In this document: positions 1 through 64,000 of the stretch, piece after piece
How the letters are laid out: each line of letters opens with the position of its first letter
Numbering within the stretch: the first letter of the stretch is position 1
NCBI RefSeq assembly: GCF_026571515.1
Contig: NW_026867305.1
Span: forward strand, 124,001 to 188,000
Source: Ruditapes philippinarum
Taxonomy: Eukaryota
DNA length: 64,000 nt
Direction of reading: 5' to 3'
The notes under the pieces: generated by a model
Databases searched by the model: none
Seen by the model: only the letters and a program-made list of their open reading frames with translations
Told to the model about the DNA's origin: nothing
Position numbers and translations under genes: made by a program

Positions 1-1280
1 GTCTATGTAAGAAATTCAAATTTTATTTTTCAGGCTGTTAGATGTCAGTGGACTTCCTTTAACAAAATATTACCTCCACAATTTAAATATCATTTCCGTC
101 AATATTCGTAATAGTTCTGTTACTTTTATCTTTCTTTCAAATCGTACTAAAAAATACAAATTACTTGTCTACGCATTATTCATATGAAATGATAGAAATT
201 ATGACGAACACTTTTAAAGTCTCTTGTTTCTATTTCCCCAGCTGTACCTAAATTTTATTAATATACATGTCTATAAAATTCAATATAAAACACAAAAAAA
301 ACACCTGATGCAAATTGAAACACCAAATTATTACAGCCACTGTTTGTAACCTCCAAAATATTAATACATTTTTGTGTTAATAGTGGCCAAAATTTAACTT
401 TAGGGTACTATTGTGTCCTTAATACATTCATAAAAACAATAATTACTTAAAGTATTTTCCACAGCACTTCAAACCATAAAGTATATCCAATACTTAGTAA
501 CTAACCACTCAAAAGTTACAAGACACGTGTTCAATTTATATAACTTGGTCCAAAAAACTCTAATTATAACTAATTACGCTGACGCACATGAACGCAAAAA
601 TATTAAACAACTATTCATTTCCAACAGTAACAAAACAAATGGATTTTTGTCCATTTGGCTTTGTGAGATAAAAGTTCCTATTCACGCACAAACATTGGAA
701 TTTCATAAATCTATACTTTCTAAAATACCAGAGCAAACATCGAATCCTTTTATGAAGACACTAAGTCAATACAATTGTAAAAAAGCACAGAAGATTATTC
801 ATTTCATTTAAATGAAAATATAGGTATTTAAATACAGAGAAAATTAAGTTTAAATTATCATATACTTATGTTTACCATGTATTGTTCTTTTGAAAAATGA
901 AACATGCCTATTTATTGTAAAATCGCGAGCGCTGGGCGATTTTGCTTTTGTGTTTTTTACATCGCTCACTAGATCTCATTTTTTGTTTGTAATTACGTAT
1001 CGTTCGATTTTTTTCTTGAATATAAAAAAGAAATACGATACTCAGGAGTTTTCCTAACCTGTCTACAAAGATTAAAGATACATCTTACTTCTTTTATTGA
1101 ACAATTTTACAATATAAATGATCAAGATTTTTTAAAATGGAAATGAAGAACACTTATTTTCGCATTAAAAGATCAAGTTTTAGATTGCAAAAATAGAGAG
1201 AGACATACATATTATCTCGCTATCCATGTAAAAAGGAGCTTTTTTTAACGTACATTACGTAAAATAGGTAAAAATGTAAG

Positions 1281-1770
1281 GGGGGATGTCTCTAGCCAAG
1301 TGGTTAAAGGAACTCCACAGATGTCCAAAAACCTAAATCATAAAATTTGAAGAGCTTACACGGAACAACTCGGGCAATTAAAACGGAAAGATAGTAAAGA
1401 AATATATTCAAAATTAAATTGAAAATCAATACTTAGTACTTTTCTTAACCCGATTTTAGTTAAAATCGTTTTTAAAAACGCTTTCATATTTAGGTCATAT
1501 TGCACGACAAAATGATAATTCTGAAAAAAAGCTGTGAGCAAATGATCTAAAATTGTGTACATAATTTATTGGTATCGATCTACAACAAATGGTTTAAAAA
1601 TCTAGAAAAATATTTCCTGTCCCATCATACCGAACAAAAAACCAGTGGAGTCCCTTTAAGGTGTTGGATTCTGAATCTACGTGGGTTCGAGCCTTATTAT
1701 GGCCACAACCATATTTTTCCAAATATCATCAGTACTGATTTAATTCTGGAAAGCGGGCTCCAAGGTCGAG
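1281..1770 (+). mobile_element. tRNA-derived SINE-like element, split by a DNA transposon insertion
   Basis: Removing 1308-1659 restores TAGCCAAGTGGTTAAGGTGTTGGATT...GGTTCGAGCC (Pol III box A and box B), followed by a SINE-like body (CAGTACTG...GGAAAGCGGGCTC). Confidence 0.65.
1308..1655. mobile_element. Non-autonomous TTAA-targeting DNA transposon (Kolobok-like MITE)
   Basis: TTAA at 1304-1307 and 1656-1659. Inverted termini AGGAACTCCAC / GTGGAGTCCCT. No ORF. Confidence 0.75.
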
Positions 1771-2883
1771 TCAGTATAACTTTTAAGGTAGAACTTATTG
1801 CTAAATATTTAAAACCCACGCTATACGTTAGAGTGTAATGGAAGTTTAAATAAACTACAAATTTTCTCCACATTCGAAAATATGATTTTTACAATAAAAC
1901 ACTTTAATTAATTAAAAATAATTGGGAAAAATATATATCATGTAAATAAATATGTATAATTTTAGTCCGTAAATAATGCTAAATAGTCTCTTACAATTCT
2001 ATTTTAGAATGGCTATATGTGCAATGTATATGCATATATTGTATGTATGATTTTATTAATTTTACAATGATTAGACTTAAATGAAAGATTTAACTTGAAA
2101 CATAATTTTTTTTAAAAAAAACTAAGAAGGAAATCCATACCGCCAGTTTTCAAAGACGAAGACTAATTTTCAGGAAAAAAATATGTTGTAGAAAAGAAAA
2201 GTCACTTACTTTACATTCCTCCGGGCGTAATCCCATAATTACTCTGAAATTTCTGAAGTCCTGTATATATGAATATACCCAAAGCGTCAAATCGACAATG
2301 TTTTGTTAAATTGAAGAATAGCTAATTCTTTAGTCAATACTTTATTGAGTATCGCATAGATAGTGATTACCGATTTAAAACTTTGACCACTAGAAAATCC
2401 ATCCGTAGGCGACTTAAATAAGATAAATATCCTTTTAATATTTAGTGGATCTATACCGGTAGATTTTTTTTTCTAGTTTTGTGAACGGAAAAAATGAAAT
2501 TTGCCAAAAAAAATGTACATGACATGCCAATGACGTAATAACATGTCAATTTGGTGCATGATTTCATGAACATGATTGTGTAAATTCTTGTTTAAGCTAT
2601 AGATCTGGTTTTGTTTAAACTACAGTTAATAGTTTTTTGTCCAAATTTTGTGAATTAATACAATGTACTTGCAAAATGCCTGTAGAAGAACATATTTAGC
2701 ATTACATATATCTTACTCTTAGGTTTCTTGCGGCAACTGGAAGTGCAGACCAAGATCCGCCGGCACATACTCTGCGCTAAGCAGTCAGTACTAATTTTGA
2801 AATTTCCCGAAAAGTAATTATTGGTTTTGTCTAGACTGAAAGATGGCAAATACATTTATTTCATTTATCTTGTAAGGGTACAG

Positions 2884-3043
2884 TATGGTGGCTGATTTGT
2901 GCTATGTATACTTTCGCTTCGCGAGGCGCCATGCGAAAATACGACCAATTCAATATATTGTCGTAATTTCGTTCTGCGTGGCAAACGGCGGAAACACGAT
3001 AATACGACAAAGTGGTTAAGCGACGTGGTACAAATCAGCCATA
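2884..3043. mobile_element. Short MITE
   Basis: Imperfect inverted termini TATGGTGGCTGATTTGTGC / GTACAAATCAGCCATA around a CpG-rich interior. Confidence 0.55.
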
Positions 3044-3057
3044 GTTAAGAATTCAAC

Positions 3058-3557
3058 ACAAGTCCTCTTGTGCATCAAATGTATGCTATGATAGAGAACT
3101 GCTGTGTTCAAGTCAACTTTTGGAATACTTTCTGTTTTGATTTCTCAAATGCTGAAAGTTTCTTTTTTTGTTGTATTTAATGCTAAAACGTTTCTATTTT
3201 GTTGTGTTAAATGCTAAAAAAAAGTTTCTGTTTTGTTGTCTTAAATGTTATAAAAAGGTTTCTGTGTTGTTGTGTTTAATGCTAAATAAACGTTTCTGTT
3301 TTGTTGTGTTAAATGCTAAAAAATAACGTTTATGTTATGTTGTGTTAATATTTCAAATACGAACGGGTACCTGAGTAGAACCACCGAAATTCCGTAAGCA
3401 ACCTGGATAGTTTCCTTACCTGAAAGGATCCAAAGTCCCTGTCGGGATTCGAACCCACAACGGTGAGGGGCAAGTGTTTTTTTACATTGGTAATAATATC
3501 AACATCTTTTATAATTATAACGCTTTGTAACATTGATTTGAGTCAAAGAGGACTTGT
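3058..3557. mobile_element. TIR-bounded non-autonomous element with internal ~30-35 bp tandem repeats and a SINE fragment
   Basis: 12-bp perfect inverted repeat ACAAGTCCTCTT / AAGAGGACTTGT. AATGCTAAAA..GTTTCTGTTTTGTTGTGTT repeats at ~3148-3346. Confidence 0.45.
3350..3476 (-). mobile_element. tRNA-derived SINE fragment (same family as 40779-41019)
   Basis: Minus strand reads CACTTGCCCCTCACCGTTGTGGGTTCGAATCCC (box B), matching the copy at 40.8 kb. Confidence 0.7.
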
Positions 3558-4633
3558 CAAGTTGTCATTATTGATTATTTGATATTATGTGTCCTAAATT
3601 ATTCATTCTTTCTATATTTTATCAACTTTAAAAAAAAATCTTCGATGAACATTGTTGTTTTTTTTCCTATACTGTATTATTTATCATATGATGGGCTGGT
3701 GGCCTGAAGCATTTTGTAAATTAAAGTTGAATAACTGAGTTACATTTCTATGTTTACATTTATCTTAAAGCATGAAAGTATTTTTAAACATAATATTGAT
3801 GACACAAAATAATAGTGAATCGGGTAGAATTGGGTTATTTGTATTATTATATAGATACTGCAATGATAATTAACCTAATATACAGCTCAAATTTTGACCA
3901 AAGTGTTACTGCATTCGATGTAGCTATTAAAAGCACCATAGAAATAAGTGAAATTAAAAAAAATAGGGTTTTTGACCGTTTTGAATAACGCAATGTCATC
4001 TAAAGCACGACAAGTTCGTAAAAACGAAAATACATTAAAATTAATCTTTTTAAGAGTTATATATCTTTTATGTAAACATGAAAACGGTTAGTTGGATAAA
4101 CAACTTATTAAAATACCTTTCATCAAGTCTCTATTTCTGATAATACCCTTTAAATTTGAAAAACATGTAAAACTTGTAATTTTAAGTATTTGATAAACTA
4201 TGTGTATGCGAGAAAATAAGATGATTTTAGAGGTATGTTAATGGATTAAGGTCACAGTTATTCAAATACTATCGGGTTTTGTTTATGTATTATTATACCT
4301 AAAATTATTAATGCGTTCACTGGCTGACTTGTTATTATATACTGTCAGTGAATGTGAAATTTATTAATTGATTTAACCCTGACATAAAGATATTTCAGTC
4401 AGGATATACATTTTGTATAAAACAATTTATGGCGGTTTTGATATTGTACGATTGTAATTTAACATTAAACCTGTCGGAATTGCAGTCAATTAAGTCAGCC
4501 TGTATATCTTAAGTTGATAATGGACTGTTCCAAAATCTGGAAGCTGGACAAGTCCATTCAATAAATTCAGGAGGTTTAGGGTTGATTGTCAACATTAGGA
4601 AGATAACACGAAGATCGTATTCAATTAGTCATT

Positions 4634-4770
4634 TGAGCCGCGTCACGACAAAACCAACATAATGGGTTTGCGACCAGCATGGATCCAGACCAGCCTGCGC
4701 ATCCGCGCAGTCTGATCAGGATCCATGCTGTTCGCTATCAGTTTCTCTACATGTAATAGGGTTGGTAAGC
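4634..4770. mobile_element. Truncated copy of palindromic MITE (family of 11931-12154)
   Basis: TGAGCCGCGTCACGACAAAACCAACATAATGGGTTTGCGACCAGCATGGATCC is near-identical to the left arm at 11931. The right arm is absent. Confidence 0.8.
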
Positions 4771-5733
4771 CATCTCCTAATGGATTTACAAAACTACAGT
4801 ATGACAGTATTATGTGACTTGCTTTAAATCACAATAATTCTGATTTGAAATCCTGATAATTATAAGTAATTAAAGTGTAACTGTTTCTTACATCTAATTG
4901 TAACTTATAGAACAAAAAATAAACAAAGAAAAGAAGATTGATATTAATAATACAAGACCGCATCATTTAGCTAAATAGAATTAAGGAGAAATAGATTTAC
5001 ATGAAGACAGAAAGAAATATAATTAGGAAGAAACTTATAGAAGAAGTAACTAAAATATGGATCTTATTTTCTTGTTAGAATATGTAAATCAGAGTATATA
5101 TCCGTAATGCAGGAGTTTTAAAATAGCACAGGAATCGTGCAATTGTTACCGTGAATCTTTGTGGTACGGGTATATGCCCGGAACGAAACAAATGTTTGTG
5201 TGAATGGACCAAAAAGAAAAAAAAAAGTTGAAATATATGAAAAAGCGCATTTTGATTGGATATCGTAGTTAAATCTCAATTCTATGAAAAAAATACTTTG
5301 ACTTCTTGAGAAAACAAAATGTTAACCTATATAACGATTAAAAATAAGAATGATACTTTGTAAGGGACACAACTCATGTATTACTAAACAGTGCCGTCAT
5401 ACTATTGTATGCTTTGTAACTCTGATTAAATTGTTTTGCGAAAATGTGTCACGCTTCTATTCTTTATTACCCAACGTCATATGATATTGAATAGGAAAAA
5501 CCAAGTTACACACATTCGTCTCGGGTCTGTAGTTTGATACACTGTTCGTGATAAATATGATTTAGCAATACTTTAACGTAAGGCAATATTTTGTACTTTT
5601 ATTCAAATTTCCATTTTTTTTAAATATCCGGGGAAGCCCCTGTTTATAGTTGTTTGATATACTGCTCGTGATAAATTCGATTTAGTTATACTTTAATCTA
5701 GTCAAATTTAAGGCAGCATTTTGTAAGCTTATT

Positions 5734-6088
5734 NNNNNNNNNNNNNNNNNNNNNNNNNNNNNNNNNNNNNNNNNNNNNNNNNNNNNNNNNNNNNNNNNNN
5801 NNNNNNNNNNNNNNNNNNNNNNNNNNNNNNNNNNNNNNNNNNNNNNNNNNNNNNNNNNNNNNNNNNNNNNNNNNNNNNNNNNNNNNNNNNNNNNNNNNNN
5901 NNNNNNNNNNNNNNNNNNNNNNNNNNNNNNNNNNNNNNNNNNNNNNNNNNNNNNNNNNNNNNNNNNNNNNNNNNNNNNNNNNNNNNNNNNNNNNNNNNNN
6001 NNNNNNNNNNNNNNNNNNNNNNNNNNNNNNNNNNNNNNNNNNNNNNNNNNNNNNNNNNNNNNNNNNNNNNNNNNNNNNNNNNNNNNNN
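5734..6088. other. Assembly gap
   Basis: Run of N, preceded by two copies of a ~120-bp repeat (5530-5733). Confidence 0.99.
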
Positions 6089-6280
6089 AATGTAGTTACG
6101 ACTCAAGTCCTATATCTTTACTTAGCTATTGGAAAACTCATTTAAAAATAGCCCATTCAAACAAGTATTGCAAATTTTAGAACGGAAAATTCCATTACAT
6201 CATATATAACTCGAAAGTAACTTAACTTTTGCAAGTAAAGTTCATGAAAATCATTTACAACAAAGGATATATAAATTATC

Positions 6281-9200
6281 ATGAAGACAACAAACAAGTC
6301 GGATATCAAAGATCAAGTTCGGCAAAGGCGTAGTACTTCGGACAAACCGAAAGTGTCTGAGGAGGAATTTCGTTCAGAAAAATATAGCAAAACGAAACCA
6401 AGGGCTTCAAATGGAGTGGAAACAAGTAAATCAACGGGTTCAATACCAAAATATATTAAGATTACCTGTTTAGTTTTTACGGTTATTGTTATTTTAGCAT
6501 TCACTGCAAACACGAAGGGCGTAACAGAGAATTTTGAGTACATAAGAAGCGTGCTTACAGGTAAAAATGTTTTTATTAATATCTTGCCAAGCATTATATA
6601 TGGTCTTGTCCATCTTTCAATTAAATTATGACCATTTATCATTTGTAAGAAAAATTTCAGAAGTAGTGAACAGACTGTGCAGATTATGATCCTTGTCTGC
6701 ACTGGTCGCATTGTTAGGACCTATTACCAACGGCATGTCTGCACTGGTCGAATTGTTAAGATCTATTACCAAGGGCTGGTCTGCACTGGTCGCAAAGTTA
6801 GGATCTGTTACCAAGGGCTGGTCTGCACTGGTCGCATAGTTACAATCTGTTACCAATGGCGTGTCTGCACTGGTCGTATAGTAAAGATCTATTACCAAGG
6901 GCTTGTCTGCACTGGTCGCATAGTTAGAATCTTTTACCAAGGGCTTGACAGTACGGGTCTTATAGTTAGGATCTATTACAAAGGGCTTGTCTGCAAGGGT
7001 GGCATAGTTTGAATCTGTTACCAAGGGCTTGTCTGCACTGGTTGCATAGTTAGAATCTGTTACCAAGGGCTTGTCTGCACTGGTCGCATAGTTAGGATCT
7101 GTTACCAAGGGCTTGTCTGCACTGGTCGTATAGTTAGAATCTGTTACCAAGGGCTTGTCTGCACTGGTCGCATAGTTAGGATCTGTTACCAAGGGCTTGT
7201 CTGCACTGGTCGCATTGTTAGGATCTGTAACCAAGGACTGGTCTGCACTGGTCGCATAGTAAGGATCTGTTACCAAGGGCTTGTCTGCACGGGTTGCATA
7301 GTTAGGATCTGTTACCAAGGGCTGGTCTGCACGGGTCGTATAGTTAGGATCTGTTACCATGTGCTTGTCCACACTTGAAGACCGAGGGCTTGTCTGCACT
7401 GGTCGCATTGTTAGGATCTATTACCGAGGCCTTGTCTGCACTGGTCGCATAGTAAGGATCTGTTACAAAGGACTTGTCTGCACTGGTCGCATTGCTAGGA
7501 TCTGTTACCAAGGGCTGGTCTGCACTGGTCGTTTAGTTAGGATCTATTACCACTATTTCCAAAGACTTGTATGCACTGGTCGCATTGTTAGGATCTGTTA
7601 CCAATGGCTGGTCTGCACTGGTCGTATAGTAAGGATCTATTACCACTATTACCAAAGACTTGTCTGCACTTGTCGCATTGTTAGGATCTATTACCAAGGG
7701 CTTGTTTGCACTGATTGCATAGTTATGATCTGTTACCAAGGACTTGTCTGCACTGGTCGCATAGTAAGGATCTGTTACCAAGGACTTGTCTGCACTGGTC
7801 GCGTTGTTAGGATCTGTTACCACGGACTTGTCTGCACTGGTTGCATTGTTAGGATCTGTTACCAAGGACTTGTCTGCACTGGTTGCATTGTTTGGATCTG
7901 TTACCAAGGGCTGGTCTGCACTGGTCGTATAGTTAGGATCTATTACCACTATTACCAAAGACTTGTCTGCACTTGTCGCATTGTTTGGATCTATTACCAA
8001 GGACTTGTTTGCACTGGTCGCATTGTTAGGATCTGTTACCAAAGACTTGTCTGCACTTGTCGCATTGTAAGGATCTATTACCAAGAACTTGTCTGCACTG
8101 GTCGCATTGTTAGGATCTGTTACCAAGGACTTGTCTGCACTGGTCGCATTGTTTGGATCTGTTACCAAGGGCTGGTCTGCACTGGTCGTATAGTTAGGAT
8201 CTATTACCACTATTACCAAAGACTTGTCTGCACTTGTCGCATTGTTTGGATCTATTACCAAGGACTTGTTTGCACTGGTCGCATTGTTAGGATCTGTTAC
8301 CAAAGACTTGTCTGCACTTGTCGCATTGTTAGGATCTATTACCAAGGACTTGTCTGCACTGGTCGCATTGTTAGGATCTGTTACCAAGGGCTTGTCTGCA
8401 CTTGTCGCATTGTTAGGATCTGTTACCAAGGGCTGGTCTGCACTGGTCGCATTGTTAGGATCTATTACCAAGGGCTTGTCTGCACTGGTCGCATTGTTAG
8501 GATCTGTTACCAAGGGCTGGTCTGCACTTGTCGCATTGTTAGGATCTATTACCAAGGACTTGTCTGCACTGGTCGCATTGTTAGGATCTATTACCAAGGG
8601 CTTGTCTGCACTGGTCGCATTGTTAGGATCTGTTACCACGGACTTGTCTGCACTGGTCGCGTTGTTAGGATCTGTTACCAAGGGCTTGTTTGCACTGGTC
8701 GCATTGTTAGGATCTGTTACCAAGGGCTGGTCTGCACTGGTCGCATTGTAAGGATCTGTTACCAAGGACTTGTCTGCACTGGTCGCATTGTTAGGATCTG
8801 TTACCAAGGGTTGGTCTGCACTGGTCGTATAGTTAGGATCTATTACCACTATTACCAAAGACTTGTCTGCACTTGTCGCATTGTTAAGATCTATTACCAA
8901 GGACTTGTCTGCACTTGTCGCATTGTTAGGATCTATTACCAAGGACTTGTCTGCACTGGTCGCATTGTTAGGATCTATTACCAAGGACTTGTCTGCACTT
9001 GTCGCATTGTTAGGATCTATTACCAAGGACTTGTCTGCACTGGTCGCATTGTTAGGATCTGTAACCAAGGACTTGTCTGCACTTGTCGCGTTGTTAGGAT
9101 CGGTTACCACGGACTTGTCTGCACTGGACGCATTGTTAGGATCTATTACCAAGGGCTTGTTTGCACTGGGCGCATAGATAGGATCTATTACCAAGGGCTT

Positions 9201-10654
9201 GTCTGCACTGGTCGCATAGTTAGGATCTGTTACCAAGAGCTTGTCTGCACTGGTCGCATAGTTAGAATCTGTTACCAAGGGCTGGTCTGCACTGGTCGCA
9301 TAGTTAGGATCTGTTACCAAGGGCTGGTCTGCACTGGTCGCATAGTTAGGATCTGTTACCAAGAGCTTGTCTGCACTGGTCGCATAGTTAGGATCTGTTA
9401 CCAAGAGCTTGTCTGCACTGGTCGCATAGTTAGGATCTGTAACCAAGGACTTGTCTGCACTTGTCGCGTTGTTAGGATCTGTTACCACGGACTTGTCTGC
9501 ACTGGTCGCATAGTTAGGATCTGTTACCAAGAGCTTGACTGCACTGGTCGCATAGTTAGGATCTGTTACCAAGAGCTTGTCTGCACTGGTCGTATAGTTT
9601 GGATCTGTTACCAAGAGCTTGTCTGCGCTGGTCGTATAGTTAAGATCTGTTACCAAGGGCTTGAGCAGCTTTGAATTTCCAACAATCCATTGTTAATATG
9701 AGGGTTTAAAATCAAAATATTGAAAAACAAACAGTTTAGAGTCTGGTCAGACTATAAAGACGTGTTATCTGGTCGGACTCGTCAAAAAGCTATCACTGAG
9801 AAGTCTAGTTTCTAAAGGTCTTTCATTCAGTTACCATCTATAGATATTTTGGAAATGATTGTGGAAAATGTGTGTTGATTTTTCGACAACATTAAGGTGA
9901 TTTTTAAAATCTTAATAAATCCTATTTTTAATGAAATGAGCTAGTAAACTTTAATGCATTTGTGTCAATAGAAAACAATAGTAAAATTGAAACAATAATT
10001 AAATTTATAGCTTACGAAATGTGGGTTTTTTCAGGCAAAGACGACTGTTTAAGTTATCCATGCATTAACGGTGGAGAGTGTGTCGATAAGATAGGAGGCT
10101 ATGAGTGTTCATGTAAGGAATGGTACACCGGGAAAAACTGCGAGACTTGTAAGTTTGTTACACCTATATCAGTGATCCTAGACTAAGAGTTTATCAACAT
10201 CTCTGTTTCTTTTATTATTCGAAATATTCTTGCTATTGCGAAAAATGTTAATCGGACAATTTTAGAAAGTTAAAATTCAACAACAAAAAATAATGTACAT
10301 TTTGTATCTAGATTTTTAATAAATTCCTGATTGAATCAATTTTTAAGTCTCATTTTCCCCCCTTAAATATGTCTCTATGAGCCTCTTCTAATGCAATGAC
10401 GTTACAATTGGGGATATATATGGATGTGTCTTTCTTTGTTTCTTTCTTCGTTTCTTTCTTTCTTCTTTTCTCTCTCCAGTGATATACTGTAATGATATGC
10501 TTTATCGTATTTCTATTTTTATATAGGTATTCCGTGTGTAAATCATCAGTGTAAAAACGGAGCATATTGCGTTCCACAACGTGACGGAAGTTACCGCTGT
10601 TCATGTCCACCTCACATTGCTGGAAGATTCTGTGAAATTAACGAAAGATACTGA
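6281..10654 (+). CDS. Gene A: type II membrane protein with two EGF-like domains (~173 aa, 3 exons)
   Basis: Exons 6281-6560 (charged tail + [18 protein letters not shown]), 10035-10148 ([38 protein letters not shown]) and 10527-10654 ([42 protein letters not shown]). All junctions are GT-AG, phase 1, total 522 nt. The EGF exon sizes (114, 128) equal those of paralog B1. Confidence 0.85.
6690..9663. repeat. 42-bp minisatellite (~70 units) in intron 1 of gene A
   Basis: Unit ~CCAAGGGCTTGTCTGCACTGGTCGCATAGTTAGGATCTGTTA. It explains the 14-aa periodic ORFs on both strands. A recurrent 9-bp insertion marks higher-order units. Confidence 0.97.
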
Positions 10655-10865
10655 TAATAAAGTTCCCTCATATAACTGAACCGATGAAGTATGTGGTGTT
10701 TCTCAATAGACAATGGAAATAAAAATCCTTCATATTTTATATGCGGTAAATTTTGTGAAATTATACATAGACGCTGAGAGTGTTAATCATTTGAGCGTTG
10801 ACAATGACAGTGCACGCCCTTCACTTTATGTAAGTACAAGTCCTTCGCTTTATCTAAGTACACGT

Positions 10866-11592
10866 CCTCCACTTTATTTAGCAAATGAATTTGTGAAAAT
10901 AGCTATAGACAATGAGAGTAATTCACCTTATTTAACTAGTGCATTTGTGAAATTTTCCATTAACAATGAAAGTTCTTCACTTTATTTAGCTAGTGAACTT
11001 GTGAAAGTATCTATTGACAATGAAAGTACTTCATTTTATTTATCTAGTGAACTTGTGAAAGTATCTATTGACAATAAAAGTATTTCACTTTATTTAGCTA
11101 GTGAACTTGTGAAATTATCCATTGACAATAAAAGTACTTCACTTTATTTAGCTAGTGAATTTGTGAAATTATCCATTGACAATGAAAGTACTTCACTTTA
11201 TTTAGCTAGTGAACTTGTGAAAGTATCTATTGACAATGAAAGTACTTCACTTTATTTAGCTAGTGAACTTGTGAAGTTATCTATTGACAATGAAAGTACT
11301 TCACTTTATTTAGCTAGTGAACTTGTGAAATTATCTATTGACAATGAAAGTACTTCACTTTATTTAGCTAGTGAACTTGTGAAAGTATCCATTGACAATG
11401 AAAGTACTTCACTTTATTAAGCTAGTTAACTTGTGATAGTATCTATTTGCAATGAAAGTACTTCACTTTATTTAGCTAGTGTATTTATGAAATTATCAAT
11501 TGACAATGAAAGTACTTCACTTTATTAAGCTAGTGAATTTATGAAATTATCCATTGACAATGAAAGTACTTCACTTTACTTAGCTAGTGTAT
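10866..11592. repeat. 54-bp minisatellite (~13 units) 3' of gene A
   Basis: Unit TTATTTAGCTAGTGAACTTGTGAAATTATCCATTGACAATGAAAGTACTTCACT. It explains the 18-aa periodic ORF at 10713-11420. Confidence 0.95.
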
Positions 11593-11930
11593 TTGTTTGT
11601 TATATTCATTGTGAGAATTGTAATTTATGAATATATGTTTTGTTAATTTGTTGATATTTGTATGACGATGTATACGTGCACAAGTCCAAAAAAATAATAA
11701 CAAAAAGTATCTTCTCTTTATTTTTTTCTTTTGTGCGTAAATATTGATTAGTTTGAAAGCGGCAATGCATAAAATGTGGAAACTATAAACACACTGCCAG
11801 AAAATCATACTAGTTAAAGATATATATTTTAATTGTTTCGAAAATGTACGGATATGCAATTAAAGAAGCTAGTTTAACAACATTTTAAACTCATAACGTA
11901 TCATCAATTCAGTAAATGAATTAACATAAT

Positions 11931-12154
11931 TGAGCCGCGTCATGACAAAACCAACATAATGGGTTTGCGACCAGCATGGATCCAGGCCAGCCTGCGCATT
12001 CGCGATCTATGTTGTTCGCTATCAGTTTCTTTACTTGTTATAGGGTCTGTAAGCGAACAACATGGATCCTGATCAGACTGCGCGGATGCGCAGGCTGGTC
12101 TGGATCCATGCTGGTCGCAAACAAATTATATTGGTTTTGTCATGACGCGGCTCA
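11931..12154. mobile_element. Full-length palindromic MITE
   Basis: Long inverted arms TGAGCCGCGTCATGACAAAACCAA... / ...TTGGTTTTGTCATGACGCGGCTCA. A second copy is at 4634. Confidence 0.9.
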
Positions 12155-12696
12155 ATTATTATTTTTAAGGCAAATTATGCCTCAGAAACATATGATTTTT
12201 TACATCTTCTTCTTCAGGAAGGAGAAACATAAATTTATAAACGTTTAGATATGGGTTTAATAATGGTTTTTATTGACAGGTAGTAACAAGACAAAAAAAC
12301 ATTCACTTTAACCAAAGTATCCCATGTAAGTAAGGTCATATGTAATGTGAAATGGCATTGAGCGGAAGGACTAATTTTTTATTCGAAATTACGTTGATTG
12401 TGTGACATTTAAAGTGTTTCTTTGATGCACCTGTTGCATTTATAACTCTCTCATCTTGAGAAAATATAACAAATGAAAGTTTGAAAACATATGCTTTACT
12501 TATATAGAAATAAAGGCAGATTAAAAACTAAATAGAATTTGTTTAAACTTTGAATGAGCTTAGATCAAAAGCAATTGTGGAAATATGACAACAGTTACTG
12601 TATACAACACCACACTTTTACACTGCTGGAACCGAAAGGTAAATTACCAGGAAAGCCAGGCTACACATCCGTGCAAACTGAATCTGCGCTGTACGT

Positions 12697-12950
12697 TTGG
12701 CTACTGTACTTTTGGCTACAGTACTTATGGCTACTGTACTTATGGCTACAGTACTTATGGCTACTGTACTTATGGCTACAGTACTTATGGCTACTGTACT
12801 TTTGGCTACTGTACTTATGGCTACTGTACTTATGGCTACTGTACTTATGGCTACAGTACTTATGGCTACTGTACTTTTGGCTACTGTATTTATGGCTACT
12901 GTACTTATGGCAACTGTACTTTTGGCTACTGTACTTATGGCAACTGTACT
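12697..12950. repeat. 15-bp minisatellite (GGCTACTGTACTTAT)~17
   Basis: Direct inspection. It is stop-free in all three + frames. Confidence 0.95.
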
Positions 12951-13271
12951 AACTAACTTTAGAAATTGCTATCTTGATATTCGCAGATTTATAGACAGTT
13001 CTAATAACATTGAAGCATGAAAAGTGCATTTTACAAATTGAGCAGATTAGGCTTGCAAAATATGTACAGTCATACAAGTGCCAAAATTGTCGGCTGCTAA
13101 ATTTAATCCTTTTAAGTAGGGTAAGTCGAATGCGTACTTCAGCAAACATGCCCCCCATGTTAATATTTGCAAACGAAGTGTGAAATGTGTATCTCCCATG
13201 TTTAATGCATATAAAACTTTTTGAAACGTTTATGTTTTGCAAAATTAAGATAATTCTGTTATATAAATAGA

Positions 13272-13380
13272 ATGAAATGTAGGAAAACTTTAAACTCAAA
13301 ATTTTCCAAGAAATTATATGAGTATGATCATTTATAATTTCTTGGACAATTTTGAGTTAAAAGTTTCTCCTACATTTCAT
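13272..13380. repeat. Long imperfect palindrome (foldback)
   Basis: ATGAAATGTAGGAAAACTTTAAACTCAAAATTTTCCAAGAAATTATA pairs with TATAATTTCTTGGACAATTTTGAGTTAAAAGTTTCTCCTACATTTCAT. Confidence 0.8.
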
Positions 13381-13675
13381 AGCGGACTTAAAAGGACTTA
13401 AATTGATTCCCTGCTCGGTTTGCGTAACTATTGTTGTTTATTAACCTATTCGAAACAAATATGTGAAAATTAGCCTCCATAAGAAAATGGCTTAATTTTA
13501 AGGTCTGCCCTTTAATGTAAGAGAAGCGGAATCCTTTGATGTGGTCGCACGGTCACTTCCCTTACAAAATGTCCTCGATGCATGTATGTGGTCGCATAGT
13601 CGAAGATCTCTATTACAATAAGATTAAGGCAAAATGTTAATGCTCTGTAAAAAACTGTATAACTCGTAATATATG

Positions 13676-13809
13676 TTATTTTGGTTTTGAAGTGATATAT
13701 GTGGATATATTACATGTCAAGATTTTATATCACCCGAGCCGTCAGGCGAGGGTGATATTTTATCTTGGCAGGTAATATATCCACATAAATCACTTCAAAA
13801 CCAAAATAA
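13676..13809. repeat. Long palindrome with GC-rich branched tip (transposon-derived hairpin)
   Basis: TTATTTTGGTTTTGAAGTGAT...ATATCACCC-GAGCCGTCAGGCGA-GGGTGATAT...ATCACTTCAAAACCAAAATAA. Confidence 0.8.
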
Positions 13810-16563
13810 TTATTTTATTACCCTTTCCCTGCCGAGTATAGACGATTTTGAAATAAATCATTGCTACATCAAATGAAACGTCGAAATAAGATTCCCTTTA
13901 GGGTACCCCTTCATCACTACATGACGTCACATAAATACTAATCTGGTTCCCTGTCCTATTATGGTTCCCATCCAAGATGGCTGCCCATAATGGGATCAGG
14001 AAACCCCCAAGCGTATTGGACAGATTTCTGTCCAATGGACTGCGTCGTAAATAAAATATTCCAAACAACGAGACAATGAACGCAAAATTTAAACCAGTCG
14101 AGCACCTGTTAGCCTTATCCAATCAGATAATGTCCTAGATTAAAATAGCCAATGAAACCGCGTCTGGGTTTCCACGGTAAAAATAGAACGCCACAACAAC
14201 AACAATAAAGAAACAAGTTTTTTCCCTCGATTCAGTAAAAAATGTTTGAATTTCTTTGACTAAAGTAATTCTTTATGTCATAATTATGATACACAATATG
14301 TGAAAAATGGTTAACTTGCCATACATACCGCTGTCAGTGACGGAATATAACCAAACAGGAAGAAATGTATACACAATGTCACATTCATAGATGCATGTCT
14401 TCAATGTAGAGATGGTTAATTGTACCACGGCACACCCCCTTCTCTCCAAAACATTTTCACCATTGGCTGGTTAATAGCCTTTCAGAAGAAAGAATCCAAA
14501 TAGCAACCAAATAAAAACAAAAAAACTGTCTCAACACCTTAGAAAAATTGAACTGTTTTCACTTGTTTCTTAAAAGAAGTGACAGATTATGATCAAACAC
14601 ATGTTTAAAATCTGAAAAGTAAAAACAAAAACAAAAAACAAATAACTTGTTTAAAAATCATTTAGATGTAAGAAAAGCACAGGTCAACTTGAAAAATTTC
14701 AATGGCAAGGAAACCATGAAAAAAGTTTGGAATTATGAAAAAAAGCTTTATTTCTTTGGAAGCTTGATTTGACTTACCAGGTATTTAATATGAAATTAGG
14801 CAAAGCCTATGGACGGGAAGTCGTTAAAAAATTGTTCATTTTCCCATTTGGTATTTCATGTACCACTTCTGTTTTCACTCGGAACACTATGTTATTATTG
14901 ATCCGAAAAGTTGTGATTGTTCCATTATCGGATAACCCAGCCTATTATCATCGAGTTACATTTAATATAGTGGCACCCTATTAAAACTGAGACTGAAAAT
15001 TATATTGATAGTTAGAGAATTCTAAATATTTTTTAATTGTTTTTTATTTGATTTCCTTTTAAATATACATCATGTCATGTGTAGTCTATAGCTGGACAAG
15101 CCAAAGCCCCTTCACTTCCCTGTATAAAATAAAATTCTGTAGACCATCAAATCCCTATTACTTACTCCCCATTCTTAATCTATATTTCAAGCTCTTTAAC
15201 ACTATGGACATGTACAAAAATAAATAAATAAATATTCCAAATATGGTAGTTCACATAACCATTCTATCAAAATTTTACTAGCAATTATATCTGAAGTTCA
15301 TTAAAACATTGGTCTAAAGGTAAATTGAAAATTTTACATTTATAATTCTATGTTTATCCTTTTACAGATTTGATTTTATAGCCAATATCCTTGCTCCTAC
15401 TGAGATTTGAACTCAGAACTCCTCTTAGTTTGCATGAGTTATCAATAAACCAGAGGTGTTTTACCAATTAAACTATAGGAGACATAGGATCTGACAGCCA
15501 CTGTGTTTATAGAAAACTATTCATCTTTCTACAAATTTACAGAAACAATATTAACATGATAAAATAAATATAATTACAGTATTTTTGACTGGTATTTGTT
15601 TACTACCTTACTTTTAAGCAGTGATTATTTTCCTATATTTTACAGCCAAAAAAAGACTTTTCCTCAAAATGCTATTTTTCAACTGAAATGCCCTGTGCAC
15701 ATTATTCACCAGAACCTTGACTAAACAGCAGCTGACTTATATGATTATCAGCTTGTTGATAAAATTAATTGACAGAAAGTTGTTATAGATAGCCTATGCC
15801 ATGTATATTTAATTGAATTGATAATTTAATTAAATGTGTAGGTGAATTTCATTCATAGTTGTTGGAATTTTATTTATTGTTTTTTCACTTTTTCTGATTT
15901 ATCTTGCTATAAATATATTTTTCCCTTCAGAAAGCCAAAGGTTGTTTTGAAAATTGACAAAAACAAAAACTGTGATGTGGTATCAACAAATTGACATTGA
16001 CATTCATAATCATTAAATGAGTATTAAACTGTTGGAAAAAATAGTGAAGATTATGATAACAGTCTAAAGACTATATGACCATTTTTTGTTGCTTTTCAGT
16101 ATCCTAACATGATAAAATAAATACTGCCTTTCTATACATCTGAAATTGTAAGAAATGTTTACATCAAATTCACAATAAATTTAAAGTAAATTTCAACAAT
16201 ATGTTTCATGTGCACATAAATATCCTAAACCATTATTGATGATAGCATGGAATTATATTATCAGTCACACTAGTTGCTCACAAGGCTTCAAGCAAGCTGG
16301 TGGATTCAGGAAAAAAAAGTGAAGTTGGCAAAATCTGTTTAAATACATGCAATAGTCTGTAGGTCAATCTTCCACTTGACACTTTTACATTTCGCAACAA
16401 TAAAAATTCATCACATAACAAATCGCCATGTGTATAAATACCTTTTTTTCACATCCATAATGGGGCATTTTCAAACTGTTGCTGAAATCCTATTAATTAT
16501 TTTCCATTTTAAATTTCATTCCTTTAGTTAATTTAACTCAATTTTTGCTTTAATCATCAATAG

Positions 16564-16800
16564 CAGTGTAAGAAATTAGGATTTGAATCGACTTGGCTGG
16601 TCGGACTACCAGATTGGAATATTCACTAGCCCAAAGGCATTTCACTAGCACGATTCATTTGTTCAAAACAGTTGTTTATATTGCCTCTGAAAATACAGTA
16701 GCCTGGTTGGGCTTGTAACGTTGTTACTGTGAAAAGTTGGTAGCCCGAGCAGAAATTTAGTAGTCAGGGGCTATCAGACTACTGCTAATTTGGAACACTG
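16564..16800. mobile_element. hAT-like MITE (CAG...CTG ends) with 6-bp target duplication
   Basis: Termini CAGTGTAAGAAATTAG / CTAATTTGGAACACTG. CAATAG lies on both flanks (16558-16563, 16801-16806). Confidence 0.65.
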
Positions 16801-17105
16801 CAATAGTGAATTTTTCTGAATGTGTGAGCAATAACATATGTTAAAATCAGAAACTTTTACCGTCCAGTTTCTTTTAGACAAGAACACAAACAAGATGACC
16901 CCCTTGAATTTTGATAGCCATATTTTCATGAAAAATGCTTAAAATGTCTTGAACAACTGTTAAACATACAATTTGCATTTGATTCTTGCTATACAAATAA
17001 ATCAAATGAATAATGTTTTAGAAATAAATGAAGAAAACTTAGTTTTCAGTTATTACATAAGAACAGTTGAGATAAAAATTATCCAGAATTATCATACATG
17101 ACTTA

Positions 17106-17930
17106 TTATTTGCCATCGAAGTATGACACTAACTTTGGAATAACGGATTCCAAAACTCTCTTAGAATTGGTCACTCTTGGCAACCCTTCACTATTTTTCA
17201 TAGTAAACACATTATAAAGTCCATCCTCTCCCTTACGTTGAAAAATTGTTTGTAAATGTTTAAAGTTTAACCCCGAACTTGCAACATTATCTGCAGTTGA
17301 AGATTTCATGACGCCACTTGCAATCAAAATAGACAAAGATGGCAAGTTTTTATGTTTCTCTTTGTTTGAATCCATATTGTATTTCACATCACTAGGAGAG
17401 AAACTCTTGACTGTAATACACTTATCATCCTGTTTCAAAGCATAAATGACCAGGTCGGACAAACAATCAACATCACACAGTGCGTTATGAGCGTTATACA
17501 CCTTGGAGAGCAATGAGCGGGCTAGGTCCTCCTGCTTGTAAGACTCACGTTTAGGAGAGAATGATTTAAACACGTGAAGACTCTACCAATCCTAACACAC
17601 ATGAACAAAACTCATTAAACATTCCACTAGCTTGACAGGCATTTACAACGATTGGGAAGTCAAAGCGTTTTCCATTATGAGCAATCAGAAAAACATAGCG
17701 AAACTGATTCAGCCAGATAAGAAAATCTCTGAGAGCTGTTTGTATAGTTTTTGTTTCCACAGGAACACCATCTACGCACATATCTGTACTATTTGTTACA
17801 ATAATTTTAGTCACTCGCTCTGCTGATGCGCTCATAGGTAAATTTGGTAGCACATAGCAGTTGAAGCTCTTCTCGGTACCTACATGTTTGGCTGCTATCT
17901 GTGTAATATGGGGGTAAACATCTCCTCGAA
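17106..17930 (-). pseudogene. DEDDh 3'-5' exonuclease relic with PML-like C-terminal region, probably transposon-derived
   Basis: Acceptor TTTTCCAG at 17931, then RGDVYPHITQIAA..FNCYVLP, ExoII LIAHNGKRFDFP, a frameshift at ~17570, ExoIII YNAHNALCDV and a C-terminal ASSGLNFKHL..GEDGL..PRVT. No upstream exon with ExoI DxETTG was found. Confidence 0.75.
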
Positions 17931-19249
17931 CTGGAAAATAAAAATGGTACTGGAGTAAAAAACTGAATAAAAGTTATACAAGACAATAGTATTATAGTGA
18001 TTTATAACATGCTGTGCAGTGGAAAATGAAATTATATTAGATAATTTTCACAGTGAAATTATAAAATATATTTTTCACTGTAGACAGACTATATTAAAAG
18101 TCAGTGAAAAGAATATTCATATATCTAAGTGGAATTAATTCCGCTCAATGTAAAATTTGTTTCTTAGAAGCAAGTAAATATCTGCATACAGAATTTAAAT
18201 TTTACAGAGCTATGTTTCAACATTTATACTTTGACATTATGATGTGACATTACACGGCAAAATCAGCAAGAATTGACTAATTTGAAATAGATAGATTTTG
18301 TTTTGTACGCAAGATTGAAACTCTGGTGAACACCAGCTATAATATTTTATATAAAATAAATGTATCTGGGTTTCACTCATTGACAATATTTTTATATATA
18401 ATTAATTTCATGAAAGTCACTATCGGCCAAAAGTATATAAAAACAGGGGAGACCACTGTCGTAACTCTACCCAAGTATCTTGTTACTGAACCAAATCGGG
18501 GTATTTCCATTGGAAATAACATTAAAAATGGTACGCGCACCTGTTTGTGACGACATGATTGTACCTCTGAAAGCCAATGGAAAGAAAACAAATATGGTGC
18601 TATGGCCAATGAAATAGCAATACGTTTAATATCAGTAAAAAAAGCATGATGTAATTTCTAAATTTAAATACATTTAAAATGTTCCGTCTCAGTAGGTTTA
18701 GGTATACTTCAAGACATTAAGAAGGAATCATATAACGCATTGTTGCTATCTGAAAGTGTATAACTATATAGCTTTATATTTTATTTAATTTAAGACTGTC
18801 TTATGAAATGAATGTTTTAAAATATCTAAAATGAAGGGACTATATTTGACAGCAGGCAGCGCATGCAAGAAATCAAGGACAGCAAATCTAAAAACAGCAG
18901 CAATATATTTTGTTTGGGAACATTATTCCGATTACATTGAACATTCATGTGCAGTAAATAAAGAAACTGTGTTTCGAGAAAAACAAGAAATCTAAGTTAC
19001 TGTTTTCATAATGACATTTTTGAAAATATTTCTTCAGATATAGCTTGATACACCTCAGACATGTAATTAGGAAGTCATATTTAGGTCCACATTATGTAAA
19101 AATGAAATTAAATAAAGAAGGTTACTTCACTAAGTAAAATGTTAAAATCCCTATCGGAATGTTGAATTTATCTCAATCTTGTATCATAGTTTGGGGACCT
19201 TTCTGTTGAAAATGTGTCAGAGTTAAATCGTATACATATACATGCACAG

Positions 19250-19557
19250 TGCGGTAACTGGAGTGCGGGTATCAGTTACCCGCACTCCAGATCATGCCCA
19301 TTGATTGGTTCATTTTTGCTGGGGTTTACATATTGTGACGGCATAGAAAGGGAAAGCGACAGAAATGTCATATTCAGATGTTCGTTCATTGGTTCATTTT
19401 TGCCGGGGTTTCATATTGTGATAACAGGGAGCTTGTTTTTATGTTTGACTATGATACAAAAGAGAAAGAACACCAAAACACTCGGCAATCTGATTAATAC
19501 TCGGGGGCTACGCCCCCTCGTACAAATCAGATAGCCTCGTGTTTCGGTGCTCTTTCT
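19250..19557. mobile_element. Hairpin-rich non-autonomous element
   Basis: 14-bp perfect stem CTGGAGTGCGGGTA / TACCCGCACTCCAG, a duplicated CATTGGTTCATTTTTGC motif and a terminal foldback at 19463-19557 with tip CGGGGGCTACGCCCCCTCG. Absent from the paralogous region upstream of B2. Confidence 0.6.
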
Positions 19558-20458
19558 ATTACTTATATAATGTATGATCATTTTGTAACTATTCGTATGT
19601 ATCTGAATTTTATTAGGTTGGACTGAGATTAATGTTCGGTAAATTTTTGAGGTGTAAATTAATACCCGGTCAATATCCACGGGATGAATTTATTTAAAGA
19701 AATGTTTGAAAATAGAAATTTTAGCCGGACACGCGTAGAACGGGTCAAATAACGAATTAATCAAATGATTAAAACTTCAGGAAATATAAAGCCAAATATA
19801 TTGCGACAATTTTCTTGCATACAGTTTGTTTATATGTATTCCAATCACGCGAGATTTCTTGTGCCATTACAAATCATTTGCATCATTTTTAAAATTTCTT
19901 GATTGATTGATCATTACTGTTGCAATATATAAAAATACAACAACCATAGGTTTTATCGCAAACAAATTGGCGATTAAGTCAACACACACCCTCAAATGTG
20001 TATTCACAAGACTCACTGTACATTCTTTTGCCAAAACAATATCCTACTTTTTCAAGTCAGAAGATATCAGTAGTTAAGAAGATATGCCAATAAAAATACT
20101 CATTATAGTAAATATGAAACGATCCATTTTGATTAGACAAATTAATTACTTTTGAGGAATTGGTGCGAAAAGGATGTAACTCATATATGTGACATAAAGA
20201 GAGTTACCTCCGGTCCGCACTAACCGTACTAGCTGTTATAGTTATAAAGACAATTTGTGTGCTATTTAAATTTGCGCTGTATACAAAAACTTATTAATAT
20301 TGGAAAACCAAGTTAAAAATAACCCATTGCGAAATTTGTTGTCGCAACAATGGTAAACCCAGACAGAGCTCTTTAAAAGCTCCCGCAACTTAAGAATTTC
20401 ATCAGTTAAGTTAGTAACTCAACAAATACACATATAACCATAAAACAAAATTGCAATC

Positions 20459-23400
20459 ATGAAACAAGAGAGGGACACGACGCGTTTAGGATACGTTGGA
20501 AATATTCACCATCGGGGGAACACCGACGACGACGAAGAATTTAAAAGAACGTACGCGTCGGAGCTGACTTTGTCAGAGAAATATGGCAAGACGATACAGC
20601 AAACTTCAACAACTGAGAAAACAGTCAAAGTAACCGCTTCAAAGGTACAAGAAGGAGAAAAAACCTACTCATTTACCACTTCATTATGGGTAATTGGATT
20701 TGTCGCCACTTTAGCCGTCTTTACTGGCTCAAAAATTGGAAGAGAAAATATAAAGAGAGTGATAACAGGTATTTACTTTATCATCATATGAAATTTTCAA
20801 ATTTTAAGATTTTTGAAAATACTTTATTTGAGATAATATACATGCTGAATAGGTCTTTTGTAGCGAGTTTAATTTTACTCATCTTCAATAACAGTTTATA
20901 CCTGATAAATCGATAAATGCCAGCCATTTTCCTTCTCGCTACGCTAGGTTGCACACGAACAGTGTTTGTTGACATATCTTTTATACCATTAAAGCAGCGT
21001 GCATGTAGATTCATTGTTTTTTATAGCAAAATATTGAGAAAGTATTTAAAATGGTAAAAATTTAGTAAAGATTAATTAAGGGTTGACTTTTATTATCCTA
21101 GCTCTCTTAAAAATTACAGAACTTAAAATAATACAAAATAAAATGAATAAATAAAAAGCGAAACTAGCCCTTACTCTATTCAGTAAAGGGTAGGTGAAAT
21201 GATAAGTTAATTGTTCGCATATTGCTTAAAACGTTCAAATTTAAAACTTAAAAACTTCAAATTATTTAAAGGAACGTTATTTCTTGTACATATCCTAAAC
21301 TTTTTATAAACTTCTTTTAAAAATTGGTATATCTCCGAAACTGGAGGCTTTAATGATTAATATGACAATACCGTAGCTCAATAAAACTCATTCTAAACAA
21401 AAGTTTATCATAGTTATTTAACGTTTAATCGATCAATTGTATACATTAAATACAAAGGTAGAGTGCTTTTGTTTATAACTATCAAAACAGTGTAGCTATG
21501 TCTGTAATTCGATCGATTTGAATATTGATTGATTAGATTTATACAAATCAATTCTATTTATAGAACACATTGATCGCTCCTAACCATGTATGAAATGTTT
21601 ACATCCCATAGCTTACTGTTGTACCGTCTTGACTCTTTATCATATCTACATGTATGTTGTTCAATTTCATTTAGGATGAAATCATTTTTAAATGATTAAT
21701 TGAGAAATGGTCAAATTTTCATGAATATCGCAGAGAGAAAAAAGCAGCAATTGTCCATTCTCAATGTTTCATTTCAATCGGATCACTTGAGTTTTTCGCA
21801 TTTACATACGGAAATTTCCGAAATTTTACGAGTAGGACTAAAGTTTTTGCATTCAATTTCTATGACAGATTGCCGGGAACCAGGATCTATACCTTATGGT
21901 TCTATCGTTGTAAATGAGGAAGAAGGAACAAAATATGGAGCAAAAGCAACTGTCGTCTGCTCACACGGATACTCGAGTTCAAATCCGGAAGCTGTATGCC
22001 AAGCGAACGGAAAATGGTCGTCTGTATATTGTCACGTGACTGGTAGGTATAGTCTTTCAATATTTCCAAAATTGTTAATTTATATTACTGCATTTTGATA
22101 TTTAGATATTTTAAGACAGATAACATTGTCATTATCAAATATAAGACTTTTTTTGCCTTGTCAGCTACTCTTTGCTGTGTTACAAAGAAACGAATCTGCA
22201 CATGTATTATATATTTCATAATTATACATAATAATCAATTATACATTTTTAAGATTGTGGAAACACTTTACCACAAATCGAAAACGGACAATCAACAATG
22301 AATAGTGAGCAAGATTCTACGTTTGGTGCAACAGCCACCGTTACTTGTGCCCCCGGATATCAGCGAAATAAACCTAAGATTTCATGTCAGGCTGACGGGA
22401 TGTGGGAACAAGCGACATGCCAGCCAGTTGGTAAGTCTTCCATTGAACTTGAGTCTTATTTTTAATTCGATAAAGCCTGCTTACACCGGTGTGGAATGGA
22501 GACGACATGGGGTGAATGGCAGTTCGAAATTGCTCATGTCAACCATAACCATGTTTTATGAACTGGCACTTGCAAATATTTTCAGTTTAACCATGCCAGG
22601 ACAAAGTTTCTATTTTGACATATTTCAGGCAAACTTTTGCATTAGACTTTTCTTAGATTATAGAAATAATAAAATTCATGTATGAAAACAAACAACTTAT
22701 TGTAGGCAGTGTCAATCATAAAACAATTACCCATAATAAGAACTGATATAGAAATATATAGATATAATTTTATGTATATTTAACCATATTTCAGACATAT
22801 TCATTATCTAAAGGATCGTTGCACCGAAATTGTGTCCGTAACGTTCATTGAAACTATTCAAGTTTTAAACATAATGTTTTCCTTTTAGTTAGATTCGATT
22901 ATGTCATGACGTCATTGCGCTTATTCACATAATTATAAATTATAATACTTTTTCAATCTTTCTTCCCAATACGAGTTGATGTTGATGTTGTATTTCAGAC
23001 TGCAGTAATCCAAAGATTGAACATGGTCATCTTGAGTGGGACAGCACATTGTTTTTGTCACAGGCTACTGTGAAATGTGACACTGGTTACGCACCGAGTC
23101 AACCACATGTCACATGTACAGCTTCCGGTACATGGCAGAATGCTGTATGCTACAGTAAGTCTTAATTTGATATGTCCATTAACACCGTGTATATCCAATA
23201 ACGCTGGAATGTGAAAATAACGATTTGTGCAAAAAGTAACGCAGAATTGTGCAATAATAATAATTTACAGAAACTTACTTTAAGGATCTTACACCGGCTG
23301 CCAGTACAGACCGGAACATCTAGCTCGAGGGTAACTGAGTTTTCGCTGAAACCTGAGAGCTAGATATTCCGGTCTGTACCGGCAGCCGGTGTTTGATTTT

Positions 23401-24546
23401 TTCTTGCATATTACAAATAAATAATATTTCGAAAAGAAATTAAGAAAACTAATATTATCATTTAGCGTTCTTTCTCATAGTAACGTATGAATGTACAACT
23501 TCATTGCAACGGCACCATAATGCGATCCTAATGACGCAATTCATTAATAAAAGGCGTGTGGGAATGGCGCGACTTGTCTTTACATGGGGGTGTAAGACCG
23601 GTTTTTCTAGAACCGGTGTAAACAGTAGATAATTCCTGTCTGATATGCAAAAATCAGCAATGTTATACGATACCTTGTATTATAAAGTAGCAATCAACTG
23701 TTAAATAATTAAAACGACCACACACAACATGTTCGTCATGGTGACCGCCGTCGTCGTTAATGATAATGTAATTTTACATTTAAAATACTCATAATATAAG
23801 AATAATGGTCGAATCGAAAGACTGACTGTATCACAGACTAATGTTCATTACTAAATATTTTAAAATCTGAATCTGTTTTCAAACGTTGAATCAAAATTAA
23901 ATAGATAGACTACATAATTTACTTTGTATTTCAACAAAATATTTTTCACGTGTTTATGTAATTGCTTCAATATTTATTGTATTATTTTTTGTCAATTTAA
24001 GACATTGATGATTGCTCCAACAATCCTTGTAAAAATGGAGGCCAATGTGAGGACAAAGTGGCAGACTATGTTTGCAAGTGCCAGCGATGGTATTCTGGCA
24101 AAAACTGCGAACTTGGTAGGTATTTTTTCTATAACAATGTCTGTTTTATCTTCTAACACACTTGAAACAAGAACGATATAATGGTTGCCTCTTTCATCAT
24201 TTTTCTTTCATGCGCCTGTATTTTATCATAAGACTTTTTATAATCGTTGCGTATTTTTTTTAAATTCATTTCACACGTATACGTGTACATTCCATAATCA
24301 TTTGTATTGTTCGAACATTTCTTTATTCAATAGTTTCATCACCGTCATTATCATCATCATTATTATCATCATTAATCGCGTCACATTTTTATCATCATTG
24401 TTATCATTTCTTTTATAGACACTAGATGTGCTAATCATCAGTGTAAAAATGGAGGAAAATGTGTTTCACAACCGAATGGCAGCTACAAGTGTGTGTGTCC
24501 TCCAGGTATAGATGGTATCTTTTGCGAGAGTCCACACAAACACTGA
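20459..24546 (+). CDS. Gene B1: type II membrane protein with 3 Sushi/CCP + 2 EGF domains (~352 aa, 6 exons)
   Basis: Exons 20459-20768 (tail + TM LWVIGFVATLAVFTG), 21869-22042, 22254-22430, 22999-23154 (Sushi C..C..GY..C..G.W..C), 24002-24115 (Ca-binding-type [28 protein letters not shown]) and 24419-24546 (EGF, stop). All junctions are GT-AG, phase 1, 1059 nt open. Confidence 0.92.
23291..23392. mobile_element. Foldback element in intron 4 of B1 (paralogous copy at ~46262-46382)
   Basis: ACACCGGCTGCCAGTACAGACCGGAACATCTAGCTC / GAGCTAGATATTCCGGTCTGTACCGGCAGCCGGTGT. Confidence 0.7.
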
Positions 24547-27102
24547 AAGTTTACATATATTGTATCTTCAAAATATTGAAACTTTATATATACTTAAGTT
24601 AAAAATCTGAAAAAGTGAGATTAAAAAGTTTAGATTATAAAGATAATAAAGATAAGAGCTCATATGTTGAAAAATGATACTGTTATTAAACAATAATAGT
24701 CAGATATTGAAAAATAGAGCATACATTAAAGAATAATGCTCAGATATTGAAAAAAAAACATTTCTGATATTAAATGGTTACATATGATATTGAACAAATT
24801 GCTGTACTCAGAGTTATTATGATGTGATAAGTCAGTGTGATGTTAATCAAATTATGTGTTTATAATGAAAAAAATGTTTAAATAAAAATAGGGCAATATT
24901 TGTTTATATTTCTTTTGGTCAGTTATTAGTCAAGTTTAGTTGTATTTCGAATTGCATTATTACAGTTGAGACCATTGTTATTGTGAATTGATTTGTCAAT
25001 TTAAATTGTTCTTGTTTGTATGATATTGAATGTATCGGCATTAGAATTTGAAATGTACATGTTTTGTGCCATAAAAGGCAACGCTTGATTTCTTTTTTTA
25101 TGTTTTTGTTTATGACTTAATTGACATAAGTTTTACTGAATTGACATAAGTTTTATTATGTCTGTCAATATTTTAAAGTGTTCAGCTTTGATATTTACCC
25201 CAATGATATTGATGCTATTTTATGCTATTGATACTATTATATTACATGGATGCTATTGTTGATATTTTATACTATTTGTACTGCTTCATGTTATTTTATG
25301 TTATTGATGCTATTTTATGTTATTGATACTATTTTTTGCTACTGATGCTATTTTTTTGCACCATATCTTAAAATACTTTATCAATATTTTTGTGTGGTTT
25401 GTTTTAAATCGTTTATCATTATCTAATTAATTGATCGTCTAGCACAAATTTTATGTTGTGTTGACGAATTATCGTTACTGAAATATTAAAATATTAAAAA
25501 CTTGAAAAATGAAATGTTTTCTGTCTGTGTTATTTTTTATATAAAAAAGTCTTGAACTCGGTTAGCTATGAAAGAGTGTAAGTCTGAATCTTTAAGATCA
25601 ATGGTCAAGTGTCGATTAATACAATGAAAAAAAAAAAACAAAAATGTTGAACGTTTAGGTTTGACTGAACATATGAATAGATAATTAATTTTTACGATCT
25701 CAACATGACAAAGCAATATTCCTCATGGAAGTAAAGTTTGCTTGATTTGAAAAGGACGAAATATTCAAAAGGTTTATGCAATATATGCATAATTACGCAT
25801 AAGTAAGGCTATATGCCCGGAGATAAGATATATCTATTTAAACAAATAACTAGACACACAAAGATTTTAATCCGTAGAAATCTTTTATTATTAGGCCAAA
25901 ATGTTTTCTATTTTTGTTATACATGAGAAATACGTCACTATCAACCCTAATTGAGGGTTGTAGCGACGAATTTATTCTTTAACGTCAATCAATTTACATA
26001 AAAAACATAATGATAGACATTGAATTATATGGATGAGAGCCTATTGTATGGGATTCACCATTAATTTTTACCAACTTTTTAAAACGTGATTAGCATAATG
26101 AGCTGTATAATTATAATTCTGCAAATCAAACCTCCACAGAATTGTATCTGAAATATCCCTGATTCTCAATTATTTCATTTTTTCCTAAATCTTAGTCAGA
26201 AAGAGCTATAATAATGATAACGGCAGGTAAATTATTGATCGTGTAAGTAAAAATAAATGTGATGGAATTAATCTGATTTAAATTGGCTCGTAAATGAAAT
26301 GTATCAACGGTTTCGGATCCGACTGTTGCCAATATAGGTCGACCCTCCTGTGATATTTCAATCCGCCAATCAGTGGCCGCTTTCGCATTCTTGAATGACG
26401 ATTGGTTTTCATTTTTAACCGTTTGAAAAAATGTATGCCATTTTCACAATTCAATCATATTATTGGTGAACAAAATGTCGGCGCCCAAGCTCTATTCTAG
26501 AAAAATAACATAAAATTAACGCTTAGATACGAGCACATGATGTTATATAAAAATATACTCGCAATATCTATTCAATTTGTTTTGTTTTTATCTGAAGCTA
26601 AATTACTGACAAGTCTAACTTCACGGTTGATAATGACTTTGAAACAACTTTAGCCTACCACATTATTTCTTGGGCAACCCTTAGTTTATCAATATTGTTT
26701 TTAACAAGTCTGTGTCTTGGTCGCCAGTGGTTAATTGGCGTATTCTTTCAATAAAATGTGCGTTCTAAACGCCGCCTGTTATACTCAACAACGATGCATT
26801 TTCTTTTACTTTGAAACGTGCTATAACCGACTGGACAATATATCATTTAAATAGAATATAGATTGGAATACATACATTGTTCATGTTAGTTTACTTGTCC
26901 GAAAGAAAGAGGAGATACAATATGCATTAACTTTTTATTAAGACGTTTTGATATAACAATATACGTTTTACTAAAAAAATATTGTCTAATCAGAAATAGC
27001 ATGGCTATTACGATATACAATTGTATTGCAATTTGCTAACTTAACCTTCCATAAATATACTGTTTTCTGTCTTTTGCTACTTCTTATTTTGCTAATTACT
27101 GA

Positions 27103-27982
27103 GGCCGCGTCTACACCTATTCAAGTTTCTTACATGTCACATTTAGATAAGCTAATAAATGACCCTTTCAATATTTAATCAGGCACAATTTTTACTGAAA
27201 TGTCTAATTAAGATGCCCAGGATTTATACCTTTACTTTTGCAATACTATCATGTTTCTGTAAAATATTTGAATAAAAACGCTGGAAAATGATGCAATTAA
27301 GTAAAACCATTGGAGTAAATGAAATTGAAATGTGTACATTCTTTTAAAATAACTGAAAATATGAGAAAATCTTTTTTGAGCTGATAGATTGATGCAAATT
27401 CTTTATTTGATGAAAGTTATTCACTAAATGAACAAGATCATTTAAAATCCATTTTGACTGCTTGAAAACTGATTTTTTAAATGTTTTTTGTGCACTTCTG
27501 TGTATCAGTGTATTGATATGTTCCTCTGACCAAGATATTTTATACATTTACTAAAATTTACAGATCATGAACACTGAATCAGTAACAAAAACGTAAGAAA
27601 TTAATAATAAAAAAACACTATCACACCTTCGGGGCACATGTTTTGTGTCAAACCGGTGTTATCAGTGTCTTGACAGCCAAAAACTTGTAGAAAAATAAAA
27701 TGTGTTCTAACTTTCTTGCAAGGAATTATCTTCTTGGATATCACATAATTTCTCTTTAAAACTCATTTAAGTAGGGTGTCTACACTATGCAATACAAGAG
27801 AATATGATACTTGCATTCAAGACTTGGATAGGTGTAGACGGGCCCTCACTTTCTTGCAAGGAATTATCTTCTTGGATGTCACATAATTTCTCTTTAAACT
27901 CATTTAAGTAGGGTGTCTACACTATGCAATACAAGAGAATATGATACTTGCATTCAAGACATGGATAGGTGTAGACGGGCCC
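27103..27982. mobile_element. PIF/Harbinger-like MITE with tandemly duplicated right end
   Basis: TIR GGCCGCGTCTACACCTATTCAAG / CATGGATAGGTGTAGACGGGCCC with TGA and TAA flanks. A ~138-bp duplication (27710-27845, 27848-27982) gives two right TIRs. Confidence 0.7.
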
Positions 27983-29149
27983 TAAGACTAAAGTTACAGC
28001 CCCCCTGTCTCAGTCAAGATGTCGCGGTCCATAAATCAAGATAGCGGGGCTCATACATTCTGAAGGTGTACCACTTGCATCGTTGGTTAGCTTAAAATAG
28101 CTTAAATGAAAAATAAGAATGGGACAGAAAGTGAAACAGAGTAGTTGGCGATCAGATCTACATGTCAAATATATGACGATTTGAAATTAAGTGAATGGAA
28201 TCATTTAAACTCTGCCAAGCATTTCTCGATGGATTTACTCATCCCATGGGATTTTCTGCCATGTAAATCCCATGGGATTATTTTCTATTATGAAACAGTA
28301 AATTTACCTGCATGTTTTTTGGTAAACTTTTAATATTTTTTTATTGTGTTGATCCTAATTTTGGATATTTAATGCTAATAATGTTTATTAGATTCATTTT
28401 AAGCAATTTGAAAAGTGTCCGATTGGTACAGTCTTCCAATTTTGGAAATTGTAGAGACAAGATTTTCCATCCTCCTTAAAAAGTTGCTAGCTCCTAACTT
28501 TGAAATGGATTACCATTTCAAATAGGTTATAACAAAGAATTCTTTGGTTTAATCTTCCGCTGCTTTATGTCTAAACCAATAAAAGAAAAACGGTTATTTT
28601 TTGCGAAAAATAAAAATTGATGATAATGCTATAAACATGATAAAAATGAAGTATGTAGAGGATGAATTTTATATTATCCTTGTATGTTCATATGCAACTT
28701 ATGAAAAAATATTGTCTGACTTCGAGGAAACGACTTTGGATCCTTTGGGAAGGAATTAATAACTTGTTGGAACGAGATAAAAAAAGAGAAGTTCAGTTAA
28801 AAATGAAAAGAAATCGTCAGCTATGTCGAGGAAATGACTTTATAACTAATAGGAGAACTAGTTTATTCTTTGACTAAGGCACAATATTGCATAAATATAC
28901 TTTGCATGAGGAGAGAAATAATCAAGTCAAAAAGAAAAAAAAAAAACATGTACTGCTCTGGTCTATATGTGTTAGTTATTTACTAAATCAGTTTGCAATT
29001 TTTGTATGAAAGTGATAAAATAATTTAAAATTTGTCTTTCAAAATTGAAACCAAATGAAATCAAGTAGCATTATTTATGTATAATAATGCCATAAGCCCG
29101 CCACACGTCATGCTATTGAATTCACTTGATTGAACGACACAAGTCACAC

Positions 29150-29151
29150 TT

Positions 29152-29184
<33 letters not shown>

Positions 29185-32100
29185 TTTTTAAAATCTCATT
29201 CTCAAGTAAAGAACAAAGACATGAAGCCCCGTTTATCATTGTGTGGCGGCCGTCACCTTTGGTCGGAATAGTCAGCTTGATAAAGTCCTTTTGTAAATAT
29301 GCTTCAACCAGACGCTCCGTATATTCCTGTAAAATAGATAAATAAGCATGAATTTATGACGTATTTATTTTATTTGCAATATTTAATTTTATTTGCAATA
29401 TTTAAGAAATAAGCGCAACAGATATATAGAAGAATATAGCTTTCAAATAAATCTAAGTATTTGTAAATGATGTCAGCTGATGGTTTTTGGTATCTTGTCT
29501 ATGAACAAAAAAAAAACTATTGGGAACTGAATACATCTTAACCCGGTGCTAGGGTGTGCTTTAACACTATCTGTCACTCAAAAAAGTGAGTCTACGATTT
29601 TTTTTTCAACTGTTTACTTTTTGTCCTTATTGCTCTCCCTCGAATGATGGCTATTTTCAAGAGTTTCTTTTACGCAAGATCTAGAATGATTTAAATAAAA
29701 TTAGCATAATGAATAATCATACTAGTCATGCTATTTTTGAAACTACAAGAAAATACAAATAACAAGGAACACATAAAACTTACAACGTCCGTCTCTCCTG
29801 GACACATGTATTTCGTCAGAGATTTTAGAAGCTGACATCGTCGCACAAAAACGTCCTGGAAAATGTAAACATGGACACAATTAAGCAGTAGGTTTTCCTA
29901 TGTATAATTTGAAAGTCGCTTTAATGACATTAAAGCAATACCATATTTATAATATTTGAAGCACACGATGGACAACTTGCATTTAAATTGGTTGACGAAT
30001 AGAAAAAAAAAATGAAAAGAAATATGTATACTCAACCTGGCATGGCTTTCGGTCAAAACGGACAATGTTCAAATGCTGCAAGTGGTAGACTGTTAAGATA
30101 ATAATAATGAGGTTAATGTTTCATTGTATTGAGGGAGCAATGCAAACTAAATCAAGACGATTGGCTATCTTTGCATAAAAACTTTGCAAGCAGAGGACAT
30201 ATCATGATTGTTGTGAGGACTAATTGAGGGCTAATGTTGCTTTGTTTTAATGCATCAATATCTGCAGAATCACGAGTACGCATTTTAAAGCCCGATCCCA
30301 CAGGGCAATAGATGTTTAGAGTCAGAGGGTTTTTACTGATGTAAATGCTCATAAAGATGCATAAGCACTATTCTTGCATAAATCATACGTCCGAATTGGG
30401 TTTTCTCGTTTCGTCATTTGTATTTGTATAAATTTTTGCTTGACTCAGGGCGCAAATTTAAAACAGCTTAATAGAATGATCGCCCGGTAGTTTCATTTTC
30501 AAAGCATAACGTAATCAAATGACGTCGTACAAGCAGGTGCTAAGCATCGAACAAGCAATGGGTTCTTTGAATGCAGCCATCGCAGATGGGAGAATTATCA
30601 AAAGGGTTAAAGTGTCTACTTCTCAAAGAATAAAAGGCCCGAGTCCTTCAATTGACTCCGGTGCGTTTCATGTTAGCTTTAACAGTTCAATTTTTGTCAA
30701 AACAAATATTATTTCACCAAATTAAACACACAAATTCATGGAATAGAGTCTGGATAAGTGTATACTAGTACTTGTTACAAAGTGACAGTCTGGGACAATA
30801 TTTATTTTTATTTCCTTTTTTTTCTAATAACTGACTTTGATATTCCAGTGTCAAAATCATCAAATTATGACTCTAATAAAAGGATACATCGTCTTGAAAG
30901 AGTACAAAATATTTGTCGTCTCTCATTGTCTCTCTATTAATTCTGTTCCAAAGTTTCTCGTTCAGCTCTTCTTTTGCCTGTAACATAAATTATCGTTTTC
31001 ATAAATGTCATAAACAGTAGACCTTTCATCAACGTCGATATTTGTCAACATATATATAATCAAAGCACAGAATTTGTTTGGGTCTCGGAATATCAGAAAG
31101 GTAATGATTGTGAGATTATAAACTAATTTGTTTTTGTGTAGTGCCAGCAATGCTGTTTCCATTGTTATAACTGTAGTAAATTGGCTATAAGGCTAATTGC
31201 AACACTTATTTTCAATTCAATGTTTATTTGGCTAAAATAATTAAAAAAAACAACAAAAACAACAAGATGATTTCCTTTAACTAGGATTTGAACCGCAGAC
31301 CTCTTGCTTCCTAAACGAGCGTGTAACCCTGGACCACGGGCAAGTTATAAGAAAACAAACCACAGTATTCTAAATTACTGTTTGTAATCCTTATTAATTT
31401 TGAATGAAATTGATTATCGATTGTCGACTGCCTGAAGTCGTCCCTGTCCTAGAGTCAATATCCTTACTTTATTTTGTCCGAAAGTCTAAATAACAAATGT
31501 TTATTTAGGCGTTCAAATAATCCGAAGCTTTACGGTAATAGCCGGGCAATTTTCATTGATTTAAAAGATATTCATCCGCTTAACAATATTATTTGAATAT
31601 ATTTCCGGTTATTTGCGGAAATGTTAAAGAATCATACAATATTAGAAATTTTCAACTTATCGGGAACTATATTTTCTTCCCTGAGAAGGTTTGAAAATTA
31701 ATGCACCTGTCATTTGACAATCTTTACGCAGTGATCTCCCCTTAATTTGTCGGCGTTAGTGTACTTATAAAGGGAAAATACCGCTTCGAGGAGTTCATGA
31801 CGGACTACTTACGGATTTTGCAAATAAGCATATCAGGGTCTGAAATTTCGCTACCATTATTTGTTTTGTCTGACGACCCAAACAAATAAAAATCAAATAT
31901 GCTGAAAACACAAATTGAGACATTTATTTTTCATTTTATTTCATATATTTATATGTTCAAGATATGTCCAAAGTTGAAACTTCAATCTTAAGGTTGCTTT
32001 CTTTTTCATTTACAGCTCTTATTTTATAACAAACTAAAATGTGTGTTAAGCATCAACAAAATTACTGAAAATGTTATGCTTTAAACTGCAGTCCGTAATA

Positions 32101-34523
32101 CCATTTTATGTTTGATAAATACACAGTAATTTCATGTTGATCATCTACAAACATATTTACCTTTTCTTCATATGAATGTGTAAATCCTTTCCATTTCTCG
32201 AAACGGAACAATTTGCCACAACCATCAATTGCAATTAAACAAAGCCAAAAGATTATATTTACAAAAATGCCTCTTGCTATAAAACCGTTGGTATTTAACC
32301 ATCCAGAATTATCCATTTCTCTACCAAAACTGAAGGAAACGTAGGTAAATTCCAAACCAACAGTTATTAGACTCAGAATAAAGAATACAAGTGTTGTATA
32401 TCTGGTAAGATGTATTAGTATGTGTTTGTATTTAACAGGGAACGAGTTGCTGACAATGGCTTCCATTTCATCAAACCTCGCATCTGAGACCTACAAAAAG
32501 GTTTATCAAATTACACTTTTTCACAAATATCTTTTTGACGAAATATACAACACGTCTAAGTTTTTTAGTGTAAAATGATGTTGTGTTAACAAACATTGAC
32601 AATAGTACAAATATTTTGTCATTTCATTTATAAATATCTGAAAAAGTGATCCCTCGGAAGCATTTAAAACAGCATAATGACATGGAAATTGCAGATTCGT
32701 TTTGATTGAGTCTCTACATGAGGAATTTAAATTTATTCATAATTCATTGAAATCAGTTTCTTTCAACTACTAGTTTATTAATCTGGATATTTAGAATCCT
32801 AGTATGAAATGTCTAAGACCATTCGTCCATCTTAAATTTAAGAGATTCACAAGAAGCAAATAAGATCTGGAAAAAAGATGTTCTTTGCTTAAGTAACAAT
32901 GAAATTGAATTAAATGAGTTGCCAAAAGGTTTGCCATTTGTTGCTATATGACACAAAAACAATAAGAGCAAACGATCACGACCCGTAAATGATTTATCAA
33001 AATCAACTTACAACAAAGCCATTTCTCCTGAGAGACATTCTTTCTTTTTTGTCAATCAGTAATTTGAATCTTGATACTGTAGTCCATTTGCACCCTTCTT
33101 TATATTGTGTCATTGACATGCGTCGAGTTAAGCCATTTGTATCTATTATATAATGTAATAACGAGTATTCTCACGTTGATTTAAACCATTACAGATTTAA
33201 AGTATAAATAGTAAAATTAAAAACGCTACTGCCGAGCTTGATTTTATAATTTTATTTTATACTTATATTTCTGAAAAACAAAAGCCATTTGTATCTATAA
33301 TATAATGTAAAATAAAGAGTATTCTTCACTTTAATTTAAACCATGTCAGATTTAAAGTAGTAATACAGAATTAAAAACGTTACTAGCTTGAATTATTATT
33401 ATATATTCTGATAACAATGGTAATATTTATGAAAAACAATTAAATATATCATACACTAAGAAAACTACTTACTGTTGTGTTCCACGTGCCAAACTGTTTA
33501 AGATAAAAAAAAGTTTCAGCACCAAGTTATTGTAATATTTCTTAAGTTGAATCTTATTATAGCATACTTCATACTTTAATGTCTGTGTGAACAGGCTTAT
33601 TTCCTTCTAAACATTTTCTATACCCTATTTCGTATACTGGAATTTATATGGTTTATATGACACATTCTGGTGAAAGAATTTTAAATACTCAGAGGCATGT
33701 TAATGTATACATACATATTATTAACATCTATGAAGTAGATTCATAACAATGTGTAGTTTTTAACATGGTATTGCAAAACGAATACAAAAGCTAGTGCAAC
33801 AGAGTTTGTAATAACATAATTATAGAGTTTGTAATAGAATCTTAAAGCAATTATTGTGTTTTGCTATGCTTTAACACATAACAATATATATTAAGTGTAT
33901 GACTATACATGCTTTCTACACTATCGGACTAAATATAAAATAATATAAATATAGTAATGTTCTTGTACTTTCTTTCATTATAAAACATTAGAATCTTGTG
34001 GAAAAAATGAAATCTTACCGTCTTGTAAAAATGCATTTAGGATTAGTTTATGAACTTCTATCGTTTCTATGTTTTGAGCATCAATGTATGTTGTTGTTTT
34101 CAGATTATCAGGAATATCGCATGGCTCGATCTTGATAGGTATGATTGTGTAGTCATCTGTTATTCTTGTATGAACCGCTTGGTGAATTTCATGCTGACAG
34201 AAGCTACTGTTAACTGATTCTTCCGAAAGAATAATGATGATGCCCATGCTCCGTTTTATAGCAGAATTGATGTTATGGAAAACATTTTGACCAGGTTGAA
34301 AGTCACGCTCATGATAACAGCATTTTAATCCCTCGCCTTCCAAATTTTCAACAATTACTCGAACATCGGCTGAATTGTAGTCAGTATAGCAAACAAACAG
34401 ATGATAGTCTTTTGTATTAGGTAAGTCTGGAATGTTATGGTTTCTTGAAAATGTATCCGAATCACTTTCCGTCAGTAAACACATTGATTCCATATCACCG
34501 GGTTCACTCATTCTCGAAAACAT
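29150..34523 (-). CDS. TIR-domain, two-TM protein with TMEM268-like C-terminal part (~447 aa, 7 exons)
   Basis: Exons 34523-34019 (TIR: YHLFVCY, CYHERDFQPG, IIILSEESVNSSFCQHE, IIPIKIEPCDIP), 33142-33012, 32490-32161 (two TMs), 30977-30888, 30075-30037, 29855-29784 and 29326-29150 (RHTMINGASCLCSLLE..D10*). All junctions are GT-AG with phases 1,0,0,0,0,0, 1344 nt open. Confidence 0.85.
30076..30887 (-). other. U12-type (minor spliceosome) GT-AG intron
   Basis: Donor GAT|GTATCCTTTT. Branch-like TCTTAAC ends 16 nt before the 3' splice junction. No polypyrimidine tract. Confidence 0.75.
31280..31340 (-). mobile_element. Degenerate tRNA-derived SINE head
   Basis: Minus strand reads CCCGTGGTCCAGGGTTACACGCTCG...GGTTCAAATCCTAG (box A/box B-like), without a clean cloverleaf. 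Confidence 0.45.
31700..31893 (-). mobile_element. Interspersed repeat with terminal hairpin (Helentron/HINE-like), inverted copy at 46598-46800
   Basis: TTATTTGTTTTGTCTGACGACCCAAACAAATAA hairpin and adjacent sequence match the reverse complement of the 46.6-kb insertion. Confidence 0.55.
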
Positions 34524-34815
34524 TCTAAAGTTTTTGTTTTTTTTATTTTCGACAAAATGTCTTTATATTGACGTCGACTCAGGTTTGAATAAAAGTCGTA
34601 GTTTGTTAAATATATTTCCAATTTTATCGATTACAAAGGAATTGTAATCAATATTAAAAAAATCGTACGCGTTCCTTTGTTGATTATGTATTTGAATTAC
34701 ACGGTTGAATAAAATGACAGATCCCTAAAGAATAAACCGATATCTTGTACAATTGTATTGTGCTTTACACATATTTTGGATTACGTTTTACTGATCATAA
34801 ATAGATACAAGAAAT
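34524..34815. promoter_or_regulatory. Putative bidirectional promoter/5'UTRs between divergent genes
   Basis: 292 bp separate the ATG at 34523 (-) from the ATG at 34816 (+). CRE-like TGACGTC at ~34569. Confidence 0.55.
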
Positions 34816-37480
34816 ATGGAGACGTATAAAATCAAACGTTTTACCGGTTTAATACAGTATGTTGCAGCAATCACCTTTCTTTTGTGCGGGGTAAGCCGGT
34901 CAAATTTTATTATTGTGTTACTTTTTAATTTGAAATGAAAAGCGGTATCATTTCGTGTTTTGTTTTAAATTACTGAATACATACTAACTAAAGTGTTATC
35001 GTTATATTTGCAGATTGAATGTCAATTTCCCTGTACATCACCCGGTATTTGTCCAAGACATAAACCATACTGCACAACAAGTGGGTGTGTTTTCGAATGT
35101 CCAAACTCAGCGTATATTAATGGAACGGAATGTGTTGCTGAGTGCGGAAATAATCTTGTTTTTAATAAAACATGTGTGGATCATTGCCCTACAAATATGA
35201 TGTTAAGAGAGACATCAAAGCTTCTTGGAAGAGAAATCTACATTACCAAACTATGCGTGACTATGTGTGATCACCATGAATATATTTATAATGGCACATG
35301 CGTTAAAGCATGTCCGGTGACGCATAAATACATTCACGGGAATAATTGTACAACGTCCTGTCCACAAATGACGACATTTATAAAGAATATAACAGTTTAT
35401 GGCATTTCCTTTTATAAATGTGTTAAGGAGTGTGAATATCTAATTGAGGATGGTTACTGCACCGATGACTGTGTTCCAAACAAATATGTCTTTAATTCGA
35501 GTTGCATAAGCCAGTGTCCAACTTCACATCCATTTATATATAATCAGCATTGTGAGCAAACGTGTCCTTATTCGACAGTTACGTCTGGAAATAACACTTG
35601 CTTGTTTAGATGTCCCTTAGATGTTCCTTATATTTTCAATAACAGTTGTGTTGATATTTGTCCAGACGATAGCGCATATATTGTGACAGAAGATGGAAGA
35701 TTGCATTGCATCCAAGAATGTCCACTAATGACGTATCATTACAATTCAACATGTGTTGAAAAGTGCCCAAATGGAACGTTTATTGAAGACAGAACATGTA
35801 ATAACAAATGCCCAAACGATCGTCCGTACATATGCACCTTTTCAAAACAAAAATTACTTGTATTTGACAGTAAATTTTTTAAATATTTTCCCAACCGATA
35901 GTTGGGTTTCCCAAATCCCCAAAAAATACGTATTCTCTCGGTATGACTTGCTTGTCCACTTGCCCTTCTGGTTATAAATATTTAAATGCGACATGTGTTC
36001 AAGGATGTCCTCATGACTTTCCATTCTCTTACGATTACACTGCAAAGGCAAAGTATGGTTTGAATAATATCTTTACAAGGATCAAAATAGAGCCAACATG
36101 TACAAGAAGTTGTCCTGATAACCTTTATCAAGTGAACCATACTTGCCAGCCATTTTGTCCTGATGGGCTTTACACTGTTGACAAAACATGTGAGGCGGCT
36201 TGTCCAAAATTGAAAGAGTTTAAACGTCACAGGAGTATTTCATTTGAGAAATATGACGTTGTAAGCGATACTTGGAATTATTCTTGGAAAAGAGAAACTA
36301 AACAAGCAGAAATTGTTGAATGTGTGACTGCATGCAGTCACAATGAGTCGATTTTTAACTCCACATGCATTGAAACATGCCCAATATATACAATGTCCGT
36401 AAATAAATCATGTCTTTCAGAATGCCCAGAATACTTCCTATTTATCATTCAGCGTACAAAAGGCGTGAAATGTTCAGCTTCTCAAAAGTGTGAAGGTGTG
36501 TATCGATACTCGGAGTGCCTACGTGAATGTCCACCAGGTTCTTATCAATTTAACTCCACATGTGTAGATGCTTGTCCAGATTCTACATTTACAGTTGGCA
36601 ATTCGTGTGCGGCTAGTTGTCCTGAATATCAACGATTTCTTCTCAAAAGTGAAAGAACAGTTACTCAGTGGAGACAAGGATGGGACAAAAAATGGTCAAA
36701 AATAAGCCGAAGATTAAATGCAGGTTATTTGTGTTTAGAATTTTGTCCGTCTGATAAAAAGGTCCATAATTTGACTTGTATGGACCATTGTCCGAAGAAG
36801 TCATTTGTGAATGGTAATGAATGCGTATATGAGTGTCCACCAGAAAGTCCTTTGGAATACACAGATAATGAAACATGGGCATGTATTCGTTCTTGTGATG
36901 ATGAGTATAAAACTTTCTATTATAATGGATCGTGTCATTATTCGTGCACAGCTCCTCTCATTGAATATGATGGTTTTTGTCTTGAGAAATGTCCACCTGG
37001 ATTTTTATGGTTTAATGAGTGCACCAGGAGAATTGATGTTGTAATCATATCTGCACTCATTCTTGGAATCAGCATCATCATACTGGCTTTTGGGAGAAAT
37101 GTTGTTAAAGAATATGGTATTGTTCTATGCGAGAGTATGAGTTATTATCTAACGGTAAGTCGTATTAGAAGTATATACTACACTTTCATTTTCCTTTTGA
37201 TCACAAAATTCAGACATACATAAAATGGCTATATTGTTTCAATTGAACTATTATTAACAATTATCATAGTATTTTATATTAATTTCATATATAATTTCAG
37301 TGTAAAACCAAAGATAAGTACACAATAAAGGACCGTTATGGTAAAAGTAGAAATGACTGTCAAATGCCGGAAACAATTGAGATACAGAGATGTGATGGTA
37401 TTGAAATGGACCAAATAACAAACTCGAACTCAAACCTTATTGACTTTGAACAGCCGTTACATGAAGAAACAAATGTTTAG
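34816..37480 (+). CDS. Type I membrane protein of furin-like (PCSK5-like/growth-factor-receptor) Cys-rich repeats, ~800 aa, with an apparent frameshift at ~35850-35930
   Basis: Exon 34816-34890 is a signal peptide (METYKIKRFTGLIQYVAAITFLLCG|GTAAG). Exon 35014-37154 has many CxxxCP..NxTC repeats, then TM VVIISALILGISIIILAF. Exon 37301-37480 is a cytoplasmic tail ending HEETNV*. Junctions are phase 0. No protease domain. Confidence 0.8.
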
Positions 37481-40400
37481 TGAGATTCAATGAACTGAAT
37501 TGATTAATCTTTTATCGGTTATGAGCACCAAGTATTCGACGAAACAGTTTCCTTAGAAAGGGTACACATAGTTTCCATTAGAGACTTAAAGTGAAGTAAG
37601 GAACAATGAATTCAAACGTCATCGCTCTTAAACTTACTCATGTTTAAGTTCATGTTGTACGATAGTGTCATTTTACAGTTTGAGAAGATAAATGTGAAAG
37701 AAAACGGTATAAGAGTATGATATATGTAACACTGATTTAAATTATGTTATATAAGTGTTGTAAATGCATTGTTCAAGCTCTGTGGTAGGAAATCACATAT
37801 CTACCGATGTTGATGAGATACTTGTTGTTGAATATTCAATATTTCGTAACAACCGACATACAATGATAATACTGGCCTAATATAAAGAAAAATGTTTGCA
37901 AACAAATTTGCATCCGATTTATAAAAAAATGTAAATGCAGCAATACGTATACTAATTAAATATATTAAATTAAGAGCACCTTTTTATACAAATATATATT
38001 AAGTTAAATTATTGTTATTCGGTTGTCAAAATTTAGACATATCACATCTTCATTTTCATACACAAGTCTCGTTTTATTTTCAAATGAATTTGCATTTAAA
38101 TGCTTTGCAATTAATATGAAAGAAAGTTTGGCTGTGGGCAAAGAGGTTAGACAACAGTTCAATTTTGATATTTCATATATTTCATACTCTGTGTGATGCA
38201 TTGTTTTTGTTTGATAGAAAAAAAAACAACAACACATATCTCAACCATGAATTTGCCCGATACCCTTCCGTTCATTGCTGATTCCAAATAATCATATCAT
38301 GGACATAAAGTGAACTGACAGTGTCTCTAATGTAAGGGAGGTAATAAAAAGGAAATTATTTTATTAACATAGCATTTTGATTTTTTTGCCTTGTGTAAAG
38401 TTATCTGAAGATTTATCTCTAACCATTTACAAATAATGTATTGAAAGGCAAATTAGCCTTAACCTATAATTAAGTAACTCTTCGTAGTCATTGTGTTACA
38501 AGAGCTTAGATTTTTGAAAGTCGCAATATCGATCTTTAAAATTGTAACATAAATCAATCGTGAATTTTAGGTTATCATTTTTCCTACCCCGAAAATTTCT
38601 TCGCAGCTTAAGGATAATGAATATAAAACATATTTGAGGAATAGGTTTTTTTCTCTTCTCTCTCAGACATATATTTTAATGAAAATACAAAGGAATTAAA
38701 ATTATAACAGCAACGTTTATAACATATTTGTATATAAAAATATATATTACATGTACATGTATTTTTAAAATATCACATTATTTCATACATGTATATGTAA
38801 ATACATGTAAGTATGTAACGATTAAGTTAGACCAACAATTGTTCTGTTCTGGCTTGTTTTCATTTAAAGATTATATTTATTCATTATACAAATTTATATT
38901 CTGGCCGACTTTGCGGTGCTCCTGTTTTTAATTTCTGATACAAATATGGTATTGTTTTTTAGAAGAACATATACATATATTCATATGACTTGATTATACA
39001 TGCATAAGATTTAATATCATAATCGAGCGAAGTATACAGAAATGTTAAATTAAAATTCTTAAAATATGTAATAACACATCTATCTATATCGATAGGTTGA
39101 TAAACTTATTATATGATTTAGATACTCGCATGTTGATGATATTTTAAGGTCTTACGAGGCCGGTAACAGTCCATGTCAGATTTGACATGTTTGATCAACC
39201 TCAGTAAAAATAAAATTGTAAATAATCAGCTATTAATCTTTGTCATGCATTATAAAACCTCAATAAAAATTTCAAAACTCACAACTTCATGATTGTACAA
39301 TATCTATTAGTTTCAATACCACTAACAAATATCGCATTTGTGGACGTCATATCACGAAGGTTTAGAACTGAACAAAAAATTATATTTTTTGATACATTTT
39401 GAAGTATGTTCTCACCCATTGCAGTAAAATTGTTTTATTATATTCATAATGACTGAAATTAAGAGAAACAATTGTGCTGTCAGTGTGAGAAAGAGTTTAG
39501 ATATAAAAAAAATATTAAAATATATTTTAATATATTCAAAGTATGTCACAACGGTAAGTGTTTATCTAATTGTTATAAATATAACATTTGCTTTCTAACA
39601 CGTCTATTTTTTACTTATTCTATTATTATATTTTACGAAACATGACTTCCGAGTCATTGTCCGATACAAATTAAAAAATTAAATATTTATCAATGTTATG
39701 AAATTTAAAAAAAAAATATTTTTTAATAATTAAACACACTATTTATCCACTCTTGTTACATACTCGTATAGTTAAAAGAAAGGCATAACTAGATAACAAA
39801 ATTAAAAAAAAAACTGGTTTGTTGAGGATTCGATCTTGCAGCTATAGGTGATTTAAATACCATACTTACCATTATATATTTAAAAAACATCTTTTATGTC
39901 ATAGTGGCTAATTTCTTTTCTTAAACACAAGTTATCATTTCGGTAAATAAACACCACTTTTGCGTTTCTGTTAATTTAATCTCAATCAGAAACTAATCTG
40001 CTTACACGTGAACATTATCTAACAATCAACGTTCAGCTTCTTCATAACAAAGAAATTTTCAGAACGTCTTATCGCTAGACATTTTCCTGTTATTTGACAT
40101 TTTTTTCTTCCACCACATTCCTTTCCACCTTCTCTTTATGAAATAGATGTTTCGTTTGGCTATTAGTTTGAACTTTTTTATTGTTTTCTATGTGGTACTT
40201 TTATTTTGTATTTTATTTTGTTATTGTAATGGCGGCATTTTTCAGCCAGATATATGGATATCATTTTGCTTTCACTTCATAAACTGAAGTTGTTTTTATT
40301 GATCTCCCCATACAAATACACAGTCATTCTGCTTATGGGCCAACAGATGCACACTTAAGGCCGAATCTATGAATGACAGTATCGATAACTATACATTCTG

Positions 40401-40778
40401 ACTGTTAAAAATACGGAAATTAACGGGAAAAAAACCTTTTAATATTGTTAAACAGTAATCCCTTTAAAAGTCGTCATTAGTATTGAAATAAATGATTCTT
40501 TTTCACTTCAAACACTCTTTTTTAATATGTGTTAAATAGAATATTGTAGAATGTGTAGAATATATATAGTTTCCTCTTAGAACTGGTACCCGTTTACGTT
40601 GCAACTATGAATAAGTGCCCGATTCTGATCTCTTTTCAACATAGATGTAATATTATGATATTGTACTACTGTATTCGTAACAAAGATCAAAGTATGTCGC
40701 GATGGGCCCTTTCTGTTTTGATTTTTATCACTATTTTATATGGGTACTTTTAAATAATGGACTGCCAAATTGATATGA

Positions 40779-41019
40779 GGTGTACGTGGCCGAGTGGATA
40801 AGGACGTTGACTTTAAACGACTTGCCCCTCACCGCTGTGGGTTCTAATCCCATCAGTGTCAGACTTGGATTCTTTAATGTGAGGAAGCTATCCAGCTAGC
40901 TTATATACAGAGCGTCACTGGTTCTCATAGTGTACCCAATCCTCAACCGGTAAAGCTGGAAAGTCGCCGTAATAATGACCGTAACACTGTTGGCGCGACG
41001 TTAAACACAACCGAAATAA
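40779..41019 (+). mobile_element. tRNA-derived SINE
   Basis: Box A GTGGCCGAGTGG, box B GGTTCTAATCCC, body GTGAGGAAGCTATCCAGCTAGC and tail TGTTGGCGCGACGTTAAACACAAC. Confidence 0.8.
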
Positions 41020-44000
41020 TAGCCAGTGATAAGAATGTGACATTCTACAGTACTGGTAATTAAGCATCCGTTCCAAAGGTTGACGGCTTTTAGAAAATAT
41101 AGACATTTCCTCACATCAATAATTTGCAAAAGACTTCAGGGAGATCACTGCTATGAGATTGATTACTTTGCCCAAGTATATAAGTATATAAGATTAACGA
41201 ACCAAATCGGGGTATTTCCATTGGAAATAACATACAAATTGTTACGCGAACCTGTTGGTACCGACATAGTTGTACCCTCTGAACGACCAATGAAAAGATA
41301 CGTTAAAGATCTGTCATAAAGCCATGATGTAAATTTTAAATTGAAATATATTTAAATACTTCCACCTAAGAAGTTCTATGTATACTTCCAGAAATTAAGA
41401 AGGAATCATGTATTTAAATGATACGTTTTTGCATGGCCTTTTTCATATAGGTTTTAGCACATGCATTGTTGCTTAAAGTGACTATAGCTGAATATTCTAT
41501 TTATTTTTGCTAAATTGTCAAAAGTATTGTAAAATGAAGGATTGAAAGTATCTAAAATGACTTTCCCGAGAAAAAACTAGAAAAATATGAAAACAAACGA
41601 AATTTTACCGTTAATGGTTTATGAACATAGGTTCAACCGTTGTATGACAAACACATCAGCCAGTTAGTTAACACACATACTTGGATAGGAGTGTCGCGTT
41701 TATCCGTTTTAACTAATTTCAATGAACGGTAATAACCGACTGAATTGACAAGACTCATTGTACATTCTTTTGCCAAAAAATATCTAAAATTTTCAAGTCA
41801 GAAAAAGACATGCCAATAAAGAAACTCGTAATAATAAATAGGAAACGATTCAATTTGTTTGATTTGACAAATTATTGAATTTTGAGGGGTTGGTGGGGAA
41901 AAAGGTTGGAACACATATCTGCGATATAAAGTTAGAATTACTTCCGTTCCGCTGTAATCCCTTAAGCTGTTTATATATAAAATAAATTAGAGTTTGCTAC
42001 TTAATTAATTGTGCGCTGTATACATACATTTATTATTTAATTGCTTTGTCAGCGGGTATTGAAATATTGGAAAACCAGGTTCAAAATTCATTGTTGACGC
42101 AACGACGGTAAACCCAGACAGAGCTCGTATAAATAAGACCCCGCAACTCAGAGTTTCATCAGAAAAGTTATGAACTAAACAAATACACATATAAACATAT
42201 AGCTAAATTACAAATAAGGGTGAGAATCATGAAACAAGAGAGGGACATGAAGCGTTTAGGATACGTTGGAAATATTCACCATCGGGGGAACACCGACGAC
42301 GAAGAAGAATTTAACAGAACGTACGCGTCGGAGCTGACTTTGTCGGAGAAATATGGCAAGACAAAACAGCAGACTTCAACAACCAACAAAACAGTCAAAG
42401 TAACCGCTTCAAAGGTACAAGAAGGAGGAAAAACCTACTCTTTTACCACTTCATTATGGGTAATTTGATTTGTCGCCACTTTAGCCGTCTTTACTGGCTC
42501 AAAAATTGGAAGAGAAAATATAAAGAGAGTGATAACAGGTATTTACTTTATCATCATATGAAATCTTAAATTTTAAGATTTTTGAAAATACTTTATTTGA
42601 GATAATATACATGCTGAATAGGTCTTTTGTAGCGAGTCCTCAATAACAGTTTATACCTGATAAAACGATAAATGTCAGCCATTTTTCTCCTCGCTAGGCT
42701 AGGTTGTACACGAACAGTTGACATACCTATTATACCATTAAAGTAGCATGCGTATAGATTCATTTAAATTATTAAAATATTGATAGTGTTCTAAATTGGA
42801 AAAAATTTAGTCAAGATTAATCATGGTTTGACTTTTATTATTTTAGATCCAGTAAAATTTACAGACCTTAAAATAACACAAAATAAAATGAATAAATAAA
42901 AAGCGAAACTAGCCCTTACTCTATTTAGTGAAGGGGTAGGTGAAATTATCAGTTAATTCTTCGCATATTGCTTAAAACGTTCAAATTTAAAACTTAAAAA
43001 CTTCAAATTATTTAAAGGAACATTATTTCTTGTACATATCCTTAACTTTTTTTAACTTCTTTTGGGATTGAGAATTTGTATATCTCCGCAGCTGGAGGTG
43101 TACCACTTTAATGATTAATATGACAATACCGTAGCTCAAAAACAACAGTTTATCATAGTTATTTAACGTTTAACCGATCAATTGTATACATTAAATACAA
43201 AGGTAGAGTGCTTTTGTTTATAACTATCAAACAGTGTGTAGCTAAATCTGTAATTCGATCAATTTGAATATTGATTGATTAAATTTATACAAATCAATTA
43301 TATTTATAGAACACGTTGGTCTCCCTTGACCATGTATGAAATGTATACATCCCATAGCTTACTGTTGTACCGTCTTGTCTATATCAAATTTACATGTATG
43401 TTGTTCAAGTTGATTAAGGATGAAATCATTTTCAAATTTTAAATGATTAATTGAGAAATGGTCAAATGTTCATGAATATCGCCTATAACACTCACGAGAG
43501 GGGTTGGCAGTACTCAGAAATAGATAGATAGAGAAAATAAGCAGCAATTGTCCATTCTCAATGTGTCATTTCAATCGGACCACTTCGGTTATTGAGTTTC
43601 ATATTTACATACGGAAATTCCCGAAATTTTACGAGTAGAACTAATGTTTTTGCATTCAAATTTCTATGACAGATTGCCGGGAACCAGGATCTATACCTTA
43701 TGGTTCTATCGTTGTAAATGAGGAAGAAGGAACAAAATATGGAGCAAAAGCTACTCTCGTTTGCTCACACGGGTACACGAGTTCAAATCCGGAAGCTGTA
43801 TGTCAAGCGAACGGAAAATGGTCGTCTGTGTATTGTCACGTGACTGGTATGTATAGTCTTTTTCAATATTTCCAAAATTGTTAATTTATATTACTGCATT
43901 TTGATATTTAAATATTTTAAACATATAACATTATCATTATTTGATATAAGCCTTGAATTTTCTTTTTGCCTTGTCAGCTACTCTTTGCTATGTGACAAAG

Positions 44001-44637
44001 AAACAAATCTGCACATGTATAATATATTTCATAATTATACATAATTATAAATTATATATTTTAAAGATTGTGGAAACACTTTACCATTAATTGAAAAGGG
44101 ACAATCAACAATGAATAGTGAGCAAGATTCTACGTTTGGTGCAACAGCCACCGTTACTTGTGCTCCAGGATATCAGCGAAATAAACCTAAGATTTCATGT
44201 CAGGCTAACGGGATGTGGGAACAGGCGACATGCCAGCCAGTTGGTAAGTCTTTCCATTGAACCTTTTTTTTAAATCGATAAAGCCCGCTTACACCGGTGC
44301 GGGATGGGGACGACATGGGGTGAATGGCAGTTCGAAATTACTCATGTCAACCATAACCATGTTTAATGGACTGGCACTTGCAAATATTTTAGGTTTTACC
44401 ATGCCAGGACAAATTTTCTATTTTAACAAACTTTGGCGTTAGACTTGTCTTAATTTTAGAAACAATAATTTGCATGTATAAAAACAAACTATTTTAAGTG
44501 ATTGTTTTGCGGCAGTGTCAATCATAAATAAACAATTACCCATATAGAAATATATAGAATCTAGATATGATTTTATTTTTATTTAGACCATGTTTAAGAT
44601 ATATCCATTTATCTTAAGGACAATTGCAACGAAACGG

Positions 44638-44838
44638 TGACGTCATGGCGATGCAAATCGATTAAGTAATGACGTCATAGCGATGCCTATCAATTAAGTT
44701 ATGACCTCATGGCGATGCGAATCAATAAAGTCATGAGCTCATGGCGATGCTTAGCGATTTAATCATGACGCCATGACGATGCTTATCGATAAAGCCATGA
44801 CGTGGTGGCTATGCTTATCGATTAAGTTATGACGTCAC
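44638..44838. repeat. 32-bp minisatellite containing TGACGTCA
   Basis: Unit ~TGACGTCATGGCGATGCTTATCGATTAAGTCA, ~6 copies. Confidence 0.85.
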
Positions 44839-45644
44839 ATAATTCACATAATTATCAATTAGAATACTTTGTAAATTTTTCTTTTAAACCTAAACCAACA
44901 TTATCACACAAATATAAAGGCCTTATTTTTCATTGTCTGCTACTTTTCGCTGTGTTACAAAGAACCGAATCTGTACACAAATTATATATTTCATATACAT
45001 ATATATTTTAAAGATTGTGGAAACACTTTACCACCAATTGAAAAGGGACAATCAACAATGAATAGTGAGCAAGATTCTACGTTTGGTGCAACAGCCACCG
45101 TTACTTGTGCTCCAGGATATCAGCGAAATAAACCTAAGATTTCATGTCAGGCTAACGGGATGTGGGAACAGGCGACATGCCAGCCAGTTGGTAAGTCTTC
45201 AAGTGAACTTGAGTCTTACTTTTAATTCGCTAAAGCCTGTTTACACCGGTGGGGAATGGAGACGACATGGGGTGAATGGCAGTTCGAAATTGCTCATGTC
45301 AACCAAAACAATGTTTAATGGAGTGGCATTTGCAAATATTTTCAGTTTTACCATGCCAGGACAAAGTTTCTATTTCAAAAACCTTTGGCGTTAGACTTGT
45401 TTTAATTATAGAAATAATAAACTGCATGTATGAAAACAAATTATTTTAAGTGATTGTTTTGTGGCAGTGTCAATCATAAATAAACAATTACCCATATAGA
45501 AATATATAGAATCTAGATATAATTTTTTAATATTTTGACCAGACATTTTCATTTTTCTAAAGAACAATTCAACGAAACTGTGTCCCAAACTTTCATTGAA
45601 GCTATTCAAGTTGTAATAAATAATGTTTTGCTTTACAATTAGAT

Positions 45645-45882
45645 TCGATTGAGTCATGACGATGCTTATCGATTAATATCATGACGTAATGGCGATGCTA
45701 ATCGATTAAGTAATGACGTCATGACGATGCTGATCAATTAAGTTATGACGTCATGGCGATGCGGATTAATTAAGTCATGAGGTCATGGCGATGCTTATCG
45801 ATTCAATCATGACGCCATGACGATGCTAATCGATAAAGTCATGACGTGATGGCTATGCTTATTGATTAAGTCATGACGTCAT
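45645..45882. repeat. 32-bp minisatellite containing TGACGTCA (second array)
   Basis: Same unit, ~7 copies, duplicated along with the Sushi-2 exon. Confidence 0.85.
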
Positions 45883-46597
45883 TACACTTATTCACATAAT
45901 TATTAATTATAATACTTTTTCAATCTTTCTTCCCATTACGAATTGATGTTGATGTTGTATTTCAGACTGCAGTAATCCAAAGATTGAACATGGTCATCTT
46001 GAGTGGGACAGCACATTGTTTTTGTCACAGGCTACTGTGAAATGTGACACTGGTTACGCACCAAGTCAACCACATGTCACATGTACAGCTTCCGGTACAT
46101 GGCAGAATGTTGTATGCTACAGTAAGTCTTAATTTGATATGTCCATTAACACCGTGTATATCCAGTAACGTTGGAATGTGAAAATAACGCACGATTTGTG
46201 CAAAAAGTAACGCAGAATTGTGCAAGAATAATAATTTACCGAAACTTACTTTAAGGATCTTACACCGGCTGCCAGTACAGACCGGAACATCTAGCTCGAG
46301 GTTAACTGTTTATGGCGGCGGTATCAAGGCTTTGTCGAGTTTCAACAGAGCTAGATATTCCGGTCTGTGACGACAGACGGTACTTAATTTTTTTTTCTTG
46401 CAAATTACAAATAAATAATATTTGGAAAAGAAATTACGAAAACTAATATTTTCATATAGCACTTTTTCTTATCTAGTAACGTATGAATTTACAACTTGAT
46501 TCGCAACGGCATAATAATGTGTTCCTAATGACGCAATTCATTCATAAAAGGCGTGCTGGAATGGCGTGATTTGTCTTACATGGGGGTGTAAGACCGG

Positions 46598-46930
46598 TTT
46601 TTATTTGTTTGGGTCGTCAGACCAAACAAATAATGGTAGCGAAATTTCAGAGTCAAATGCTGTTAATTGCCAATGCCTAAAGTAGTCCACTTTTTTGAAG
46701 CGGTTACTTCCCTTTATATGTACACTAACGCCGAAAAATTCAGGGGAGATCAATGCGTAAAGCAAAGTAGTTACCGAATGGTCGAAGATTTCTAATATTT
46801 TTTCATTTTTATAGACATACATGCTTACAATAAGCTCCATAATTATTTACATCTGTGATAAACAACAGGTTTAGCGTCGAAATAATAAGAGTTACAAACC
46901 CTTATTTAGAATAATATGGTTTTCTTCAGG
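46598..46930 (+). mobile_element. Hairpin-ended repeat inserted in a B2 intron
   Basis: Replaces the B1 sequence after GTAAGACCGGTTTT. Homologous (inverted) to 31700-31893. Confidence 0.6.
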
Positions 46931-47229
46931 CCGATACCTTGTATTATAAAGTAGCAATAATCTGTAAAATAATTTTAAAAAAACAGCACAAAAAACCAAT
47001 ATTAAACACACGCAACATGTTGGTCATGATAAACGCCGCCGTCGTCGTTGATGATAATTTAATTTTACATTTAAAATACTCATAATATAAGAATAATGGT
47101 CGAATCGAAAGACTGACTGTATCACAGAATAATGTTCTTTGCTAAATATTTTAAAATCTGAAATTGTTTCCACACGTTGAATCTAAATTAAATAGATATA
47201 CTACATATACTTTGTATTTCAACAAAATT

Positions 47230-47968
47230 TTATTATATATTTCTATAAAATGTTATCTTTTTATAAAATGTTACCATGGCAACCATGAAAACTGATTAAA
47301 ATTTCAATATTTACTAACATCGCACTTTCTATGAAATGAATTTAAGAGAAAACAAGTCAGTCAACAACAGCACAAATACAAAAAATTGGAAAATAAATTA
47401 TCAGAAATAGGCGCAATTTTAGAGATGTAAATTTTAGCTGAATTTAATTATACCCCACCCGTTTAAAATCATAATACGTCCATAGGAGAAGTGTCCAAAA
47501 ACATTAAAATTGACATAAATGATAAGAGTTGATGTTGTATTTTTGCACAAAAGTACATATGGAAATAAAAATTGAAATGTGTTGTCATGGAAATGAAAAT
47601 TTATATCAAATTTAATTTTTAGGTCATTTTTTTAATACATTTTCCATGATATTCTTTCAAATATTTTACATTTCTCCAATAAAAGTGACCAAAAACCAAT
47701 TTATTTATAGTGAACATGTATTTCTTATCATTTTTAAGTGACTTCTTTTAAAAAATTGCCAAATAATGATAATTAATGTTTTTGCGGAATTTTGGTGGCC
47801 ATCTTGGACGCCATCTTGATTTTCTTGATTATCCGACCATTTGGGTAAAAACGAAATACCGTTTCGTATCCTGCGAACCCTTGTGAACATTTTGGTATAT
47901 AAAACTTACTGTTCCTAGACATAGACCGGTAGGGTCCTACTAACCGTTCCTCGTTTCCTACACTATTA
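47230..47968. mobile_element. B2-specific ~740-bp insertion (DNA transposon fragment)
   Basis: Absent from the B1 intron at ~23945. Contains GCCATCTTG and CCATGGCAAC motifs typical of transposon subtermini. Confidence 0.5.
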
Positions 47969-48737
47969 TGTGTTTATTTTATTGCTTCAATATTTATTGT
48001 ATTATTTTTTTGTGAATTTTAGACATTGATGATTGCTCCAACAATCCCTGTAAAAATGGAGGCCAATGTGAGGACAAAGTGGCAGACTATGTTTGCAAGT
48101 GCCAGCGCGGGTATTCTGGGAAAAACTGCGAACTTGGTAAGTAGTTTTTCTGTAACAATTTGTTTTATCTTCTAACACACTTGAAACAAGAACGATATAA
48201 TGGTTGCCTCTTTCATTATTTTTCTTTCATGCGCCTGTATTTTATCATATGACGTCACTCCCAACGTTTTATAATCGTGGCTTACTTTTTTTTAATATTT
48301 CACACGTATACGGGTACATTCCATAAATAAACATTTTGTATTTGTTCGAACATTTCTTTACTCAATCTTTTCATCACCGTCATTATTATCATCATTATTA
48401 GCGTTACTTTTTCTATCATCATTGTTATCATTTTTTTATAGACACTAGATGTGCTAATCATCAGTGTAAAAATGGAGGAAAATGTGAACCAAATCCGAAT
48501 GGCTACACGTGTAAGTGTCCTCCACACATAGATGGCAACTTTTGCGAGAGTCCACACCAAGGCTGAAATTTTAATAATAAAAATAATAATAAAACAATAA
48601 TGCTCAGAAATTGACTAAGTGAGAAATATTGTTGAAATTAAATGGTTACATACTGATATTGAACAAATTGCTATACGATGTGATTAGTCAGCGTGATGTT
48701 ACTCAAATTATGTGTTTATAATGAAAAAAGTGTTTAA

Positions 48738-51700
48738 GGTGACAATGGTGACAATTGTCAGTGAAAATACCTAAAATGAGATTTTTTGCTTAGTAGATTT
48801 ATCAACCTTTTCTGAACACATTCGTGATTTAATTTTTGAAGCAGTTAGTCCAAATAAATGTGTTTTTAAACGTTTTTAATTACGTTGCATTACCGGTCCA
48901 TAATACTCTTAATACATGTATCGTACAAATACTGTACATCTTTTATGAATATCTTGACTTTGATCGTCTACATTTTATTTAGCCTTTTTATAAATTAAGA
49001 AATAGTCGGCCAAGATGTAACATAAATAATTAAGAGTAGCCGCAAATCGCACGACCATGGGAATGGTACAAACATTGAAGCTGTCTATTATATCAATAAT
49101 GTATGAAATAATAATTTGTTTGTCCTGTAGTCTGTTAAACATTACATTGAGTTTATGGATAATTTTACGGATCTAATAGCCTCGTTTTCTTACAATATAA
49201 AACAAGAAAAGCATTGATGCAGAGCATCAAAGGGCGTCCAAGCAAGAAATGCAGCAAGTGAAGATGAACTAATAGACATATGATGATAAGATATTCTTAT
49301 AAACTTTTCAATGGTTAATTGTTTTTTAACAGAATTGTTTATCACTTATGAATGAGCGGACGAAAGACATACTGAACTTTGGTAGGCATGCTACATATTA
49401 GAAAATTACTTGTGGAAACTTGAAATTTTATCAATATTAACGATAATATCCAAAATATACAGGTCATTAATATACAAAATATACTTTCCATATGGTATAA
49501 CTTTATTTATACTATATAGAGGGTATTTTTGGATATTTTTTTTAGAATTTCAAGTTCATGTGGTATTTTCTTTGGACCATACAAAATAGTAGTCAAAATC
49601 AATAGTTCTTTTACATTTTTGAAATAATAAAATACATATATAATATTATATTATAATTGTTTTTTTTATTGTCATAAATGTTATATCGTGATTATTTATG
49701 GCAACAGATATATACAATCATTTCTAATCCATTTGTGTAACGCATGATCAACACCACACTTGTATGTTGTCCCTTATTATGTTATCGCTATTAGCGAAGA
49801 CCCCCTCCTAAGGTATCTGTTCACACTTAGTAACAATATGACACTGGTTATATTACCAAGCATTACGAGCACAATTGTTTTATTATACAATAATTGTAAT
49901 ATTTATTTTAATATTTTTTTACATATTTTATGAATATTGTTTTCTTTTTTTCTTCTTTTTTTGTGTTTCATGTGCTATTTTAATACTGAGTTTTTTTACG
50001 TTTACTACTTTTTTTTATTAAAATTGTAAAATAAAATTTAAGAATTCAATTGTCATATTGACCGACGATTATAAGTCAAAAATTAACTGGAAAAAGTCAG
50101 TAAATTATGGTTAATCTTTCAATGTATTATATTATTTATTCTTAAACCATGTACATGTACACTTGTATTTTTCTTTATCATTTTTAAAATTATCAATCAA
50201 TTGAATAATTCATAAAATTTAATTTGTAACTTAGAATAATTCCTCAGAATCTTTACTAAACATCAATAACAAATAAAATAATTCAAAGTTGATGGTGTCA
50301 TATTAATACCATAAAAATGTACCTTTTTACTCAATTATTGTACATATTTTTTGTTTTTATCTCATATAAATAAAATGAAACATGCTATTGCTGTTGGTGG
50401 TGTTTTTTTTCGAATTGTATGTTTATGTATAATGAAAATCAATTTTGAGAGTTGATCTGTGTTTTATTATCATTGTAACCAAACTAAGTGTCAAACATTC
50501 ATTTTGGAAAAAAAACTTATTTATCTGTAATGATATCAAACATAATTATACTCCAAAACCGGGAGAGACCGGACACTATTCGCCGGTCTCTAGTAAATCC
50601 CGGTCAAAATAGACCGGGTGAGACCGGGAATTACCGATACGAGACCGGCGAATAGTACATCCCTCTATAAATAGATTTTCAGACTAAGTCATCATTCTAC
50701 AGCTTACCGATACATGTACAACAGTAACAGGCCATAATAGCCCACTGTGTAATACAAAATGCTTAATAAAAAAACCCGAAGAGCGCGATTAATTGACGGA
50801 AAAGATTATTTCATTTGAATATGTTTGCATTGCGAAATTCTCTAGTTGCTGTTAATTGTTCGCGACATTTCATTTTTGATATTCAATAAACCCTCATACC
50901 AATCGGAATGATCGGCTTTTAGGGGGCAGGGGACCTAAAAATGAACAATTTTGTATTTCAGTGTGACCAGAAACACAATTCCAAATATTTCAAAATCTGT
51001 TTCACAGGCAAACACAATTCCAAATATTTCAAAATCTGTTTCACAGGCAGATTACCACTTGCACAGCATTATTCAATGATATATGACATACATTGTAGAA
51101 AGTAATAGTTTGCATGCATTGCTCCTTCAAAAAATGACTGACAGCAATTTAAATTTACCCCCACCCAGCAAAAATCACACCTAAAATATACCAATATGGG
51201 CAATCTTCATGAAGGTGCAGCATACTCCAGAATCCACCTTTATTATTTATAATTCCTTTAAAAATATCAGTTGCACGCAGTGCAAGCTATGTCATTTTCA
51301 GAAATGACCATTAAAGTGTCTATCATAGGTTTAGATTTTTCACAAAATTTATCTGAAATTTCTTACTTGTTTGGCGCCAACTGTCAAAGCTTGATTTTTA
51401 ACTTTTTCACCTCCATTCGGAGAGTCAGAAATACATACACAGCTACCAAAATGCTTAGTTTCGGGTAAAAACCCAAAAATACTTCTCATTTTCCTACACA
51501 CAAACAAGAAAGTATTACAATGACAGAGAAGTATCAGAAGTTATCAGTACCTTCAAAACACCATTTCTGAGTTATTAAAATATTTGACCGTGACCATCAT
51601 TCGAATATGTCCCCTGCCCCCTTTATCACCGACGAAAAGGCCCGAGAAGTTGATGTCGCCCTTTCACAAAATCCGAGTTCATTCCATAAGGGCGTCGCGC

Positions 51701-52950
51701 TTCGGCGCGGACGCCAAAATAGACAACATTTTTTATGTAAACATAAATGTTTTATGATAATCTGCCTATGATATTTTTTATGAATCAATCGAAAAGAAAT
51801 GAAAACATATTTTTTTAGTAAATGTTTTGAATATAATGTTTGCCAGTAAATCGAGCACAGTACTAATAAACCTGAGACAAAGTATGAAATTTATTTTTTG
51901 TCCCAGAAGAAACAGAATGGAGATTTATGGCGTGCGTAGATGATTATTCATGATAATAAAAATCAAAGTCAGATCATATTGATAGAGTGATACCTTTTAT
52001 TTCTATTAAAATATGTCAGGCATTTATATAAATTTGTCGGACAAAATATATAATGTCCCGTTTTTATTTGTACATTGTACCACGGACTCTAGCTCAGTTT
52101 TTCGTTATTTTAATTAATTAATTTTTAACGGAATTCCATACACGAATACACAGGCAGTGTGATACTGATATGATATAATAATAAAGCTGATAATAAACTT
52201 CAAAAGTGAAACAAATAAATTATCCCGCTAGAAATACGCACTTTAAATGCGTTCCATCCCCCAAATTTTACCAATAGTCACGTGATATCTGCAACAGATA
52301 CCAGACGGACAGTTTAATATAATTGGTCAGATGTCATTGGGTCATAAAAAGTTGTTAACGCATCTTGTGACCCCTTTGGTGCAAAATTTGCGTATTGTGC
52401 AATAATTTAGCGTGAAACGCAGAGGTCTGAGAGAGAACAGCCGATTTATGACACTTCGTTTGATGCGGGTCGGACTAACTTTGAAACGGCATAACTTTTT
52501 TTAAAAATTCTAGCAATTTACATGCGGTTTAAAATACACGAAAGGGAATTCATTTACGGAGGGAACCGTGTCAGGGATTTTTGTTATCTCTTTCAGTGAC
52601 TTAATTATCTTTAATTACGTAATATGTATGGTGAAAAAAGTCGCAAAAATGTTTGACGTTACGTAAAAAATACAAATAATCTGAGACATAGTTCCCTAGA
52701 TATTATAATTATGTTTATATTCCACAAGTTTGATGACAAAAAAATAAAAAATGACTTTGATAGGACGATTTAAAATAATAGAATTTTTGTTCAAAATTTG
52801 TTATTTACAAAGGCTTTTTTCAAATATGTTATTTTTTATGAAGATCAAAGTTATTTTATGCACAACATTTAAAGAAACAACAATAATTACTAAAATAAGT
52901 TGGTTTAAATGACATTTATGGTAGTACCACGGAAAGTGTCTGTTGTCACC
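48738..52950. mobile_element. 4.2-kb non-autonomous TTAA-targeting DNA transposon (Kolobok-like)
   Basis: TTAA|GGTGACAA ... TTGTCACC|TTAA. The paralogous site in B1 (~24878) has a single TTAA (empty site). No transposase ORF. Confidence 0.85.
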
Positions 52951-53225
52951 TTAAATGAAAATCGGGCAGATATATTTTGTATATTTCTTTTGGTCGGTAA
53001 TTAGTTAAGTTTAGTTGTATTTCGAATTTCATTGTTACAGTTTGGTCTATTTTTATTGTGATTTGATTAGTCAATTTAAATTGCTCTTGCTTGTATGTTA
53101 TTGAATGTATCAGCATTAAAATTTTGAAATGTACATGTTTTGTTCCATAAAAGGCAACGCTTGATTTCTTTTTCTATGTTATTGTTAATGACTTAACTGA
53201 CATAAGTTTTACTGAATTGACATAA

Positions 53226-53793
53226 AATAGAGAAAATAAGAATCCCTAAAGAACCCCAACACGGCAAAATTGAAAATGTTGCAAGCTCGGTTTGATTGAG
53301 CCTGTTCATGGACGGTAATGTCAAGTGCAAACTACTGTCCACGCCCCCTAGCACCGGCTTAAGCAGAATTCAACATTTAACATGAACTAGTACAATTTTG
53401 AATTTTGAAACATCCGCAGATGTATTCATATGGCGGTTATCATGGAACCTTCAATGTGACACGTAAGTGCCATTCCATGAAAAGCGGCATATGGTCCCCA
53501 AGTAAAAAAAAAATATGTGCCCTAAACGAGAAAACAATGGGCGGAACTAAATAAAATGAAATTTTGAAAGGAGATCAGAGGTTCTGAAGCCTGCATTTCA
53601 CAGATAAGACGTCAAAAGACAAATTTAAAAAGCAGGCCACATATCGTAAGGCTGATTCAACAGCATTCAAGTGAGGAATACTGGAACCACCCAACAAGAA
53701 AATAGCCGAATAAAAAAAAATAAACTAAATTACCACAAGCACAACACTAATGTCGTGCTGAACGATCTTTAAGGATCGGAAATATAATATCTC
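53226..53793 (+). mobile_element. ~570-bp interspersed repeat inserted at TAA
   Basis: B1 has GACATAAGTTTT, whereas B2 has GACATAA-insert-TAAGTTTT. Related copies lie at 62716-62960 and ~57625-57670. Confidence 0.65.
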
Positions 53794-56280
53794 TAAGTTT
53801 TATTATGTCTGTGAAGTGTTTAGCTTTAATATTTACCTCAATGGTATTTATGCTATTTTATGCTATTGGTACAAATATATTACGTGAATGCTATTGTTTA
53901 TATTTTATACTATTTGTACTGCTTCATGTTATTGATGTTATTGATGCTATTTGATGTTATTGATGCTATTTTTTGTTATTGATGCTATTTTTTTGTTATT
54001 GATGCTATTTTTTGTTATTAATGGTATTTTATGTTATTGATGCTATTTTTGCTACTGATGCTATTTTTGAGACATTCTTAAAATACTTTATCAATATTTT
54101 TGGTGGTTTGTTTTAAATCATTTATTATTATCTAATTAATTGATCGTCTAGCACAAATGTTATGTTGTGTTGACGGATTATCGTTACTGAAATATTAAAA
54201 TATTAAAAACTTTAAAAATGAAATGTTTTCCATGGATCATTACAATACCAATTAAATAGTACTAACCACTCCGTAATAGGGCCGTTTCAATGAATGACAG
54301 TATCGAGAATTATACTTTCTGACTGTTAGAAGCCTTTCATTATTGTTAAACAGATATCCCTTTTAAAGTCGTCATAAGGATTGAAATAATATAATTATCG
54401 ATAGGTACTGTGATTGGTACTGTGGACAAAATAAAAAACAAACAAACAAAAAAGATCTCACTCTGGATAATTGGAAATGCAATCAAGAAGTATATTAATC
54501 ACAAATTTACTATATAATATTGTAAAATGTAATATTGTAAAATGTATGTAAACGTTCACATTACAACTTCAGTTATGACTTTTAGTTTCAATGTTTTTGT
54601 TTATCCATGATGAAATTCCTTCTTTAAGAAGATGTTGCTGAAAAAAGTACACTAAAAGCAGAAAAAAAACTATAAACTATTTCGGAAGTCACAGGATGGA
54701 TTTAAATCGTTTAATGTTAAAAACATTCGAAACGGTTAAGAATGGTCATTGCTGTTTAAGACAAGTGAAAAGATAGAAAACTAGGATAACTAGAAACATT
54801 TTAACGTGGCGCGATTATCTCCCTACTAATAAAAGAATAAATGAAATAAGATATTTAGTATAACGCCAATTATCAAGAGACGAAAACATAAAATACAACA
54901 AATTCTAGATTTGAAGTCTTTACAAAAGTTTAAATGGCTTGGCAGTAGTATAAAAACATTATTTATTTTAGATAATCGGACATATTGTATAAGTAAAGCC
55001 TATGTCTGACTTTACCACGGACAGTCAATAGAACACAATAAAAGCATCCGGATTTTGGAAGCGTTACATATTTATTTAGATAAAATCAACTCAAATAATG
55101 TTTTGAAAAAGAGGTAACTTGCTGGCAAATGCCGAGACAAGTGTCTCGTCGTGAAAGAAATTACGAACTGCGGAAAGAGAATGTTTTCAAATACAAACCT
55201 TGGACCAGATCTGAGTTATAACTAAAGATTACAAAATATGGGATTATTTATGTACAAGGTGGTAAAGTTATCAATTGCATCTTGCATTGCAATGAGCTAA
55301 ATATCATTTCCGACATCAGTCTTGTTATTAGTATTCCTAAATAACTCTCATGAGGATTCCTTTATTTTGGGGTACTCTTATAAAGCACCTCTATTTAATA
55401 ATTCGTCATTTTTCTAGCATTTTCCAGATATCCTTGATTGTAAATTATTTATAACATTTTATGCATGATCTGTTTATTAGGTATCAAAATACTTGTATCT
55501 TATTTCATTTGATTGGAAGTTATTTCTTAATTCAAATCTCGTAATGAAATCAACCTTTCCAAAGTGTCACCTTTTCTTTCCAAAACAATGTATGATAATC
55601 AGATATGACAAAGGGTGACGAGTTGAAATAAAATTATATTACCGTCGTAATGTATGCAAAACTTTCATACCTGTCTGAAAATCACTTAAGATTTAGTCCC
55701 TTTTGTATTTGCAGCCAATTATTACCCCAATCCGATTCGTGCTGAGACTTCCAAAGGGCAAAGTAAAGATCCAATCGCACATACTTTGTTAGGAATCTAA
55801 AATTATTGTTAAATGTCTGAATATGATTGAATCAGATGCAACTATCTGGAATGGTTAATCGAATGAAATTGTATATGCATTTGATTCCCAGCTAGCTGCA
55901 TTGATGACGCTCCTGAAAGATCATACAACAAGGCATTCACAAAAGAAAACAAGAAGTACTTTGTCAATAAAAAAATGATAAGCTTCATAGTGTAATGCTG
56001 TGACAAACAGACATGCTTCAAATTTTGTAGTAATTTCTTTAAAACAGTATTTGTGATATAAAGCATGTTATCTGTTTTAAATCTGAGAAATATTAAACCA
56101 GATAACATGTGCTGTACAAGTAACGACTGTGTTTTCGTACAGATGCGCGATGACAATTTACTGTTAAGAGCCATATTGGCAATGTTATGAACAACATGCC
56201 CATATTCCATACTGCATGTTAAAATGGAAACTGTCGAAGCATTTTTTCCCTTTTGTTCATTTTATATATATTTTCCGGCA

Positions 56281-56422
56281 NNNNNNNNNNNNNNNNNNNN
56301 NNNNNNNNNNNNNNNNNNNNNNNNNNNNNNNNNNNNNNNNNNNNNNNNNNNNNNNNNNNNNNNNNNNNNNNNNNNNNNNNNNNNNNNNNNNNNNNNNNNN
56401 NNNNNNNNNNNNNNNNNNNNNN
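56281..56422. other. Assembly gap
   Basis: Run of N. Confidence 0.99.
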
Positions 56423-59400
56423 AAATATTCTATGTTAGTAATGGGGTTCTTTGAAACCATTAATTTTAAAAAGCTGGTGTTCAATGATTAATGATAAATA
56501 ACTAATTCAGTGTCTGAGGTCTGAGAATTTTGTATTTATGATTTGAAAAATAGAAAATAAATGATTTTCCGAGCCCCATGTTAAAATTAAAATTTAAGCT
56601 TATAAGATAGGGTCAACTTCTAAGATTTTGATTATGATTTTCTTATAGTAATCATTATTCTAAAGTCTAGCCATTTTTATATAAGCCTAGCTGCGCTGAA
56701 AGTATGCCACACATCCCAGTTCTAGCATCATTTACAAAATTTAAGTTCCTCATCGGAGGTCATGACAAACGAAGCTCGCTAAAATGTTTTGTGCGAGAAG
56801 AGCAACTCAAATCGAATATCTTATTTCATCCTACTGAATGATATGGTTCTTTTGAGTCATACCTGTTTAGAAGATGGAGCTGCTTTTTGGAATAAGACTA
56901 ACCGTTGATTGTAAGATCTTAAGTTATTTTTCGTTTATGTTAAAAATCTATTCCAACATTGATTTAACATTTACGATGGAACTATCATGAAACCTTCAAC
57001 TGTGACGATTTCTAAGCCAAAATATTTTATTTTTGTGATTCGGGCCTCCTATTTTTACATCATTGACAGGAATATAGAGAAAAAGAATAACTCCTAAATT
57101 ATTACATATAGTATCAAGTATATCTAGAAGTAATTGACACGAACATAACTGCTAGTAAAGTTTTAAAGAAAATGTTGATTCTTTTTTTCTTTACGTAGAT
57201 ATTTTATGGTGTGTTATGTCATTTAAATAACAGGCTTTCGTTATATCTATATGAAATAGTAACATATTTGACTGTTTGTATAAGATACCATACTGAACAA
57301 GAAGAATAGTAAAAATACGTGTAAATATTGACTGAACGTTTATATTTATCATATACTCATAACTGAATAGTAAATAATAATTAAGTAACAAGAAAGCCAT
57401 TAGAATGCAAAATTGTAGGTCACACTGCACTGACATAGATTACATATAAGCAAAATGTAACACATTGTAAAGCTGTACGTTTTTACTTAAACTTTCTTGA
57501 ATGCTTTGTATGAACGCCTTTTATAGCATAATAGCATGATCGACACATCAAAGTAAATGTCAAACGATTTTTTGGACAAATATAACATCGATCAAATGGT
57601 AAAAAAAATTAAAAAATAAATTGAACACCCAAAATGGCAAAATTGAAAATGTTGTTGCGTGGTCTGATTGAACAGAAAACTGAGTAAAATACCAGTAGGC
57701 GATAATATAACTGATGCACTGATGCACCATCTAATGATAAAAATACAATCGTCAATGTAAATTACAAAATGTACCATCAAGTTGTTTGACTGTATCAAAT
57801 AAATTAAAGTGGTGGTTTTTAATAAGATTCGTTAAGACAACAAAAAGGTGATTCTCGATTTTTGTCGTTCTTGTTAATTTGTATCTATCTATCTCTTTAT
57901 TTTTCATCTACATATGAAAACTATGAAAACAGTCTTGAAAAAATAACACTTACTATCTTAATGAGCTAGTTACCCATCGATAACGACATACGTGATGAAA
58001 CTTTTTATTAAGGCACCTTCTGGAGAACTGGACATAATATTCCATTCAAATGTCATTAAGAAATCAGATAAAAACCTTAAATATACATTTTCTCGTAAAC
58101 TGAGGGAAATTTCTGAATAAATGAATCAACAAGAAAATAAGTGCACGAGTTTTGACACTAATCAAATCTAGAAGATTTTTAATTTTATCAAATATAAATA
58201 AATAGATAAACTTGTAGGTTTGTAAGCATCATGATGCAAATAAAAACAAGCGTGATAAAATGAAAAGTGTTAAACTTGAGTTGAAAATAAACTTTAATTT
58301 ATGATAACTTTCGTAATTTTGAAAAAAATTAAAACAAAATGGACTAAATTTACATTTTTTTAACAATGCCTTATTGTAGCAATAAACGTATACTTAGAGT
58401 TATTAAATCAACAAACGAAATTTATATTTGAGTTAATGGCCACATATTGAAAATGCTAACATTGTTATGTGGGAATAGGTGAGGTTTTATGTTTTTTTAC
58501 AATCAATGACATCTAAAACAACTATCTGATAGAGGAAATAGAAAGAACTTTCCCATGGTGAATTTTACAGCCATAAAATGTCTTATTACATCTGTCCAAA
58601 AAGTTTGTGGAAGAAATATCTTTTTTTTCTCCAACACCTGAATTAGAATTTCATTACAATCGGCGGCTACAAACATAATGTCAAAGCATATCAATAATAT
58701 CGCGTCGGCAATTGGCGGAGACCAAGAATTAAATGATGAAAACATGTATTAGTGGCAATATTGAAATTGGCAAGCAATTGCTAATGAATATAGATAGAGA
58801 AAGCGAAAACCTTTACTTGCGGTCAAAATTTTAGTCTTTATTTATGAAAACCATGGTGGCAAAATAGGAAAAAAAGAGAGAGAGAAAATGCAATTTTATA
58901 ATATTAAATACTCATGATGTCATTCTTTGCTGGTAATTTAATCGTTGTGAGGTCATATCAATGTTCGCGCGTTTCTTTGCTAATCTCGCAAGAATATATA
59001 ACTCGGCAGCTCACTATAATAAATTTGAGAAACGACGAGTCTATAAAAGTCTTTATAAACATGTGCATATCCATGATCAACGCTGCTTCATCTTTTAACT
59101 AGAATTAATATTAAGCCATGTTTCCTATCATCCTATTTCAAAATACAATGGAAAAAATGACATTAAAACATAAAGTGTACACAATTCATGAAATTTTGAT
59201 ATCGAAACATCAATAATTTCTTTATATTGAATTGTCGGATTGTTGAGAGCATCTAAACCTACCATTCCGGTTTACCTTAAAGCCATAATGGATTAAACAG
59301 TATATTTGCCCGAAATATTAATTAATGACACATGCTTGTTTTAACATGACGTCGCTAATAATATAAATATTTTGATTTTGTCTATCTAAAACAGTACACT

Positions 59401-62400
59401 TGTACAAGGACAGTACGACATATTCGTGTATTTTTTTTTTTAGAAATATTAAGATTAAACCGATTCAAAAGGTTTTTTTCGCAAGACATGAAACAGTCCT
59501 TTTTCACCAGACTCTGTAATTTTCTATCTAAATATTTTACATAACATTATTACCTACATTTACAGTAACTAACAAAATAAAACATTCATTGCCGGTCACC
59601 GAATCAACGTCATTCAAAGTTAGCGTCGCACTTTTCTTTTCATAATATGATTTCTTCATGACGTCAATTTTGTCTATTGAATTTATAATAAATACGGCAC
59701 AAAAAGCTCGTTTTACAAAAACGTCTTTCAGTTAAAAGTTTATATCAAATGTCATTTCATTTGAGATCTTATATATTTGTATCCGTCGAAGTTCTAATGT
59801 GGGTTTTTTTCTACCACTAATGACGTCATTTAAATTATTTAAGTAAACCTGGCCGGAAAGATGGGAAATAACTTTCAAAAGATAGTACTTTTGAATTATT
59901 TAACTGTGTAATTCAAAAAAGATAATTATCGGTTGTATGTCAACACATAATGATGAAAATACAATGTGTAGCTGACACAAGAAAAGCAAAGAGAGACTTT
60001 GTTTCATTAGAAATTTTAACATGTAAGACGAAATCGACGACGGTTGTTATAAAACGATAAAAGAAGCATAGCCAATTAATGTAGTTTTGAAACTTTTTCC
60101 TGAGTTGTTTTTTGAATCTCATGATTTTTTTACAAGTCTTTATACATTCTTTGTTGTTTTTTTTACCAATCAAACACCTAAGATCCGAGTTTGAGCTTAC
60201 AGAAAACTCTTAATAACCTTTGGCCCGGGTCAGTTTGTGTGATACTCACGTTCATTTGGATATGAATAAAAGATGCTTCAAGCCATCAACTAAATAACAG
60301 ATACATAAATGAAATCTAGTGACATATGTTGTCTTTATGGACAGTTTTGCTTGTTAAGATTTACGAAAAAGCTTCATACATGCATTTACAATCTTATTAG
60401 CTAATGCCGTTATTGTGTACCCTGTCACTGAAAAACAGGTTTTCATTATATCTATGAGAAGTTGTAGCACTTAGACCTCCCTGCTCGTATGAAATAGGAC
60501 TTTTTACGAATAAAACCGTGAAAACGTATAGATATTGACTGCAACTGTTTTTAAGAAACTGTTTGGAACATCAGAACCTCAAATTATTTCTGCAAAAATG
60601 TCTTCCGTAGACATATCAAATAATATCGAGGAAAATATCAACCGATATTATTTTGTTCTAATAAATATAACATTATCTGAATTGTGACCTTGACATAGGT
60701 CAATCACTTTGCCATATGTTTCTTATGTTTATATATTTCAGTCTGATTTAACGTTTTATGCAAATTGATTTAGCATAATATGTAGCAACATGTGATTCAT
60801 TGAATAAACAAGATGTGTTAAAATTAAGATCATGTCAACATCACGTACATAATCAATTAAGGGTTTGCGATGATAAACATTGGTTTTGAATTTTCATTGA
60901 TAAGAATGGTGTTCAGTAAATATGCGAAAAAAGTGTTGAACCATATTTTAGAGTGTTCATATGCGATATTCACCTGTACAAACAAACAGTAAATACATAT
61001 TGATAATTGAAAGAAGGTATGGGAAATTATTCGTTCTTACGCCTCTGTTAAACCGTCCTTTTGGCTTGTCGCTTTGCCTGGTGCCTGAACGATGGTTCTT
61101 TATGGTTTGTGCTGTTGGAGGCTGCGTAAAGTGAATATCGCTCTCCTTTGCTGGTCTTTCTTTTAATCTTAAATTAATTAATTAGCAATAGTGATAACAA
61201 AAAAACAACTATGTATAATAACATAAAGCTTAATTAAAGAGCAAACCTTACTATACATGAAAATACTAAACAAAGAAGTACTACATAAAATGTACATCAC
61301 TGTAACAAAAAAATAAAAAAGAATTCCTAGAAAGCATATGTGTGGCGTCGGCCCAACGTTTGCTCACCCTCTGTGCTACACGTATATATTCCACGCACGG
61401 AATGCACGCATGCTTACATAAGTAAAAACATTTATTGTATTTTTCAAAGAACTATCCCCGTAAAATTTTGGCAATTTGGTTTTATAAAAAGTGAATGTTT
61501 TAAAGTAATTTCGTGTCAAAAATTACTGTCGCAAACTTTAATTTAAAATTAAAATATAATGATTGTATATAGAATTGGTCTGTTCATCATTCCTTTTCCT
61601 CTCATGTCTGAAGCACACATTTCTGATCCAAAAGCATCTTTTGAACGATATATTAAGTCCAAAACTTGGCCTAATTTCAAGTCTAGAACAAACATTTCAT
61701 CTGTGTTTTCAAAATTGATAACAACTTATTCCGTTTTGTTATGTTGTGTTCCAATGTAGCAAATCATATAATTTTACCAATTGCCAACAAAGCAAAAGAA
61801 GCAAAGATAGATCATCTATATGGCAAATGGAAACTGTGACAAAATACCAAAATGTTTTGTGCATAATGGATCTTTAATAAATCTCCCTTCCTATACATGT
61901 TAACATGTATGTTTGCCGTAAAGGACCAAGTGACCAACCATACAAAACAGCTGGTTTCTTAAATAATGATCCCTGATATAGAAGAAATCATTGGCTGAGA
62001 ACAGTAACAAAAGAGTCAATGTCTGTTATAAAAATGGATAAAAATGAACTGTTGTAAAATATTTTGTTACTATGTAATAATAAAAAAAGAATAACAAAAC
62101 ACAAAATGTACAGGGATTGTATTTTAGGCAAATGTTGTAGTTTCTTAGGCAATCGATTTCGAATTGTTTTATTTAACTGTATACGAGGATAGGATGTACA
62201 TAATTATATAAAAATGGTTTTATGAAAATTTAATAGGATGGGTGATTACGAGCACATCAAATTTGCATCAATTGCAAAAAAGCAGAACAACTTTTAATAT
62301 AAGATAAACTTACATTACAACAAAAATATATAGCATAAAACAAATAAAAAATAGCTGAATTTTAGTATTGACATAAAAAATCCTCCAAAAATATGTAAAC

Positions 62401-62715
62401 TTTCTAATATGTCTTATAATTTAGTCGTTAATTAAATAGTCTCTTTTGCTTTACTCGTAATTATTTATTGAAGGTATCAACATTTTATTATCAATAAGCT
62501 GGTGTTTAATCATGCATCTAAATTCAGGAGAAACCCAACTTCAAAGAGAAAACATCAAACATTTCCTTCCTATTTTATCTAGAGGAAACAACCTGTTATT
62601 CAAAGCATCAAAATTCACACGTTCGTACCTTAACAAGTTCAGTGAACTTTATAATCTGTGAAATTTGAAATGGATCAATCTCTTAAGAACGATGAGATCT
62701 TAAGATTGAACTCTA

Positions 62716-62960
62716 AAATAGAGAAAACAGAATCTTTAAAGAAAGAGCTCAACACGGCAAAATTGAAAATGTTGCAGGCTCTGTTTGATTGAGCATGTTT
62801 ATGGACAGTACTGGAAAGTGCTAGTAACCTTCCACGCCCCCTTGCACTTGCTTAAGCAGAATTGAACATTTAAACACGAATATGGTGAAATTTAAATTTA
62901 GAAACATCCGCATGTGTGTTCATTCGGTTGTTTACATTTAACCTTCAATGTGACACAGTA
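62716..62960 (+). mobile_element. Partial copy of the 53226-53793 repeat
   Basis: Shared AAAATAGAGAAAA..CAACACGGCAAAATTGAAAATGTTGCA..CCACGCCCC..GCTTAAGCAGAATT..AACCTTCAATGTGACAC. Confidence 0.75.
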
Positions 62961-63469
62961 AGATTGTTTTGATTGTGCATAATAGTTATCAATAGACCTA
63001 TCTATATTACAAACAACCATTGGGCAATCTTTGTGTAATATTAAAGTACCAAATACTATCATAATGGTCTTCAACTGTGACTGGTTGCCAGAGTAAATAT
63101 TTGATAGGTTTATTATATTCATGTTTTTATTTAATAATATAAAAAACAAATTACGGATTTTTACATTTCGATGCAATTTTTGTATTCATGTCAGTTGATA
63201 GCTAGATACAGATTATATTCATCAACATAGTGTATACGTAACAAAACCCCAAAAACTTGAGGGGATAAGCGTGTGCGGAACAATAAAAGCTTACTGGAAG
63301 ATAATTTTTTACATGAAGAATTTCACAATTTACTAAAAATAAAAAACCTGGGGATACTTGAGAACAAATTTGTTGCCTAATCTTCATTTTTAAATCTTAC
63401 AATGTTACAAAATGAATGTAATAGCAAAAACAACAGTAAGTGACAGTGGATCGTATTTTTATTTTTTTT

Positions 63470-63520
63470 GTGTTTGTATGTATGCGTGCGTGCGTGCGTG
63501 TGTGTGTGTGTGTGTTTGTG
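63470..63520. repeat. (GTAT)/(GCGT)/(GT)n microsatellite
   Basis: Direct inspection. Confidence 0.9.
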
Positions 63521-64000
63521 GTTGCTGTTGTGTTATTTTTTGTGTTTTTGTTTTCTTTTTTGTTTTCCTTTTTTTTTGGGGGGGGGGGGGTGGTACTGTT
63601 TGTTTTATGTGTCTTTCCTCTTCATTTCATATGCTGTTTCTTATAAATATAAACATTTTTATTTTTTATTTTACAAAAACATACCAGACGACAATCATAG
63701 AAAGTCAACCAAAACATTACATATTTGAGACTAAACTTGGAAAACGCACCAGAAAAAGGTACAAGTTTAACTTTTCTACAATATTAATTTTCATATAAAT
63801 AAAAAACCTGAAATCATATAACATTAAATAAAATATAGGGCAAATTCTTTCAATAAGCCTTTACATCAGTTCATACTTCATGCATTGAATATTTAATCAT
63901 TTAAAAAGACTGATTTAAAAGAAAAAGAAAAGATCTGATAAAAACAACACACTCACAGGCGCAGTTTGAGAGTATGTAAAAAGAAATTCATTTTTCAAGA

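Follow-up and report, generated by a model that had tools for sequence, protein, structure and literature searches.

A gene for a TLR-type TIR protein with a predicted membrane hairpin, recurrently paired with the gene of a predicted furin-like surface protein in the clam Ruditapes philippinarum

The window analysed here, a stretch of 64,000 nucleotides of clam DNA, encodes a spliced 454-aa protein in which a TLR-type TIR domain is joined to a hydrophobic hairpin and to a set of Cys/His residues, and the gene of this protein is paired, family-wide, with that of a predicted cysteine-rich surface protein. We favour, tentatively, the reading that the two genes form a paired receptor, the partner being the sensing half and the TIR gene the signalling half, with the TIR acting as a scaffold. 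The partner gene, which the sequence-only reading of this DNA did not mention, is a stronger clue to the mechanism than the glutamate flagged there.

Gene structure and transcript support

All the motifs quoted in the sequence-only reading are present on the minus strand, between 34523 and 29150. Seven exons had been counted, whereas the coding exons are eight (Table 1), the one missed being the 21-nt microexon. A model lacking it has 447 aa, equal to the earlier count, and is stop-free. The full eight-exon model has 454 aa, GT-AG introns throughout and no internal stop, and it is identical, letter for letter, to RefSeq P0001 (XP_060578603, 'uncharacterized protein LOC132735643', Ruditapes philippinarum).

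Four runs were mapped on positions 28500-35000 of the window, the Logan contigs X1 and X2 coming from two studies; none of the runs listed for the stretch is recorded as RNA, and the RNA status of X1 and X2 is a guess, though their joints skip GT-AG introns. All seven joints that lead from the TIR exon through the transmembrane exons to the stop were found in contigs of X1 and/or X2 (34019/33493, 33473/33142, 33011/32489, 32161/30977, 30888/30075, 30037/29855 and 29784/29326), the first of them in both, and the microexon is included in contigs from the two studies. The exon joints were absent from the portions examined of the raw-read runs X21 and X23 (4% and 6% of reads), where an exon depth of ~0-1x indicates low expression. 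In one X2 contig (depth 15, a single run), the joint 30977/33011 leaves out the 330 nt of exon 4 and keeps the reading frame, which suggests a soluble 344-aa form devoid of the transmembrane hairpin.

Most raw reads are taken by high-copy transcribed repeats of introns 4 and 3 (31100-31950 and 32620-32840). The terminal poly-Asp is encoded by an ATC trinucleotide repeat (29153-29182), missing in aligned relatives. Elsewhere in the window, two similar exons of sushi/CCP-like appearance, recognised by eye, lie on the plus strand at 21700-22095 and 44875-45222, with duplicated flanks at 20444/42133 and 22302/45062, and long tandem-repeat tracts (6600-11400 and 12550-13020) hold open frames on both strands.

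Table 1. Features of the TIR gene and its neighbour, in window coordinates
Feature	Position	Strand	Evidence
Exon 1: TIR domain (aa 1-168), with M1 or else M5 (34511) as the initiator	34019..34523	-	model, Pfam, contig joint
Exon 1 residues: TLR-type box 2 CCYHERDFQPG; F108; E112	F108 34202-34200; E112 34190-34188	-	
Exon 2: 21-nt microexon, aa 169-175	33473..33493	-	contigs, RefSeq protein
Exon 3: aa 176-219, opening the GOLGA7/TMEM268-like domain; NG motif, two predicted strands and helix	33012..33142	-	
Exon 4: helix and transmembrane hairpin; C303/C310	32161..32490	-	
TM1 and TM2, within exon 4	~32400-32332; ~32283-32224	-	
Exon 5: LNEKLWNRIN helix and strand, aa 330-359	30888..30977	-	
Exon 6: LNIVRFDRKPCQ, with C371 (30042-30040)	30037..30075	-	
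Exon 7: aa 373-396	29784..29855	-	
Exon 8: H424, C432, C434, poly-Asp tail, stop	29150..29326	-	
Intergenic, 292 bp separating the two start codons	34524..34815	.	
Partner: predicted signal-peptide exon	34816..34890	+	splice signals only
Partner: furin-like cysteine-rich ectodomain and one transmembrane helix	35014..37154	+	
Partner: predicted last exon, short cytosolic tail, EETNV-stop	37301..37480	+	

The gene family and its paired neighbour

Word-indexed homologue searches recovered only the protein itself, and a full HMMER search returned 27 proteins, two of them (P0023 and P0028) being discarded as bacterial propeller repeats. Ten further loci of the clam genome carry the TIR, NG, TM and RH..CxC exons; at C13220 the tail is present and no TIR was found within the 4-30 kb examined. 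A distant subfamily comprises 12 TIR exons on C15051 (6), C1829 (3), C10585, C9658 and C9598, the tail exons being confirmed for some of these loci only. Allelic copies in a redundant assembly may account for some of the loci. Eight clam TLR-type TIRs, encoded by long single-exon genes of which seven have LRR matches, served as an internal control; in an unrooted tree with long branches, both subfamilies lie on one side of a well-supported branch and form a branch separate from these eight. In a divergent clade (TIR exons near 70.0, 85.0, 95.6 and 17.2 kb of C1829 and at ~102.2 kb of C10585), WCSYQ replaces WCxxE and box 2 is altered in the copies examined, which offers a natural Glu-less comparison.

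The partner gene is divergently oriented from the TIR gene, and the interval between their start codons is likely to act as a shared bidirectional promoter. It encodes ~710 aa of furin-like cysteine-rich repeats, with exon borders placed from splice signals only, and its tail has no Pfam domain. The reading frame of the window's copy shifts near 35850-35900, which could reflect a frameshift, an assembly error or a small intron; the paralogue C15208a is open for 735 aa. The first exon of the partner has no contig cover in X1/X2, and this and the shifted frame weigh against the pairing. The EETNV end (37466-37480), which resembles a class I PDZ-binding motif, also terminates the C14087 partners (three distant copies altogether).

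At 19 further TIR loci, as much as 9.9 kb of upstream sequence was inspected for pairing, and the genome was searched with two partner types. In this genome, at least 25 of the 26 TIR loci adjoin a partner gene, 23 of them head-to-head, and at least 25 of the 26 partner loci adjoin a TIR of this family, both counts being lower bounds, since the search was limited to its scored candidates (41 and 21). The close loci are paired in 11/11 cases (nine head-to-head, C14087a/b on the same strand) and the distant ones in 11/12, and three extra broken TIR copies stand beside otherwise unpaired partners. Pairwise identities of the TIRs and of the partner ectodomains are correlated (rho 0.745, 11 pairs, 0/5000 permutations), as expected from block duplication; the informative point is that pairing persists at ~35% identity and past the change of orientation at C14087. 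A partner-TIR fusion in the same-strand C14087 pairs was considered and rejected, since the partner ends in a separate stop exon and copy a has an ATG to itself. Copy b (region of G000:C14087:343742) has ATT at the place of this ATG and an apparently frameshifted NG exon, and is likely a decaying duplicate.

Pairing at 25 of 26 loci argues that the two proteins may well be a split sensor plus signaller, and a surface protein deprived of a signalling domain beside a TIR deprived of an ectodomain also suggests a split receptor. The TIR protein could, alternatively, work alone at the membrane, sorting, stabilising or dampening Toll-like receptors as an adaptor or decoy, with a neighbour that was co-duplicated and shares the promoter but makes no contact. 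The TLR-type of the TIR, the many TLR-type genes of the clam and the soluble form suggested by exon skipping fit such a role, as does the influence of GOLGA7, CHIC2 (kin of the GOLGA7/GCP16-Erf4 family) and TMEM268 on how other membrane proteins are trafficked or turned over. However, it leaves unexplained why 25 of 26 partner loci adjoin this TIR family and none was found elsewhere beyond these, and why the C14087 pair remains adjacent despite its changed orientation; we regard it as rather unlikely.

The TIR domain and the flagged glutamate

Pfam TIR_2 matches aa 43-151 (E 4.8e-19; 69.5 bits versus a curated cut-off of 28). The domain carries the extended box 2 E-x-C-x-H-x-R-D-F-x-x-G (E62...CCYHERDFQPG), which places it with the TLR-type (group 3) TIRs according to the motif definition of PMC7075850. 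The top matches of a single-sequence search of the PDB were TLR15, TLR1 and TLR6, oyster TIR-STING being sixth-best. With the family profile, the order was TLR15, TLR1, TLR6, Hydra TRR-2, TIR-STING, TLR2, TLR10, MyD88 and TIRAP, with AbTIR after them (5.7e-8), and SARM1 was absent among the best 60 of 73 matches. The protein is nevertheless neither a Toll-like receptor, having no LRR, an N-terminal TIR and two transmembrane segments, nor a TIR-STING, since it has no STING domain and the clam STING matches are on another contig.

The FCQHE motif (F108...E112) had been proposed to hold a catalytic-type glutamate. E112 is indeed present and lines up with the Glu of WCxYE in TLR1/6/15, but it is not discriminating: the control clam TIRs have the same Glu in 8/8 and the Trp in 7/8. 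According to PMC7075850, >70% of TIRs overall, and >90% of those from TLR1/2/6/10, have the alphaC Glu, its frequency being unlinked to activity. Judged by alignment, the flagged residue is shared with ordinary Toll-like receptors and is no demonstration of enzyme activity.

With the same anatomy, membrane clustering could trigger E112-dependent cleavage of NAD+ or production of an ADPR-type messenger, which would make the protein a membrane-tethered animal TIR NADase outside SARM1; we consider this unlikely. An E112 equivalent is found in 24/24 close-subfamily and 5/6 distant rows, and the WxxxE Trp position stays aromatic (F or Y in 24/24 close rows, W in 6/6 distant ones). Among 12 cyclising TIRs in bioRxiv 2022.05.07.491051, this position is W in 9, Y in 2 and F in 1; the same preprint lists oyster TIR-STING among NADase TIRs and describes AbTir as active in a TLR-like scaffold assembly. 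On the other hand, the alphaC Glu is necessary but insufficient for an enzymatic TIR, the WxxxE Trp is replaced by F108, C1829a has Gln at the E112 position, and the extended box 2 is of the TLR kind. Furthermore, the role of the TIR of oyster TIR-STING is described as unclear in PMC10732462, and PMC13455253 (2026) names SARM1 as the sole enzymatic animal TIR before Raw.

The predicted membrane domain

The spliced protein joins the TIR to two predicted transmembrane segments, the hydrophobic stretches at aa ~250-272 and ~289-308 (two in total), which bears out the membrane anchorage proposed earlier. The likeness of the region to TMEM268 and ERF4, also proposed earlier, persists as a lead from three indirect lines, but no significant PF14800 profile match accompanies it (0/1 for the clam protein, 0/24 and 0/15 for relatives). 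By language-model embedding, the clusters nearest to aa 175-445 are TMEM268/DUF4481 (cosine 0.80-0.82, at the level of a lead; 182-187 shared features), and comparison with TMEM268 gives a TM of 0.48 across 197 aa. A mollusc TIR cluster at 0.96 has PF14800 in 13% of its 84 members. The same architecture may exist in chordates, which dominate two equally close TIR clusters (416 and 386 aa; 0.96-0.97).

The best match of the predicted fold is GCP16 in the ZDHHC9 complex, the alpha/beta core spanning 118 of 124 GCP16 residues at 9% identity. A fold from an alignment of the TM exon only was poor (pLDDT 57), matched helical hairpins only and was set aside; Foldseek and a Foldseek-seeded second pass gave nothing clear. 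A tail-only profile found no GOLGA7 among PDB sequences, and PF10256 matched neither the clam protein nor its relatives. Since a PF14800 search of the clam's own genome gave nothing significant (best candidate E 3.5, no recognisable adjoining exons), there is no clam TMEM268 control. The prediction of a tail homodimer scored 0.00, which is uninformative either way. From these fold and embedding models, the predicted two-pass membrane domain may well belong with TMEM268 and GOLGA7. C371, H424, C432 and C434 are invariant or nearly so across relatives, a pattern consistent with a putative metal site.

The GCP16 match and the Cys clusters that follow TM2 in many relatives could evoke a GOLGA7/Erf4-type accessory subunit delivering TIR-containing substrates to a DHHC palmitoyltransferase, but this is very improbable: the RDYS motif required for DHHC binding (PMC12528901) is missing in 21/21 rows of the family, hhalign with clam GOLGA7 stays at shuffle level (22/60 shuffles equally high), and the clam already has an ordinary GOLGA7 orthologue with RDYS (G000:C4640:40085-41826).

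Proposed mechanism

In the paired sensor and signaller that we favour, both ends of the TIR-TM protein would be cytosolic. The fold of residues 176-367 would be GOLGA7/ERF4-like, its hairpin taking the place of the membrane-anchoring helices of GOLGA7, and a Cys-His-Cys-Cys zinc knot would follow. The membrane domain would grip the membrane segment or short tail of the partner, as TMEM268 does with ITGB4 and CD11b. Indeed, TMEM268 binds ITGB4 (PMC6748091) and CD11b (PMC11169502) and protects both from degradation, and CHIC2 governs cytokine-receptor turnover (bioRxiv 2023.07.17.549407); by analogy, it is plausible that such a domain grips a single-pass partner. Since the partner has a variable ectodomain and no signalling domain, ligand binding could cluster the partner and thereby the TIRs, which would then act not as an NADase but as a scaffold for TIR adaptors of the MyD88 type. 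The broader proposal that a furin-like variable sensor and a TIR effector, coupled through a membrane domain of TMEM268/GOLGA7 fold, make up an undescribed, expanded class of head-to-head immune receptors in clams, that TMEM268 itself belongs to the fold family of Erf4/GOLGA7 and that the TIR perhaps consumes NAD, is possible but somewhat doubtful.

Comparison with known systems

Like the clam protein, TMEM268/DUF4481 (PF14800) has two transmembrane helices within one domain, in human TMEM268 at 104-126 and 130-152 inside DUF4481 38-328 (PMC6748091); it differs from the clam protein in the N-terminal TIR and PF14800-negative tail of the latter, in the expansion of the clam family to ~26 loci and in the paired neighbour. 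With GOLGA7/GCP16-Erf4 (PF10256) the clam protein may share the predicted core, whereas the true transmembrane hairpin, a ~75-aa Cys/His extension, the missing RDYS and the low identity set it apart. The extended box 2, the alphaC Glu and the best PDB matches are those of TLR-type TIR proteins, and oyster TIR-STING likewise has a TIR shuffled onto another domain (PMC10732462), but the clam protein has no LRRs, death domain or STING domain and carries its TIR N-terminally. In Hydra HyLRR/HyTRR, ectodomain and TIR are also on separate membrane proteins (PMC6321704). The clam ectodomain is, however, furin-like instead of LRR, the TIR carrier is two-pass and TMEM268-like, and the genes are physically paired.

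Plant head-to-head sensor/helper NLR pairs such as RRS1/RPS4 are likewise divergent pairs, one member having a TIR, retained through duplication. The clam pair differs in being made of membrane proteins; no shared ancestry is implied and the cooperation is putative. Bivalve ecTIR-DC and orphan TIR proteins lacking a receptor ectodomain were reportedly proposed as adaptors by Gerdol et al. in 2017, and that work may already include the clam family as a TIR-plus-TM group. The passages of PMC9334734 and PMC5549309 that mention the orphan TIR and ecTIR-DC groups do not give their architecture. Among the papers listed by our literature search, none joins TMEM268 with a TIR domain, and DUF4481 is mentioned in a single one.

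Significance

The predicted fold would tie the poorly understood mammalian TMEM268, which phagocyte CD11b requires for its stability, to GOLGA7/Erf4 and highlights the conserved Cys-His-Cys-Cys site. Among the many orphan TIR proteins of bivalves, for which no input is known, one whole family gains a candidate input from the fixed head-to-head pairing with a predicted surface protein devoid of signalling domain. If true, this would be an animal parallel to the paired immune receptors of plants, in a farmed species.

What the first reader, a model, noticed from the sequence alone, without database searches (positions are those of the whole stretch)
29150..37480. Head-to-head receptor + membrane TIR effector pair: a candidate split Toll-like sensor/executor module
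Seen: two genes diverge with only 292 bp between ATGs in an otherwise gene-sparse, repeat-rich window. One has a large Cys-rich ectodomain and a TM but no signalling domain. The other has a cytosolic TIR and two TMs but almost no ectodomain (~13-aa loop), so the architectures are complementary. Established: divergently transcribed sensor/executor pairs exist for plant NLRs (RRS1/RPS4, RGA4/RGA5), and TLRs join an ectodomain and TIR in one chain. Inference: these co-regulated proteins may assemble in the membrane into a two-component immune receptor. I know of no description of this pairing in animals, but I could not search for one.
Basis: partly seen in the sequence, partly recalled or inferred. 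Interest (0 to 1): 0.85.

Follow-up and report, generated by a model that had tools for sequence, protein, structure and literature searches.

The report
Paired clam TIR and receptor genes
In the Manila clam, a gene for a membrane-anchored Toll-type signalling (TIR) protein sits back-to-back with a gene for a cysteine-rich surface receptor, and this pair recurs at all 19 related places examined in the genome, so it looks like a split immune receptor, although this window's receptor copy is broken by a frameshift.

Summary
Two genes diverge from a 292-bp spacer (ATGs at 34523 and 34816).

- **Minus strand:** an intact 8-exon, 454-codon gene. It encodes an N-terminal TLR-type TIR, a two-helix membrane hairpin and a cytosolic C-terminal region.
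- **Plus strand:** signal peptide, furin-like Cys-rich ectodomain, one TM helix and a roughly 80-residue tail with no recognised domain. As assembled, its reading frame breaks between 35883 and 35898. Intact paralogs read straight through this point. RefSeq annotates only the second half (XP_060578602.1).

The main result is genome-wide. The genome is Ruditapes philippinarum.

- All 13 receptor-family loci lie beside a TIR-hairpin gene.
- All 19 TIR-hairpin loci examined have a Cys-rich membrane partner: 17 divergent, 2 tandem. Six partners are a short ectodomain form.
- The TIR and receptor trees share 6 of 10 splits. Label shuffles never reached 6 in 20,000 trials.
- Nothing else is shared between the loci.

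The unit is therefore an old, co-duplicating two-gene cassette. It most likely works as a split Toll-like sensor and transducer, as in Hydra HyLRR/HyTRR. Physical association, co-expression and synteny in other species could not be tested, because the tools for reads and for foreign contigs were unavailable. No fused form was seen.

The parts
34019..34523 (-). TIR gene exon 1: start codon, short N-terminal stretch and TIR domain (Pfam match residues 43-151, about 34071-34397). Donor G|GTAAG, ends in phase 1.
   Evidence: TIR_2 9e-20, TIR 1.9e-16. Closest solved TIRs are TLR15/2/1/6/10.
33473..33493 (-). TIR gene exon 2: a 21-nt mini-exon (..WHVEHN..).
   Evidence: It matches the 'VWHVEQ' stretch of the paralog's RefSeq protein P0004. 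AG/GT borders and phase fit.
33012..33142 (-). TIR gene exon 3: linker between the TIR and the membrane hairpin.
   Evidence: tblastn with P0004 (E 1e-7) and with Mya arenaria homologs. Borders and phase fit.
32161..32490 (-). TIR gene exon 4: two-helix membrane hairpin. TM1 is about 32332-32400 and TM2 about 32215-32271, with a loop of 13-20 residues.
   Evidence: Hydropathy. Homologous exon found at 5 other loci. Colinear with Mya arenaria P0015/P0017/P0018.
30888..30977 (-). TIR gene exon 5. It is followed by an intron with a U12-type donor, GTATCCTTT.
   Evidence: Also shared with locus L006 by tblastx.
30037..30075 (-). TIR gene exon 6 (HLNIVRFDRKPCQ). It is preceded by a TCTTAAC branch-site-like motif at 30092-30098.
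   Evidence: It resembles 'IMRYNFNPC' of the Mya homologs, judged by eye.
29784..29855 (-). TIR gene exon 7.
   Evidence: Weak tblastn match to P0016 (E 0.71), plus AG/GT borders and phase. This is the least certain exon.
29150..29326 (-). TIR gene exon 8: conserved C-terminal motif (RHxMxNGAxCxC), a run of ten Asp, then the stop codon.
   Evidence: tblastn with Mya P0015/P0016/P0021/P0024, E 1e-5 to 9e-8. Borders.
34524..34815 (.). Shared 292-bp spacer between the two start codons. It is a presumed bidirectional promoter; this is inferred, not shown.
   Evidence: Partial sequence conservation with the three closest paralogous spacers.
34816..34890 (+). Receptor exon 1: start codon and hydrophobic signal peptide. 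Donor GTAAGC, phase 0.
   Evidence: The exon and its donor are conserved in the three closest paralogs.
35014..37154 (+). Receptor main exon. It encodes the N-terminal cap motif (CPxxKPYC..GCVFECP), furin-like Cys-rich repeats, a membrane-proximal module, the TM helix and the start of the tail. It reads in two frames as assembled.
   Evidence: The second half is identical to RefSeq XP_060578602.1.
35883..35898 (+). Interval that must contain the frame break of the receptor (a single shift between frames).
   Evidence: Stops in the two frames bound the interval. Paralogs L001, L002 and L003 read through the homologous stretch in one frame.
37038..37091 (+). Receptor transmembrane helix (VVIISALILGISIIILAF).
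   Evidence: Hydropathy.
37301..37480 (+). Receptor last exon: cytoplasmic tail without a recognisable domain, then the stop codon.
   Evidence: It matches the C-terminus of XP_060578602.1 exactly. Pfam finds nothing in that protein.

Best explanation
The region holds one copy of a conserved two-gene cassette of the Manila clam.

Gene A encodes a cytosolic, TLR-type TIR domain. A two-helix hairpin holds it at a membrane, and a conserved cytosolic C-terminal region follows. Gene B is transcribed the other way from a short shared spacer. It encodes a type I membrane protein. Its ectodomain is a variable stack of furin-like Cys-rich repeats between a conserved N-terminal cap and a conserved membrane-proximal module, and its tail has no recognised domain.

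Shown:
- the two architectures;
- the adjacency at every family locus in this genome;
- co-duplication of the two genes as a unit;
- faster divergence and large length variation of the ectodomain;
- the frame break in this window's copy of gene B.

Inferred: the two proteins are made together and associate in the membrane. Gene B would bind a ligand outside the cell. Gene A would supply the TIR platform that recruits MyD88-type adaptors. This would be a split Toll-like receptor with a non-LRR ectodomain.

In this window gene A looks intact. Gene B is either a young pseudogene or carries an assembly or haplotype indel.
For: Architecture:
- Pfam TIR_2/TIR and Furin-like matches.
- An 8-exon model with consistent phases, 454 codons, colinear with the 416-438-residue Mya arenaria proteins.
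- TM helices by hydropathy.
- The TIR is closest to the TLR15/2/1/6/10 TIRs, E 1.5e-16 to 1e-9, and keeps the RDFxPG BB-loop.

Pairing:
- The TIR search and the receptor searches hit the same contigs.
- A profile search of the whole genome finds exactly 13 receptor loci, and each lies beside a TIR-hairpin gene.
- Six further TIR loci have a divergent short Cys-rich membrane partner 1.3-3.9 kb away.
- Tally: 19 of 19 loci paired, 17 divergent and 2 tandem.

Co-duplication:
- The trees share 6 of 10 splits. The maximum was 5 in 20,000 label shuffles.
- Only these two genes are shared between loci of different clades.

Sensor-like evolution:
- Receptor end branches are about 2-4 times longer than TIR branches for the deep copies.
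- Ectodomains range from about 100 to about 1000 residues.

Other species and precedent:
- Both families exist in Mya arenaria with the same architectures and on the same 64-Mb chromosome.
- Hydra's split TLR is a precedent (PMC6321704).
Against:
Mya accession numbers place the partners only in the same neighbourhood or chromosome.
- None of 152 receptor-like proteins from other samples carries a TIR, so there is no fused 'Rosetta stone' form.
- Adjacency of old duplicates can persist without selection when spacers are short.
- Five of 13 long receptors (this window, C9149, C14087a, C7726, C4757) are broken as assembled. The cassette therefore decays often, or the assembly has indel errors.
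- The receptor tail and the hairpin show no recognisable interaction motif.
Confidence: 0.5

Rival explanations
1. The two genes are co-regulated neighbours and nothing more. They share a bidirectional promoter, so both are induced together, for instance in immune cells. Their proteins act independently and do not form a receptor complex.
For: Spacers are short (292-870 bp) in the four closest copies, with some conserved blocks. No interaction motif or fused form was found.
Against: In most older copies the two genes lie 1.3-14 kb apart, and in two copies they are tandem, yet they stay together. A shared core promoter therefore cannot be the only thing that keeps them linked. The complementary architectures, an ectodomain without signalling domain beside a TIR without ectodomain, would be a coincidence repeated across 19 loci.
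Confidence: 0.2
2. The linkage is historical only. An ancestral neighbouring pair was copied as a block again and again, and too few breakpoints have fallen in the short spacers to separate the genes. On this view there is no selection for adjacency.
For: The congruent trees are what block duplication alone predicts. Many copies are decaying.
Against: No solo receptor exists anywhere in 1.4 Gb, and no TIR-hairpin locus examined lacks a partner. Yet divergence is deep, with TIR identity down to about 33% and branch lengths above 1 change per site. Transposon-like insertions have entered at least one spacer. One clade has changed relative orientation while keeping adjacency. The duplicated unit is trimmed to exactly these two genes.
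Confidence: 0.15
3. The Cys-rich protein is not the sensor. It is an accessory of the TIR-hairpin protein, such as a trafficking chaperone, stabiliser or inhibitor or decoy. Mammalian TMEM268 offers a parallel: it binds and stabilises single-pass integrin subunits.
For: A protein-language-model search places the non-TIR part of the Mya homolog nearest TMEM268/DUF4481 clusters (score 0.80, 185 of 256 features). TMEM268 interacts with ITGB4 and supports CD11b signalling (PMC6748091, PMC11169502).
Against: Pfam DUF4481 does not match any exon or any full-length homolog, and a score of 0.80 is only a lead. Variation of the ectodomain from about 100 to about 1000 residues, together with fast divergence, fits ligand recognition better than a housekeeping accessory.
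Confidence: 0.15
4. For this window only: the receptor copy is a pseudogene, so the pair here is half dead, whatever the family does.
For: There is one frame shift relative to three intact paralogs. Two Cys of the repeat spanning the break have been lost. RefSeq models only the second half, which has no signal peptide.
Against: A 446-codon frame stays open after the break, and the Cys pattern elsewhere is kept. The shift is therefore recent, or an indel error or haplotype variant in a T/C-run.
Confidence: 0.5

Closest known systems
Hydra bipartite Toll-like receptor (HyLRR-2 with HyTRR-1/2)
   Same: Recognition and TIR signalling are split between two separate membrane proteins. One has only an ectodomain, and the other has a TIR and almost no ectodomain (PMC6321704). 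The clam TIR also matches the solved Hydra 'Toll-receptor-related 2' TIR (4w8g/4w8h, E 1.5e-8).
   Different: The Hydra ectodomain is LRR, while the clam one is furin-like Cys-rich repeats. From my own recall, not checked here, HyTRR is single-pass with a C-terminal TIR. The clam protein has an N-terminal TIR followed by a two-helix hairpin and a further cytosolic region. No head-to-head gene arrangement or multi-copy cassette is known to me for Hydra.
Plant head-to-head paired NLRs (RRS1/RPS4, RGA5/RGA4)
   Same: These are divergently transcribed immune gene pairs that duplicate and evolve as units with a division of labour. One search lists a head-to-head TIR-NBS-LRR pair in melon (PMC10883720).
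   Different: They are cytosolic NLRs, not membrane proteins. They have no NB-ARC or LRR equivalent here, and they belong to a different kingdom. The likeness is one of genome logic only.
Canonical Toll-like receptors
   Same: The TIR sequence is closest to the TLR1/2/6/10/15 TIRs with an intact BB-loop. The overall logic is a variable repeat ectodomain with N- and C-terminal caps, a membrane anchor and a TIR.
   Different: Here there are two polypeptides from two genes, no LRR, and the TIR lies N-terminal to its membrane anchor. The same genome has many ordinary single-exon TLR genes (open frames of 700-950 residues).
Furin-like Cys-rich repeat proteins (RefSeq label 'proprotein convertase subtilisin/kexin type 5-like')
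   Same: The repeats match Pfam Furin-like PF00757.
   Different: There is no protease or P domain, so the RefSeq name reflects the repeats only. The family has its own N-terminal cap and membrane-proximal module, one TM helix and a short tail.
TMEM268 (DUF4481)
   Same: TMEM268 is a two-TM protein with cytosolic flanks that binds single-pass receptors (PMC6748091, PMC11169502). It is the nearest cluster by language-model features.
   Different: There is no HMM-level similarity, and TMEM268 has no TIR. The relationship is unproven.

Membership tests
TIR domain superfamily (Pfam PF13676 / PF01582) | Profile match above the curated cut-off | tested here: met
   TIR_2 71.8 bits (cut-off 28) and TIR 60.8 bits (cut-off 21.3).
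TIR domain superfamily (Pfam PF13676 / PF01582) | BB-loop motif RDxxPG of receptor/adaptor-type TIRs | tested here: met
   'HERDFQPG' aligns with the same motif of TLR15/TLR2 and TLR1.
Canonical Toll-like receptor | LRR ectodomain, one TM helix and C-terminal TIR in one chain | tested here: not met
   There is no LRR match. The TIR and the ectodomain are on opposite strands, and the TIR precedes two TM helices.
Furin-like Cys-rich repeat proteins (PF00757) | Profile match above the cut-off | tested here: met
   First half of the window receptor: 38.9 bits (cut-off 26.8). Intact paralogs: 57-60 bits. The second half alone gives no match.
Proprotein convertase PCSK5 (the RefSeq name) | Subtilisin-like catalytic domain and P domain | tested here: not met
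   Pfam finds only Furin-like repeats or nothing in the window pieces, the paralogs and XP_060578602.1.
Hydra-type split TLR | Ectodomain-only and TIR-only membrane proteins encoded separately | tested here: met
Hydra-type split TLR | LRR ectodomain partner | tested here: not met
   The ectodomain consists of furin-like repeats.
Hydra-type split TLR | The two proteins act together in signalling | not testable with these tools
   This needs co-expression and interaction assays.
Paired head-to-head immune receptor genes (plant NLR type) | Divergent arrangement conserved across paralogs, with co-duplication | tested here: met
   17 of 19 loci are divergent. The trees are congruent.
Paired head-to-head immune receptor genes (plant NLR type) | NB-ARC/LRR architecture | tested here: not met
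   No such domains were found.
TMEM268 / DUF4481 | Match to PF14800 | tested here: not met
   There is no match for the window exons, the whole genome or the full-length Mya homologs. The only support is a language-model lead of 0.80.
NAD-cleaving TIRs (SARM1 / bacterial / plant type) | Catalytic glutamate in an NAD pocket, and enzymatic activity | not tested
   A Glu in 'CQHE' aligns with 'CQYE' of the TLR15/TLR2 chain (7ylf), and TLR1 has 'CHYE' at the same place. This residue does not discriminate. Bacterial AbTIR is only a weak hit (E 8e-4).

The most novel reading that the evidence does not exclude
Imparidentian bivalves have an unrecognised class of pattern-recognition receptor. It is a genetically paired, two-chain Toll-like receptor. 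A fast-evolving furin-repeat ectodomain protein senses ligands. A dedicated TIR-hairpin protein, encoded head-to-head with it, transduces the signal. The cassette multiplies as a unit, as plant paired NLRs do.
Probability: 0.4. Interest if true: 0.85.

Novelty: new variant of a known kind. Interest (0 to 1): 0.72.

Why it matters
Animal TIR receptors are thought of as single chains with LRR or Ig ectodomains. Paired, co-duplicating sensor and transducer genes are a hallmark of plant immunity.

A multi-copy cassette in a clam that couples a non-LRR, repeat-variable ectodomain to a TLR-type TIR on a separate, genetically linked membrane protein would matter in three ways:
- It would widen the known ways of building a Toll-like receptor.
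- It would give a second, independent animal example beside Hydra.
- It would offer a tractable case of immune receptor diversification by cassette duplication in bivalves, whose TIR repertoires are large and mostly unexplained.

It also corrects an annotation. The 'PCSK5-like' proteins of clams are not proteases.

Tried and rejected
- **Short intron at the frame break.** A 32-nt GT..AG 'intron' (35870-35901) would restore the frame. I rejected it because paralogs have coding sequence of matching length there, it is implausibly short, and RefSeq does not use it.
- **TMEM268/DUF4481 membership.** Pfam finds nothing for the exons, the whole genome or the full-length Mya homologs. Only a 0.80 language-model lead remains.
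- **Fused receptor-TIR proteins.** None was found among 152 receptor-like proteins. The two same-strand loci on C14087 keep a separate TIR start and a separate hairpin exon, so they look like tandem genes, not a fusion.
- **Solo receptor on C1510.** The weak hits are a tandem-repeat artefact that is open on both strands.
- **Structure of the Mya homolog.** AlphaFold2 with 7 sequences gave mean pLDDT 47.5, too poor for a fold search, so none was run.
- **Cross-species synteny.**
  - The JGI metagenome scan found no relative.
  - Accession order in Mya is only suggestive: XP numbers are 15 apart for one pair, and WAR numbers are 50 apart for another.
- **Expression and the frame break in reads.** I did not resend it, and read laying was not used.
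- **An allele reading through the break.** The nearest foreign protein, P0009, is only 63% identical.
- **Literature.** I found no paper that describes this pairing. Gerdol et al. 2017 on bivalve TIR proteins is not in the library and could not be checked.

Full report
**What is in the window**

The genome is Ruditapes philippinarum.

On the minus strand, an ORF from the ATG at 34523 carries a TIR domain: TIR_2 at 71.8 bits and TIR at 60.8 bits. I used the 416-438-residue Mya arenaria homologs and a paralog's RefSeq protein as guides. With these I placed eight exons:
- 34523-34019
- 33493-33473
- 33142-33012
- 32490-32161
- 30977-30888
- 30075-30037
- 29855-29784
- 29326-29150

Every border is AG/GT, the phases fit, and the total is 454 codons plus stop. 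Each exon was checked on its own.

Exon 4 holds two hydrophobic helices with a short loop between them. The predicted topology is therefore TIR in the cytosol, a membrane hairpin, and a cytosolic C-terminal region that ends in a conserved RHxMxNGAxCxC motif and ten Asp.

On the plus strand, the ATG at 34816 opens a 25-codon signal-peptide exon with donor GTAAGC. The large exon 35014-37154 encodes Cys-rich repeats (Furin-like, 38.9 bits), a TM helix at 37038-37091 and the start of the tail. Exon 37301-37480 completes a domain-less tail.

The two ATGs are separated by 292 bp.

**The flaw in this copy**

The receptor's large exon reads in two frames. The upstream frame stops at 35899-35901. The downstream frame has its last stop at 35880-35882. 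The shift must therefore lie in 35883-35898.

The three closest paralogs read through the homologous stretch in one frame, with 34 codons where the window has 107 nt. They keep two Cys there that the window has lost.

RefSeq models only the part from the ATG at 35943 (XP_060578602.1, 463 residues, no signal peptide). A 446-codon frame remains open after the break. The event is therefore recent, or it is an indel error or a haplotype variant.

**The pair is a family-wide unit**

I searched the whole 1.4-Gb assembly with the TIR exon and with the two receptor pieces. All three searches hit the same contigs. I fetched the loci and mapped both genes.
- A profile of the receptor's N-terminal 320 residues (alignment A1) finds exactly 13 loci in the genome and nothing else at E below 1e-6. 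Each of them lies beside a TIR-hairpin paralog.
- Eleven of these are divergent. The gap from the TIR exon to the receptor ORF ranges from about 0.3 kb to 14 kb.
- Two, both on C14087, are tandem. There the receptor lies upstream of a TIR gene that keeps its own start and hairpin exon.
- Six more distant TIR loci, five on C15051 and one on C10585, had no receptor hit at first. Each has a divergent neighbour 1.3-3.9 kb away. That neighbour encodes a signal-like start, about 100 Cys-rich residues homologous to the membrane-proximal module of the long receptors, and a TM helix.
- The tally is 19 of 19 TIR-hairpin loci paired, 17 of them head-to-head.
- The only apparent solo receptor hit (C1510) is a tandem-repeat artefact.
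- One locus (C13220) has hairpin and C-terminal exons, but no TIR exon within the 10 kb fetched upstream.

**Co-duplication**

Maximum-likelihood trees of the 13 TIR exons and of the 13 receptor N-terminal regions give the same clades:
- {window, C15208a, C15208b, C7211}
- {C14087a, C14087b}
- {C10506, C7726, C7651, C4757}
- {C9658, C9598}
- C9149 on its own

The window copy is sister to the other three of its clade in both trees. Six of ten splits are shared. In 20,000 label shuffles the maximum was five, reached once.

A tblastx comparison of 26 kb around the window pair with loci of other clades found only the TIR-gene exons and the receptor in common. The duplicated unit is therefore these two genes and nothing more.

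Divergence is deep. TIR identity falls to about 33%, and inner branches exceed 1 change per site. Receptor end branches are about 2-4 times longer than those of their TIR partners. Ectodomain length ranges from about 100 to about 1000 residues. This asymmetry is what one expects of a sensor and a conserved transducer.

Five long receptors are broken as assembled: the window, C9149, C14087a, C7726 and C4757, the last with 13 stops. In C9149 and C14087a the TIR exon is damaged too, by a TAG and by a lost start respectively. This looks like birth-and-death turnover, although assembly errors may contribute.

**What kind of TIR and what kind of receptor**

Against solved structures, the TIR is closest to the following:
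- TLR15/TLR2, TLR1, TLR6 and TLR10 (E 1.5e-16 to 1e-9)
- the oyster TIR-STING TIR
- Hydra 'Toll-receptor-related 2'

NAD-cleaving bacterial TIRs are only weak hits in the same search. The BB-loop RDFxPG is intact. I therefore read it as a signalling TIR. Enzymatic activity was not tested and is not excluded.

The receptor family has a characteristic N-terminal cap (CPxxKP[YF]C..GCVFxCP..NG..CV..CG), repeats of the CxxxCP type, and a membrane-proximal Y[DE]GxC..CPxG[FY] module. Homologs with signal peptide, cap, TM helix and short tail occur in Mya arenaria. A Mercenaria mercenaria homolog has the signal peptide and cap, but no TM helix appears in its 662-residue model. More distant repeat proteins occur in oysters and scallops. 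The RefSeq label 'PCSK5-like' reflects the repeats only, since no protease domain is present.

**Other species**

Mya arenaria has at least seven TIR-hairpin genes and several receptor-family genes. All lie on the same 64.37-Mb chromosome. One TIR-hairpin protein (XP_052779904.1) and one receptor (XP_052779888/9.1) are 15 accession numbers apart. In R. philippinarum such numbers track position only loosely, so this is suggestive at best.

None of 152 receptor-like proteins from public data carries a TIR, so there is no fusion to prove a functional link.

**Mechanism, with what is shown and what is inferred**

Shown:
- complementary architectures
- obligate adjacency
- co-duplication
- asymmetric evolutionary rates
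- partial conservation of the shared spacer and of the signal-peptide exon in the closest paralogs

Inferred: the two genes are co-expressed from the spacer, the two proteins associate in the membrane, the ectodomain binds a ligand, and the TLR-type TIR platform recruits adaptors.

The closest animal precedent is Hydra's bipartite TLR (HyLRR plus HyTRR; PMC6321704). The genome logic resembles that of plant paired NLRs.

A protein-language-model search puts the non-TIR part nearest TMEM268/DUF4481 (0.80). TMEM268 binds single-pass integrin subunits (PMC6748091, PMC11169502). This would suit a docking role for the hairpin module. However, Pfam gives no support, and an AlphaFold2 model was too poor to use (pLDDT 47.5).

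**Verdict**

The pair is not a one-off but a conserved cassette present at least 19 times.
- I put the split-receptor mechanism at about 0.5.
- I found no description of this cassette in the searchable literature. The key bivalve TIR survey (Gerdol et al. 2017) could not be read.

Noticed in passing
window 30076-30887 (minus strand): Intron 5 of the TIR gene has a U12-type donor, GTATCCTTT, at 30879-30887. A TCTTAAC branch-site-like motif lies at 30092-30098, about 16-18 nt before the acceptor at 30076-30077. This agrees with another first-stage note on this window.
   Followed up: partly
window 29153-29182 (minus strand): The TIR-hairpin protein ends in a run of ten Asp. The Mya arenaria homologs do not have this run.
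   Followed up: no
window 6692-9663, 10870-11596, 12689-12950: Three satellite arrays with periods of 42, 54 and 15 bases. They produce long spurious ORFs on both strands.
   Followed up: partly
window 21700-22098 (+): An ORF piece has a Sushi/CCP-like Cys pattern (C..PG.I..G.......Y..G....Y.C..GY......C...G.W). It is possibly an exon of an unrelated gene. Weak Cys-rich tblastx hits lie nearby, at 20909-21034 and 22352-22501.
   Followed up: no
L003:about 4130-4700 (C7211 spacer): A roughly 500-bp insertion with long inverted-repeat-like arms (MITE-like) sits in the spacer between the paired genes. It is absent from the three other copies of the clade.
   Followed up: no
L005 and L006 (C14087:341001-364000): Two adjacent cassette copies have the receptor upstream of the TIR gene on the same strand, about 2 kb apart. 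This is the only clade that is not head-to-head. Read-through or fusion transcripts are conceivable but were not tested.
   Followed up: partly
L027:380-5626 (C13220): Hairpin, exon-5-like and last-exon-like pieces of a family member are present, but no TIR exon lies in the 10 kb fetched upstream. The contig is only 31 kb. This may be a TIR-less relative or an incomplete locus.
   Followed up: partly
L020:7308-7652 (C10585, minus strand): A second short Cys-rich partner-like ORF (about 31% identical to the first) lies some 7 kb beyond the paired one. Whether it has its own TIR partner was not checked.
   Followed up: no
P0007 (RefSeq model of the C15208a receptor): The RefSeq model of this paralog starts inside the ectodomain (587 of about 735+ residues) and ends with a second hydrophobic stretch in the tail. 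RefSeq models of this family are often partial.
   Followed up: no
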